Assembly: GCA_000146045.2 (NCBI GenBank)
Contig: BK006947.3
Span: 64,001-128,000 of the forward strand
Direction: 5' to 3'
Length of the DNA stretch: 64,000 nucleotides
DNA from: TPA_inf: Saccharomyces
Taxonomy: Eukaryota
Positions 1 to 64,000 of the stretch are shown here, piece after piece; positions within the stretch are counted from its first letter, which is position 1; each line of letters begins with the position of its first letter. The notes below the pieces were generated by a model. That model had not been told where the DNA came from. It did no database searches and was given only the letters and a program-made list of their open reading frames with translations. The position numbers were made by a program, and so were the translations under genes.

Positions 1-18
1 ATGGAGCATCAGTACGAC
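1..18 (-). CDS. RPL18B: RPL18B exon 2 (partial; continues leftward beyond the window)
   Basis: The minus strand reads GT CGT ACT GAT GCT CCA T.. (R-R-T-D-A-P-F with the C from exon 1) immediately after a CAG 3' splice site. This continues the RPL18 N-terminal sequence LARRTDAPF. Confidence 0.6.
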
Positions 19-580
<562 letters not shown>

Positions 581-1561
581 CTAATTGATTTTTTCTTTCT
601 ATTTCCTTTGGTGAAACAGGTAGTTTTGTTCAAAAGAAATCATTCAATGGTTTAAATAAAAGCAAGAAGTATGAAAATTTTTTTATTTTTTCTTCAGAAT
701 TTTATCATAGTTGTCGTAAAATAACGAGGTCGGGTAACGTGTTTGGTGTACTGAGGTCTTTTTTAAAAGAAGCTCCAGCAAGAAAGAGTTTTGTGTGATG
801 GCTAATGAAGTGTCAATTGCATTTGGAAAGCAGCCTGATTTCTTGGGCGTGAATATGAAATTCTTCTTTTGTTATTTTATAATATGAAGTATGAATGAAA
901 ACATAAAGCGCGCTGAGACAACGACTGTTCAATGTAAAATAAAGAAAATCTATCGTTCTCAAGACGTGGTCCCATTTTTTTTTACTTTGAATTTCGTCAG
1001 CAGTGTGACATGGTTAGAATGTAACCCCACATTTGCAAAGAGATTGTTACAGGAGCGTTCTAATTGTCCCGTACTGGTACATTCATAAGTGAAAAGAAAG
1101 CCATATCGGGCGCGCTGGTTTGTGAGCCACAGAAACCGGACAAGGCACTTCTTGAATACTTCCCAAGGAAAGCGCCAAGGTTTACGGTTCTGATGGGAAT
1201 GCAGGGGGGAATCTAGTCTTGAAGTATCCTTATTCCTTAAAAAAAATATTGGACATCCTCTTCGAAATTAACAACGACGCCAAAAACTTGTCTATGTTTT
1301 CAAAACCGCGCGTCACGAAAAAGCAGGAAGCACAAAGAAGTGACGCGAAAATGACGGTATATATAGCCATTAGCAGTCGCCAAAAGGTGAAGATCCTGAC
1401 ACGAAATGTAGCAGAGTCACTACATTGATACTGATCTTGTACTTCCGAATAAGGCACCGCCAGATCAATTCTGTCTGATTTTGGCGTCTTCTGGTATAGT
1501 CTTGTAATGAACGGTGGTGATTCTCGAGGAAAATAAAATTCGTGATAAATACATGCATGTG

Positions 1562-1570
1562 TATATATAA
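1562..1570 (+). promoter_or_regulatory. TATA-like element (TATATATAA) about 175 bp upstream of TOS6
   Basis: Sequence motif read directly. Confidence 0.35.
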
Positions 1571-1725
1571 GGCGCTATATATGGCCTTGAAACTTTGTTA
1601 TTACGCCTACTCCATCTTTATTGGTACATATATCATTTAAAAGAGTAGTCCATAGAAAACCAACTGCATTCCTTCCTTATCCCTGCCTTCGGCTAATTTT
1701 AAACCAACTTTTTACCTTCCTTTAA

Positions 1726-2052
<327 letters not shown>

Positions 2053-2516
2053 GTTGCATGGACAACTTAAACTAGGAAGGATATTCCGCTTCATTTCATT
2101 AATTTCACATTTTTTTATCTACATGATATGTATTTTCCCTCAGTTACCAGATTCGCTAGCTTCGAAGCAAGGACTCCTTGGTCATACTTAATAAAGGAAC
2201 GTCTGCTTCATTCTCCTAAAGTTCCTTTCGATAAGGACGCAGAAGGCACCTTACTAGACCATTGTATAAACTCATAACTACATACTAATTCAACGATATG
2301 TTACATTTATTTTCTTGTGGTTACCCCCCGCAAATTTCCAGGCATCTCATCTCATCGCAGTTAAAAAAAAAAAAGTTGTAAAAAGGTAATAAAGCGATAC
2401 TTGATGAAAGCAAACATCTGTAATAACAGTTCACAAGGTTAAGCTGGTTCGTTTCACTAGCGTATCATTTTTTATTTTTCAAATAAACAAACGAGGGCGG
2501 AGTTTATTGGGTCGTC

Positions 2517-4445
2517 ATGACAAGGCTCAAAGCAAAATATTCACCTACAAAAGGTAAAAGAAAAGAAGATAAACATACAAAACGTATGCGTAAATCATCC
2601 TTCACAAGAACGCAAAAAATGCTTGAAGTATTTAACGATAATCGCTCGCATTTTAACAAGTACGAGAGCCTCGCTATCGACGTTGAAGACGATGACACTT
2701 TCGGAAACCTAGTCTTAATGGAAAATGATAAAAGTGATGTCGACATACCTGTAATAGAAGAAGTCACATCAAGTGAAGATGAACAAAGGGCAGAATCTAG
2801 CAAAAGAAACAATTCTCTCGAAGATAATCAAGATTTTATTGCTTTTTCGGACAGCTCTGAAGATGAAACAGAACAAATAAAGGAAGATGATGATGAAAGA
2901 AGCAGTTTTCTGTTGACCGATGAACATGAAGTTTCTAAGCTTACTTCACAGCAATCTCTGAACACTGAAAGCGCTTGCAATGTGGAGTATCCTTGGATAA
3001 GAAATCATTGTCATTCGAAACAAAGGAGAATAGCAGATTGGCTAACTTCAGAAATCAAAGATTTCGTTCATTATATCTCTCCAAGCAAGAACGAAATCAA
3101 GTGCAGAAATAGAACGATCGATAAACTACGCCGGGCGGTCAAGGAACTGTGGTCGGATGCAGATTTGCATGTGTTTGGTTCTTTTGCCACCGATTTATAT
3201 TTGCCGGGTTCTGACATTGACTGTGTCGTAAACAGCCGGAATCGCGATAAAGAGGACAGAAATTACATTTATGAATTGGCGAGACATTTGAAAAACAAAG
3301 GGCTAGCTATAAGAATGGAGGTTATTGTTAAAACGCGAGTGCCTATTATCAAATTCATAGAGCCCCAATCACAGTTACATATCGACGTTTCATTTGAAAG
3401 AACGAACGGGTTAGAGGCTGCAAAACTCATCAGGGAATGGCTAAGAGACTCTCCAGGGTTACGTGAACTGGTACTGATAATAAAACAATTTTTGCATTCA
3501 AGACGATTGAACAATGTGCACACAGGAGGATTGGGAGGTTTCACAGTAATCTGTTTGGTTTATTCTTTTTTAAATATGCATCCGCGAATAAAATCAAACG
3601 ATATCGACGTTCTAGATAACCTGGGTGTTCTACTGATTGACTTCTTCGAACTTTACGGAAAAAATTTTGGTTATGATGACGTTGCTATAAGCATATCTGA
3701 TGGTTACGCCTCTTATATTCCTAAATCGTGTTGGAGAACTTTGGAACCTTCAAGGAGTAAATTCTCGCTAGCTATTCAAGATCCTGGTGATCCTAACAAT
3801 AATATAAGCAGAGGCTCCTTTAATATGAAGGATATAAAAAAGGCCTTTGCTGGTGCCTTCGAACTGTTGGTCAATAAATGCTGGGAATTGAATTCTGCTA
3901 CATTCAAAGACCGCGTTGGAAAAAGTATACTCGGAAACGTGATCAAATACCGTGGGCAAAAGAGAGATTTCAACGACGAAAGAGATTTAGTGCAGAATAA
4001 AGCCATCATTGAAAACGAGCGCTACCACAAGAGGCGCACGAGGATAGTTCAAGAAGATTTATTTATAAACGACACCGAAGACTTGCCAGTAGAGGAGATC
4101 TACAAACTTGACGAACCTGCAAAGAAGAAACAGAAGGCAAAAAAGGATAAGAGAGAAGGGGAAATCAAAAAGAGTGCCATTCCATCTCCACCTCCGGATT
4201 TTGGAGTGAGCAGAAGCAAATTGAAACGCAAAGTGAAAAAAACTGATCAGGGCTCTCTCCTACACCAAAACAACCTCAGCATAGATGACTTGATGGGACT
4301 TTCTGAGAATGATCAAGAATCCGATCAAGATCAAAAAGGAAGAGATACCCCTTCGGGACAAGATGAGAAATCACCACTGGAAACTAAGACAGTAGATGCT
4401 CAAACGAGAAGGGACTACTGGCTCTCTAAAGGCCAGGCTCTTTAA
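2517..4445 (+). CDS. TRF5: Non-canonical poly(A) polymerase of the TRAMP complex (642 aa)
   Basis: Contains the nucleotidyltransferase motif HVFGSFATDLYLPGSDIDCVV and a PAP-associated domain. The 642-aa length matches TRF5 rather than TRF4. Confidence 0.93.
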   Translation: MTRLKAKYSPTKGKRKEDKHTKRMRKSSFTRTQKMLEVFNDNRSHFNKYESLAIDVEDDDTFGNLVLMENDKSDVDIPVIEEVTSSEDEQRAESSKRNNSLEDNQDFIAFSDSSEDETEQIKEDDDERSSFLLTDEHEVSKLTSQQSLNTESACNVEYPWIRNHCHSKQRRIADWLTSEIKDFVHYISPSKNEIKCRNRTIDKLRRAVKELWSDADLHVFGSFATDLYLPGSDIDCVVNSRNRDKEDRNYIYELARHLKNKGLAIRMEVIVKTRVPIIKFIEPQSQLHIDVSFERTNGLEAAKLIREWLRDSPGLRELVLIIKQFLHSRRLNNVHTGGLGGFTVICLVYSFLNMHPRIKSNDIDVLDNLGVLLIDFFELYGKNFGYDDVAISISDGYASYIPKSCWRTLEPSRSKFSLAIQDPGDPNNNISRGSFNMKDIKKAFAGAFELLVNKCWELNSATFKDRVGKSILGNVIKYRGQKRDFNDERDLVQNKAIIENERYHKRRTRIVQEDLFINDTEDLPVEEIYKLDEPAKKKQKAKKDKREGEIKKSAIPSPPPDFGVSRSKLKRKVKKTDQGSLLHQNNLSIDDLMGLSENDQESDQDQKGRDTPSGQDEKSPLETKTVDAQTRRDYWLSKGQAL

Positions 4446-4914
4446 CACAATATAGACTCTTATAGACTATTTACTATTTATACAAGAATACCACATCGAT
4501 GTCCAAGTGAAACAATAAGCTAATGATATCAAACGCGTGGGTATTTTCCCTTTCCGGAAATATAGAGCCACCAAAAAAGGATAGTTTCCCGATATGGAAA
4601 TTTTCTCGAGCCGGTAAGATGACGAAATTTTTCATCTCTGGCATGATAGAAACATAGTATGGAACGTGCAGGAGAGTCTGATTCGAGACACATAATTTGA
4701 AAGAACCTTCTAGCCTGAGCCTTGTACATGTATTAGCGTTGCCAGTTATTTGCTTCTGCTGCTAATAAGATCAAAACCTTAAGTCCTTTATTTCGATCGA
4801 ACGTACTGCGCTACTGAAAACCATTGCATCTTTTGCTATCATTCATTCCTGGTGGTTTCTTTGGTGTAATAAATCGAACAGTGAAACTGAAACATAAAAG
4901 AAATAGTGCAAAAT

Positions 4915-7443
4915 ATGTCTCTTTCAGCTGCAGCGAATAAGATATCTGACAACGATTTCCAAAATATCGGACCGGCACCTAGACCTCCCAGTTCAAATAG
5001 CCAGGGCCGTACTTGCTATAATCAAACGCAACCTATAACCAAACTTATGAGTCAACTGGATTTAACATCAGCGTCCCATTTAGGTACAAGTACCTCCAAA
5101 AAAAAAAGCGGGTGGGTGTCCTACAAAGATGACGGTATACTTTCATTTATATGGCAAAAGAGATACCTGATGCTACACGATTCGTATGTAGCCCTTTACA
5201 AGAACGATAAACAAAATGACGATGCGATCTTGAAGATACCACTAACTAGTATTATAAGTGTAAGCAGGACACAGTTGAAACAATATTGTTTTGAGTTGGT
5301 GCGCTGCAGTGACCGAAATTCTGTATCATCAGGATCCTCGTCCTCTTTGAATGTATCATCAGACAGTAACTCCAAAAAATCAATATACATTGCTACAAAG
5401 ACAGAAAGCGATTTGCATAGTTGGTTAGACGCCATTTTTGCTAAATGTCCATTATTAAGTGGTGTATCTTCTCCAACAAACTTCACACATAAAGTTCACG
5501 TTGGTTTTGATCCAGAAACAGGTAGTTTTGTTGGTATGCCCACCAACTGGGAAAAATTATTAAAGCACTCCAGAATTACAGGAGAAGATTGGAACAATAA
5601 TTCTGCGGCTGTCATTCAAGTGTTGCAGTTTTATCAAGAGTATAATGGAGCCGGAAATCCCACAAATACTTTAGACAAGCCTCAAAGTGGTGAAACTTCC
5701 TCCTCTCAAAAATCGCTGCCAAACAGCTATAATGATAACAAACTCAGAAATAATTCAGTAAATTCAAAGTCATCTTCAGGCGTTTCTTCAAGTATGGTAT
5801 CACAGAGGAAAACCTCACAACCACCAAATACCAAATCGCCTGTTTCTCTAGGAAGCGGCTCACTGCCACCAATAAATACAAAATTGCCCACTAGTCAGTC
5901 AAATATTCCAAGACACTTACAAAATGTTCCCAACCAACAATATCCTAAGATGAGAAACGGACACTCCCCAACCAATGGCCAATTTCCTAGGGGACCTATG
6001 CATCCAAACAATTCTCAACGATCTTTGCAGCAGCAGCAGCAGCAGCAGCAGCAACAAAAACAACAGCATCAACAATATCCATACCACCATCAAGGACCAT
6101 CTCCATCTCCATCCCCATCTCCGTCTCCATTAAACCCTTATAGGCCACATCACAATATGATAAATCCTTATTCCAAACAACCTCAATCGCCATTAAGTTC
6201 ACAGTCGACCCAAAACCAAGCAATTCCACGTTATGCACAAAACTCAAGTCCTACAGCCGCACACTTTCAACCTCAAAGAACAGCTCCAAAGCCACCAATA
6301 TCAGCTCCAAGGGCGCCATACCCATCAAATCAAAATGCTACTAGTAACACACATGTACAGCCTGTTGCACCTAAGAATGACCAGTCAACCCCACAAACAA
6401 TGAGGCAGGCCCCAAAGAGACCGGATGCAGATGTCGCACAACCGGGTGGTGTGGCCAAACCGAAGAAGCCAGCAAGGCCTACCATGTCAACTGCAGAAAT
6501 AATGAGTAAGCTGAAGAAAGTCACCGTAAATGCGGATCCATCTCAATGCTTTAAAGTGATCGAGAAGGCCGGTCAAGGTGCAAGTGGGTCCGTCTACCTT
6601 GCAGAGAGGACGCATATTCCGACAGAAAGTAATATGATCGAACTCATAAACAATGATATTGATGAGCCGCACGTAGGAGATAAAGTTGCTATCAAGCAAA
6701 TGGTCTTATCTAAACAACCTCGTAAAGAACTCATAGTGAATGAAATTTTGGTTATGAAGGATTCACGTCATAAAAATATCGTCAATTTTCTCGAGGCTTA
6801 TTTGAGAACAGACGATGACCTATGGGTTGTGATGGAGTTTATGGAAGGAGGTTCACTAACAGACATTATCGAGAATAGTCCCACCAACGATAATTCACAT
6901 TCACCACTAACAGAACCCCAAATTGCATATATCGTACGAGAAACTTGCCAAGGCTTGAAATTTCTACACGACAAGCATATCATTCATAGGGATATTAAAT
7001 CAGATAATGTCTTGCTGGACACTAGAGCTAGGGTGAAAATTACCGATTTTGGGTTTTGCGCCAGATTAACTGATAAAAGAAGCAAAAGAGCCACTATGGT
7101 TGGGACACCTTACTGGATGGCACCTGAAGTTGTCAAACAACGTGAATACGATGAAAAGATTGACGTATGGTCTTTGGGTATCATGACCATTGAAATGCTG
7201 GAGGGTGAACCACCATATTTAAATGAAGATCCACTAAAGGCGTTGTACTTAATTGCAACTAATGGTACACCAAAGCTCAAGCATCCAGAAAGTTTGTCTT
7301 TAGAAATTAAACGCTTTCTAAGCGTTTGCCTTTGCGTAGATGTTAGATATAGGGCATCAACCGAAGAGCTTTTACACCACGGTTTTTTCAATATGGCATG
7401 TGATCCAAAGGATTTGACATCACTGTTGGAGTGGAAGGAATGA
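4915..7443 (+). CDS. CLA4: PAK-family (Ste20-like) protein kinase with a PH domain (842 aa)
   Basis: The kinase motifs HRDIKSDNVLL, DFGFCA and GTPYWMAPE are present, with an N-terminal PH-like region. The ORF-track start at 4906 is a GTG codon. The true ATG is at 4915 (MSLSAAANK...). Confidence 0.93.
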   Translation: MSLSAAANKISDNDFQNIGPAPRPPSSNSQGRTCYNQTQPITKLMSQLDLTSASHLGTSTSKKKSGWVSYKDDGILSFIWQKRYLMLHDSYVALYKNDKQNDDAILKIPLTSIISVSRTQLKQYCFELVRCSDRNSVSSGSSSSLNVSSDSNSKKSIYIATKTESDLHSWLDAIFAKCPLLSGVSSPTNFTHKVHVGFDPETGSFVGMPTNWEKLLKHSRITGEDWNNNSAAVIQVLQFYQEYNGAGNPTNTLDKPQSGETSSSQKSLPNSYNDNKLRNNSVNSKSSSGVSSSMVSQRKTSQPPNTKSPVSLGSGSLPPINTKLPTSQSNIPRHLQNVPNQQYPKMRNGHSPTNGQFPRGPMHPNNSQRSLQQQQQQQQQQKQQHQQYPYHHQGPSPSPSPSPSPLNPYRPHHNMINPYSKQPQSPLSSQSTQNQAIPRYAQNSSPTAAHFQPQRTAPKPPISAPRAPYPSNQNATSNTHVQPVAPKNDQSTPQTMRQAPKRPDADVAQPGGVAKPKKPARPTMSTAEIMSKLKKVTVNADPSQCFKVIEKAGQGASGSVYLAERTHIPTESNMIELINNDIDEPHVGDKVAIKQMVLSKQPRKELIVNEILVMKDSRHKNIVNFLEAYLRTDDDLWVVMEFMEGGSLTDIIENSPTNDNSHSPLTEPQIAYIVRETCQGLKFLHDKHIIHRDIKSDNVLLDTRARVKITDFGFCARLTDKRSKRATMVGTPYWMAPEVVKQREYDEKIDVWSLGIMTIEMLEGEPPYLNEDPLKALYLIATNGTPKLKHPESLSLEIKRFLSVCLCVDVRYRASTEELLHHGFFNMACDPKDLTSLLEWKE
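6028..6057 (+). repeat. (CAG)8(CAA)2 microsatellite encoding polyglutamine within CLA4
   Basis: A direct trinucleotide repeat seen in the sequence. Confidence 0.9.
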
Positions 7444-7672
7444 AGCACACAACTATTTCTATAAGCATATCATACATACTACAATCTTATGTATTTCTTT
7501 TCTTTTAGCTATGCATACCAATGGCATAATATATAAATACGTTCACCTTAAAAGTTTTTTTTTTAAAGTAAATAAAAAAAGACCTGCAACGATACAATAA
7601 TCAATCCAATGTCGTTTAATATTACTATTTATCCTACGTGATTTTTAAAAATATTCGTCCATGCTTCAGCTT

Positions 7673-10600
7673 CTAGTCTAGTTTCGTAAATCCAAGTGAT
7701 AATTCCAAAACTTTATCTTGGAGGCCATCCATTTTATGAGATACTGGGATGGTTCTTAAAATCAACGGACTTAATGTTTGTAGGTTTTCAACTCCAATTT
7801 GTTTGTTGCCAAGGGTCGAATTTTGATCTAGAACACCTCTTAAAATCACGCATAGCCCATTTAATAGAGTAGCTAGTTCTGTTTTACGCAATTTTGGTAT
7901 TGGTGCTCGCCCAATCAAGTATTCATCTGAGATATATCTTCTAAGAGCAAGGGCAATTCTTGCAGAAAGATAAGGAGCAGTTAACTTTCTTAATTTCTCG
8001 TTTGTGTTCAACATAAAATTAACCAAATCTTGCAAGCACTCTAAAGAGCACTTATATTTTGTCTGAAAGCGAGGATTTGTGGTGGATCCAAATATACATG
8101 AAAAATCGAACGAAGATAGTTTTTGAGACAATTCAGAAAACGTACCACAGTCTTGCATCAAAGCATTTTCTAATTCATCGAATTCATATAAAAATGAACA
8201 ATCCCAGACGGCATAAATGAAAGTGTCTAATTGCCTTTCATTGAAGAGATCAATGATTCTGTTTTCCAGCAATATCTCCCTATATTTGGAATACTCATTC
8301 AAATCGTCTATCTCGGTTAAATTATCGAGCTCTGGGTTGATTCTTTGTAATGTGACAACAATAACATTTATAAATAAATCACAAAAGTTATCCTTTAATG
8401 GATTTTCTGCATCTTCTTGGAGTGATTTGAAAATTTTGTTCGACAAATCACAGAAGCAATTGGAAGCAAGAACCCATATGGGGATTTCATCACTCTCTGA
8501 CCCTGTAATAAGCGATTTTCGCTTGATGATTTCAGCCAAATTTTTCAATATTCTTAAAATATGCTTTGCTTTCAGTGTGGATATACCAAATTGATCTATT
8601 TTTGCTATTCTATTTCTCAGGTTAGAACATGACATATAGCTGATTGCCTCAAAAGTTGGTAACCTGTTAAGTGATGCTTTTGGAAGCTTTGGTCCAAGTT
8701 TTTTTGTTATTTTTTCCCTTGTATCAAAAGCCAATATCGATATTGTACTTAACTGGAGAAGAATCAAAATTTCTGTATCTTTAGAATCATTTGTCATAAA
8801 TATATCAAGTCCAGACAATATGGCCTTTTGCATAGAGGACGGTTTAGTTTTGTCTTGGACAAACTCAGGTAAGAGAGGATATTTTATGGCAGAATTGAAT
8901 AAAAGAAGAACTTTTTCCACAAATTCATCTGTCATCGCATCGTATTTCGATATTAATTGGTAAAGAGGAGGAAATCCGGTTATTAGTTCGTATATACAAT
9001 CGTATTCAGTTTTGCTCGATGCGTTTGTGGAGAGATCACTGTACGTAATATTGTAGTCGGTAAATATTTCGCAGCACTTTTTCAATATATCTGATGGAAC
9101 GTCCTCAATAGTGATGATTTCTTTCAGCAGGGTTTGATAATTTAATATTACAGCATTCTTGGTATTATTAGAAGTGGAAGACAACAATCTTTTCAAAAAA
9201 TCTAATAACATTGACCATTCCTTGGCGCAGGTAGTGTTGTTTTTGAAGTCCTTAAAGTGTTCCGGATAAAGCTTAATTAATCCTTGCAATGTTACATTTA
9301 TAAAATCAGTTTCATTTTCGAGTTCTTCAGTGGACCATTCCTTGGTAAGCAGTGGTTCAATAACCTCTAAGAAAATTAGGTCCCATGGGGGGAAGCAAAC
9401 AGAATGGGAGTCGATGATTCTGAAAAAAGTCTGCACAGCACCGTTTTTAACTTCTACTCTATCATCATTAGTACAATTGATCAAATTTTTCAAAAGATAT
9501 ATCCATAATCCGTTGTAAAGTTCCCAATCATGAGATGAACTGGATGTAATGATTTCAATTAATTTTTGATTATTAATCTTTTCGGAGAGACTTCTACGTT
9601 TCTCATCACTTAAATTTAATGTTTCGGGATTGAAGCGGACTCTGAGATAATCTCCAACTAACCAGAACTGACTAATAGAAGAAAAGGAGATATTAAGATT
9701 TCGCTTCTGACTTACGAAATTGACAAGCGTATCAATAACGAATTTAATGACACTCATAGGTAAACTCTGTAAGAAATCATCAGAAATTAGTTTAAAAACA
9801 TCGTATGACACTTGGATCATGTTCTTATGCTTCTGAACGATACCTTCAAATAAAGATGAATCATCTATATCCTCATTCACGGAAAAATCAGTATCCTCAA
9901 CTGTCCACTCGAATGGTGAATTAATGATGTTGAAAATATTGGTCCAAGAGTTCATTAACAGTTCACCAAATTCGTTCAGAATCTCTTTTAAAGTTAGTAG
10001 CAATTGAAAAAGAATATCTGATTCAACATTGATCGTCCCATTGTATATTTCCTGCTTACCAATATCCAACTGTTTTATCGAGTTTATCGTTGCCATCAAG
10101 CTATCGATGACTAAGTTTTCCAATGTACCAAACTGTTTCACTTTATTATCTTGCTCATCGGAATTACCAACCTCATTAGTAGCCTTTTTGATGATATCTG
10201 TAAACACTCTCACTGTGTATAAACGTAAAGAATCGTTATCCATTTCACGGTTTGATATCAATTTGATCATATAGGTGGAAATCAAACTCCAAAGTTCTTT
10301 ACCATTTTTTCCAAAGAGAAATTTTTTGCAATTATAAGTTGCCAGTTCACCAATTTTGTTAACAAAAAACGCCTTGTTGTAAATGCATGGTATAATTTCA
10401 TCTTTTGCATCTAAAGGATGATAGCCAATGTCATTATTCAGGTTGAGGTTCGTTTGTTCTAAAGTGAGGGTATTTTTTGAGTCCAAAATTAATCTGGTTA
10501 ATACCAAATGAAAAGTTGAGCAAGAATAGCTGCTTGTACTTTCAAAAAATTTCGTTAGAGAGCTTTCAATAGATGTAACGTCTGATTTAGTCAGTATTGG

Positions 10601-12583
10601 AGGTGGTGGAATATCTTCAGAGTAAAAGCTCTCTTTGAAATCTGCTGATGGACCATATATGTAGTAAGTTATCCATTGCCAGGTTAAAAAAGTGTACCTC
10701 CAGCTTTCTGAATCGAAAATAGGACCTAGTGATATTGATAATGATATTAATGCCCTTAGTAAACTAACTTGTCTTGAACTAATATTCCTGGGGTGCAAAC
10801 GCCTTTTCATTTCCTTATTTTGCGCAGAATCTGCAATCGACCTACTTGGATTTTTTGTTGATTCTACGGGACTGGTCGTGACACTAGATGTGGATATATT
10901 TCTTGTATGTTGATTTTTTGCTGACTTACTTGTATCATTAAAAGAATATTGATTGGATGATGTAACGTTGTTTGTTATCAAAATCGAAAACAATTTCATG
11001 CATGCCCTTAATTTGTCCTTTAGTGACAGAACGCCGGCACTATGAGCTAATTTTTGAAAAGCTCTAACCACCAAGTGGAATATCGATGTCTCTAAGGAGG
11101 TCGAATATAAAAAGAGTTTGTTTAGCTCAAATAGGCCAGAAAACAGGCCGCTATAAACCTTTACAACTGTCGAATCATTTCCAGTTCCCTCTTCACGTTC
11201 TTTGTCCTCAATTTTCTTCTCTAGGGGAGAGCTTTCCAGAGCCGATTTGTTCAACCCCTCGCATAAGTGGTTACAGATGGTCAGAATTAATGATATAATG
11301 TAAGTAATATTAATGGACGGAGCGTTTGATTTGTCCAATAAATGCATAAACTTTGTTTTAACTGTAGAGTTTTCAGTAGTTATCAAGGGAGAATCCATTT
11401 TCTCGACTACTTTTGATGGCGCCAAGAAAGTAATATACTCTGGCGAATTTAATAAGACAATACATTCTTTCAAAAGATATTTGAACACATGTTTTTTATC
11501 TGGATAATTATCATAGTCCATATAGAGTGTATTGACGATTTCGGGGTCTTGTGATAAATCCTTGAAAAGTTCTAGAGATAGTACTCTTTGCCATCCACTT
11601 AAATTGGATTCGACAGATATGCCATGGATTAACAGCGACAAGATGACCTCTAATTCTAACTCGAGTATGCTTAGGTACTCTTTTCTTATCAACAACTTCA
11701 AACAACGACAACTCCTTACAGCGGTGGAGAAGTGTCTCGAAGAAGATATGCAACGTAGAAGCAATGGAATCGCCTTAACTCTCAGTAGATATTGTAAATC
11801 TTGGCATTCTAAAAGATTTTTCTGACTATTCTTCAAAATCGATTCAAGGATTTCCAGGCCATAGTCTATTGGGATGTCCCCAATGTCTAACAGCATCTCC
11901 TCGTCACTAACTGCCCCATTTGAGCTTATTTCATTTAATGAACAGATATTATCGAACAATTTGTTAGCATCGTATCTATAAACATTGACCTTAATTGACT
12001 CACTATTACTTATGAGGACTTCATATTGTTTATCATCCACTACAGATTCAATGGAAAGCCTATCAAATATTTCATCGATAAGCTGCTGTAAAGTGGCACT
12101 CGCAGTACCAACTACTACGGGTGCCTTATTAGGTACATGCAGCAGATTTGAGCAACACAGCAACAACTTCTTACAAAGCGGCCCATAGATGAACTTCCCG
12201 TATGTCTTAAAAAAAATGGGTACCACCTGTAAAACTTTTAATTGAATCTCCATCGCGAGATGAGTAGCCTCAATGAAGGCATCCAAAATTTCAGACAGCC
12301 GGCTTCGAGGAATAGATGGAACGGTTGACAGTCCCTGTAGGCATTGCATTGCCAGGGTCGTCATTTTAGCATTCCTTGATTGGCAAGCCAACACGAAAGG
12401 GAGTGCGAAATCCGGATGTCTTTCTAGCTCCTCAAAACTATGTACTCTTTTCAATATCTCAATGGATTTATCACTAGCATGGCGAATGGTTGAATTTCTT
12501 CTTTTCGATTCGGAAGATAAAGAACGCAATTCTGCTTCAAGTTGCCTTTGCATGGAGTCAAACCCTCCAGTGTTCATGGCCAT
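7673..12583 (-). CDS. MON2: Large endosome/Golgi scaffold protein related to Sec7-family Arf GEFs (1636 aa)
   Basis: A 1636-aa ORF starting MAMNTGGFDSMQ. Its size, sequence and flanking genes match YNL297C. Confidence 0.92.
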   Translation of the reverse strand: MAMNTGGFDSMQRQLEAELRSLSSESKRRNSTIRHASDKSIEILKRVHSFEELERHPDFALPFVLACQSRNAKMTTLAMQCLQGLSTVPSIPRSRLSEILDAFIEATHLAMEIQLKVLQVVPIFFKTYGKFIYGPLCKKLLLCCSNLLHVPNKAPVVVGTASATLQQLIDEIFDRLSIESVVDDKQYEVLISNSESIKVNVYRYDANKLFDNICSLNEISSNGAVSDEEMLLDIGDIPIDYGLEILESILKNSQKNLLECQDLQYLLRVKAIPLLLRCISSSRHFSTAVRSCRCLKLLIRKEYLSILELELEVILSLLIHGISVESNLSGWQRVLSLELFKDLSQDPEIVNTLYMDYDNYPDKKHVFKYLLKECIVLLNSPEYITFLAPSKVVEKMDSPLITTENSTVKTKFMHLLDKSNAPSINITYIISLILTICNHLCEGLNKSALESSPLEKKIEDKEREEGTGNDSTVVKVYSGLFSGLFELNKLFLYSTSLETSIFHLVVRAFQKLAHSAGVLSLKDKLRACMKLFSILITNNVTSSNQYSFNDTSKSAKNQHTRNISTSSVTTSPVESTKNPSRSIADSAQNKEMKRRLHPRNISSRQVSLLRALISLSISLGPIFDSESWRYTFLTWQWITYYIYGPSADFKESFYSEDIPPPPILTKSDVTSIESSLTKFFESTSSYSCSTFHLVLTRLILDSKNTLTLEQTNLNLNNDIGYHPLDAKDEIIPCIYNKAFFVNKIGELATYNCKKFLFGKNGKELWSLISTYMIKLISNREMDNDSLRLYTVRVFTDIIKKATNEVGNSDEQDNKVKQFGTLENLVIDSLMATINSIKQLDIGKQEIYNGTINVESDILFQLLLTLKEILNEFGELLMNSWTNIFNIINSPFEWTVEDTDFSVNEDIDDSSLFEGIVQKHKNMIQVSYDVFKLISDDFLQSLPMSVIKFVIDTLVNFVSQKRNLNISFSSISQFWLVGDYLRVRFNPETLNLSDEKRRSLSEKINNQKLIEIITSSSSHDWELYNGLWIYLLKNLINCTNDDRVEVKNGAVQTFFRIIDSHSVCFPPWDLIFLEVIEPLLTKEWSTEELENETDFINVTLQGLIKLYPEHFKDFKNNTTCAKEWSMLLDFLKRLLSSTSNNTKNAVILNYQTLLKEIITIEDVPSDILKKCCEIFTDYNITYSDLSTNASSKTEYDCIYELITGFPPLYQLISKYDAMTDEFVEKVLLLFNSAIKYPLLPEFVQDKTKPSSMQKAILSGLDIFMTNDSKDTEILILLQLSTISILAFDTREKITKKLGPKLPKASLNRLPTFEAISYMSCSNLRNRIAKIDQFGISTLKAKHILRILKNLAEIIKRKSLITGSESDEIPIWVLASNCFCDLSNKIFKSLQEDAENPLKDNFCDLFINVIVVTLQRINPELDNLTEIDDLNEYSKYREILLENRIIDLFNERQLDTFIYAVWDCSFLYEFDELENALMQDCGTFSELSQKLSSFDFSCIFGSTTNPRFQTKYKCSLECLQDLVNFMLNTNEKLRKLTAPYLSARIALALRRYISDEYLIGRAPIPKLRKTELATLLNGLCVILRGVLDQNSTLGNKQIGVENLQTLSPLILRTIPVSHKMDGLQDKVLELSLGFTKLD

Positions 12584-12945
12584 ATGAATGGTGTGTAACA
12601 GGTCAAGTTGGTTTACTTTCTTTGAAAATCACTTGTATTGCATACAGTCTACAGGCTTTATTTAGCTGGGCTTAGGTCACCTTAATTATTAACACGGACG
12701 ATTTAAAGGTCATCCACGACGACCAGCCGGCTTTATCAGAAAGTGGGATAATGAAGACTTCGCAATGACTTTATGAAGAATAAGAGCAGGAGGTTTGAGG
12801 AAGTCTGCAACTCGATCTGAAGAGAGTATTTGTTAGCTGCTAGGACAATATTGGTATACCCCTTTAGTGTGCTCAATTTTTGGTGAAAGCAGACCGTATC
12901 ATTAGATCATTGCAGAAGTAGTGAGATTTAGTCGTACGTTACGTC

Positions 12946-14520
12946 ATGGAACACCAAGCACTTCGAAGGCTTGTACTGTACTGCCCCAATTTCATCCGAC
13001 GTGGTGCTCTTAGGCAAAATATGACTAGAGTGAGCTGTAGACATATGTCAGGCAAGGGTGGAGGGAGAGATGAGAAAGGTGATTGCAATGAAGAAAAGGA
13101 TTCTTCCAAAGATTTGGGGAGGGTACCGTCGAAGATGAAACGAGCATATGATGGTGAAACAGTTATTAAAGAGGGAGATTCGCATGCTGAGTCGCTAGCG
13201 CAGCAGGGAAAGCAGCCCACAGACCTCGCATATAACAGCAGATCGAAGATATCTGGTTCTAATTTGCATTTATTGGTTCCTAGAGTTGCGTCTACAGACT
13301 ATATTTCGAATAAAGAGGTTCACACGGAGGGCCTGTTTGCCGGCTATCGACCCTTGTTTCTGGGGAACTCAGGTTTTCCGTCTGATGCAAGAAAGGGTAA
13401 AAACTTTCATGAGTTAGACGACGTTCTTCCCAATATACAGGTAGTGGACGCTTCCGAGAAAGATGGCAAACTCAATGTGCAGGAGATTATTGAGGACTTA
13501 CAAAGAACAAGTTTGAGAGAAAGCATTCATAGTATGGAACAGTTACCATCTTCGCACAAACGTAAACCCGTAATACCGTGGGACGCATCTATAAGTGGCA
13601 TGGTTTATAATGACATGCCTTTCAAATATGTGCCCAAAAATATTATTCTGAAAATGAAGCCATTTAAACTTTTGCGTATTGAGAGAAAAAGTCAAGCGAA
13701 GAATGCAAGAAAGCCTACTATGATAAAACTTCAGTTTCACAATCGAAGAATCAATGACACCCCAGAGTTAGTGAATTTATACCATAATAAATCCCGTTTG
13801 CACGAGTCACTTTACAATACAAAACCCCTTCAAGAATCTGGATATTCAAGTGCAAATACAAGTAAAAGACAGAAAATGTTAAAAGCAAGAAGCGACTTTG
13901 AACATAAACAGAAAAATTATGCATACAAACACACATTTATCAAAAATGATCAGGAACTGTTCCGCAATGAACTAACTAAGTTAAATAAGATACTTGCTAG
14001 AGAATTCAAAAAATTGACAAAGCTATCCATACATAATGAGTTCAAGAGAGAACACTTGCCCCTGGCCGTTTATGTGAGCAAATCAAAGGGCACAAAGAAA
14101 CTGTTTAGAAGATCACTGAAGATGAAAATCATGGACCACATATACCCAGTTTATACCACGATATTGTCAACTTTAACAAATTCCAGAGACTCTAAGAAAT
14201 TTGAAAACAAAATCAAGGCGTATATTGAAAAAATCATAGTGCGGTTATCAGATGAAGTACCATCCACATATTTTTTCCAAGATGGCGTAGATTGTATTAT
14301 TCAACCAAGTCCGATTCATAATTTCAAGAGAATGCATTGGTTAAGATACACCAAGAGGCACAATACCTTTTGGGGGAGGACTATACATAAGGACGTTCAA
14401 GTCAGCTTCAATGACAAGTATGTTGTTACTAGGAGCGGCGTGAGGTATACGAGGTATCCCACTAATTTGAATACACAATTATTGGAAACTGCATTTGAAG
14501 AATGGGACTACTATGAGTGA
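12946..14520 (+). CDS. MRX6: Mitochondrial protein, PET20-domain family (524 aa)
   Basis: A 524-aa ORF between MON2 and RIM21. Its length and synteny match YNL295W. Confidence 0.8.
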
Positions 14521-14658
14521 TTTTGCATTGAGTACTTATCCACTGCTCTATTATGTGACATATTCGCAATTCGTGTAAATATTATGCATATGCATCTTGA
14601 GCATGCATGGAATATATAAATATGTAGGTTTGTTGTAATACTGTTTCTGCTGTGTCCT

Positions 14659-16260
14659 TCAAATATGGCCTATATGGTCGCTGGTAAAAGTGGCAGAGCT
14701 ATTGTTATTGCCTTCACTGCCAACTTCATATTCATCGTCATCTTCATCTTCCGCGTTCTCATCGTCATCTTCATCTGAATTGAAAACGACATCCTTTGTC
14801 GAATAAATGTATATGCCTGGTTTGTCTAATCCCAACCGTTTCCTGACCATGGCCTTTCTCTGTTTGGTTTTTTCATTTTTCGAGCTGCTGCTATTATTGT
14901 GGCCTACGCTTTTCTGGACGATTTGGTCTGTAAAGTATAAAATTTTATCACGCGCATAGCCTAATTTCTTCAGCGCTACATCTTTATAAGTTCCCCTATC
15001 ATTGAAATGCATTCGATCAATGCTTCTGCCCACTGATATCTGATCTTCTGGGTCGTAGCGTGATATGGTCTGTAAATCACATACTTCCGAATTACTTGAC
15101 GTATCGTGCCGATCCGTTGATGCGTCCTGAGATTCCCTCCTGGTTAAAGCGTTTTGAACCCTTAAGGCGTACTTGGCAAACCGATAGTCTTGTTGCTCTT
15201 CCTCGAAGATAGGTCTTCCCAAAATGCTTTGCGCTTCCTCTTTTCTTTCCAAAACATTTAATCTATCCAGCCACTCCCATGTGATCACGGTCGAAGTGAC
15301 ATAGCATGTCGTGTTAAACACTTCACCCAGTTCCGATATCCATAAGTTCGACACATCGGCAAGGAAGAAACCCGGTAATAGAAGCACCACAAGAATAGTC
15401 AATAGCGTAAGTAAACCCATTTGATTGAATTTAAACCACAATTTTTTTTTCTGCCAGATGTGATAAATGACGATTGATGCATATGACGTGGCGATGGCAA
15501 TACGGAAAAGGTAAACAAATGGCCGCAGAATCTGCCAGTCATTTCTGTGTTTTGTAGTATGGTTAGCAAACGGTGGAATTACCCATAAAATATTTGCGGT
15601 TATTGTTAATATCACCCCAATAAAAAAAATTATTCTCTTTTCCTGAGCTCTTTGAAATAGCCTAATGACAATGCCGACTTGGCAAAATTGGAACATTAAA
15701 GTAGCCAAGAAATCCAAGACAACAAATGTCATATCATCGGAAAAGATGTGCATAATGGAATGAGCCCGAACGACACCATAGACATTGTGCTCTTTTTCCA
15801 ATCTCCGCAACACCTTCGTGATAAAAATCGTTAAGTTCAACGAGGCTAACAACGAGGCTATCCTCAGTAGTTGTAGAATTCTCTTATATGCGCGCCCGCT
15901 GATATTTATACAGCATATCACAGTCAGGAACACTGTGATGACAAAATTAGAAGTTATCGACAAAATCACAGCATAAATCGCATACTCAGCAGAACCGCCG
16001 ACATAATCGCTTACTTGAATGAATTTTTGCCAGTCATTGATCACCTCATCAAGATACCTATATGGGGAAGAGTTTCTTAGCACCGTAGATACATAAACGG
16101 GCACTCTTTCACAGCAGAAACTCCTAAAAGTAATATCTTCTGCATATACTGCCGAATTGTCATAAAGAGGCAATTGTATCAGCACCCCTGAACCTAGCTT
16201 CATTGGATGACAGCTATTGTAAGCAGCCAATTCTTCTGGACTATGTCTCCACAAGTTCAT
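14659..16260 (-). CDS. RIM21: Multi-pass membrane pH sensor of the Rim101 pathway (533 aa)
   Basis: A 533-aa ORF with several predicted TM helices and an acidic C-terminal tail. Length and synteny match YNL294C. Confidence 0.88.
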   Translation of the reverse strand: MNLWRHSPEELAAYNSCHPMKLGSGVLIQLPLYDNSAVYAEDITFRSFCCERVPVYVSTVLRNSSPYRYLDEVINDWQKFIQVSDYVGGSAEYAIYAVILSITSNFVITVFLTVICCINISGRAYKRILQLLRIASLLASLNLTIFITKVLRRLEKEHNVYGVVRAHSIMHIFSDDMTFVVLDFLATLMFQFCQVGIVIRLFQRAQEKRIIFFIGVILTITANILWVIPPFANHTTKHRNDWQILRPFVYLFRIAIATSYASIVIYHIWQKKKLWFKFNQMGLLTLLTILVVLLLPGFFLADVSNLWISELGEVFNTTCYVTSTVITWEWLDRLNVLERKEEAQSILGRPIFEEEQQDYRFAKYALRVQNALTRRESQDASTDRHDTSSNSEVCDLQTISRYDPEDQISVGRSIDRMHFNDRGTYKDVALKKLGYARDKILYFTDQIVQKSVGHNNSSSSKNEKTKQRKAMVRKRLGLDKPGIYIYSTKDVVFNSDEDDDENAEDEDDDEYEVGSEGNNNSSATFTSDHIGHI

Positions 16261-16639
16261 GTTTGCAGAATCGACTATTCATCGAGTGTCTTCCTCCTTA
16301 TGTGCTACTAAAAACGATAGTCTAAAATGACTGATTAAGTGCGCACAGGAAAGAAGAAAACAGGTAAAGGACACCGAATCTGTAGTACCAGTCTTTTGTC
16401 TTTCTTGTAACTAAACGATGTGGGTTGCTCTTCTAAAGTACTTATCTTTACTCGCCGATACAACGGGTTCCATCTTCTCTTTCAATAGCTGCTATTTTTC
16501 TGTTCGGGCAGTATCAGAATTAACAGGATCAAACCTCGTTTATGTCACGTAGAAAGAAAGTAGCTAAAAATAGCTAAAGGGACATCTAGAAGCTTTGTAG
16601 GAGTCAAAGAGTTGCGCACCCAGAACCATTGTAATTAGC

Positions 16640-18541
16640 ATGCAGAACGATCAACAGAGGTTCTCCCTGCAAAATAGGACGGTACTGGCGCATCCATACA
16701 AAAGGCTAGGAGGGGCATTTACGGTGAAATCACCGTCTGTTCCTAACTTTCATGATAAAATGCATTCAGATCATAGTTCTAGCGACTCAGCTCTGGTGAA
16801 CGGAAGCTTTAGAGCGAATGATCATCGCTCTGTGGAACCAAGTTGTTTGGGCCAAGCATCCCCCTCTGAACATGATGGGAATTTAAGCGTTATTGACCTG
16901 TATGGAGACGAAGTGGAATCCCAACGTGCCGAAGGAGAGGATGATGATGATAATAATGGCGATAATGGTAACGAAGATCTGGAGGAAGTGCACAGTGATG
17001 ACCTCGATTTGGTTCCTGATGATGACAACCGTCAGCGTGTAGAATTGGAGGGTGCCGCTAGTGCCACAAGTGCGAATTCCAATGGAATCAACAATACCCA
17101 TTTTGATCGATACGGTTTCAAAAAACAGAATAATTACATATCTGAAGCAGAATACGATAAGTGGTGGGTAGAATATTCGCAGTACTGCGTTCGCCGTAAG
17201 CACAAATGGCAATTGCTGTTGGAGAAAAGTGGGTTGCCAGTGACCGATGATTCTCCTTCACGATTTCCATCAAAGAGTGAACGGTTAAAAAGGTATGTCA
17301 GAAAGGGCATTCCAGCGGAATGGAGAGGAAATGCATGGTGGCATTTCGCTAGAGGGCAAGAGAAGTTAAACAAGAATAAAGGCGTCTATTCACAACTTTT
17401 ACGAAAGATGAAGCAGATCAAGAAACAAAACCCTAATGAAAAACAAGTTCAAGACTTGGATATTATTGAACGTGACTTGAATAGAACATTTCCGGACAAT
17501 ATACATTTCCAAAGTAGCTTGCATAACAAAGAGGGACCTCCGATTATAAAATCTTTACGCCGGGTGCTTGTTGCGTTCTCTCTCTACAATCCGAAGATTG
17601 GCTATTGTCAATCTATGAACTTTCTTGCAGGCTTGCTATTGTTATTTTTAGACGAGGAAAGGGCCTTTTGGATGCTAGTGATTATTACTTCAAGATACCT
17701 ACCGGGGGTGCATAATATCAATCTAGAAGGTGTTAACATCGACCAAGGGGTACTGATGCTATGTGTCAAAGAATATATTCCAGAAGTTTGGTCGTACATT
17801 AAGCCTTCCATTGACCACCACCAAAAAAATAACAAAACTTTTTCTCCGTCAAATAAAAAAGTTTTATTCAATATGCAAAAGAATGAGTTCTTGTACAGAC
17901 TTCCGCCCATTACTTTGTGCACGGCGAGCTGGTTCATGAGTTGCTTTGTCGGTGTAGTGCCGATAGAGACCACGCTTAGAATATGGGATTGTCTGTTTTA
18001 CGAGGAATCACATTTTCTATTCAAAGTTTCGTTGGCTGTCTTAAAATTGAGCGAGCATGACCTTTCGAAAATAAAACCTCGTAACAATTCGTTGAATTAT
18101 TCTTGGGGCTCTAACTTAAACCAGAGAGGCGGATCAATGGGCCAAGAAGATAGCGATATGGAAATTTTTCAGGTCATACAGACATTCCCTAAGACATTAT
18201 TGAACCCAAATGAGATCTTTGAGAAAATCATTTTCAAAAGGAGATTTAATTTAAATAGGTTAGATCAGGATGAAATAGACAGGTGTCGAAAATTTGTTGC
18301 CGCTCAGCGTCTCAAATTTAAGACATATGGTGAACTTCTTGGAAATTCAACATCAGAGGCAGATTTGCCAATTAATGATAATACAGATAATAAAGGTATC
18401 CACATAACAAGTGATGCAGTCAATGAAGCATTATCTTCAGAGGTATATGGGTTTAAAAAGAGCCTAGCTGGAGTTCATTGGAATAATAGCATCAAGGAGA
18501 AAGTGAAGCAGATGAGGAAGAAAAAAGACAAGGGTGACTAA
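16640..18541 (+). CDS. MSB3: TBC-domain Rab GTPase-activating protein (633 aa)
   Basis: Has the TBC arginine-finger motif (IERDLNRTF) and glutamine-finger motif (YCQSMNF). The 633-aa length matches YNL293W. Confidence 0.92.
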   Translation: MQNDQQRFSLQNRTVLAHPYKRLGGAFTVKSPSVPNFHDKMHSDHSSSDSALVNGSFRANDHRSVEPSCLGQASPSEHDGNLSVIDLYGDEVESQRAEGEDDDDNNGDNGNEDLEEVHSDDLDLVPDDDNRQRVELEGAASATSANSNGINNTHFDRYGFKKQNNYISEAEYDKWWVEYSQYCVRRKHKWQLLLEKSGLPVTDDSPSRFPSKSERLKRYVRKGIPAEWRGNAWWHFARGQEKLNKNKGVYSQLLRKMKQIKKQNPNEKQVQDLDIIERDLNRTFPDNIHFQSSLHNKEGPPIIKSLRRVLVAFSLYNPKIGYCQSMNFLAGLLLLFLDEERAFWMLVIITSRYLPGVHNINLEGVNIDQGVLMLCVKEYIPEVWSYIKPSIDHHQKNNKTFSPSNKKVLFNMQKNEFLYRLPPITLCTASWFMSCFVGVVPIETTLRIWDCLFYEESHFLFKVSLAVLKLSEHDLSKIKPRNNSLNYSWGSNLNQRGGSMGQEDSDMEIFQVIQTFPKTLLNPNEIFEKIIFKRRFNLNRLDQDEIDRCRKFVAAQRLKFKTYGELLGNSTSEADLPINDNTDNKGIHITSDAVNEALSSEVYGFKKSLAGVHWNNSIKEKVKQMRKKKDKGD

Positions 18542-18805
18542 CTTTTGCTTCCTGTTTTTGTTTTTGCATAAACAAATATGTGATAATTAACTAGCATATA
18601 AAACATATACATATACACAGACTTATTTTTTTTTGAGCATCTATATTTCAGAGAATTTTGTTTGGCGTTTTTTCTCTGGTATTGATCTGGCAATTTTCCA
18701 TGATATCTTCTAACAGCGAGGTGAAAAATTTGTTAAAGATGAGCTAAGCTTGTAAATTGTGTAAGTTAGGGCATCACATAAAAAGAAAACTCAATCAAGG
18801 GGAAC

Positions 18806-20017
18806 ATGAATGGAATATTTGCTATTGAGAAGCCTAGCGGTATTACATCCAATCAGTTTATGCTAAAGTTGCAACATGCTTTAACTAAAAGTCAAGTATT
18901 CTCGAAGGAAATTCAAAGGGCAACAGCGGAAAGAAAGCAGCAATATGAAAAACAGACAGGTAAGAAGGCCAGCAAGAGGAAACTTCGTAAAGTCTCAAAG
19001 GTAAAGATGGGACACGGAGGCACTTTGGATCCGTTGGCCTCTGGTGTCCTGGTAATTGGGATTGGAGCGGGCACCAAAAAACTTGCAAATTATCTTTCAG
19101 GCACCGTTAAAGTCTATGAAAGTGAAGCCCTGTTTGGTGTTTCCACTACTTCAGGAGATGTAGAAGGTGAGATTTTGTCCCAGAACTCCGTTAAACATTT
19201 AAATTTCGATGATTTAAAGACTGTGGAGGAAAAATTTGTTGGACAATTAAAGCAGACGCCGCCAATATACGCAGCTTTGAAGATGGATGGCAAACCCCTG
19301 CATGAATATGCTCGAGAAGGAAAGCCTTTACCTAGAGCCATTGAGCCCAGACAAGTTACTATTTATGACTTGAAGGTGTTTTCAGACTCTCTTAAACGTG
19401 ATCATGACTATCCCTTATTGAGGCCCACTACAGAAGAAGCTGTTGATACCGTGAAAAATTTGAATGCAAACATGCTAAACGATGTTTTATACTTTTCAAA
19501 AGAATATACAGAGAAGCACGGCCTTGATTCTGAGGTGGCAAAGGTAGAAGAACCATTTCCGCTGAGTGAACAAGAAGAGCAAGAAATCCAAAAAGAAGGA
19601 GATTCTTATAGGGCTCCAAAATTGCACTTCAAAGCTAATGTGTCTTCTGGAACATACATAAGGTCCTTAGTGAGCGACATCGGTAAATCTATGAGGAGCT
19701 CATGTTATATGGTGAAATTGATACGTTTGCAACAGCAGGACTGGTCTCTTGAAAAAAATAATGTGTTCCAATTAACGGATTTTACTGAAAGAGACGAGAA
19801 GGTGTGGAGTAAGGTACTGGAGAAGGTTCTAGACGAGGGAGCAACTGTTGATGTTATAGAAGAGCTAAAGAAAGCAGAAAAGGAAATACCAGCGGACGTG
19901 AAGGAATGTATAGTTTCGAGTGATCAACCTGGTGATGAGGCTACGGCTGAAACAATTGAAACTGCTAACGCCGAAGAACATTCTAATACACTAAAAAGAA
20001 AAATCGAACAGGTGTAA
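18806..20017 (+). CDS. PUS4: tRNA pseudouridine-55 synthase, TruB family (403 aa)
   Basis: Contains the TruB catalytic motif GHGGTLDPLASGVLVIG. Length is 403 aa. Confidence 0.93.
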   Translation: MNGIFAIEKPSGITSNQFMLKLQHALTKSQVFSKEIQRATAERKQQYEKQTGKKASKRKLRKVSKVKMGHGGTLDPLASGVLVIGIGAGTKKLANYLSGTVKVYESEALFGVSTTSGDVEGEILSQNSVKHLNFDDLKTVEEKFVGQLKQTPPIYAALKMDGKPLHEYAREGKPLPRAIEPRQVTIYDLKVFSDSLKRDHDYPLLRPTTEEAVDTVKNLNANMLNDVLYFSKEYTEKHGLDSEVAKVEEPFPLSEQEEQEIQKEGDSYRAPKLHFKANVSSGTYIRSLVSDIGKSMRSSCYMVKLIRLQQQDWSLEKNNVFQLTDFTERDEKVWSKVLEKVLDEGATVDVIEELKKAEKEIPADVKECIVSSDQPGDEATAETIETANAEEHSNTLKRKIEQV

Positions 20018-20168
20018 AAAAGAGGAAGTTCGAACCATTTTTTTTTTTGGTCTTGTGAAGACTACGCTCTCATTTTATCTATTTTTTTATGTGTATATAT
20101 GATTTAAAAAAAATCGATGTACTTATGCATTTAAATCGTTCAATTTTTTTGTGATAGTTCGGTCTCTT

Positions 20169-21815
20169 CTACGTATCGTCCAATGGATGAATTACCATCA
20201 AGGATGAGTTACCTATATAATTACAGGTTGAGTAGTCAGTGTCCATATAGAAATTGTAACTTTGATAAAGAAGATCTTCCGTAGTAAGATCATTCGGACA
20301 GGAAAATTGAAAATCGCTTGGGCAATTTCGTACTAATGTATAGCACATGTCAATACAAGGTAGAATTTCGTAATAGTCATCCAAAGGTTTAATAAATTTA
20401 TTCAAATAATCATTACGGTTGTGACTTTTATCTCTGTGGATGTAGTATTGGGAAGACGTCGTGGTGCATCTCGGAATTGATACTGCACATACCCAATCAC
20501 GATAAGCTTCGGCACAATCGTCACAAGTCATGACCGGAGAATATCTTGCGTCTTTGTCTGCGTCACAGGATATTAACTGTAGAGCTTTGCTAAAATTTGC
20601 ATATAGTGCCTCTGCAATGTGGTCATATGTCTGCGCCATGAGAGTTTTATTACCCACAGAAAATGAGGATGTAGGAACAGAGTAAGCGACGTCACTGCAG
20701 AAGTCCAAACCAAAGATCAAAGAGCAGACATCGGTACTTCTTGTGGTAAAATAAACATGTGAAAATAAAATGCCGCCCACACTTGACAACCCATCACCAT
20801 TACTGATTTTCTTTGTCAGGTACGCTACATAAGTTGTTGAGGCATTCAGTCCTGTCACGTAAAACATTTCTGTCACGCTACCACCATATTCTGTAATTTT
20901 TTTTTGAATCGCCAAGTCAGTACGCTCTAAAGGATTTGTACTATTTGACGTAACTGTTGCATTTGATGTATTTTGGGAAGACACTAAATATGGTCCATTT
21001 TTCACAGCACAAAGAGATAAATTATAGTTTTGGTTTAGTTGAACAGAATCTTCGTACGAGTAAACATACAGATCGTACAAGGATGGATCATATATTGAAT
21101 AATTGTGATAAACTTTGGCGTCTGCGGTGACATTCCCCGTTGATAGTAATGCAGAATTCATATCAGTGTCCAGGACCTCTACCCAAGGCCTTACATCCCA
21201 CTGAAAAACCAAATCGTTCTCAGAGATACTCAGTCTATATTCCCAATTTTCAGAGGCGTCGGAACTGGACAGAGGTTGCTCCGTAGTGGAATTCACTAGC
21301 TCAGCGACCACATAAAGATTTGAATACGTGGAGGTAGCGTTCGAGCTAGAAGACTGCACTGGACTGATGGCTAATGCTTGGATGTAGCCATCCTGAAAAA
21401 CTGCACTTTGACCTATATTTGGGTTCTCTAAAACCGTTTCATTAAAAGAGTAGTATATTGTTAAATCCACATCTGATCTATTCATGGGCATTTGGCATAT
21501 ATTGCCGCTAATAAACATTAACACTTCATACGTGGGAGCAAACCCATAACCGGAGGCTTCTGCGTCAATGGTAAATACAAAACTGTCTTTTTTGCCCGCT
21601 GTTATGTTAGATAAGATCGGGGTCCATTCATAAATGCTATCCGAATTGATGATTGTTTGTTGACCAGTAGCCATAACGTTTTTCTCCCATCTATTTAGGC
21701 TGGGAAACTTTAAGGAAATATTCTTATTTGCGAAAGGATTGAAGTCTTGGAATAAACCGTGAATAGAAGTGGTAAATAGGCAGTAAACCACGAATAGTGC
21801 TTGCCACACTATCAT
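20169..21815 (-). CDS. MID1: Stretch-activated calcium channel component, N-glycosylated, Cys-rich C-terminus (548 aa)
   Basis: A 548-aa ORF with a signal peptide, many N-x-S/T sites and a Cys-rich C-terminal region. Matches YNL291C. Confidence 0.9.
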   Translation of the reverse strand: MIVWQALFVVYCLFTTSIHGLFQDFNPFANKNISLKFPSLNRWEKNVMATGQQTIINSDSIYEWTPILSNITAGKKDSFVFTIDAEASGYGFAPTYEVLMFISGNICQMPMNRSDVDLTIYYSFNETVLENPNIGQSAVFQDGYIQALAISPVQSSSSNATSTYSNLYVVAELVNSTTEQPLSSSDASENWEYRLSISENDLVFQWDVRPWVEVLDTDMNSALLSTGNVTADAKVYHNYSIYDPSLYDLYVYSYEDSVQLNQNYNLSLCAVKNGPYLVSSQNTSNATVTSNSTNPLERTDLAIQKKITEYGGSVTEMFYVTGLNASTTYVAYLTKKISNGDGLSSVGGILFSHVYFTTRSTDVCSLIFGLDFCSDVAYSVPTSSFSVGNKTLMAQTYDHIAEALYANFSKALQLISCDADKDARYSPVMTCDDCAEAYRDWVCAVSIPRCTTTSSQYYIHRDKSHNRNDYLNKFIKPLDDYYEILPCIDMCYTLVRNCPSDFQFSCPNDLTTEDLLYQSYNFYMDTDYSTCNYIGNSSLMVIHPLDDT

Positions 21816-22217
21816 CCTTAGAAATAATACTGCCGCTGGACAGAAATTGTAGTGTTACGGGTTTTACTGCAATTCAGTATGGCAGTTAAGCCAGTCAAGT
21901 ATTTGAGAAATAGCCAAAACGGTACGTCAGCCGGTCGAAATTATTAGGGAAATTTTCCGCAACCAATGGCTCAGTTTCAGTAACCTGTTCTTGAGAAAAC
22001 AACACGTTTACTTGTAGAGTTACTATTGCGGTCCGATGGCAGCGAAACTATATCATTATTATATTATGTATGGCTTCTCAATTTTGATCTTTTTTTTTTT
22101 TGGTCAGTACGCGATTTTGAAAGAAATGGAAAGAAGCTATAAAGAGCACAGGATAAATATCTTTTCAAAGCTTGAATAATTTTATAAAAGGTGTAGGAAC
22201 AGGCCCGACATACAAGA

Positions 22218-23240
22218 ATGTCGACAAGTACAGAGAAGAGGAGCAAAGAAAACCTTCCATGGGTTGAAAAATACAGACCCGAAACGTTGGACGAAGTGTA
22301 CGGACAAAATGAGGTGATCACCACAGTTCGTAAATTTGTAGATGAAGGTAAATTGCCACATCTTCTATTCTATGGGCCTCCAGGTACCGGTAAAACTTCT
22401 ACAATTGTTGCTTTGGCACGTGAGATATATGGTAAGAATTACTCGAACATGGTTTTGGAGCTGAATGCATCCGATGACAGAGGTATTGATGTGGTGAGGA
22501 ATCAAATTAAAGACTTTGCCTCTACAAGACAAATCTTCTCTAAAGGGTTCAAGTTAATTATACTGGATGAAGCAGATGCCATGACCAATGCCGCACAAAA
22601 TGCGTTGAGAAGAGTTATAGAACGGTACACCAAGAATACGCGGTTCTGTGTATTGGCCAATTATGCGCATAAACTTACACCTGCGTTATTGAGTAGGTGC
22701 ACGAGATTCAGATTTCAGCCCTTGCCCCAAGAGGCCATTGAGCGTCGGATAGCCAACGTCTTGGTGCATGAGAAGCTGAAGTTGTCTCCTAATGCGGAGA
22801 AGGCCTTAATAGAACTTTCTAATGGGGATATGAGACGTGTGTTAAACGTTTTGCAGTCTTGCAAAGCTACTTTAGACAATCCCGACGAGGATGAGATCAG
22901 TGACGACGTTATCTATGAATGCTGTGGGGCACCCAGACCAAGTGACTTAAAGGCAGTATTGAAGTCGATACTGGAGGACGATTGGGGTACCGCCCACTAC
23001 ACACTTAATAAGGTACGCAGTGCCAAGGGTCTCGCGTTGATCGACCTAATCGAGGGCATAGTGAAGATACTGGAAGACTACGAACTTCAAAATGAGGAAA
23101 CAAGAGTGCATTTGCTTACCAAACTGGCCGATATAGAGTACTCGATATCCAAGGGTGGCAACGACCAGATTCAGGGCAGCGCGGTCATTGGCGCCATCAA
23201 GGCCAGCTTCGAGAACGAAACTGTTAAAGCCAACGTATAA
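22218..23240 (+). CDS. RFC3: Replication factor C small subunit, AAA+ clamp loader (340 aa)
   Basis: Has the Walker A motif GPPGTGKTS, the Walker B motif ILDEADAM and the SRC motif (LSRCTRFRF). Length is 340 aa. Confidence 0.95.
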   Translation: MSTSTEKRSKENLPWVEKYRPETLDEVYGQNEVITTVRKFVDEGKLPHLLFYGPPGTGKTSTIVALAREIYGKNYSNMVLELNASDDRGIDVVRNQIKDFASTRQIFSKGFKLIILDEADAMTNAAQNALRRVIERYTKNTRFCVLANYAHKLTPALLSRCTRFRFQPLPQEAIERRIANVLVHEKLKLSPNAEKALIELSNGDMRRVLNVLQSCKATLDNPDEDEISDDVIYECCGAPRPSDLKAVLKSILEDDWGTAHYTLNKVRSAKGLALIDLIEGIVKILEDYELQNEETRVHLLTKLADIEYSISKGGNDQIQGSAVIGAIKASFENETVKANV

Positions 23241-23569
23241 TCGACGCAAATATGTATAGATACAATATGTACAGAACAACTGCATTGTGCAATATAACAA
23301 CATAACACAACGCCCAGAACGAAATAAAAAAAATAAAAGAAATAGATGAAAGCATTTTCAATTTGCATACCGGAAACCGTAAATCAATTGGCGTCTAGCT
23401 AACAACTGAGAATGCGAATCGCCAAATTGTTACAGAAAGTAGCATTCCGTTACGTGATCTGTACTTTAACCTCTTGGACGTAAAGAATGGCAGAACTCTG
23501 GCTCTAGTGTTCTGCGAATGCCAGATCGGGAAATATTTCCCAAAAGGGCAACAGCGGCACGAACAAGAA

Positions 23570-23609
23570 TTTCGTGTTAAAAATCGCGTCCGGCGCGAAA
23601 TTTTTCGCG
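23570..23609. promoter_or_regulatory. Cluster of Swi4/Swi6 cell-cycle box-like elements: TTTCGTG, TCGCGT, CGCGAAA, TTTCGCG. They lie about 290-330 bp upstream of PCL1.
   Basis: The motifs were read directly. PCL1 is a known SBF-regulated G1 cyclin. Confidence 0.55.
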
Positions 23610-23896
23610 GAGGCATGCGACGCAAAAGCGACTCGAAATGTCGGGAGCCAAATGAGGCTACAAGGCTGTGGGCAGATTTTGGCGTTATTATGGAGAATAA
23701 AAGGAATGGTAGCTTCCATATAGCGATAGGAAAACATATATAAGGTCAATAGGCCTACATGGTAATGGGATTGATAAGCTTGTCCTTAACTCTTGTGTCT
23801 TGGAATTACTATTGCGTACATCAGCAATCATCCATTGTCAAGAACAAAAACGATAACAAAAACAATCAATTATACAAATAACAGTAAAGTAATAAA

Positions 23897-24736
23897 ATGT
23901 GTGAATACAGCAAGGCTCTTCATATTCTGCTCAAGTCGCCAGTAACGGATGACATAATAAAATTCTTAACAGACACAACATTGAGGGTTGTTCCTTCAAG
24001 CAACTACCCCACGCCTCCCGGTTCTCCAGGAGAGAAACACCTCACAAGGCTGCCATCGCTAATGACTTTTATCACTAGATTGGTCAGATACACCAACGTC
24101 TACACACCCACTCTGCTCACCGCTGCGTGCTATTTGAACAAATTAAAGCGTATTCTGCCCAGGGACGCTACTGGTCTCCCCTCGACCATCCATCGCATTT
24201 TCTTGGCCTGTTTGATACTGAGTGCTAAGTTTCACAATGACTCTTCTCCTTTAAACAAGCACTGGGCTAGGTACACCGATGGTCTCTTTACACTAGAGGA
24301 TATCAACCTTATGGAAAGGCAGTTGTTACAGCTGTTGAACTGGGACCTCAGGGTGAACACAGAAGATTTGATCCTAGATCTGCAGCCTCTATTAGAGCCC
24401 ATCAAGCAAGACTTGGCAAGATCCAGCGACCAAAGGAAGAGAATTAACATGATGATGTCCATGAACAGAAGGACTTGTGCTGGCACGAGTCCTATCAGAT
24501 CAAACAACAGATTCAAACTCTACGAAAAACAGAGAAACGTGTCGATAGCATCCGATTTAAGTTCTGCTACTCTAGTCGACAGTTGTAATGATCTAAGAAG
24601 GCTAAAAGATGTAACCAACATAGCGAACAACACAGTCGCTAACACGAATTACGTCAGGACGGTAGAGAAATGGAACGACAATGTCAACAGGCAAAGTTGG
24701 GATCTGGAACAGATCATGAGTCAACATGGGTTTTAA
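23897..24736 (+). CDS. PCL1: Pho85-associated G1 cyclin (279 aa)
   Basis: A 279-aa ORF containing a cyclin box. Length and synteny match YNL289W. Confidence 0.9.
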   Translation: MCEYSKALHILLKSPVTDDIIKFLTDTTLRVVPSSNYPTPPGSPGEKHLTRLPSLMTFITRLVRYTNVYTPTLLTAACYLNKLKRILPRDATGLPSTIHRIFLACLILSAKFHNDSSPLNKHWARYTDGLFTLEDINLMERQLLQLLNWDLRVNTEDLILDLQPLLEPIKQDLARSSDQRKRINMMMSMNRRTCAGTSPIRSNNRFKLYEKQRNVSIASDLSSATLVDSCNDLRRLKDVTNIANNTVANTNYVRTVEKWNDNVNRQSWDLEQIMSQHGF

Positions 24737-26302
24737 TGTGGTAAACAAGATGGCCCTTACGGGGCTCTTAGTGGGAGAAAGATTTTTAATAGAGCATAAT
24801 TAACGGATACATAATATATTATAAATTTAAATAATCAAGGATACCTAATAATAATAACAATCAACTGAACACAACATTAAAAATGGTATTTGTTATTGTA
24901 TGTTAAGCCCTAAGTGATTGTGCCGTTATAACTTCCATTCGGGTGATACCTGCAATATGAGGAAGAAAAAAGATAAATTTTTTCTTCTTAAAGTATAAAA
25001 GGCGGACATATTTGATTTAAATGCAGAAGTTTTCTCTCAGTGGTTTATGTTTTACATATGATAGAAAAAATGAAGCAATAGCAAAGTATCGTAGTGCGAA
25101 CCGGTCTCGTAACTTTGATAAGTTTATCAAAGGCGTTAACATTTTGTTTCGTAATAGTACCTTAACACATGACGAAGATGAAAATTAAACATGAATTCAA
25201 GGAAAAATGGTAAATGACGAGAAAAAAGCTGTGCACCAGTCTGAACATGGATGCCACAAGTACTCAGGTGTCCTATGAAGCATTAAGTATACCCAAATTT
25301 CTGATCCATTTTCCTTTATTTTCTTTTTTTTTTTTCTCTCACATCTGTGACTGTATTATGAGCAAACTGTTTACGTTGAACGGAATCGATATGTAAATTA
25401 AATCTTTTGAAATATGTAGGACAGTGCTTGTATAGGTCTGTTAAGTAGATTATAGAATGTACGCCTTTTTTCTGGGCGTGAAATAGATCAGAAATCCTGT
25501 TAGGTTGCCACTGGTCCATTTCAGTGTTGCTCATCCAATCAATCATGTATTTACATGCCTGGAGTGGCCTATTCTATGTATTAACAGCCTTTGCAAGACG
25601 CGACATTGTTCTTTCCGATATGGCTCGGAGTAGACTAAATATGCTACTTATAGTTTTTCTTGCGTATACCATTGTCTTATAGTTTTTGCACACATTAATG
25701 TTTAAAATTGAAACTACGAAGCAAAACAATAAAAAAAACAAACAAAACTTAAAAATAAACAAAAGACGCTCGAAACCAAGTGCATTTATTGAATGTTTTT
25801 GGGAATGCAAGTAGCAATACTATTGTAAAAGTACTACTATTTCCCTGTATCATACGCTTTTACTACTATTCCTCACATAAAGCGAGATGCTTACAGAATG
25901 CATAAGAGAGAGAAGAAAACCCTATTACGCCCACTTGTCTATATTAGATTACTGTCCCTATTTATATCATCATTGCAAAACGTGAGCACCTCATTAGACG
26001 TAGATTCTTGCATAAGTATTACTAGCAGGAGAGGAAAAACTCCACCCACACACCTCAACATGCTGAGAATTTTGCTGCGAGCAGCAAGAGGCAAAATCCA
26101 AATTTAAAGTAATTTACGCATAGAAGACATTGTAAAGGGATTGCAAAGACGTAGAGTACGCAAGTTAGAAACCGTTCATCTTTTAAAACTCCCAAGTTTT
26201 GACAAATTTGCGAGTGTGTGTGTTTCTGCTGATCTTGACGAGATTAAACTTTGTTCCTGAAGCAACAACGACAGCAACTGAACATCCTCTGAATAAGTTA
26301 AT

Positions 26303-27424
26303 ATGTTTTCCGCTCAAAAGCCAATATATGGCAATGGAGCAGGCGTGAACATGGGTGGTGGTGGTCCTTCAACTAATAATCCAGGATCTATGTCCATGCC
26401 TGGGGTTCCAACTTCAATGGGTCCAGGCATGAATCAACAAATTCCAAGTGGAGGCCCCATGCTAATGGGCAATACTCCGAATAATAATAATAGCAATGAA
26501 AATGGCGAGAACAACGGCAATAACGGCAATAACGGCGGTAACGATGCTAACGCAACTCGAAACAATCCCAACATGGTCAATAATAGAGGCGCAGTGCATG
26601 CTCTAGATGATCCCAATGTATACCACTGGATTTGTCAATTGACCTACGGCCCTCAAAAGGAACAAGCACTGCTTGAATTAGGTCGCAAAAGAGAACAGTT
26701 TGATGACCTTGCCGTTGTGCTTTGGTCTTCCTTTGGTGTAATGACCTCATTGCTGAACGAAATCATTTCCGTATATCCCATGCTGCAACCTCAGATGCTC
26801 TCTAACAATCTATCAAATCGTGTATGCAACGCTCTAGTTCTTCTACAGTGTGTTGCATCTCACCCAGAGACAAAACATCTCTTTTTACAGGCCCATATTC
26901 CTCTCTTTCTTTTCCCCTTCCTAAATACTACCTCCAGGCAAAGAACTTTTGAGTACTTGAGATTGACTTCATTAGGTGTGATAGGCGCATTGGTCAAAAA
27001 TGACTCACAAGACGTAATAACGTTTTTGCTAAGAACCGATATCGTGCCGTTATGCCTAAGGATCATGGAATCTTCTTCTGAGCTTTCCAAGACAGTCGCC
27101 ATTTTCATTTTACAGAAAATCCTACTAGATGACGTTGGATTGCAATACATCTGTGCCACCTTGGAAAGGTTCTACGCCGTAACTAATGTCTTAAAAGATA
27201 TGGTTGAGCACTTGACCGTGAGCACACCACCGGGACGACTACTGAAACATATCATTAGATGCTACTTAAGATTAAGCGACGATCTCGAAGCACGCAGGCT
27301 ATTGAAAATAGTCTTACCTGCCAAACTGAGAGATAACACTTTTACGGAAGTACTAAGAGACGACGTCGGGTCCAAGAGATGTCTGGCACAATTGCTACTG
27401 ACATTAAACGAAGAAACCTCATGA
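26303..27424 (+). CDS. CAF40: CCR4-NOT complex subunit, Rcd1/CNOT9 family (373 aa)
   Basis: The conserved Rcd1 armadillo-like core ([22 protein letters not shown]...) follows an Asn/Gly-rich N-terminus. Length is 373 aa. Confidence 0.92.
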
Positions 27425-27993
27425 TGCATCCCCATAGATATATTACTGTTTTTCTCTTTCTATTTTCCTGTATTGTTTTAACCTTGCCTTTTTGTTTTAG
27501 TTTCACTTCCTCACCTCTCCTAATTTTGTATAGTTATATTTATATGCATGAAATGTATAAAGTCCACTCATATTTCAGAATGGTTTAAGTTAAGTGCCAG
27601 AAGGTTCTTCTGTACTATTACTATTACCCATTTTTCATCCTATCACCCGGAATGTACCCCTTGTGTCATTCACTACGACGCCACGAACCACGATTCTATT
27701 TTTTTCGAAATCTAAAGGTTTCGTCAAGATCAATGAAATATACATAGGCGTTTTTTTGGATACGAGTTGCATTGTTGAGAACACAATTCTTTACAAATAA
27801 GTGCAAGGGAGGAATTGTGTGTGCTCATTACCAACGTACTTCTTCAGTTATTCTGCTAAACCCGTTTTTTTGTTCTTAGCTTCATCCAGGTGAGCCCGCA
27901 AACATTACAGAACGACGTATAATACAAAATAACTAAACAAATACGGATAGGACAAAAGCCAAGAAGCGATACTAAATCACAGAGCGAATCAAC

Positions 27994-30801
27994 ATGTCTG
28001 CACATACTTACAAAAAGTTTGAAAACTCGACCTCGGGCGATTTACCTGATAAAATGACCATTTATCAGGATTGTATGAACACGTTTAACGAATCACCTGT
28101 CAATTCCAAGAGATGTCGTTTATTGATTTCTCGCTTGCTGAGACTCTTGGCCCAGGGCGAAACCTTCCCACAGAATGAAGCAACTGCATTATTTTTCTCT
28201 ATCTCCAAATTATTTCAACACCAGAACGATCCTTTAAGGCAGGCTGTTTATTTGGCAATCAAGGAATTGAGTGGCATTTCGGAGGATGTGTTGATGGCAA
28301 CCTCTTCAATCATGAAGGACGTTCAAAACGGTTCCGATTTGATTAAGCCTGACGCTATTAGATCGCTGACTTATGTCTTGGATGAATCTACTGCTTTTTC
28401 CGCTGAAAGGTTATTAAAAAGTGCCGTGGTAAGTAGACATCCTTCAATATCCTCAGCAGCATTATGTACTTCTTATCATTTGCTGCCCATTTCAGAAGTC
28501 ACTATCAGAAGATTCACCAATGAAACTCAAGAAGCTGTTTTGGATTTGAAACAATTTCCAAATCAACACGGTAATAGCGAATATTATCCAAACTCCACTT
28601 ATATTTCTCAATATCATGCTCTTGGGTTGCTTTATCAACTGAAGAAAACTGATAAAATGGCGTTACTAAAATTGGTTAGACATTTCTCTGAAAACAATTC
28701 TATGAAAAATCAATTGGCCAAGGTAGAATTGGTCAAGATTGTCAACGATTTGATTTATAGGGATCCTCAATTATTTAGTCAATTCAGGCCACTTTTGTCT
28801 GATTGGCTATCCAACAAGTTCGAATCTGTTCAGTTGGAAACGGCGAAATTGATTACTTCTTTCGCTACTCGCAATTCCCGCTTAGTGGCTCCCGAGTTAT
28901 ATGCGGCAGCTATCAGTGCTTTACAGTCCTTACTGACCGTTCCTCGTGTTTCTTCTAGATTCGCTGCATTGAGAATCTTAAATAGAATATCCATGGTTTC
29001 ACCAGAAAAGATTGTTGTTTGTAATCCTGAACTAGAATCTTTAATTAATGATTCTAATAGAAACATTTCTACTTATGCAATCACCACTTTATTGAAGACA
29101 GGAACTTCCAAAAATATTTCATCTCTGATTTCGACTATTACTAATTTTATCCATGATGTCAGTGATGACTTTAAGATCATTATTATTGACGCCGTTCGTA
29201 CGTTGTCTTTGAACTTCCCACAGGAATGGAAGTCAATTTTGAACTTCTTAATCGATGTTTTGAAAAATAGTGAAGGTGGATTCAAATTTAAAAACAGTAT
29301 TGTCGAAGCATTAATCGATATTGTTTCATTTGTTCCACAGTCTAAAGAACTCGCCTTAGAAAACTTGTGTGATTTCATCGAGGATTGTGAATTCAACGAA
29401 ATACTAGTGAGAATACTACATCTTTTGGGTAAAGAAGGTCCATCTGCCCCAAATCCATCATTATATGTTAGACATATTTATAACAGAGTGGTGTTGGAAA
29501 ATTCTATTATTAGATCTGCTGCCGTTGTAGCTTTATCTAAGTTTGCTTTGACGAAGAACGATCCTACCTTATATGAGTCAATCATAAGTTTGTTAAAGAG
29601 AATCGCTAATGATAAAGACGATGAAGTCAGAGACAGAGCCACCATTGCACTAGAATTCATTGATTCGGCTAGGAATAAAGATGATGTTATAGCACAAAAT
29701 CTAATCGAATCCAAATATTTTTACGATATTCCATCATTAGAGTCAAAATTAAGTTCTTACATTTCCTCAAATACTGATTCATTTGCAACTGCATTTGATG
29801 TGAATCAAGTTCGTAAGTTTACTGAGGATGAAATGAAGGCAATAAATCTGAAGAGAAAGCAAGAACAAATTTTCAATCAAAAGTCTGAAACCACTTTGGA
29901 TACTACACCAGAGGCAGAGAGTGTTCCAGAAAAAAGAGCTGACGCTAATTCATTTGCTGGTCCAAACTTGGACGACCACCAAGAAGATCTACTAGCTACT
30001 AAGTACGCTGACGAATTGCTATCCATTGAACAAATTAAACCATTTGGTCAATTAGTAAATAGTTCTAGGGCTATCTCATTAACTGAGCCAGAAGCAGAAT
30101 TCGTTGTACGTGGTGTCAAACATCTCTTCAAAGACAATGTTGTTTTACAATTTAATATTACGAATACTCTGACGGATATTGCCCTAGACAATGTTTCTGT
30201 AGTCTGTACCCCTGAAATTTCTGATGAAGCTGAATTAGAAGAGCTATTCACCCTACAAGTGGACAGATTATTACCATCCGAGGAAGCAGCTTGTTACGTT
30301 GCATTCAAAAAACTTGATGAAATTGTAATGGAAGGTTTCTTGAACAACTTAACATTCACTACAAAAGAAATAAACCCTGACACTAATGAGCCATTTGATG
30401 GTGATGAAGGTTTCCAAGATGAATATGAAATTGACTCGATTTTCTTGAATGCTGGTGATTATGTTAAGAGTTCTTTCACTGGTAACTTCTCCGCTACATT
30501 TGATGAGTTGCCATGCGAAGAAGTTGCTGTTTTCAACATTCAAGAAGATTTATCCATACAAGAAGTAGTAGATAAGATTATTTTGAACAGTAGCTGCTTA
30601 CCGGTGGAAAGTACCCAATTTGCTCCAAGTGATTCAAACTCCCACACCTTGAAATTATTTGGTAAGAGTGCTTTAACTGGATCTAAAGTAGCCCTACAGA
30701 TTAAGATGATCAAGAGTTCGAAAGGTCTTGCTTTGAAAGTTCATGGTAAAGGTGAAGACAGCTTATTATGCTCTGATCTGGTGAATGGTCTAATGCAGTA
30801 A
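27994..30801 (+). CDS. SEC21: Coatomer gamma subunit (gamma-COP) (935 aa)
   Basis: A 935-aa ORF with an adaptin N-terminal HEAT region and an appendage domain. Matches YNL287W. Confidence 0.93.
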   Translation: MSAHTYKKFENSTSGDLPDKMTIYQDCMNTFNESPVNSKRCRLLISRLLRLLAQGETFPQNEATALFFSISKLFQHQNDPLRQAVYLAIKELSGISEDVLMATSSIMKDVQNGSDLIKPDAIRSLTYVLDESTAFSAERLLKSAVVSRHPSISSAALCTSYHLLPISEVTIRRFTNETQEAVLDLKQFPNQHGNSEYYPNSTYISQYHALGLLYQLKKTDKMALLKLVRHFSENNSMKNQLAKVELVKIVNDLIYRDPQLFSQFRPLLSDWLSNKFESVQLETAKLITSFATRNSRLVAPELYAAAISALQSLLTVPRVSSRFAALRILNRISMVSPEKIVVCNPELESLINDSNRNISTYAITTLLKTGTSKNISSLISTITNFIHDVSDDFKIIIIDAVRTLSLNFPQEWKSILNFLIDVLKNSEGGFKFKNSIVEALIDIVSFVPQSKELALENLCDFIEDCEFNEILVRILHLLGKEGPSAPNPSLYVRHIYNRVVLENSIIRSAAVVALSKFALTKNDPTLYESIISLLKRIANDKDDEVRDRATIALEFIDSARNKDDVIAQNLIESKYFYDIPSLESKLSSYISSNTDSFATAFDVNQVRKFTEDEMKAINLKRKQEQIFNQKSETTLDTTPEAESVPEKRADANSFAGPNLDDHQEDLLATKYADELLSIEQIKPFGQLVNSSRAISLTEPEAEFVVRGVKHLFKDNVVLQFNITNTLTDIALDNVSVVCTPEISDEAELEELFTLQVDRLLPSEEAACYVAFKKLDEIVMEGFLNNLTFTTKEINPDTNEPFDGDEGFQDEYEIDSIFLNAGDYVKSSFTGNFSATFDELPCEEVAVFNIQEDLSIQEVVDKIILNSSCLPVESTQFAPSDSNSHTLKLFGKSALTGSKVALQIKMIKSSKGLALKVHGKGEDSLLCSDLVNGLMQ

Positions 30802-31222
30802 GCTGTGAAATTTTATTTCAGTTAATCCCTTCTTTTGTTATCAATAGTATTAAAAGAAATGCGTCAGCTTTAGCAAGCGTGCATGCAAATAAGGGAATGA
30901 ACAGCAAGAACAATAATAAACCAAAAAAATCACGGATAGAATATGACGGATCATCACCACACGAAGAATAAATTATGTAATCTTTGTATAAACAAAATTT
31001 TTAAAGAAAAATACTATAATAGTTTGACAAGAGAAAACGAAATGGAAGAAACAGGACAACAGGGCAGAAAAAAGTTGACATTATGCAATTGATGAAAGAA
31101 GAAGAAGAAAAAAAACAAAAAAAAAGCACTAGTCTGACCAGGCATATTGTAAAAGGCTGCAGACCCTTGAACGCACTACACTTTTCACTGTATTCCGTTA
31201 CCAACATTACTGTTTGACAGCG

Positions 31223-32080
31223 ATGGATGCTGATGAATTGGAATTGAAAGGTCATTTGAAAAAATTGAAAAAAGAAGAATTGCTTAGAAGGAAACAGTTA
31301 AAAGAGAGTAATCTTCAGAAAAGAGAGCTTGAATATAATAATGCCTCAAAAAATACTTCAATATATATTTCTGGTCTTCCCACAGACAAAACAACGAAAG
31401 AAGGACTCACTGAGCAGTTTTGCAAGTATGGAATGATAAGAACCAATCGAGATGGGGAACCCCTTTGCAAGCTATATGTGAATGATAAAGGCGCTTTCAA
31501 AGGGGATGCCTTGATCACTTATTCCAAGGAAGAAAGTGTTACATTAGCAATCGAAATGATGAACGAGTCGATCTTCCTGGGAAAACAGATCAGGGTCGAA
31601 AGAGCCCAATTTCAAAACAAGGAAGGTGACAATATGCACGGGAAAGAAAATGATTTAAAGGAGTTCAACGGACCTGAGCCTCCAATAAAGAGGCTAAAAA
31701 AAGCGAAGTCTGAAGGGGAGGGGGAAGTAATAGATTACAATGACGATGAAAGCCTAGCAAAAGCTGATCGAACGGTGATATTTGCCAACGTATTCAATAT
31801 TTACAAATCATACACAAATGATGATATAAATGATATTCAGGAAGATCTTTTGGAAGGCTGTGAAGAGATAGGTCAAGTAGACAGTATATCTGTATCTCCC
31901 AATAAGGGGGAAGCGACGGTCGTCTTTAAGAACAATAAAGTTGCATTGCAATGTTGCAAAATCATGACCGGACGTTATTTTGATGGGCAAAAGTTGCTTG
32001 CTTTCATTTCTGGAGATGAGAACACTTCAAGCACAAGTGACAAGAATGAGGACAGCGAAGTGGAAGATGACCTTATATAG
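31223..32080 (+). CDS. CUS2: U2 snRNP assembly factor with RRM domains, Tat-SF1 homolog (285 aa)
   Basis: The ORF-track start at 31214 is TTG. The true ATG is at 31223 (MDADELELKGHL...). Two RRM-like segments are present. Confidence 0.88.
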   Translation: MDADELELKGHLKKLKKEELLRRKQLKESNLQKRELEYNNASKNTSIYISGLPTDKTTKEGLTEQFCKYGMIRTNRDGEPLCKLYVNDKGAFKGDALITYSKEESVTLAIEMMNESIFLGKQIRVERAQFQNKEGDNMHGKENDLKEFNGPEPPIKRLKKAKSEGEGEVIDYNDDESLAKADRTVIFANVFNIYKSYTNDDINDIQEDLLEGCEEIGQVDSISVSPNKGEATVVFKNNKVALQCCKIMTGRYFDGQKLLAFISGDENTSSTSDKNEDSEVEDDLI

Positions 32081-32240
32081 AACTGCAGTAAAAAAATGTA
32101 TTACCCCCATATCTTTGGTACTTAAGTAAAATAAGTGAACACAATGTAATAAACAGAATGGATTAGGGCTTTATGACTTCCCAGTACAAAATAAATGTCG
32201 ATATAATACTTGAAAATGCAAGCAATGCCATCAAAAAATT

Positions 32241-32312
32241 TGAGCGGTACGAGAATCGAACCCGTGTCCCCACCTTGGAAGGGTGGGATGATAACCACTA
32301 CACTAACCGCCC
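32241..32312 (-). tRNA. tRNA-Gly (anticodon UCC)
   Basis: The minus strand reads GGGCGGTTAGTGTAGTGGTTATCATCCCACCCTTCCAAGGTGGGGACACGGGTTCGATTCTCGTACCGCTCA. It folds into a cloverleaf with a 7-bp acceptor stem and a T-run terminator downstream. Confidence 0.9.
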
Positions 32313-32609
32313 ATGTGTTGGATGGTGTAACTGTAATGACGAGGTAATAAGTGATGGCGACTATATCACCACCGAAACACAGCGATTACTTAAAAGGGTA
32401 ATCACTACTGCGATTCTAATTGTTGGAATAAACCAAACCTCTTCCGATAATGTTGGAACGAGAGTAATTAATAGTGACATGTGTTGCTATGGTAACAATC
32501 TAATGCTTACATCGTATATTAATGTACACCTCGTATACGTTTAAGTGTGATTGCACCTATTGCAGAAGGAATGTTAAACGAGAAGCTCAGACAATACTGA
32601 AGCTGTGTT

Positions 32610-32941
32610 TGAGAAATGGGTGAATGTTGAGATAATTGTTGGGATTCCATTGTTGATAAAGGCTATAATATTAGGTATACAGAATATACTAGAAGTTCTC
32701 CTCGAGGATATAGGAATCCTCAAAATGGAATCTATATTTCTACATACTAATATTACGATTATTCCTCATTCCGTTTTATATGTTTCATTATCCTATTACA
32801 TTATCAATCCTTGCACTTCAGCTTCCTCTAACCTCGATGACAGCTTCTCATAACTTATGTCATCATCTTAACACCGTATATGATAATATATTGATAATAT
32901 AACTATTAGTTGATAGACGATAGTGGATTTTTATTCCAACA
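32610..32941 (-). repeat. Ty1 3' LTR (delta), 332 bp
   Basis: Identical to the 38192-38523 copy over all positions I compared. Begins TGTTGGAATAAAAATCCACTATCG... on the element strand. Confidence 0.93.
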
Positions 32942-32963
32942 TACCACCCATAATGTAATAGAT

Positions 32964-35900
32964 CTAATGAATCCATTTGTTTGTTAATAGTTTGAATGTT
33001 TTTATCGGAAGAGGTTTGGTCATTACGTCTGCAATATTCTTTTTGGTTTCGATATAGCATACGTGCAGATGATTTCCTGATACTTCATCTCTCAATCTCA
33101 TTGCTTTAGTACCAAAAAATCTGTTCCTAAATTTCTCTTCATTATTGGATATAATTATACTGATTGTAGATTTACTGTCGGTTAGTAATCCTTTGGTAAT
33201 TGGTTTCTTGTCAAGTTCTTGTATCAGGTAACTTAGATTATTTAATAATGGGACAGATTCACTTATCGCGTGTATTTCTGCTTCCGTAGTTGAAGTACAT
33301 GTTAATGAAGCCTTGGTGGACTTTCCTCCAATTACCTTTCCATTAAGTAAATATATGTTGCCAATTTGTGATTTATAATACGGTTGGTTGCCATACGAGG
33401 CATCGCTTATAACAACTAATTTATTTGTTGGCTTAACAGGTTTGCTTTTGTGCCATATTAATTGCTTATCTCTCGTATTCCATATGAACTGTATCAATTC
33501 ATATGTCATATCTAACACTTGCTTGGACGGAAATAGTATATGTTGTGCAAGTGTGTTGATGTAGTATAATAGGTCAAATCTAAATTTATATCCAACATAT
33601 GATGCTAGACCTATCAGCTTTTGCATTTCATGTACCTTCATTTTGTAATCATCTTCTTCTAGCTCTAGTTCTTGCTGGTCTATATATAGACCTGGTTGAC
33701 CTGGAGCACTAAGTTTCCTTCCTTTTGGGTTTAAAGGTACGTTTAGTTTGGGTATTTTTTCAGTTAATGAGTTTTCCATACCCAATTTCATGTATTTACC
33801 TCTTTGGTATTTGATTTCCAAGCCAAGAATGTCATATTGAATTTCCTCATCACTTTCGCCTAGATTTATAATCTTGGTGTCGTATTGCATCTTAAGCTTC
33901 TCTATAATTCTTTTGTTTGAATTTAGATTTTTGCTAAACAATACCATATCATCTACGAATAAACAAATTGTCACTTGACTGTTTTTAAATACGCATGACC
34001 ATCCACGAACTTCTTCCATACCACATTGTTGTATCAGGTATGATTTGATAGTTTCGTACCAGTTCGCACCACTTTGTTTCAATCCATAAAGCGATTTCTT
34101 CAAACGTATTAACTTATCATTCATTCCTAAATGTGGTGGAGGTCTTATGTATAATTCTTCTTTGATGTCTGCATACAAATATGCCGAAGATATGTCTAAT
34201 TGTGTAATATAGTAGTTATTGTCTAATGCAAGTGACAGGGATGTCATTAATGCATAGTGATGTACGGTATTGGATTGCATGCCTGAGTCGTAAGTGTCAG
34301 GATGTTGAATATCACCTCTCGCAACAAATCTAGCTTTATGAGTACCGTCACGTTTCCTGTTAAAGATAAACATTGAATTTATTACTCTTTTGGGGTCTAT
34401 TTCTTTTCTGTCATAATATCTGTCAGTGTCCCAAGTTTTCATCTTCAACAGTTGGTTGACTTCTTTGTGGTATGCTTCGATATATTTTTCTTTTTCTTTA
34501 ATATCTTTATTATAGGTGATTGCCTCATCGTATCGTAAGGTTGTTCGTATTGGTTTGATTGATTTTACTGCTTTTACAGCTGCAATCAGGTGAATTCGTT
34601 TCTTCGATCTCGGAGGTTCTAAACTACGCATATTCTTAGTATTCCATGTGTCTCGTGATACCTTAATTTCAGTTTCATTATCTTCTAATGATCTTTTCTT
34701 ACTGTTGATAGTAGTATAGGCATTAGAGTCACCAATACCACCCAAACTGGAATTAGTTTGACGAGAATTGATCGGTGGAAGTTCTTTAAAGGAGTCTGAT
34801 AATTTGGTAGGAGGTTCTGGAGGCAGATCGGGAAGTGGAAGATCAGCAATTATAGATTCCTCTGTATTCTCCTTAGGACAGGTATCTGACGTTTTGATAG
34901 GAACGACGTGGTGTAGTGAATTACTTTCTGATGAGGAAGTATCGATCGAAGGTGAACGGTGTATAATCCTTTTCTCAGTCTCCTGTTCGCTTGTCTGCGG
35001 AACAGTTTTATTATTGGTACCACCCGTACTGGATATTGGTACGTTTGTATGATTAGTCTCATTGTCACTGTACGAGTCTGAGTGTCTGAAATCTTTAGAT
35101 TTACTGGTGTGCGACGATTCATGTGTGTTATATTGGGACATGGGAGCAAGTAAAGGAACATCTAATCTATGCATACCACCCGAACCAGTACTCTCGATAT
35201 CGGAAATTTGGGGGGTGCTAGATCTCTTCTTTGATGGAAGGATATTAGATTTAGATATGTTGGGATCAACTTCTCTGGGTGCGCGAATATTGGTTTTAGA
35301 AACACGTTTCGAATCTTCAGTATGAGTTGACGGAGGTGTGGAATCGGTTGGACTCACAGCTTTTGAAAGGACATTTCTCGGTTGCTCAGGATGTAGTTCG
35401 ATGTCAGATTGGAAGTCATGGTCAGATTCTATGTTAAGATCATCGGATTGTTGGATCTCATTTGACGCAATGAACGATTGATATGAAGCAGTTAAACGGT
35501 TTAAGTCTTCATCGAAAGTGAGTGCGTCGTAATTGAATTGATCTAATCTGGATTCCTTGCCCTGAAGAATAACATAGTTAGTTGTATCTACTGTCTTCTT
35601 TAAGGATGGAAGATAGATGATATATCCATAAGAGTTTCGAGACGGATGTAGAGCGTAGCCTGGGATGCCACGAGGATGTATTTTGGAGTTAGGGTTGTGA
35701 TCATTGACGATAACAGGTTGACCGAAAGGTAACAAAGTACTGATATCAAGTCCTGCCAAGCCAGCATGTTGTCTTGCAGATTTTTTGCTTTTAGGTGAAG
35801 CTAGTGAATTTCTCACAATAGTAGAAAATTCGATTGCAGAGAACCATAAATGGTTCGGTAAACCACTACATTGCAGTTGAGTACGGCAGTCATCTAATAA

Positions 35901-36930
35901 GGTACGGTTGAGCCGTTCAGCGACTCCATGTGCTCGGGAATCCGCTGTGGTTGTATAGCATGGAGTTATACCATTTTTTTCAAGGAATTTATGGAGAGTT
36001 CTGTTAGTATACTCAGAACCACGGTCCATTTGTATAACCAAGACACTGGCCTGAAACTGGTTCTTAATAAAAGCTAGTATCGTAGTAAAAACATCGAGGA
36101 TAGAGTCCTCGCGACGGTCGTGTAATGGATAAACCCAACGGAATTTTGTTGTCTCATCAGTAAATGAGATGAAATAGGATGGTGCACTTTTTGGTAGGTT
36201 GTGAACTGGACCAAATATGTCAGTATGTAGGTATTGAAAGGGTTCGTATGAATTTTGGTATTTTAGTCGTGAACCTTTGATATGTCTGTGTTTGGTGCTT
36301 TTGCCGATTAAACAATCAGGACATTGATAGTCAATAGCACTAGACCAGTCGACATCTGATTCGTTAAAATACGTGATGGTGTTATTTTTAAGTGAGTATC
36401 GAATTGTCTGTGCATTGGCATGTGCAAGCATTCGATGAATGAAAGGATAAGGATATTTGCGTGTACTTTCACTTGTATGGACATTATTGATGGTGGGTAC
36501 GGAGATATTTGATGGAAGCAAGTACTTTTTAGATACCCAGTAAAAGTCTCCATATTTTACGATAGGTGCAAGTACAGTGCCGTCAGATCGTTCTAAGACG
36601 TTTTTGGTAAAGCATGCTGTGATATCTACTGCAGCCAATTCATTCAAACTGAGTAAGTCATAGGCTATGTTAGGAGTGTGCAATACCTTTATTGATGTTT
36701 TGGTGTTGTCCTGGAAGTGAAATTGTAGGTCACCAATAGCGTTAATTGGTATATTTCTTTTTTGAGCATCAACTACGTTTATGCCAGGATTAGATGATGC
36801 TGAGTGTATGTGGTGAGCAGATCTTATAAGGGTTCGTGATGCTCCTGAATCGAGAAGGAGGTGTCCAGGGAGTTCATCATCAGAATGATTAGTGTGATTT
36901 ACCGTAGATTCAGTAAGTTCCTGGCCTAAG
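32964..36930 (-). CDS. TY1B: Ty1 TYB (Pol: protease, integrase, reverse transcriptase/RNase H), expressed by +1 frameshifting from TYA
   Basis: The open frame carries the protease DSGAS motif, the integrase HHCC/DDE region and the RT motif YVDDM(V). It ends NKWIH*. The frameshift heptamer CTTAGGC is at 36924-36930 (minus strand). I translated codons between 36683 and 36941 by hand and saw no stops. Confidence 0.9.
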
Positions 36931-38232
36931 GTGAAGGTCGTGTTTATTCTTCAATTGAATCGGTTCAGTAGTTGATCCTCTTATGAGATCGTTATCAGGG
37001 CCGGAAGAGTTATTAGATGTGGATACGTTATGAGCCCTGGCTGTTCTTGATTGTGAATTATTTGGTTTTTGGGAATTCCGAGTTATGGATTTGGGTTTGG
37101 TTGTATTCGTGTAGGTGCGAGAGTCTTTCTTCTCATCACTCGGATTTCTCCTATAAGTAGATTTATTACGTTTTGATTCCTGTTGTTCTTCATACATAGA
37201 ATGTATGTCTGAAAACAGATCAGCAACTGTCATATGTATATATCGATGACGTGCGTAGCGTAAAAATTTGTACTCGCCAGATAGACCTCTCATAATGAAT
37301 TGGCATGCTACCTTGTTATTGATAGGAATGCCATTGTTGTTTAGTCTGTCAAGAATGTTTGTGACTTCTGCTTCAAATGCATCTGCAGGTGTGCTTCCAT
37401 TATAATGCAAAGTTGCTAGGGTCGTAATGTCATTTACCTCTTGAGTATCAGATTGCATTTTGTTAATGCTTTTGGAAAGAATTTTCATGATATCTGTATA
37501 ATCAGCAGATAAGATGTCTTTAACCCAGGTGGGTAAGAATTGAGATGGAGCAAATAGTTGAAAGGTGTGACATAAGAAGGTGAGTTCGTCATCAGTCATC
37601 TGACGTACGGCTTTTCTTGTTGCTGTCGGAATAATATCACCGAGATTCGAATTTTGTAAAAATTTGATGTATGTTTTAACCCAATTTAGAAAGTCATTAG
37701 GTGAGGTTAACATTGGTGGTGGTCTGACATATTTTTTAGTGGATGTCATATCAGAGTCCGCTGAGGATGAATCAGTAAATGTATTACCTGACTCAGGTGA
37801 TGGAGTGCTCAGAGGCGTTCCAACTGATGATGGATACTGCGGAAACTGTGAATGTGGCCCAGGTGGAAAGTACATAGGCGACATTTGATAAGGTGTATAC
37901 GGAATCATAGATGGGCGTCCGTAAAATGACCAACCAGATGGATTGGCTTGGTTTTGGGTCATCATGCACTGCTGTTGGTACGGCCCATTCTGTGGTGAAT
38001 GTGACTGAGCAGTTTGAGGAGAGGCATGATGGGGGTTCTCTGGAACAGCTGATGAAGCAGGTGTTGTTGTCTGTTGAGAGTTAGCCTTAGTGGAAGCCTT
38101 ATCATATTCTTGAATTTTGGAAGCTGAAACGTCTAACGGATCTTGATTTGTGTGGACTTCCTTAGAAGTAACCGAAGCACAGGCGCTACCATGAGAAATG
38201 GGTGAATGTTGAGATAATTGTTGGGATTCCAT
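36910..38232 (-). CDS. TY1A: Ty1 TYA (Gag, 440 aa)
   Basis: Starts [33 protein letters not shown] and ends ...[10 protein letters not shown]. The ATG lies inside the 5' LTR, as in Ty1. Confidence 0.93.
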
Positions 38233-38523
38233 TGTTGATAAAGGCTATAATATTAGGTATACAGAATATACTAGAAGTTCTCCTCGAGGATATAGGAATC
38301 CTCAAAATGGAATCTATATTTCTACATACTAATATTACGATTATTCCTCATTCCGTTTTATATGTTTCATTATCCTATTACATTATCAATCCTTGCACTT
38401 CAGCTTCCTCTAACCTCGATGACAGCTTCTCATAACTTATGTCATCATCTTAACACCGTATATGATAATATATTGATAATATAACTATTAGTTGATAGAC
38501 GATAGTGGATTTTTATTCCAACA
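38192..38523 (-). repeat. Ty1 5' LTR (delta), 332 bp
   Basis: A direct repeat of 32610-32941. It contains the TYA start codon. Confidence 0.93.
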
Positions 38524-38528
38524 GTGTT

Positions 38529-38578
38529 AAAGATCTATTAGTTGATCATGTTGGAATAAAAATCCACTATCGTCTATC
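38529..38578. repeat. Scrambled delta (Ty1/Ty2 LTR) remnants. An internal delta piece in minus orientation (CTATTAGTTGAT) is fused to a delta 5' end in plus orientation (TGTTGGAATAAAAATCCACTATCGTCTATC).
   Basis: Matches the ends of the adjacent intact LTR but in opposite orientations. It lies just outside the TSD. Confidence 0.6.
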
Positions 38579-38584
38579 CAAACA

Positions 38585-38700
38585 ATTCTCTCAAAATTCG
38601 CCCAATTCTCAAAATTCACCCATTTCCCACACATATGTGTTTTAGGAACGTTTAGGATAAGGAATCGTCATACTGACGTACCTCATTTTGAGATACAACA
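38585..38700 (-). repeat. Truncated sigma (Ty3 LTR)-like fragment ending 15 bp upstream of tRNA-Asn
   Basis: The minus strand reads TGTTGTATCTCAAAATGAGGTACGTCAGTATGACGATTCC... This resembles the sigma 5' end as I recall it. The distance to the tRNA fits Ty3 targeting. Confidence 0.5.
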
Positions 38701-38715
38701 AATCATATATTATAA

Positions 38716-38789
38716 GACTCCATGGCCAAGTTGGTTAAGGCGTGCGACTGTTAATCGCAAGATCGTGAGTTCAACCCTCACTGGGGTCG
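38716..38789 (+). tRNA. tRNA-Asn (anticodon GUU)
   Basis: GACTCCATGGCCAAGTTGGTTAAGGCGTGCGACTGTTAATCGCAAGATCGTGAGTTCAACCCTCACTGGGGTCG. Forms a cloverleaf and is followed by a T-run. Confidence 0.9.
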
Positions 38790-39133
38790 TTTATTTTTTT
38801 TGTATTTGTGCTTATTTACTAAATAACCATTTCACCCTGTTATAATAATGCTTAAAAGAAGAATGTAGTTTTTCTCTTTTCCTTTAACTGCTTTACTTCT
38901 CCCGAAAAAGCAAGATGCAATCTTTTAATATGTTTGAGTTTGCTTAAAGTATATTCACAAAAAAGAAAATAAAAGTTAAAAATTTCTGAAAATCAGGACC
39001 TTATTCGATAGTTGGTCATAAATTGACTGAAAAATAGAATAATTTCGGACACCAAATGAATCATTAACAAGACAATATCTTAAGGTATGTACAAGTGAGA
39101 ATATTACTTATATATAAAACGGTTAACAATTTT

Positions 39134-40108
<975 letters not shown>

Positions 40109-40635
40109 CTAAAGGTCATGAGCTTTAATTTTACGCACTGCGTTTAGTGCAGTTACCTGGAGTTTCAGCCGGGTAAGAAAACTATACGATTGCCAAATAG
40201 AAAAACGGATATAAAGATAGTAGCTGTGAATAGTAGCTTTGTATAGTACATAAAGGTACCTTATCTAACATTGCTTGCGACGCAGAATACGCAAAATATA
40301 CTGTTTAATTGCAATCAGGAGTTTGCTACGGTATTTGGTATAATCGGAACTCATATTGTCCTACGTTCACCGAGACCAATGAACGCACAATAAAATGGAT
40401 ACTTGGAATGCCCTACCCAAAATATGAGCTGCGTTTGTTTTGTGAAAAACGAAAAGTAATTAAGTTGTTTTGCAGAAGTGTGAATAATTGGGGGACGCCA
40501 TTTGGTTTCTCTCTTCTGATTGATTAAAGTTAATTTCGGCACAATAACCCAATGACTGGCTAGGAAACTTCTCGATGCATCCGTGATCTCCCAAGGACGA
40601 AATGGTTTTTATCACGTCCTAACGACATCATATGT

Positions 40636-40703
40636 CCTCGAGGAGAACTTCTAGTATAGTATTTATTAACAATGGAATCCCAACAATCATCAAATTATTC
40701 ACC
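40636..40703 (+). repeat. Delta-like solo-LTR fragment (3' part of a Ty1/Ty2-type LTR) about 100 bp upstream of tRNA-Thr
   Basis: CCTCGAGGAGAACTTCTAGTATA...CAATGGAATCCCAACAAT...ATTCACC aligns with the 3' third of the intact Ty1 LTR, with divergence. Confidence 0.5.
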
Positions 40704-40804
40704 AAATATACACAGATTCTTATACTAACTAAAGTAAGAAGATTAGGATTTCCATACTCATTTTGTTAAGTAGCACTTGTATATCCGGTTTTCTCAAGTT
40801 CTGA

Positions 40805-40877
40805 GCTTCTATGGCCAAGTTGGTAAGGCGCCACACTAGTAATGTGGAGATCATCGGTTCAAATCCGATTGGAAGCA
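40805..40877 (+). tRNA. tRNA-Thr (anticodon AGU)
   Basis: GCTTCTATGGCCAAGTTGGTAAGGCGCCACACTAGTAATGTGGAGATCATCGGTTCAAATCCGATTGGAAGCA. Forms a cloverleaf and is followed by a T-rich terminator. Confidence 0.9.
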
Positions 40878-41183
40878 TATTATTTTTATTCTACGGTAAA
40901 CATGCCTGATGGTGATTTGAGACAGACCCCATTGCCTCAGATTTGTGAAGAATAGAAAATGTGTACATTCATTTTGATAAACTATACATATACTTAACTT
41001 TTTAACATGATAAATCAATATTGATATGGTCGGTACTGTTCACTTTATCTATATTTTTTTTCTTTCGTGCAATAATCGTCGGCTTTAATAATATTATACA
41101 TACAAAGGGAAAATGAAGGAAAGAAATATGAAAGGATGAATAAGTCTTTGATATGAATATGTAGTGTTGGTATCTAAACCTAG

Positions 41184-42695
41184 TCAGCGCAAAGAACTAT
41201 TATTGGAATCCTTTGCATCATCGTAATCATCATCACCATCTGAGACATTACTCCCAATATTTGAACTCACATTATCGGGGTTGACAATGTGTAGTTGTCT
41301 TTCTTCCATCATATCGGGCAGCGAAGTAGCACTGAACCTTTGGTTCCCGTTATAGATCGAAGGAGGCTCCTCGTACACTACCGAGGGAAAGTGACTTCTT
41401 TTGCTGATATTATGTGCATCACCAGTAATAATAGAATCTCTGCCGCCCGGCGCCCTTGTCGGCAGATCATAAGTGGCAAAAGTAGACGCTGTATTCTTGG
41501 ACAATGCTGTATTATTCCTAGAGGGTATGTGCCAGTTAGTGCTCGAAGCAGACGGTGGAATAACAGGGTTAGCGTCAGCATCACCCAGTGAGTACGGCTG
41601 GTACTGCTTTGTCTCTTCCAAGTCCACATGCTGAGAAGATTGGCGACGTTTTTTCCATACGAAAAAGAATAACGCCAGAGCCAACAAGGCAACTGTACCA
41701 CAAACCACACCTACTACGACACCTGCGATGGCGCCACCACTCAAGCCTTTGCTCTTGGACGAGCTCGATTTCCCGTTTAAGAGAGAACTAGTAGAGGAGG
41801 ACGTAGACGATACTGTTGCATAAACAGAGGTCCTGGTGGTAAAGATCGTGCTTGCTTGTTGGTTAGCTTGAGAAACCACGGACTGCGTCACCACACGGGT
41901 AGTGTAATGCGTGGAAGTACCTATTGAAGTCGATGAGGGGGTAGAAGTGACCGTTGCTGTCGAAGTTGAGGATGAGGTCGATGTGGTGGATGAAGAAGTT
42001 GCCTGCGTAGAGGACGTTTCTGAACTGGAAGAGGCAGAAGTGCTAGAGGAAGTGGTGGAAGGAGAAGAAGAAGTAGAAGTAGTACTAGAGGTAGTAGAAG
42101 TAGTAGAAGTAGTAGACGTAGAAGAGGAAGAGGATGAAGAAGAGGAGGAAGTAGTTGTCTCTGAAGAGGAAGTGGTAGTGGAGGTTGTAGACGAGGAAGA
42201 GGATGAGTGCGTAGCAGAAGAACTAGTTGAAGTTTTCGTGTCCAATTTCGTGGACGTTTTTGAACTAACACTTGTGCTTGATGAAGATGTTGTCGATGTT
42301 GAGGTAGCAGTAGATGAAGTTGAGTCCGCGGTAGAAGCAGCGTTATTGATATAAACGTTCATGGCAGAAGAACCACCACAATTTTGGTAGGGCCAGCCAG
42401 CACACGAAACATCACATTTGCTCGAATCTACCTGCGTCAAAGACTGTAACTGAGCTACGGAACCACCACAGTAGCAACCTGTACCGTTGAAAAGAGCAAC
42501 GACAGCCTGACCAGGGCATTCATTTTGACAGTAGGAAACTGATTGATACTCGTAAACACCCTTGTAAGTCAACCCCAATTTTCGTATATCACTAGCTGAA
42601 TAGCAAGCTTTATATGTGAATTGGTCAGCCAACGCGGCTCGTATATATATGAGCCACACTAAGATGAAGGACTTGTGTATGAGATCTAGGTGCAT
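41184..42695 (-). CDS. WSC2: Cell-wall integrity sensor with a WSC domain, Ser/Thr-rich stalk and single TM (503 aa)
   Basis: Has a Cys-rich WSC domain after the signal peptide, then a roughly 190-aa S/T tract, a TM helix (GAIAGVVVGVVCGTVALLALALFFFVW) and a cytoplasmic tail. Confidence 0.92.
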   Translation of the reverse strand: MHLDLIHKSFILVWLIYIRAALADQFTYKACYSASDIRKLGLTYKGVYEYQSVSYCQNECPGQAVVALFNGTGCYCGGSVAQLQSLTQVDSSKCDVSCAGWPYQNCGGSSAMNVYINNAASTADSTSSTATSTSTTSSSSTSVSSKTSTKLDTKTSTSSSATHSSSSSSTTSTTTSSSETTTSSSSSSSSSSTSTTSTTSTTSSTTSTSSSPSTTSSSTSASSSSETSSTQATSSSTTSTSSSTSTATVTSTPSSTSIGTSTHYTTRVVTQSVVSQANQQASTIFTTRTSVYATVSSTSSSTSSLLNGKSSSSKSKGLSGGAIAGVVVGVVCGTVALLALALFFFVWKKRRQSSQHVDLEETKQYQPYSLGDADANPVIPPSASSTNWHIPSRNNTALSKNTASTFATYDLPTRAPGGRDSIITGDAHNISKRSHFPSVVYEEPPSIYNGNQRFSATSLPDMMEERQLHIVNPDNVSSNIGSNVSDGDDDYDDAKDSNNSSLR

Positions 42696-43686
42696 ATTCC
42701 ACTTCTATAATGCTGTTGGTCAAAAAGAAATTCAAAGAAGAAACAATTAGAAACCAGAAAGTCTGTAAAAATACAAAAAAGCGTGTCCTATAACCGAACA
42801 GCAATGTTTGTTTTCACTAGATTTGTTTTCTTTTGGCGAAAAACGAAGGTAGAAATGAAAGTAAAAAAAGAGCAATAATGGTAAATCAAAGGCTAGCCAC
42901 GCTTTGAGCTATAGTTGGTCGTGCTGAGCAATAGTAAAGAATTGAAAAAGCGAGTGGATGATTTGAAAACTGCTTATATGTTTTACGTTGAGGGTTTCTC
43001 CTCTTTATTTCTTCGAAGGACGGAGGACAGGTATAAAGCAGTCGCTGGAACTCTTTTCCCTGACAATCTTAAAAAGAAAGACCGAAACAGAGTGTTATAA
43101 AACGAAACAAAAAACCTGCTGTAAATGCACTTCTGGGAGAAGTGCTAGATCACAACATACAAACATATGCAAATTCATAGTAAAAGGAGATAGGGCCCAG
43201 ATGACCAAATCAAGAATGGCTCACTGTTGAAACATTCTGCTTAATGTCGAAACAGTCCGTAAACAAACACATTCCCACAAAACACCGCACCGCGAAAAAA
43301 AAAAAAAACAGGAAAAAACGCGAAATGTCCGTAACTTTACCCGGTAATAGTCACGTGATAAAGGTGCATTGGTCTAGCTGGCTGTTCTGGCCAACGCGAC
43401 AGCAGGGTTCATACTTTCAGTAGAACAAAAATCGGGGGAAATGCGATGCACTCTTTAACTGCAATTATGCACATCCTATTGCCAGGGCGGATATTTGATG
43501 TTGTTCTCAGATATGTATTCCCTGATCTATACCGTTCTCATAGTTCAATTTTCTCTGATTTTCTCGTGCGGGCAATAAGTAAAAAATAGCATTTGCGTGC
43601 TTAAGTGAAATTTTTCAGATTATGAGTGATATAGAGATGAGGACTGTAACAAGAAGGAAGGTGAGGAAATCAAGACGGTAAGTAGC

Positions 43687-44274
43687 ATGTCCGGGTCGTT
43701 AAAATCTCTAGACAAGAAAATAGCTAAAAGAAGGCAGGTGTATAAGCCCGTGCTAGACAATCCGTTCACAAACGAAGCACATATGTGGCCGCGCGTGCAT
43801 GATCAGCCATTGATTTGGCAGCTGCTGCAATCCTCTATCATAAATAAGTTGATTCACATTCAATCGAAGGAGAACTACCCTTGGGAGCTGTATACAGATT
43901 TCAATGAAATTGTGCAGTATTTGAGCGGCGCTCACGGAAACAGCGACCCAGTATGTCTATTTGTGTGCAATAAGGACCCTGATGTACCGCTTGTGCTCTT
44001 GCAGCAAATCCCGCTATTATGCTATATGGCGCCCATGACGGTTAAACTGGTGCAGTTGCCCAAGAGTGCCATGGATACCTTCAAGTCGGTTTCTAAATAT
44101 GGAATGCTGCTGCTGCGGTGCGACGATAGGGTCGACAAGAAATTCGTATCGCAGATCCAGAAGAACGTTGATCTGCTTCAGTTTCCCTGGTTAAATGCTA
44201 TCAAGTATCGGCCCACATCTGTCAAGCTGTTGAAAACTACAGTGCCAATTGTCTCGAAGAAGAGGCAAAAGTAG
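43687..44274 (+). CDS. POP3: RNase P / RNase MRP protein subunit (195 aa)
   Basis: A 195-aa basic ORF. Length and synteny match YNL282W. Confidence 0.85.
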   Translation: MSGSLKSLDKKIAKRRQVYKPVLDNPFTNEAHMWPRVHDQPLIWQLLQSSIINKLIHIQSKENYPWELYTDFNEIVQYLSGAHGNSDPVCLFVCNKDPDVPLVLLQQIPLLCYMAPMTVKLVQLPKSAMDTFKSVSKYGMLLLRCDDRVDKKFVSQIQKNVDLLQFPWLNAIKYRPTSVKLLKTTVPIVSKKRQK

Positions 44275-44466
44275 ACAAAATTACCCGCGCAGGCCTATTT
44301 TTCTAGAAGACAGAAGAAAAAAGTGGGCAGAGAAAGCGAGGAAAAAAAGAAATACATATGAAGAAGAAAAAAGCTGAAATTTAAGCAAATACTTTTTGGA
44401 CAAAATCATCAAACTACTACTAAAGTTTGAAACGATCGGAAAGTTACAACACATTTACGATAAAAT

Positions 44467-44928
44467 ATGGTTGTCTTGAATCCAAATAACTGGCATTGGG
44501 TGGATAAAAACACCTTACCTTGGTCTAAGGACTACTTGAACGGTAAATTAACGAGTTTGTCCACTGTTTCCTCTGATGGGAAGAGCAAAATTGAGTTAAC
44601 CCAGGTGAGTAGCATCACCGGTGACTCCAACGTATCTCAAAGGAAGGGCAAGCCGATTTGCTACTTTGACTTACAGTTGTCGATGAACGTCAAAGTGACA
44701 AATTTGGATACTAATAAGGACGACGAGGATGATGACGGCATACTTGCGGACGGGAAACTAGAAATTCCAGAGTTTATGCATGACGAGTCTGATATTCCGA
44801 TTTTGTCGCAAGGGTTTGATGCTTTTGATGGATTGGTTAGGTCTGAATTTGTCCCTAAAGTAGTGGAAACGCTACTAAAATACCAAGATGACTTGATTAA
44901 AGAACACTCAAAGGATATACAAGTTTGA
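44467..44928 (+). CDS. HCH1: Hsp90 co-chaperone, Aha1 N-domain homolog (153 aa)
   Basis: Starts MVVLNPNNWHWVDKN, the Aha1-N signature. Length is 153 aa. Confidence 0.9.
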   Translation: MVVLNPNNWHWVDKNTLPWSKDYLNGKLTSLSTVSSDGKSKIELTQVSSITGDSNVSQRKGKPICYFDLQLSMNVKVTNLDTNKDDEDDDGILADGKLEIPEFMHDESDIPILSQGFDAFDGLVRSEFVPKVVETLLKYQDDLIKEHSKDIQV

Positions 44929-45094
44929 TGTGTTCATGTAACGAAAAGGGGAGCGTTGCATAGATAGACCACCGCCCCTTTTAATTTTTCCAGCGTTTTC
45001 AATTGTTATTCTTCTTCTTCCTCATACTCACCCAATACATAACATGTATACACACATACATAGATAATGAAGAAAATAGCAGTGGTAGAAAAAC

Positions 45095-46411
45095 TTAATA
45101 AACATATGGAATGATCTTGTAAGGAACTTTTCTTTCGTATTCTTCCCAATTTTCGCCATATTTCAGGCGGCACTTGTGCTCATCACGTTGTTGACGGTGT
45201 AATAACAACGTGGCGAAGTACAACGAGTAGTAATATGTCAAGGGAGTTTGGAACCAGGTGGCCAAACACCAACTTAATGAAATCAGCCAATCGCCAAAGT
45301 AATTGATATGCTGTGATTTAGCCCACCACCCGTCACATAATAACTTTGTACCACGCTTTGTCTGAATACTTTTTAGATTTTCTAATTTACCTTGTCTAAA
45401 CTCAGATTTTTGCTTATTTGCCGAGTGGAAGATGTGGAAACCCAAAAACATTATGGCTAATATACCGACAACTTTCACCCATCCCAATTCCACAGGGGAA
45501 ACACTCAAGTAACGCGCTTGTAATGAGTAGGTGAATGGAACTAAACTTAAGTCACCAAACGCTAGCATGAAACCAAACCCATCTGTAGTGATATCCATCA
45601 TGGTTAATACACCTTCCTCGTTTAGTACTCCATCGAAAATGTAAAATCCTTGCAAGAAATTAACCAAGACCAATGCATCGTTGATTTTACCAGTCTTCAG
45701 GTAATGGTGATGCAGACAGGAAAGATTGATCAGTAACCATAACAACATGCCGGGTCTCAACTCTGAAAACATCTTGATATCTAATGGGCCGAGACGAGGG
45801 TTCAGTTCTCTACCAATAAACCAATCGTAAATGATGTTTCCTGAATTTCCACCTAGTGCTAAGATCTTTTCCCTTTTGCCATTACCATTTTTCTTGAAGA
45901 TCAATGGTATGAAGCTGGCAACATAGCAGTACGTCGCCAAAAAGAACGAAAACAAAATAGATATTATGCATAAACTAACGTGATTTTCATACAGATATTG
46001 CAATTCAGGCAATTGTCCATCAGTCAATTTCCATCTGATAGCCAAAACTAAGACCAAAGTTGTAGACATGGCAATTCCATTGATCTTATACGAAAGCTTC
46101 GAACCATCCCTTAACTGAACACCCTTCATGACTCTGCCCGGTAAAATGACGTCCAAAACTGCCAGTATTCCATACCACAGGCAATAGACAGTCCATAATT
46201 CACGATTGCCCAGATAGTAGCGCAATGGCTTGATACCGTTCCAAAGCTCAACTATATCGAAATTCTGGAAAAATCCCTTAATAAAATAATCGGGCCTTAT
46301 CATTTGATTCAAGATGATAGTGAAAACAGGCAGCCCTATGCTGATGCCTAAGGCACCAATCAGCCCACCAAATTCAAACTCTGTAGTTCTGGGATTCAAA
46401 GCTGATACCAT
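45095..46411 (-). CDS. ERG24: C-14 sterol reductase, ergosterol biosynthesis (438 aa)
   Basis: Belongs to the multi-TM ERG4/ERG24 family. The true start is MVSALNPRTTEFEFGG at 46411. The 41 codons upstream in the track ORF begin with a non-ATG codon. Confidence 0.92.
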   Translation of the reverse strand: MVSALNPRTTEFEFGGLIGALGISIGLPVFTIILNQMIRPDYFIKGFFQNFDIVELWNGIKPLRYYLGNRELWTVYCLWYGILAVLDVILPGRVMKGVQLRDGSKLSYKINGIAMSTTLVLVLAIRWKLTDGQLPELQYLYENHVSLCIISILFSFFLATYCYVASFIPLIFKKNGNGKREKILALGGNSGNIIYDWFIGRELNPRLGPLDIKMFSELRPGMLLWLLINLSCLHHHYLKTGKINDALVLVNFLQGFYIFDGVLNEEGVLTMMDITTDGFGFMLAFGDLSLVPFTYSLQARYLSVSPVELGWVKVVGILAIMFLGFHIFHSANKQKSEFRQGKLENLKSIQTKRGTKLLCDGWWAKSQHINYFGDWLISLSWCLATWFQTPLTYYYSLYFATLLLHRQQRDEHKCRLKYGENWEEYERKVPYKIIPYVY

Positions 46412-46735
46412 CCTTTTATTCTCTACACCGAATTTGTCTTTACTCCTATGCTGTTTACAAGGTCTATCTGATAAGCAATTGCGCAAGAAAATAGTAGAAT
46501 GAAAACTGATTATTAAAAACAAACGTAAACTCAAGCCTCACTTGATGCTCAGACGGAGTACGTGAAAAACGTCCGTTATGCAAAACCCTTTATATGCACA
46601 ACCTTCACACAATGCAAATTTCCGATGATGCCTACATACAAAAGAGCGAAAGGCGATATAAATTTTTTTCACGGGATTTTCGTTTAGGTGAAAATAAAAT
46701 GAACGACAGAGCATGCAGAGTCCGGGTAATACATA

Positions 46736-46764
46736 TGTTTCAATACTGTTTCAATACTGTTTCA
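46736..46764. promoter_or_regulatory. Three tandem pheromone response elements (TGTTTCA, reverse of TGAAACA). They sit at 11-bp spacing, 150-180 bp upstream of PRM1.
   Basis: ATGTTTCAATACTGTTTCAATACTGTTTCAG read directly. Ste12 PRE consensus is TGAAACA. Confidence 0.65.
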
Positions 46765-46916
46765 GAAGTGCGTCACATATTAATTTTAACTTATAACTGG
46801 CCTGTTGCTGGCAAGAGGTATATATATATGACGAATGTGACCAACATAAGTCCTTAAGATAATCCCGAAATATTTGGTTAGGATGATTCCCTTTCGAATT
46901 TGTGAACGTTGATGAT

Positions 46917-48902
46917 ATGAGCGGTTTTAAATGCTATTTGCAATTGGGTGACAGGCTCTCTCAAATATGGCTAAATAAGTATACTTTGGTTTTGCTGCTA
47001 GCAATGCTGAAGCTTCTGTTTTTCTCCAAATCCATACAACATGCGATAGAAGTCTCGGAAACGTATATTTTGTCCAATTGTTACAGTATTGATTCACTAT
47101 ACTCCAAGATGACAGACAACACGCCGCACTATTTAGGTATCATGGGGAATTATCTTATCGAGAAGGGTATGGAGGAGACTGTTAAAGCTACGCTAGAGAC
47201 GTTATCACTTATAGTATATGCGAGCGAGGGGCTGGTAAACTTTGCCATTGACCTGTATTTGGGCACTTATGCCTGTTTGATTGTTAGTGCCGTTGATGGT
47301 ACCGTGGACGTTGCTACTAACATTACAGAAAAACTGATTAGCTTAGTCAATGATACAGTTTCAAGTGTGGCTAATGAATTGGATACGGGCTTGAATGACA
47401 TCTCCAAAATAATCAATAAAGTGATCAAGGCCGCATCCAAAGTAGAGAATTTTTTCACAGGTGATGACGATGACAGTAACATGACGTCGTCAATCAAAAG
47501 CGTCAACTTAACCATATCTGCGCTTCACAATTTATACATTCCTTCCTCAATCAACGATAAGCTTGAAGAGTTATCGGCAAAGACGCCGGACTTTGCCCAG
47601 GTTAAGAATACAACCAAGAACCTGATCTCGGTTCCCTTCAATGAAGTTCGGAAGAATATCAAGGCCGTGAATGCCAGCAATATAATCGGAGATACCTCCG
47701 TTTTGTACGTACCTCCCGTGTCCCTTGACAACAGTACTGGGATTTGCTCATCCAATCAATCAGAAATTTTGGCCTTTTATTCCATCTTGGGACATGTCCT
47801 GAAAATAGCCACCGTAGTGTGCATTACCGTATTGATATGCTTCGCTGTTGGTGCGATGGCGCCCGTTGCATGGAATGAAATCAAGCTCTGGAGGCGCCTT
47901 TGCGGAATGAGAGACCATTACATGCTGAGCAGGCAAGATTCGTATACGTCCTTTTCCAGTGAAAACACGCACGAATTGAAAGATCCATTTAGAGATCCTC
48001 CTATACAAAATGGCCAATATGATGTCATTGCAAGCTATCAGCAGTGCTTTCAAACATGGAACACAAGAATAGCAGGCTGGATGACAAATCTTGTTACCTT
48101 TGGAAAATCACCAGAGAACATTGACCCAAAGACTAAACAAAAAATAGAATGGGTAGTGGCTTATATGACCTCCGAAAGAGCACTGTGTGTTCTTGGAATT
48201 GGACTTTTGGGAATTTTAGTGTGCATATGCCAATTTGTCATGATAGCACTGTTAAAACACAAGATAAGCCATTCATTGACTTCTAATGATGGTGACGGCG
48301 TTCAAAATTTGCTGAAGTCTAGCACTGCCGTCGATATAGAGAACCAAATGAGCCTTTGGAGCGTTCAGACTAATAAATATATAAATACTACGGAGACCAA
48401 TATCAATCAGGAAGTATTCGGGTGGATAAACACGACAACACTTTCTGTGAACAATACAGTGGCCACCATGATCTCTGATATAGACACAACTTTAGCAGAT
48501 GTATTCAATGGAACACTGCTATATAACCCAATGAAAACCGTGGTCGGATGTGCCATTGAAAATAAGCTCTACACAATAGAGAAGGCAATGACGTGGATTC
48601 ACGACAAGGCTCAGCTGCATATCCCGAGAATTAATGGGACACAAATCAAGCAAGCTCTGGCAAAGCAAACCGACAACAGCACTATACCCACTGCAAGCTC
48701 CACTTCTGCCGCCACAGAAAACTTACTGGAGAACCTTGTGAATGATATGAGAGAAGGACTTTTAAAAATTCTCCGAGCTTACCACCGTATAACTCTGGGA
48801 GAACTCACGGTAGCCTTGGTCATTCTTGCGGTGTGGCTCGTACAATTGCCCATAGCTCTGGTAATTCTCCGATTACGTCTTCGCAAAGCCACCTTTGACT
48901 GA
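46917..48902 (+). CDS. PRM1: Pheromone-regulated multi-spanning membrane protein involved in mating cell fusion (661 aa)
   Basis: The track start at 46902 is GTG. The ATG at 46917 gives MSGFKCYLQLG... The protein has several TM segments and many N-glycosylation sites. Confidence 0.9.
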   Translation: MSGFKCYLQLGDRLSQIWLNKYTLVLLLAMLKLLFFSKSIQHAIEVSETYILSNCYSIDSLYSKMTDNTPHYLGIMGNYLIEKGMEETVKATLETLSLIVYASEGLVNFAIDLYLGTYACLIVSAVDGTVDVATNITEKLISLVNDTVSSVANELDTGLNDISKIINKVIKAASKVENFFTGDDDDSNMTSSIKSVNLTISALHNLYIPSSINDKLEELSAKTPDFAQVKNTTKNLISVPFNEVRKNIKAVNASNIIGDTSVLYVPPVSLDNSTGICSSNQSEILAFYSILGHVLKIATVVCITVLICFAVGAMAPVAWNEIKLWRRLCGMRDHYMLSRQDSYTSFSSENTHELKDPFRDPPIQNGQYDVIASYQQCFQTWNTRIAGWMTNLVTFGKSPENIDPKTKQKIEWVVAYMTSERALCVLGIGLLGILVCICQFVMIALLKHKISHSLTSNDGDGVQNLLKSSTAVDIENQMSLWSVQTNKYINTTETNINQEVFGWINTTTLSVNNTVATMISDIDTTLADVFNGTLLYNPMKTVVGCAIENKLYTIEKAMTWIHDKAQLHIPRINGTQIKQALAKQTDNSTIPTASSTSAATENLLENLVNDMREGLLKILRAYHRITLGELTVALVILAVWLVQLPIALVILRLRLRKATFD

Positions 48903-49270
48903 TTAATTAGTTGATAGACTTTTTCCGTCATAACTCTATTTAATAATGATGACCAAAAAGAGGCTCGTTCGAATCATTTCGCGTTGAATTTGAAATTCGC
49001 GGAGGAAAAACACGCAAAGAGAATCGGAAACCTTATCGTCAAATCATTGCACCTTGCAATGGTGGGTAATGATACATCATCGCAGTAACAGTATTCATAT
49101 ATTCGTATAGTTAATAAGATCACTTTTCAGTTAGCTTATACAATAAAAGATATTACCTTTTGTATTGTTAGTTGCAACATCCTTTTTTTATAAACTTTGA
49201 CAGGCGATATTACGTTTGTCACTTCGGTTTCCCCACACAAAGAACACGTTACTTGGCAAATTCAGCTCTT

Positions 49271-52200
49271 ATGCGAATTTTTTCAGGTGACAACAAGGTA
49301 GTTGATTCCCTCGCCTCTAACCCTGGATTAATGAGTCCATCGAATTTTGGCGGTGACTTCGGTTCACGACTAAAAGTAAATGTAACATCAAAAAAGAAAC
49401 TTAACGACTCATCACCAACTTCTCCCATGGAAAGTTCACCAGTTTCACCTGAGTTGGTGCCTATTCTAACACTGCTAAATGCACATACACATAGAAGATA
49501 TCATGAAGGCGTGTTTTTGATTTTACAAGACCTTAACAACAATGGCACTCATGCAGCAAGGAAATGGAAGGACGTATATGGGGTACTGTTGGGTACTCAA
49601 CTAGCCCTTTGGGACGCCAAGGAACTAGCAGAATTCACTGATCCGTCTTGTCCGGTCTCTGAAAAGAAACTGAAGGAAGTTGCTTCCAAACCCACTTATA
49701 TCAATTTGACAGATGCTACACTAAGAACTTTGGATAACTCCGATAATATCGTAATGGAGTGTGGAAAAAACCTCACTAATGCATTGGTGGTTTCTACTAC
49801 GCTGAAAAACCGATATTTCTTACAATTCGGTAACAAAGAGTCTTTCAACGCATGGAATTCTGCTATACGATTATGTTTATACGAATGTTCTTCGTTACAA
49901 GAGGCTTACACAGGCGCATTTATTTCAAGTAGAGGCGCAAAATTAGGTGATATCAGAATTCTCCTTACGAATAGAAAATATGATTACAAGGATTGGGTCA
50001 GCGTCAGATTCGGAGCAGGTATGCCGTGGAAGCGCTGCTATGCGGTAATCTCTCAATCTAGCAGTAAGAAAAAGGGTCATTTTGGTGAAATAAATCTTTA
50101 TGAAAATGACAAGAAAGTGAAGAAAAACCATGCAATGGCTACTATTGTAGAGGCAAAGGCGCTTTATGCTGTTTACCCGTCCTCCCCTAAACTAATAGAT
50201 TCCTCTACAATCATTAAAGTCGTAGGTTCTGTGAAATTTGAAAAAAAGGAGTCTGCTCAGGAAAAGGATGTCTTTATTATGCCCGAGAAGCATCAAGCTG
50301 TACCAAGTTATGACACTATAATAAGGTTTTTAATACCGGCTATGGATACTTTTAAACTATATGGAAGACCAGAGAAATTATTGTCAAGCAAGAACGACCC
50401 ACATTCACTTTTGTTTGGTTTGCCAGTTTTGCCACATATATACTACTTGGAAGTGGAGGATTTACTTCCATTGACTAATTCTGTATCAAGCTTACACTGG
50501 TCGAATAACGAATGGAAGGAACATATCAGTGATATTTTACAAAGGAAAATAGCACAAGGCTACTGTGGGTGTAATTCTACTTCCAATATTACTTCTCCTC
50601 TACCTTCTCCTTTCCTTGGTTCAGCAGACTTATTTGAAAGGGCCGATGGTGTTTTATCACCGAAACTTTCTTACGGGTCTAAATCTTCTTCGAATAACAG
50701 CTCGAAGAACAGTTTGCCAAAGAGAGAGCGTGTAAAATTGTCATCTTCTTCTGAACAGGACCTTAATAACTCTGATAGTCCATCTATTAAACGTAAAAGT
50801 CCTCCACTAGTGATATCTGAAAGTCCACACAAAGTCCACACACCTACTGATGCATCCTTCAGAACAAGAGTGACAGAAGGTTCACCTTATGCGAAGCAAA
50901 GACATCCCAAGCCGTTTGCGTCATCTGTAAACGATTCACCATCAGACAGAGCCAAGTCGAGGACAGTTCCTTACAATAATAACGACAGGAAAGCGACCAC
51001 TCCTGAGAAATTTGAAAGAGGAGAAACCTCTTGTGGTAAGAACGTGGACGAAAGTTTGGAAAAGGTCCGGAATATGAAGTTAGAAATTCCCGAGTCCAAT
51101 TTTGACAAGTTCATGACAGACAAAAATCTGTTGTCTGTGGATTCTAAATGCTCTAATGAGAAGAAGCTCTCTGTGGAATCAGATTTGTCTGCAATCTACG
51201 AAAAATACTCCAATGGTCCCTTTGGTCACACTGAGGGTCTTAACGGATCTTCTGATGAAACTTACCTTCGTTTTCAACGGGCGTCAGTTCATTCAGAGAG
51301 CAACTACAATTCAAGAAAATCCTTTACACCAAGTGACTTTTCTAATGGCAATGAGGAAGAACATGCCGTTTTACAAGAATTAAATAGTTTAACCCAAAGA
51401 ATTAATGAACTAGGCATGGAAAGTATAAATTCAAACTCCGATTCGGACAGAATAAACGGGTCATATTCACAAGTGGATTTTGGTAACAATAACGACGAGG
51501 ACGATATGAACCTGTTCGACCCAGATTTTATGGCACAAGACCAATTGCGTGCTGAAGAAAGAGACTACAACAAGGATGATAGAACACCCTTAGCTAAGGT
51601 CCCTGCGGCCTTTCAATCAACTGGATTGGGCATAACCCCCGATGACGATATCGAGAGACAATACATAACGGAACACAGATCACGACATGAAGTGCCAAAG
51701 CGGTCTCCCGAGAAACCCTCCAACCCGCTGGAAATAGGTAACCCATACGCGAAACCTGGCACAAGGTTGAATACCACTCACACCCACAGCAAAACTGATC
51801 GTAGCATTACCCCTCAGAGGGGCCAGCCAGTCCCATCAGGCCAGCAGATTTCCTCCTACGTGCAGCCAGCAAACATTAATAGTCCTAACAAAATGTATGG
51901 TGCAAACAACTCGGCAATGGGTTCGCCCAGGAATCCAAAGACGAGAGCGCCACCAGGTCCATACAATCAGGGATGGAATAACCGCCCCTCGCCTTCAAAT
52001 ATTTACCAACGTCCTCATCCCTCAGATACACAACCACAAGCATATCATCTCCCCGGAAACCCATACTCAACGGGGAACAGGCCAAACATGCAAGCGCAAT
52101 ATCACCCGCAGCAGGTGCCCATGCCTATCCTGCAGCAGCCCAATCGCCCGTACCAACCTTATGCGATGAATACGCACATGGGCTCTCCTGGCGGATATGC

Positions 52201-52453
52201 TGGGGCAGCACCACCATTTCAGCCAGCTAACGTCAACTACAATACTAGGCCTCAGCAGCCATGGCCTACACCTAACTCACCATCCGCACACTACCGTCCG
52301 CCCCCTAACCTGAACCAGCCTCAAAACGGTAGTGCTGGTTACTATCGTCCGCCGGCACCACAATTGCAAAACTCCCAAGCCCGTCCACAAAAGAAGGACG
52401 GATTCTCACAGTTCATGCCATCTGCAACTACGAAGAACCCATATGCCCAGTAA
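49271..52453 (+). CDS. CAF120: CCR4-NOT-associated protein with an N-terminal PH-like domain and a Q/N/P-rich C-terminus (1060 aa)
   Basis: The track start at 49172 is TTG. The ATG at 49271 (MRIFSGDNKVV...) gives 1060 aa, matching YNL278W. Confidence 0.88.
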   Translation: MRIFSGDNKVVDSLASNPGLMSPSNFGGDFGSRLKVNVTSKKKLNDSSPTSPMESSPVSPELVPILTLLNAHTHRRYHEGVFLILQDLNNNGTHAARKWKDVYGVLLGTQLALWDAKELAEFTDPSCPVSEKKLKEVASKPTYINLTDATLRTLDNSDNIVMECGKNLTNALVVSTTLKNRYFLQFGNKESFNAWNSAIRLCLYECSSLQEAYTGAFISSRGAKLGDIRILLTNRKYDYKDWVSVRFGAGMPWKRCYAVISQSSSKKKGHFGEINLYENDKKVKKNHAMATIVEAKALYAVYPSSPKLIDSSTIIKVVGSVKFEKKESAQEKDVFIMPEKHQAVPSYDTIIRFLIPAMDTFKLYGRPEKLLSSKNDPHSLLFGLPVLPHIYYLEVEDLLPLTNSVSSLHWSNNEWKEHISDILQRKIAQGYCGCNSTSNITSPLPSPFLGSADLFERADGVLSPKLSYGSKSSSNNSSKNSLPKRERVKLSSSSEQDLNNSDSPSIKRKSPPLVISESPHKVHTPTDASFRTRVTEGSPYAKQRHPKPFASSVNDSPSDRAKSRTVPYNNNDRKATTPEKFERGETSCGKNVDESLEKVRNMKLEIPESNFDKFMTDKNLLSVDSKCSNEKKLSVESDLSAIYEKYSNGPFGHTEGLNGSSDETYLRFQRASVHSESNYNSRKSFTPSDFSNGNEEEHAVLQELNSLTQRINELGMESINSNSDSDRINGSYSQVDFGNNNDEDDMNLFDPDFMAQDQLRAEERDYNKDDRTPLAKVPAAFQSTGLGITPDDDIERQYITEHRSRHEVPKRSPEKPSNPLEIGNPYAKPGTRLNTTHTHSKTDRSITPQRGQPVPSGQQISSYVQPANINSPNKMYGANNSAMGSPRNPKTRAPPGPYNQGWNNRPSPSNIYQRPHPSDTQPQAYHLPGNPYSTGNRPNMQAQYHPQQVPMPILQQPNRPYQPYAMNTHMGSPGGYAGAAPPFQPANVNYNTRPQQPWPTPNSPSAHYRPPPNLNQPQNGSAGYYRPPAPQLQNSQARPQKKDGFSQFMPSATTKNPYAQ

Positions 52454-52678
52454 CTCGACCGACTGGTTGTAATTTTACAAAAAGAGAGACAATTAAGAAA
52501 AGAAACAAGCGCCAGGCTTCCGTATCCCAGTTTTTCATCTCACTTTCTGGGCACGATTGTAATAATACTTCATGATAATAACTAAACTATATAAGTAGTG
52601 TCTCATCCGTAAATATACATTTAGACAGATTCTTGTATTTTCTCCGGGCAATTTTTAACTTTTTTTCTGTTAGGGCAC

Positions 52679-52867
52679 ATGACACTTGCCTATTATGGAC
52701 AGCCAGTAAAGATGTGCCATATATTGCCCCCTTTACGCTCTCTGCCAGTATTAGTGGGAAAAAAAAAACTGAAAAAAAAAAAATCGCAGACTACTAATAA
52801 TCACGTGATATTTCTTTTCACTCTCTTCATAAAGTTGCTAAAAACACACAATCGAATGAGCCTCTGA
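52679..52867 (+). CDS. Small 62-codon ORF upstream of MET2, corresponding to the reference-annotated uncharacterised sORF YNL277W-A. Coding status uncertain.
   Basis: An ATG-initiated 62-aa ORF. It contains a Cbf1 site and a poly-Lys stretch encoded by an A-tract. No recognisable domain. Confidence 0.25.
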   Translation: MTLAYYGQPVKMCHILPPLRSLPVLVGKKKLKKKKSQTTNNHVIFLFTLFIKLLKTHNRMSL

Positions 52868-53002
52868 GCAGTATAAATTGTACTTCAAAGCACTAGTCAT
52901 GAAAAACGCTTACATTAGTTCAGTTTGTCAAGGTTATGCTATTACTTGTACTTATTTCTTGCTATTGTTAGTGGCTCCCCACATTGACGTATTTTCACGT
53001 GA
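52801..53002. promoter_or_regulatory. Two Cbf1-type TCACGTGA elements (52801-52808 and 52995-53002) in the MET2 promoter
   Basis: The exact palindromic CDEI-like motif TCACGTGA occurs twice. It is typical of MET-regulon promoters (Cbf1/Met4/Met28). Confidence 0.6.
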
Positions 53003-53348
53003 TGCGCCTCACTGCGGAAGGCGCCACACATTGCCTGCAAAAAATTGTGGATGCACTCATTTGATAGTAAACTAAGTCATGTTAATCGTTTGGATTTGGC
53101 ACACACCCACAAATATACACATTACATATATATATATATTCAAAATACAGCTGCGTCCAATAGATGAGCTTCCGCTTCGTTGTACAACCTACCTGCTATC
53201 TTGTTCACGGATATTTCTTGCTTTTAATAAACAAAAGTAACTCTAGAACAGTCAAGTCTTCGATAATTTTTTTAGTCACAGGGTCCGTCTAAAGTTTCTC
53301 TTTATTTGGAATAATAGAAAAGAAAGAAAAAAACGTAGTATAAAAGGA

Positions 53349-54809
53349 ATGTCGCATACTTTAAAATCGAAAACGCTCCAAGAGCTGGACATTGAGGAGA
53401 TTAAGGAAACTAACCCATTGCTCAAACTAGTTCAAGGGCAGAGGATTGTTCAAGTTCCGGAACTAGTGCTTGAGTCTGGCGTGGTCATAAATAATTTCCC
53501 TATTGCTTATAAGACGTGGGGTACACTGAATGAAGCTGGTGATAATGTTCTGGTAATTTGTCATGCCTTGACTGGGTCCGCAGATGTTGCTGACTGGTGG
53601 GGCCCTCTTCTGGGTAACGACTTAGCATTCGACCCATCAAGGTTTTTTATCATATGTTTAAACTCTATGGGCTCTCCATATGGGTCTTTTTCGCCATTAA
53701 CGATAAATGAGGAGACGGGCGTTAGATATGGACCCGAATTCCCATTATGTACTGTGCGCGATGACGTTAGAGCTCACAGAATTGTTCTGGATTCTCTGGG
53801 AGTAAAGTCAATAGCCTGTGTTATTGGTGGCTCTATGGGGGGGATGCTGAGTTTGGAATGGGCTGCCATGTATGGTAAGGAATATGTGAAGAATATGGTT
53901 GCTCTGGCGACATCAGCAAGACATTCTGCCTGGTGCATATCGTGGTCTGAGGCTCAAAGACAATCGATTTACTCAGATCCCAACTACTTGGACGGGTACT
54001 ATCCGGTAGAGGAGCAACCTGTGGCCGGACTATCGGCTGCACGTATGTCTGCATTGTTGACGTACAGGACAAGAAACAGTTTCGAGAACAAATTCTCCAG
54101 AAGATCTCCTTCAATAGCACAACAACAAAAAGCTCAAAGGGAGGAGACACGCAAACCATCTACTGTCAGCGAACACTCCCTACAAATCCACAATGATGGG
54201 TATAAAACAAAAGCCAGCACTGCCATCGCTGGCATTTCTGGGCAAAAAGGTCAAAGCGTGGTGTCCACCGCATCTTCTTCGGATTCATTGAATTCTTCAA
54301 CATCGATGACTTCGGTAAGTTCTGTAACGGGTGAAGTGAAGGACATAAAGCCTGCGCAGACGTATTTTTCTGCACAAAGTTACTTGAGGTACCAGGGCAC
54401 AAAGTTCATCAATAGGTTCGACGCCAATTGTTACATTGCCATCACACGTAAACTGGATACGCACGATTTGGCAAGAGACAGAGTAGATGACATCACTGAG
54501 GTCCTTTCTACCATCCAACAACCATCCCTGATCATCGGTATCCAATCTGATGGACTGTTCACATATTCAGAACAAGAATTTTTGGCTGAGCACATACCGA
54601 AGTCGCAATTAGAAAAAATTGAATCTCCCGAAGGCCACGATGCCTTCCTATTGGAGTTTAAGCTGATAAACAAACTGATAGTACAATTTTTAAAAACCAA
54701 CTGCAAGGCCATTACCGATGCCGCTCCAAGAGCTTGGGGAGGTGACGTTGGTAACGATGAAACGAAGACGTCTGTCTTTGGTGAGGCCGAAGAAGTTACC
54801 AACTGGTAG
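53349..54809 (+). CDS. MET2: Homoserine O-acetyltransferase, alpha/beta hydrolase fold (486 aa)
   Basis: Has the nucleophile elbow GGSMGG. The MetX family conserved N-terminal region is present. Length is 486 aa. Confidence 0.95.
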   Translation: MSHTLKSKTLQELDIEEIKETNPLLKLVQGQRIVQVPELVLESGVVINNFPIAYKTWGTLNEAGDNVLVICHALTGSADVADWWGPLLGNDLAFDPSRFFIICLNSMGSPYGSFSPLTINEETGVRYGPEFPLCTVRDDVRAHRIVLDSLGVKSIACVIGGSMGGMLSLEWAAMYGKEYVKNMVALATSARHSAWCISWSEAQRQSIYSDPNYLDGYYPVEEQPVAGLSAARMSALLTYRTRNSFENKFSRRSPSIAQQQKAQREETRKPSTVSEHSLQIHNDGYKTKASTAIAGISGQKGQSVVSTASSSDSLNSSTSMTSVSSVTGEVKDIKPAQTYFSAQSYLRYQGTKFINRFDANCYIAITRKLDTHDLARDRVDDITEVLSTIQQPSLIIGIQSDGLFTYSEQEFLAEHIPKSQLEKIESPEGHDAFLLEFKLINKLIVQFLKTNCKAITDAAPRAWGGDVGNDETKTSVFGEAEEVTNW

Positions 54810-55267
54810 GGATAGATACCACACATACCTCAGGCATAACATAGATAAACCAGTACATGTATATCTATATCTATATTTATATATAGACAAACAGCATTAA
54901 TTAACTATAACAAAGTTTCTAGTAACACTAACGGTAGTAGTAGATTTCTCTTTTTTGTCCTCGTTGTTAAAAAACGAAAGAAGAATGAAAAAAAAAAAAA
55001 AAAACAGAAGAGTAATAGCTAGTGCTTTAGAGCTTTCCACATTTTGACCGCACTTGTAGACAGCCACTCTTGCGTTGCCACTCGACATTACATGAACAAC
55101 TGTTCTTCTCCCTGTAGCCTTAGCTTACTTCAAACTTTTTTCGTTTAGCGGGGAAAATACATCACTGAAGTAATTTTTAGATCACTCGTGGCGTAAAAGT
55201 AAGCATATCGCAATAATCATACTCATATCCTTTATCATCCAAAAAGTAGTAATAGCGCTGGCAAGGC

Positions 55268-56998
55268 ATGTCGAATGAGAGCACACGAGTTACCGTTAGT
55301 CGCGGTTGTACAGCCTCCGACGAGTGTGCGCAAGCATTGGAACGGACAAACGATGAGCTAGACAGAGAATCATCGGTATCAGAAAGTAGAAGTGATGAAG
55401 AGAGCCACGAGAAGTTATCCCGACGTCGATTCCCGACGCTAGGTATAGGCATATGGCTCGATTTGAAGGACAGAATACCGTATTACAAGTCAGATTGGGT
55501 AGATGCGTTTAATTACAGAGTTATTCCCTCTATTGTTGACACCTACTTTAATAACCTGCTACCTGCAATAGCCTTTGCGCAAGATATGTTTGATAGGACT
55601 GATAATTCCTATGGTGTGAACGAAGTACTTCTATCCAGTGCAATGGCTGGAATTGTTTTTGGAGTTCTTGGTGGACAGCCCTTATGTATAGTGGGTGTTA
55701 CTGGCCCCATCTCTATTTTTAATTATACGGTCTACGAAATTATAAAGCCTTTGAATACCAGCTATTTTGGCTTCATGTTTTGGATTTGTATGTGGTCTAT
55801 GATTTTTCATTTAGTTTTAGCATTTACGAACGCCGTTTGCCTCTTGCAATACGTGACTACGTTCCCATGTGACATATTTGGATTATTTATTAATGTGGTC
55901 TACATTCAAAAAGGAATACAAATTTTAACAAGACAGTTCAGTGCTAAATCAGGGGAGAAATCAGTACAAGACGGATTTGCTAGTGTCGTGGTGGCGCTGG
56001 TTATGACTGCGTTTGGTCTTTTCTTTAAATTATTTCATTATTACCCCCTCTTTTCTCATAGGATCAGAACATTCATATCTGATTATTCAACTGCGCTTTC
56101 AGTGCTATTCTGGTCATCATTTACACATTTTGGTGGCTACTTGCATGATGTCAAATTTAAAAAATTGCCTATTACGAAAGCTTTTTTTCCTACTTCCAAA
56201 GTCAATAGGCCTCAAAATACTTGGCTGGCATATGAACCGATTCCTGTTAAAGACGTCTTTATTGCCCTACCATTTGGTATATTTTTAACAATCTTGTTTT
56301 ACTTTGATCATAACGTATCGTCGCTAATGGCACAAAGGCATCAGTATAAGCTGAAAAAACCATCCTCTTTTCATTACGATTTCGCACTATTGGGACTTAC
56401 CACTTGCATCAGCGGGGTTCTAGGAATCCCGGCGCCCAATGGTTTGATTCCTCAAGCACCATTGCACACAGAGACACTGCTAGTTAGGGATTCAAACCAA
56501 AAGGTTATCAGTTGCGTAGAGCAAAGATTTACAAATACGTTTCAGGGCCTGATGATTCTAGGGACAATGACAAGACCGTTATTGGTATGCTTAGGAGAAA
56601 TCCCTCAGGCAGTACTTTCCGGATTGTTTTTCATTATGGGCATCAATGGCCTAATGACAAATAGTATTATACAACGGTTGGTTTTCCTGTTTTCAGACCC
56701 TAACAGAAGAGATAATACTTCACCTTTAATGAAAGTATCCAAGAAGTCAATGCTGATATTTCTTTCCTTTAGCCTGACGGGGTTTGCTGGTGAATTTGCT
56801 ATCACAAATACTATAGCGGCCATCGGCTTTCCCTTAGTATTGCTTTTAAGTGTGTTAGTTTCTTTCTCGTTTGCTTATATTTTCCCGACTGAAGAATTAA
56901 AGATTCTCGATACTAATGTGGCACAAAAATTTACCATTAAAAATTTGTTATTGGAAAATATTCGTGATGCAAAGTTCTGTGATAAGCATGAAGACTAA
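55268..56998 (+). CDS. BOR1: Boron efflux transporter, SLC4 bicarbonate-transporter family (576 aa)
   Basis: A 576-aa polytopic membrane protein with an HCO3-transporter-like core. Confidence 0.93.
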   Translation: MSNESTRVTVSRGCTASDECAQALERTNDELDRESSVSESRSDEESHEKLSRRRFPTLGIGIWLDLKDRIPYYKSDWVDAFNYRVIPSIVDTYFNNLLPAIAFAQDMFDRTDNSYGVNEVLLSSAMAGIVFGVLGGQPLCIVGVTGPISIFNYTVYEIIKPLNTSYFGFMFWICMWSMIFHLVLAFTNAVCLLQYVTTFPCDIFGLFINVVYIQKGIQILTRQFSAKSGEKSVQDGFASVVVALVMTAFGLFFKLFHYYPLFSHRIRTFISDYSTALSVLFWSSFTHFGGYLHDVKFKKLPITKAFFPTSKVNRPQNTWLAYEPIPVKDVFIALPFGIFLTILFYFDHNVSSLMAQRHQYKLKKPSSFHYDFALLGLTTCISGVLGIPAPNGLIPQAPLHTETLLVRDSNQKVISCVEQRFTNTFQGLMILGTMTRPLLVCLGEIPQAVLSGLFFIMGINGLMTNSIIQRLVFLFSDPNRRDNTSPLMKVSKKSMLIFLSFSLTGFAGEFAITNTIAAIGFPLVLLLSVLVSFSFAYIFPTEELKILDTNVAQKFTIKNLLLENIRDAKFCDKHED

Positions 56999-57117
56999 AC
57001 GCAGTTAGGATGTACAAAAGTCAACCACTTGTAATATATAGAAATTAATTGCATATATAAGAAGTATAATAATATTATCGCATTTCGAAAGGAAGAATAA
57101 AACTATGGATCTTGTAG

Positions 57118-58170
57118 TCAAACTAATGGCTTAGATTCATTGGGCCAGTCTTCATTTTGTAATTCCGGAACAATAGTCAAGACTTTCCCGGTCAATATCA
57201 CATTCTTTGCATTTTCAACGACCAGTTCTTCCATTTTCTTTCTTGTTTCTACACTATGTGTGCCCATATGAGGCAGTCCTAAGACTTGGGACATCGATAA
57301 TAACTCTTTGGATATTTTTGGCTCATATTCGAAAACGTCCAAACCAGCACTTCTAATCTTTCCAGAACGCAAAGCATCAGTCATGGCTTGTTCGTCTATC
57401 ACGGCACCACGCGCTGTGTTAACAATAACTACACCATCTTTCATTTTTTCAATAGTCTCTGCATTGATTAGATGGTGAGTATTGTGGTTCAGTGGGACGT
57501 TTACAGATACTATATCAGAACGCTTCAAAAACTCCTCGAATCCTACATATTCACAACCATGCTCTTCTTCGGAAGGAAGCTGGTGTCTGTTATGATATAT
57601 GAAATTCTCGAACCCAAACGGCTTCAATCTCTCTAAAATACAACGACCAATCCTACCTAGACCCAGTATACCAACTGTTTTCCCTTCAGGGTCGTATCCA
57701 AAGGGAGAACCACATGCGGGTCCTGCCTCCGGCCAGTTTCCCTCGATCAACCTTCTGTTACCAATACCGAAGTTTCTTAGGGCACCCAATAGCAAAAATA
57801 CATGCGTATCAGCGGTAGCATTGCTAACTAAATCAGGAACATTGGCAACCTGGATGTGCCTTTTCTTGAATGGCTCAACATCAATTTGGTCATAACCAGC
57901 ACCAGTATGACATACAGCCACTACGGAGGAGGGCAAAGCAAGAGCAAGCTCTTCATCAAATCTACCGGTGTTTTTCACACTCCTTGCTGTTCTAGTAATG
58001 ACTTGTACTTGGGAGAGCTTATTTTGTGGGTCTTTTACCTCCCGCAAAAACTGTTCTCTAGTGGTGGATTCAGGGATGGTAATTACATCCGCAATCTTTT
58101 CCAATTCCCCCCAGGCTTGGTCACCAAAGGCATCCTTTCCTAATTTCAAAACAATTGGTTTCTTACTCAT
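57118..58170 (-). CDS. GOR1: Glyoxylate reductase, D-isomer-specific 2-hydroxyacid dehydrogenase (350 aa)
   Basis: Has the NAD-binding motif GILGLGRIG and catalytic His/Glu/Arg signatures. The true start is MSKKPIVLKLG at 58170. The upstream 20 codons of the track ORF begin with a non-ATG codon. Confidence 0.9.
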   Translation of the reverse strand: MSKKPIVLKLGKDAFGDQAWGELEKIADVITIPESTTREQFLREVKDPQNKLSQVQVITRTARSVKNTGRFDEELALALPSSVVAVCHTGAGYDQIDVEPFKKRHIQVANVPDLVSNATADTHVFLLLGALRNFGIGNRRLIEGNWPEAGPACGSPFGYDPEGKTVGILGLGRIGRCILERLKPFGFENFIYHNRHQLPSEEEHGCEYVGFEEFLKRSDIVSVNVPLNHNTHHLINAETIEKMKDGVVIVNTARGAVIDEQAMTDALRSGKIRSAGLDVFEYEPKISKELLSMSQVLGLPHMGTHSVETRKKMEELVVENAKNVILTGKVLTIVPELQNEDWPNESKPLV

Positions 58171-58727
58171 ATTCTCTTCTCCTCTTCTTGCTCGTTTATG
58201 TATTGTTAATACTTCGGTATTGTAGAGCAATAATCATGTAGAAGGATTTCCCTAACGTAACAACAAGGCCAATAGAATTTACTTTTTATATGCTCGAGAT
58301 TAGTGAAAAATGGGATAAGATTGCCTTGTTATCCCCGCCCCCTGCCAAGACTTTTGCAGATTTTAAGTCCGCTCTCGGTCCTACGTAATAAATGCCTGGA
58401 GAAGCTCTAGAGCTAATTGCGTCGTCCTTCAGGAATTCTGAAGACCACAGCAACGCAATCAGATGGCGGAACCACATTATGAAGCCAAGTGAGGTGTATA
58501 CAGAGTTATACGTACTTTTCATCCATCCCCGCTCGGTTTCACCGTTCATAACGCTGGTTTTCACTGCCACTTCTCATATCAAGTCAGCGAAATAACCAGT
58601 AGTTGTCCTGTATATAGGCATCCCTACCGTTTGCTTTAGGAAGCTGTTCTGTGTTACTATCACAACTGGGTAGTGCCCTGTATGAATTGCTTCCCTGTGG
58701 AAATGGCCCTTCCATTATGCTACTTTG

Positions 58728-58752
58728 ACGCGTTTACTGCCGCATTACGCGT
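58728..58752. promoter_or_regulatory. Two MluI cell-cycle box elements (ACGCGT at 58728-58733 and 58747-58752), 130-155 bp upstream of TOF1
   Basis: Exact ACGCGT hexamers. TOF1 is a replication-fork gene expected to be MBF (G1/S) regulated. Confidence 0.55.
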
Positions 58753-58882
58753 TTACGATGAAAAATTAAAATGAGTATTAAGGATTTTTCAAATGAGATA
58801 TGGTTCGTAAGTCGCCTCACATATGATAATACCATCTAGCTTGTGGGGTTTAGTGTATCTTTAATATAGGAGGGCGCACACT

Positions 58883-61800
58883 ATGTCTGCTGATTTGCAA
58901 CAAGGCACTACAAATGCGGCTGATTTCTCTCTGACGGTACTTAGAGCAAGAATTGCTTTATTGGCAACTGCCATCGGTGGGCCGGATTATACTTCCCAGA
59001 TAGACCCACCCCCTTATAAGCTTGGCGATGACTGTTTGGCGTGCTTAAAAGATCTGAAAAGATGGTTTAAACTAGTGGATGACCAGCAGAAAAGATGGGA
59101 TGTGGCAATGGCAGTAGCTGAATATCGCATCTTGACGGATGATCTGTTACCTATTCTGATAGATTGGGAAAACAAATGTTCTCTTGCAGCAAAGCTTGCA
59201 AAGAACAACCCAGACCATGAAGAGTTTAGAAACAAAGCTTATTACGATAAAATTGCGCTAAATTGTCTACAACTATTGGTCCTTATGACTTGGCCTTTAA
59301 TTGTAACTGAACAGTCTTCATCAAATCAAATTACTCTCTATGGTGAGCTAAAGAAGCATCAATTGGTATACAAGAAAACGATTCTGTCTATGGAAAGTGG
59401 TAAAGTGTTAAGAGCTGCCATTAGATTGGCTCTGGATGTTATCAAAATCGACCGATTATCAAGAACTCCTAGGGACAATATGGTTCTCAAATTGGTTTTG
59501 AATTTTTTCAGAAATGTCATTGCTATAGAACCCGGTGAATTTACTATCAATACTAAGAAAAGCATGCCTAAGAAAGGTATCACATCTATCGATACTTTGC
59601 CACCAAACGTCTCTATGGATGACATCTCTTTAAATACGGTTATTTCCTCATTCCATAAAAACAAGGTATTCGGTTTCCTCTTAACGCTGACCAGCTCCTT
59701 ATCAAAAGAGTTTGACCAGGACTTTATCAATATCCCACTGTTGGAGATTATGTTCTACTTCACTAAAGATGTTAACCAAGAACTGCTATTCCCTCGACAG
59801 TTCGAAACCGGGACACATTCAAAGGTGGTAAATAAAAATGAGAGCTCCTCTGCTAATAACATTGTTACAAGTGCAGGTTTTGAACTATCGAAGTTATTAC
59901 AAAAGGAACACCAAATGAGAAAAAACGTTATCAAGCATACATCTGCAAGACACTCCAGATTTGGTGGTCTTTTATCTATACAAACACCAGATAAAACTAG
60001 GTTAACTGTTTCTGGTAGCCAAGCTCTCGTAGATGAAAAAATAGCGCTCCAAAAACTAGATGACAGCAAAAAATGGAATAAAAGAATAATTAAAAAGCAT
60101 CAATCTGTCGCAGCTGAGGGCTTACCGAATAGTCTCTTGAATTCACAAACCGGTAAAGCTATTTTTTTCACCGAATCAAATGGTAAACATTTCAAAGAAT
60201 TCATCAACAACTTTATAGATTCCGGCTTTAACATCTTGTTGCATAGTGTGACGAACTACTTCACAACTGAGCAGGATAGGATGGTAACTTTGGAGCAAGT
60301 CGAATATTTACTTTTCTTTGCATGGTTTGTTAAATACCAGTTGTTGAGGTCCAAAATCGACAATTCCGCAGATATAAAGCAAGTTTCAGAAGCCTTGAAA
60401 GAGGTGACTTTCATTCTAGTGTCTTCTCTTTTAAGAAGCGCATATGACCTGAAAAATTGGACAGTGACACATGCTGGTATGATTGCATTTAATGAACTGT
60501 TGAACCTCGTTTCCCGTACAAAGGCCGCTCAAGAAGAGGATTCGACCGATATAGAATTCATTGTAAGTAGGCTTTTCAGTGACGAGAGAATACAATTACT
60601 GTCAAATCTGCCGAAGATTGGTTCCAAATACTCCCTCCAATTCATGAAAAGTTGCATTGAACTAACACACTCGGTATTGAAAGTATTAGAGCAATACTCT
60701 GACGATAAAACATTAGTTATTGAAGGCAAATCAAGACGGCAAAAAAAGTTTAATATTTCAGAAGGTGATATTACTAAATTGATAGAAGAAGAAAATGTAG
60801 ATAGAGATGAAGCGCTTGATATTCTAACCTCTTCTTTAAGAAGTATAGAAGTCAATTTTCAAAAGGTGCAAGCCAACTATATGACAGAACCGGTAATAGA
60901 AACGTACATTAATTTCCTTGAAAGATTTCGTGAGCTTGAGGACGATTCCATTAAAAAAGTATTTTCCTTTTTCCATAGAGTATTTGTTCAGGCAAAAGAA
61001 CAGGCATTGTTATTTAGATTTGATTTGATAATATTATTAAGAGAAATGCTTTCACCTGACGGATTAGATAGAATGTCTCGTTCAAGGAAATATGTGAGTC
61101 AATTTTCAGACTACTTCCTCGCCAGGTTGAAGAAAAGGTTAAAGAAATCACCTGCTTGGTTTGTTGGATTACTTTTCCCGCCATTACACAATAGTGAAGT
61201 AGGATTTTACCAAAGATATGGTGAATATAATGTACTTAATAATGAATCAATGTATGCCGCTCCTGCATCACAGTTCAAACCAATTCCCGATGAAGAAGCC
61301 TTACCACCTTCGATTTTGTTGGATATGAAATATGGTGTTTTAGTTTCCACATTACTTGATGATGGAAAAACTGAACTATTGGACCAACTGCTCAAGCATA
61401 TAACCCACACACTAGATATTTTTAAGTCGTGGCTAACCGTAAATGTTAATGCTGGGAAAGAAACAGTTAATCCACCCAATGAATATTTCACATTGACAGG
61501 TGTACTCAACAACGACCCTATTTTTAAAGATAAGGACTACAGGGCTTTATTGTTGCTGATAGGATACTCCATTCCACGTAAAATCAATGAACCTTGTTTT
61601 TTACCGGGGACTGTTGAAGTTTCTGACCTGACTGTTTCTTGTGAACTAGTGAAAAAATACTTATCAACACCATTTGAAACTCCAAACGGACTGCCTTCTT
61701 CTTCCTATCTTCTACGAGTTCGTTCAGAAAAGGATAGTTTTTCTCACAATGAACAAGATGGATGGGAAGGAGACGATGATTATGATTACAACGATCCCTA

Positions 61801-62599
61801 CATTGTTCCAGATGATCAAATTTTATCGAAAAGCGACGCAGCATACTTCAAGGATTTAGATAACAATGCATCAGATAAACTTAAAGGTACCAAATTCAGT
61901 AAAGGGATTGCGAGATCCAAAAAAAAAGATAAGAGGAAGCGTAGGAAAGGAGAAGCCAAGACTAATTTGCCAATGTTTGGCGACCAGGATGATGAACGAC
62001 CTCAGACCGTTAGAGAACGCCATGGCGTATTCAGTAAAGAGTTTATTAGTGATTCAGAAGATGACGAGGATTTGATGAACCCTATATTTTTTGAAAACGA
62101 AACATATATGAGATGGTTACTAGATAAAAACAATGGTCAGTTGACCGAGGATAGATATATCCAGTTTGCCAAATTTGCCGCGGAAAGGATGAATAATGGG
62201 GGTGTTGTGACAGGAGATTATACGAGCTTGTTTGGTGGATCCATACCAAGTATTGAAAGCATAAGAGCTACAGAAAGTAGTTCCTTTGCGCCAGATAAAA
62301 GCCTCATTTCTTTAGCAAGCCACGTGGCATCTGAAATGTCTATTTTCGATGTAAATAATAACAATAATAATCAACTCTCTGATGACGATGTCAACTCGGA
62401 ATCAAGAAATAGTTTGGGCTCATCACAGCCATCAAATTCGCAAAATATGTTCCAATCTGAGGTGTATAGCAGAAAAGAATCTACAAAGCGTTCTTTGGAA
62501 GCGAGTGCAGCCGATGAAAGCGATGAAGATGAAGAGGCCATCCGCCTTTTTGGCAAAAAGTCTAGAGTTGTTTTGAGCCAAGGTGATAGTGATGATTGA
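58883..62599 (+). CDS. TOF1: Replication fork protection complex subunit, Timeless homolog (1238 aa)
   Basis: A 1238-aa ORF with a Timeless N-terminal domain and an acidic/Ser-rich C-terminus. Confidence 0.93.
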   Translation: MSADLQQGTTNAADFSLTVLRARIALLATAIGGPDYTSQIDPPPYKLGDDCLACLKDLKRWFKLVDDQQKRWDVAMAVAEYRILTDDLLPILIDWENKCSLAAKLAKNNPDHEEFRNKAYYDKIALNCLQLLVLMTWPLIVTEQSSSNQITLYGELKKHQLVYKKTILSMESGKVLRAAIRLALDVIKIDRLSRTPRDNMVLKLVLNFFRNVIAIEPGEFTINTKKSMPKKGITSIDTLPPNVSMDDISLNTVISSFHKNKVFGFLLTLTSSLSKEFDQDFINIPLLEIMFYFTKDVNQELLFPRQFETGTHSKVVNKNESSSANNIVTSAGFELSKLLQKEHQMRKNVIKHTSARHSRFGGLLSIQTPDKTRLTVSGSQALVDEKIALQKLDDSKKWNKRIIKKHQSVAAEGLPNSLLNSQTGKAIFFTESNGKHFKEFINNFIDSGFNILLHSVTNYFTTEQDRMVTLEQVEYLLFFAWFVKYQLLRSKIDNSADIKQVSEALKEVTFILVSSLLRSAYDLKNWTVTHAGMIAFNELLNLVSRTKAAQEEDSTDIEFIVSRLFSDERIQLLSNLPKIGSKYSLQFMKSCIELTHSVLKVLEQYSDDKTLVIEGKSRRQKKFNISEGDITKLIEEENVDRDEALDILTSSLRSIEVNFQKVQANYMTEPVIETYINFLERFRELEDDSIKKVFSFFHRVFVQAKEQALLFRFDLIILLREMLSPDGLDRMSRSRKYVSQFSDYFLARLKKRLKKSPAWFVGLLFPPLHNSEVGFYQRYGEYNVLNNESMYAAPASQFKPIPDEEALPPSILLDMKYGVLVSTLLDDGKTELLDQLLKHITHTLDIFKSWLTVNVNAGKETVNPPNEYFTLTGVLNNDPIFKDKDYRALLLLIGYSIPRKINEPCFLPGTVEVSDLTVSCELVKKYLSTPFETPNGLPSSSYLLRVRSEKDSFSHNEQDGWEGDDDYDYNDPYIVPDDQILSKSDAAYFKDLDNNASDKLKGTKFSKGIARSKKKDKRKRRKGEAKTNLPMFGDQDDERPQTVRERHGVFSKEFISDSEDDEDLMNPIFFENETYMRWLLDKNNGQLTEDRYIQFAKFAAERMNNGGVVTGDYTSLFGGSIPSIESIRATESSSFAPDKSLISLASHVASEMSIFDVNNNNNNQLSDDDVNSESRNSLGSSQPSNSQNMFQSEVYSRKESTKRSLEASAADESDEDEEAIRLFGKKSRVVLSQGDSDD

Positions 62600-62804
62600 G
62601 AATGAATATGTAGTAATTAATCCCTTTAATACGTGTAATTTTAGAACCACTTCTTTACTCTGTTTTTAAGTTCAAAGTATTGACATAATATTAAAACAAT
62701 ACATGCGATTCATTCTTTATCATTACCTATATTTTTCTAAGTTGTTGAACATCTTAAGGAACTCAAATGTCCATTAGGACACATAAAATTAAATATTATA
62801 TAAT

Positions 62805-64000
62805 TTATTGCTGTTCCTGGGCATCATCGAAATTGTCATCATTGCTTGAAGACGCATGCAATCCGCTACTAGGACTATTTTCCCCTATTTGTTCTTGGGT
62901 TTTGTCGCCTATCGTCAAGTTTGTCTTTAAAGTTTTTTCATTATTATCCTTCTTAGAGTTCTCGTCTCCAGAAGATGCCCTCTTCGAGGATATATTTTGT
63001 TTTACATTAGACTCAGCGTTTTCAAATTCAGTCTGATCAATTGCGCTTTCTTCTCTAAATTGCTCTTCTAAATCATCCAAATCTTGGAGTAACTTCTTCT
63101 TTTGTATCTTGCGTTGAGGAGCCTTTTTCTTTATTATAGAACGACCTTTTTTATCTCCGCAATCGCTGTTTTCTTCATTATTATTTGCCGACTTAATGCT
63201 ACTTTTGTCATCTTTCGTTACCGTGTCATCACCTTCACCGTTGTCTATACTCTCTGGTGAACTAGAATCTGCGCTACTTGTAGTAGAATCTGCTAGAGAA
63301 GATTCATCTTCTGATGAACTATCTGCGGTTGAATTATCTGTGGAAGACCCATCTGAAGAGGATTCATCACTTGAAGATTCACCCGTAATTTCATTTTCCA
63401 TATCTCCACTTTCAAAGTCAAAAGCGTCGCTCTTTTGACTTTCTTCTGCGCTAGATGAAGAAAAAGGTCTTTTTGCGTCCTGCTTCCAAAGAGCTTTGTC
63501 CTGCAAGCGAACCGATATAGCATCGTTTTGATCCTCATCGCTGTCATCCTCAACTAACGGTCCAATTTTTGAAGAAATTGAATCATCCACTGCCCATATG
63601 CCAATATGAGTCCAATGAAGTATACAACGCAATTTACACAATTGCAGCCATGCTCTTTGAATATTAGTGGTAGGTTGTCCTGGCTTTGCATTTGTTTCAG
63701 AAGAAAAAATCTCCATCTTTGGCTTATTTTTTGTTGAAGAATTGATACCAAGTCCTGCCATAAAACTTAAACGTTTGGTTTTTTTGTCTTGAGAAGAAAC
63801 CCTGCCGTCTCTTTTGGTATGCTTCGTTACTTCAGAGAATTTTTCCAAATCTTCCTTGGTAATGTTCTGCGTCGTTAGCTTTTCTAAATGCCATGCGCCT
63901 ACCTTCAATGATCTCAGGAAAGCAAAGATTTCACATGTCTGCCGCAACTTTAGCAAACACCAATGACACAAGGGATACGTATTCGTAACTTGTTCTTTAC
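62805..64000 (-). CDS. SEC2: C-terminal part of the Sec4 guanine-nucleotide exchange factor. The gene continues beyond the right window edge.
   Basis: The minus-strand frame is open to position 64000. The track start at 63971 is a TTG codon. The visible C-terminal portion is Ser/Asp/Glu-rich. The call rests on synteny with TOF1. Confidence 0.7.
   Translation of the reverse strand, partial: KEQVTNTYPLCHWCLLKLRQTCEIFAFLRSLKVGAWHLEKLTTQNITKEDLEKFSEVTKHTKRDGRVSSQDKKTKRLSFMAGLGINSSTKNKPKMEIFSSETNAKPGQPTTNIQRAWLQLCKLRCILHWTHIGIWAVDDSISSKIGPLVEDDSDEDQNDAISVRLQDKALWKQDAKRPFSSSSAEESQKSDAFDFESGDMENEITGESSSDESSSDGSSTDNSTADSSSEDESSLADSTTSSADSSSPESIDNGEGDDTVTKDDKSSIKSANNNEENSDCGDKKGRSIIKKKAPQRKIQKKKLLQDLDDLEEQFREESAIDQTEFENAESNVKQNISSKRASSGDENSKKDNNEKTLKTNLTIGDKTQEQIGENSPSSGLHASSSNDDNFDDAQEQQ

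Follow-up and report, generated by a model that had tools for sequence, protein, structure and literature searches.

The Ty1 element at nt 32610–38523 (minus strand, 5914 bp) of the window, the 64,000-nucleotide stretch of DNA that was analysed, is identified by sequence matching as YNLCTy1-1 (genes YNL284C-A and YNL284C-B) of S. cerevisiae S288C chromosome XIV, already catalogued and annotated in SGD. It is best explained as an intact, recently inserted copy, a mosaic derived from the Ty1' subfamily, that lies between two tRNA genes and within an older Ty4 LTR; for this reading as a whole we estimate a probability of about 0.97. The identification is based on the gene products and the neighbouring genes. 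Gag and Gag-Pol of the element show 100% residue identity to NP_058179.1 and NP_058178.1/Q12112 (Ty1-NL1). On one side the element is flanked by PCL1, CAF40, SEC21 and CUS2, and on the other by MRPL10, WSC2 and POP3; among their products, Caf40, Wsc2, Pop3 and Pcl1 match the S288C proteins exactly, and Sec21 exactly matches the yeast protein. Compared with YNLCTy1-1 as annotated (UniProt Q12112, 'Transposon Ty1-NL1 Gag-Pol'), the 440-aa Gag, the 1755-aa Gag-Pol and the flanking genes are all the same, with zero differences detected, and no evidence contradicting the identification was encountered. An earlier note on this DNA, made without database searches, had missed the annotated status of the element, its Ty1' subfamily with a canonical gag patch, and the nearer, second tRNA gene.

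As a discovery the finding is ordinary: the annotation of the reference genome already includes the element, the mosaic structure of its gag is in the literature, and its role as a substrate for chromosome rearrangements is documented. Its value is that of a positive control, the cis and coding features of a Ty1 element having all been recovered correctly from sequence alone.

Structure and coding capacity

The element is bounded by direct delta LTRs of 332 bp, the 5' LTR at nt 38192–38523 (minus strand, delimited by a repeat search) and the 3' LTR at nt 32610–32941 (minus strand), with the termini TGTTGG...TCTCA; both the length and the TG...CA ends are those of the Ty1 family (~330–340 bp). 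Pairwise comparison of the two confirmed the identity claimed for them in the earlier note (332/332), and the 3' LTR shares 99.1% identity with the LTR part of a Ty1' contig (L021). The 5-bp repeat GTGTT is perfect at both ends, adjoining the 3' LTR at nt 32605–32609 and the 5' LTR at nt 38524–38528, and is a true target-site duplication, as was proposed, because other strain assemblies have an empty site with a single GTGTT (see below). The primer-binding site, TGGTAGCGCC, directly follows the 5' LTR (nt 38182–38191, minus strand; element position 333–342), and the polypurine tract, GGGTGGTA, abuts the 3' LTR (nt 32942–32949, minus strand; element position 5575–5582), each where it had been placed before. 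We take TGGTAGCGCC to be complementary to the 3' end of initiator tRNA-Met, as is established for Ty1, the sequence of that tRNA lying outside the window. Three more copies of GGGTGGTA occur internally, at element positions 3343, 3499 and 3781.

TYA (gag; nt 36910–38232, minus strand) encodes 440 aa followed by a stop, the length previously given, and is recognised by the Pfam TYA model (E=4e-233, 774 bits). The +1 frameshift heptamer CTTAGGC (nt 36924–36930, minus strand) is intact, as had been noted, lies in the TYA frame and occurs nowhere else in the element. TYB (pol; nt 32964–36926, minus strand), which is translated in the +1 frame following the slip and carries protease, integrase, reverse transcriptase and RNase H in that order, had been described as free of stops; this holds on full translation across the frameshift, which gives an open Gag-Pol of 1755 aa with a single terminal stop at nt 32964. 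Pfam domains detected in Gag-Pol are Pol_BBD (residues 459–533), rve (663–763), SH3_retrovirus (829–890) and RVT_2 (1281–1487), and the order TYA, Pol beta-barrel (taken to be the protease region), integrase core and RVT_2 is that of copia elements, which, with the exact matches to Ty1-NL1 of S288C, supports the original assignment to the Ty1 family of Ty1/copia-type LTR retrotransposons (Pseudoviridae). The catalytic residues are in place: DSG at 458, D669/D734/E769 (D,D35E), FVDD at 1425 and the D/E/D of RNase H, along with the HHCC zinc finger at 599 and the cleavage-site motifs. The zinc finger has the spacing H-X4-H-X32-C-X2-C, and a pattern specifying H-X3-H does not match it.

Insertion site and occupancy in other strains

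YNLCTy1-1 lies between two divergently oriented Pol III genes and upstream of both; each was detected by ARAGORN. The tRNA-Gly(UCC) gene (nt 32240–32313, minus strand; Rfam 58 bits) lies 292 bp from the duplication, in agreement with the value of about 290 bp reported earlier, and on the opposite side a tRNA-Asn(GUU) gene (nt 38716–38789, plus strand; Rfam 65 bits), absent from the earlier note, is nearer to the insertion, at 188 bp. Both distances fall in the range of a few hundred bp at which Ty1 elements integrate upstream of Pol III genes, and the Pol III-proximal location originally inferred holds. A search with Rfam at gathering thresholds across nt 32000–41000 returned three tRNAs only, and no Ty-specific RNA family. 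The site itself is an old solo LTR of Ty4 type (tau, plus strand), of which the left part occupies nt 32451–32609 and the remainder continues at nt 38524–38550. The left part is 98% identical to positions 1–159 of a complete 371-bp LTR in L002, which is followed there by a primer-binding site complementary to tRNA-Asn and then by long ORFs. YNLCTy1-1 is inserted within this old LTR, in an insertion hotspot.

The earlier note had suggested that the element may be polymorphic between strains, and a comparison of presence and absence bears this out, with eight assemblies empty and two occupied. The ten loci listed for CUS2 are a de-duplicated sample rather than a population sample, and for this reason no allele frequency is given. 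The full element is present in L008 (7053/7053 identical) and in L011, the only two carriers found, both with flanks identical to S288C; they are taken to be S288C-related laboratory backgrounds. In four assemblies (L003, L004, L007 and L010) a 60-nt sequence of the unoccupied site, containing one GTGTT, was matched exactly, and an empty site, again with one GTGTT, was recognised by eye in four more (L001, L002, L005 and L009). An ambiguous case is L006, where a hybrid LTR is found at the same left junction. It is at most a possible sign of an older shared insertion, the LTR being a hybrid and the assembly (GCA_000975675.2), in which tRNA-Asn and MRPL10 also appear to be missing, apparently a short-read one.

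The identical LTRs and the confinement of the insertion to assemblies with window-identical flanks together uphold the view, put forward before from the LTRs, that the insertion is recent. Taken alone, LTR identity sets a loose bound on age, by our own estimate up to ~10^7 generations at a per-site mutation rate of ~2–3e-10 per generation. It is very unlikely that YNLCTy1-1 is an old, fixed insertion, the LTRs of which were homogenised by gene conversion so that their identity is no sign of youth. Ty elements do often undergo gene conversion, as is generally known, and the gag patch described below is itself a case of inter-element recombination, but the unoccupied site is precise and has one GTGTT in eight non-identical haplotypes, including two (L003 and L005) with few flank mismatches relative to the window, while the two carriers have zero flank mismatches. 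Precise excision is, moreover, not a property of Ty1, the loss of which leaves a solo LTR. A recent origin of the element remains the preferred reading.

A Ty1' element with a canonical gag patch

By sequence comparison, YNLCTy1-1 belongs to Ty1' rather than to canonical Ty1, with gag codons ~13–187 replaced by canonical Ty1 sequence. The patch of canonical type, delimited by DNA and protein comparison, covers ~0.5 kb of 5' gag (nt 37666–38161, minus strand; element nt ~363–858). Over element nt 333–850, DNA identity is 97.3% with a canonical contig (L016) against 84.8% with L021, whereas the rest of gag shows 98.3% DNA identity to Ty1' and 86.7% to canonical Ty1. In 3' pol (element nt 3601–5560) identity is 98.8% to L021 versus 92.8% to canonical Ty1, and in central pol the subfamilies are nearly alike (99% identity). 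For proteins, Ty1-BL (P0126) served as the Ty1' reference and Ty1-OR (P0107) as the canonical one. They are distinguished by 101 Gag sites, at which Ty1-NL1 is nearly all canonical over residues 13–187 and nearly all Ty1' over residues 199–440 (47 of 53 diagnostic sites), and the 332 informative sites at the DNA level give the same blocks. Seven Gag substitutions are private to Ty1-NL1 with respect to both reference subfamilies. An exact look-up of Ty1-BL Gag for its encoding DNA gave no match; Ty1' DNA was represented by L021, the Gag of which differs from that of Ty1-BL at four residues. A 90%-cluster representative, P0002, was tried as the Ty1' reference and rejected, being closer to NL1 than to Ty1-BL and giving a noisy three-way pattern. 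The mosaic reproduces a published result: Czaja et al. 2020 describe the YNLCTy1-1 of SGD as recombinant in gag between Ty1' and canonical Ty1 (also S2B), with a pol that falls in the Ty1' cluster.

That the element is instead a canonical Ty1 (Ty1-H3-like), a Ty2 or a Ty1/2 hybrid is extremely improbable. Gag is not of Ty1' type along its whole length, residues 1 to ~190 being canonical, and central pol scarcely separates the subfamilies; against this, identity in the C-terminal half of Gag, in 3' pol and in the LTR is 98–99% to Ty1' and 87–93% to canonical Ty1, Gag residues 266, 270 and 312 are V, T and F rather than the A, V and L that accompany a canonical p22 region, and Czaja et al. 2020 put pol among Ty1'. 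A Ty2-derived U3 and 3' TYB are likewise absent, 3' pol and the LTR matching Ty1'. The full-length elements of ~5.96 kb in L005 and L007, which are taken to be Ty2, were compared with YNLCTy1-1 and are only 76–84% identical, with LTRs at ~81%.

As a Ty1' derivative, the element agrees with YBLWTy1-1 (Ty1-BL) in the C-terminal half of Gag, including the VTF residues, and in 3' pol, LTR type, lengths and architecture. The two differ at 54 Gag positions, concentrated in residues 13–187, where Ty1-NL1 is canonical. With canonical Ty1 (Ty1-H3 and, in S288C, Ty1-OR, -JR2, -ER1 and -GR2) it shares the family, primer-binding site, polypurine tract and heptamer, and is nearly identical in Gag 13–187 and central pol, but there are ~64 Gag differences, ~49 of them past residue 200, 3' pol is ~93% identical, and the Dimer-1 interface is AVL in canonical Ty1 and VTF in Ty1-NL1. 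The element Y12_f109 (Czaja et al. 2020) is similar in being mostly Ty1' with a canonical/Ty1' exchange inside gag, but is reciprocal in arrangement: its 5' gag is Ty1' and it clusters with canonical gag, while in YNLCTy1-1 the 5' gag is canonical and the 3' gag Ty1'.

Mobility and capsid restriction

Established Ty1 biology, applied to YNLCTy1-1 on the strength of its intact parts, would have Pol II transcription start from the 5' LTR and the transcript translated into Gag (440 aa) and, by a +1 slip at CUU-AGG-C, into the 1755-aa Gag-Pol, which would be cut by protease at conserved sites. Reverse transcription would proceed in virus-like particles, primed by initiator tRNA-Met at the primer-binding site and by the polypurine tract, and integrase would place the cDNA upstream of Pol III genes with a 5-bp duplication. 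YNLCTy1-1 probably arose recently through such an event.

Transposition competence of the element itself is plausible. A pure Ty1' element, YBLWTy1-1, is mobile in his3-AI assays (PMC10951436). In YJM789, near-identical elements occur at two other loci with a chimeric Gag that is identical or one residue different, and the copy beside MET17/ACO1 has an LTR that is 332/332 identical to that of YNLCTy1-1. These copies were recovered incompletely, reaching from the 5' LTR as far as ~2.6 and ~3.9 kb, short of the 3' end and duplication; they indicate, as evidence rather than proof, that the recombinant lineage transposed after it had formed. Rather unlikely, although less so than the alternatives considered above, is that YNLCTy1-1 looks intact and is dead, through missense changes or incompatibility within a chimeric canonical/Ty1' Gag, and persists only as a substrate for recombination. 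The seven private Gag residues would fit such a copy, as would its documented history as a target of homology-mediated chromosome rearrangements, and the literature examined yielded no functional test of it. However, all catalytic and processing motifs are intact, the chimeric Gag recurs at the two YJM789 loci, one with the identical LTR, and other assemblies contain contigs 99.9% identical to the element.

If YNLCTy1-1 is competent, the C-terminal half of its capsid bears on how it would be controlled. The region equivalent to p22/p18 begins at Met249 (nt 36910–37488, minus strand; defined by sequence comparison), retains both Met249 and Met259, and is of Ty1' type at V266, T270 and F312. The p22 encoded by canonical Ty1 restricts canonical Ty1, and the C-terminal domain of Ty1-NL1 belongs to the other specificity class; the meaning of VTF versus AVL at Gag 266/270/312 for restriction of Ty1' and canonical Ty1 is taken from PMC12530519. 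Because its C-terminal domain is of Ty1' type, YNLCTy1-1 should be insensitive to canonical p22/p18, the copy-number-control factor, and susceptible to Drt2; this prediction extends to a chimera what was learned about three residues in elements of pure subfamily type. DRT2 is reported to be absent from S288C (PMC12530519). A further suggestion, which we offer tentatively and regard as possible rather than probable, is that in S288C the element evades both capsid restrictions, VTF against the p22/p18 of ~30 canonical Ty1 copies and the absence of DRT2, while its canonical N-terminal Gag may allow it to co-assemble with, or borrow from, canonical Ty1. If this is true, the gag recombinant would be an 'escape' genotype, and the near-identical copies at new loci, including the one with an identical LTR, would be explained. 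With capsid halves that are canonical at the N-terminus and Ty1' at the C-terminus, the element offers a natural test case for the recently described subfamily-specific capsid restriction by p22 versus Drt2.

Identity and anatomy of the element

Exact-sequence look-up matched the Gag protein of the minus-strand Ty1 at 32610–38523 (5914 bp) to NP_058179.1, and its frameshifted Gag-Pol to NP_058178.1/Q12112, 'Transposon Ty1-NL1' of S. cerevisiae S288C. Nearby ORFs gave exact matches to S288C Pcl1, Caf40, Wsc2 and Pop3 and to yeast Sec21, while the two directly flanking ORFs are, judging from their sequences, presumably Cus2 and Mrpl10. The Gag, Gag-Pol and neighbouring ORF matches therefore assign the window to the chromosome XIV left arm and identify the element (NL1) as SGD YNLCTy1-1, a name also used in the literature, including work on gross chromosomal rearrangements in which the element serves as homology partner. 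The element is thus a known, annotated one, and the only unusual thing about it, a mosaic gag, has been published.

An earlier note, made from the sequence alone, had described an intact, young Ty1, and its observations were confirmed in every detail and its interpretation was supported. The LTRs (32610–32941 and 38192–38523; termini TGTTGG...TCTCA) are identical at 332/332 positions in pairwise comparison, were also detected by a repeat search, and are bordered by perfect GTGTT duplications at both ends of the element. The PBS, TGGTAGCGCC, lies immediately downstream of the 5' LTR, and the PPT, GGGTGGTA, abuts the 3' LTR on its upstream side. The PPT octamer recurs three times inside the element, in the integrase-coding region (34736–34743, 35018–35025 and 35174–35181), and one of these copies may be the central PPT described for Ty1. 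TYA starts at 38232 (minus strand, 440 residues) and carries the CTTAGGC heptamer in its frame at 36930..36924, the only occurrence in the element. When one base is skipped after CTT, the frame stays open as far as 32964 and gives a Gag-Pol of 1755 residues.

Pfam detected the TYA capsid domain (774 bits) and a copia-type order in Pol: the Pol beta-barrel domain (protease region), integrase core, retroviral SH3-like domain and RVT_2. The protease DSG, the integrase motifs H-X4-H-X32-C-X2-C and D,D35E, the reverse-transcriptase FVDD and the RNase H D/E/D are all found. Gag-Pol also carries LIAA/VKAV and two further short stretches (16 residues), which we take to be Ty1 processing sites.

Insertion site and its neighbourhood

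The insertion is flanked by divergent tRNA genes. The 5' end of tRNA-Gly(UCC) is 292 bp away, in agreement with the roughly 290 bp previously noted, and that of tRNA-Asn(GUU) (38716–38789), omitted from the earlier list, is only 188 bp away. The GTGTT target corresponds to positions 155–159 of an older LTR, now split between 32451–32609 and 38524–38550, and this host of the Ty1 is a truncated Ty4-type (tau) solo LTR. A complete, 371 bp version is present in assembly GCA_029991455.1 (17187–17575 of contig L002), where the sequence after it comprises an 18-nt PBS, complementary to the tRNA-Asn(GUU) of the window plus CCA, and long ORFs; from its sequence, this strain seems to retain a full-length Ty4 at the locus.

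On the tRNA-Asn side, an 85 bp delta remnant (38549–38633) lies head-to-head with the 5' LTR. The outer end of that LTR and the first 30 nt of the remnant, separated by a 25-nt spacer, make up a perfect inverted repeat (38494–38578), a potential hairpin or cruciform site beside the element. A fragment at about 38640–38700, ending 15 nt upstream of tRNA-Asn(GUU), resembles, in our judgement, a Ty3 sigma terminus. A further delta fragment (40628–40703), inverted relative to the Ty1 LTRs and matching at 83–87%, is found about 100 bp upstream of tRNA-Thr(AGU) (40805–40877).

Occupancy across strains and age

The CUS2 neighbourhood was compared in 10 other assemblies, together with contigs encoding the same Gag. 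The possibility of strain polymorphism, raised previously, was borne out: the site is occupied by the full element in two assemblies, L008, in which the CUS2-MRPL10 interval is identical to the window (7053/7053), and L011 (GCA_002571405.2, SCEN_ locus tags), which we believe to be CEN.PK113-7D. It is empty in eight others, four with an exact 60-nt empty site and a single GTGTT (L003, L004, L007 and L010) and four on inspection (L001, L002, L005 and L009). The flanks of both occupied assemblies show no mismatches to the window, and the left flanks of the empty ones show 21–46 substitutions over about 10 kb.

The site lies in an insertion hotspot: insertions in other strains fall in the same 200 bp, with at least seven distinct points within about 200 bp across 10 assemblies. 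L005 (GCA_030035855.1; 11382–17341) carries an independent 5.96-kb element, apparently a Ty2, in the opposite orientation, whose GAAGC duplication is one base left of GTGTT. Another such element lies at GGAAT in L007 (32425–32429), a solo delta at CTTAC in L003 (32506–32510), and further events in other strains at about 32451–32456, 32470–32477 and 32539–43. L006 (GCA_000975675.2; 11388–11800) has the exact left junction of the Ty1, with a 337-nt hybrid LTR of which only the first ~176 nt match the element LTR, the remainder matching another delta type. This LTR joins window position ~40626, and tRNA-Asn and MRPL10 are absent there; the junction could represent a real deletion or rearrangement, or could be an artefact of repeat collapse.

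Assuming a mutation rate of about 2–3e-10 per site per generation, we estimate that identical LTRs alone permit an age of up to roughly 10^7 generations. The recent insertion proposed from LTR identity is supported, more strongly so by restriction of the element to the S288C haplotype, which fits the general observation that most full-length Ty insertions are strain-specific (PMC4022208).

Mosaic gag, predicted restriction class and evidence on mobility

Czaja et al. 2020 (PMC7055915), who name YNLCTy1-1 S288c_f486, cite its classification by Kim et al. as divergent Ty1' and describe it as 'essentially' Ty1', with canonical Ty1 fragments in gag and a pol that clusters with Ty1'. This mosaic was reproduced at both protein and DNA level. 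Using the 101 Gag positions that differ between Ty1-BL (YBLWTy1-1, the Ty1' reference) and Ty1-OR (canonical) as diagnostic sites, NL1 Gag is of Ty1' type at residues 8–11, canonical at nearly all sites in 13–187, and of Ty1' type again in 199–440, where 47 of the 53 sites agree. Against the Ty1' and canonical DNA references (L021 and L016), identity is 84.8% vs 97.3% in 5' gag (element nt 333–850, counted from the 5' LTR start), 98.3% vs 86.7% in 3' gag (nt 851–1614) and 98.8% vs 92.8% in 3' pol (nt 3601–5560). The LTR (nt 1–332) is 99.1% identical to Ty1', the canonical reference, with almost no LTR, being not comparable here. The exchange points in gag fall at nt 327–363 and ~858–873.

Both alternative p22 starts, Met249 and Met259, are retained, and residues 266/270/312 of NL1 Gag are V/T/F. 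These residues set restriction specificity, AVL marking canonical Ty1, restricted by p22/p18, and VTF marking Ty1', restricted by Drt2; S288C is without DRT2 (Beckwith et al. 2025, PMC12530519). From V/T/F and this specificity rule we infer that the element would be insensitive to copy-number control from its canonical neighbours.

Related copies occur elsewhere. Two were found in YJM789 (GCA_000181435.1), each visible as a partial sequence that runs inwards from the 5' LTR: one (L014, 549–4452) has an identical Gag, an unrelated flank and 99.4% identity over 3.9 kb, and the other (L023, 7710–10316) is an NL1-type element by MET17/ACO1/STT4 with an identical LTR (332/332) and a Gag differing at one residue. 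Contigs with 99.9% identity were found in further assemblies. The sibling copies at other loci argue that the recombinant NL1 lineage has very probably transposed since its formation. Together with the intact anatomy and the related YBLWTy1-1, which is mobile in assays, they indirectly make the present copy a candidate for transposition competence.
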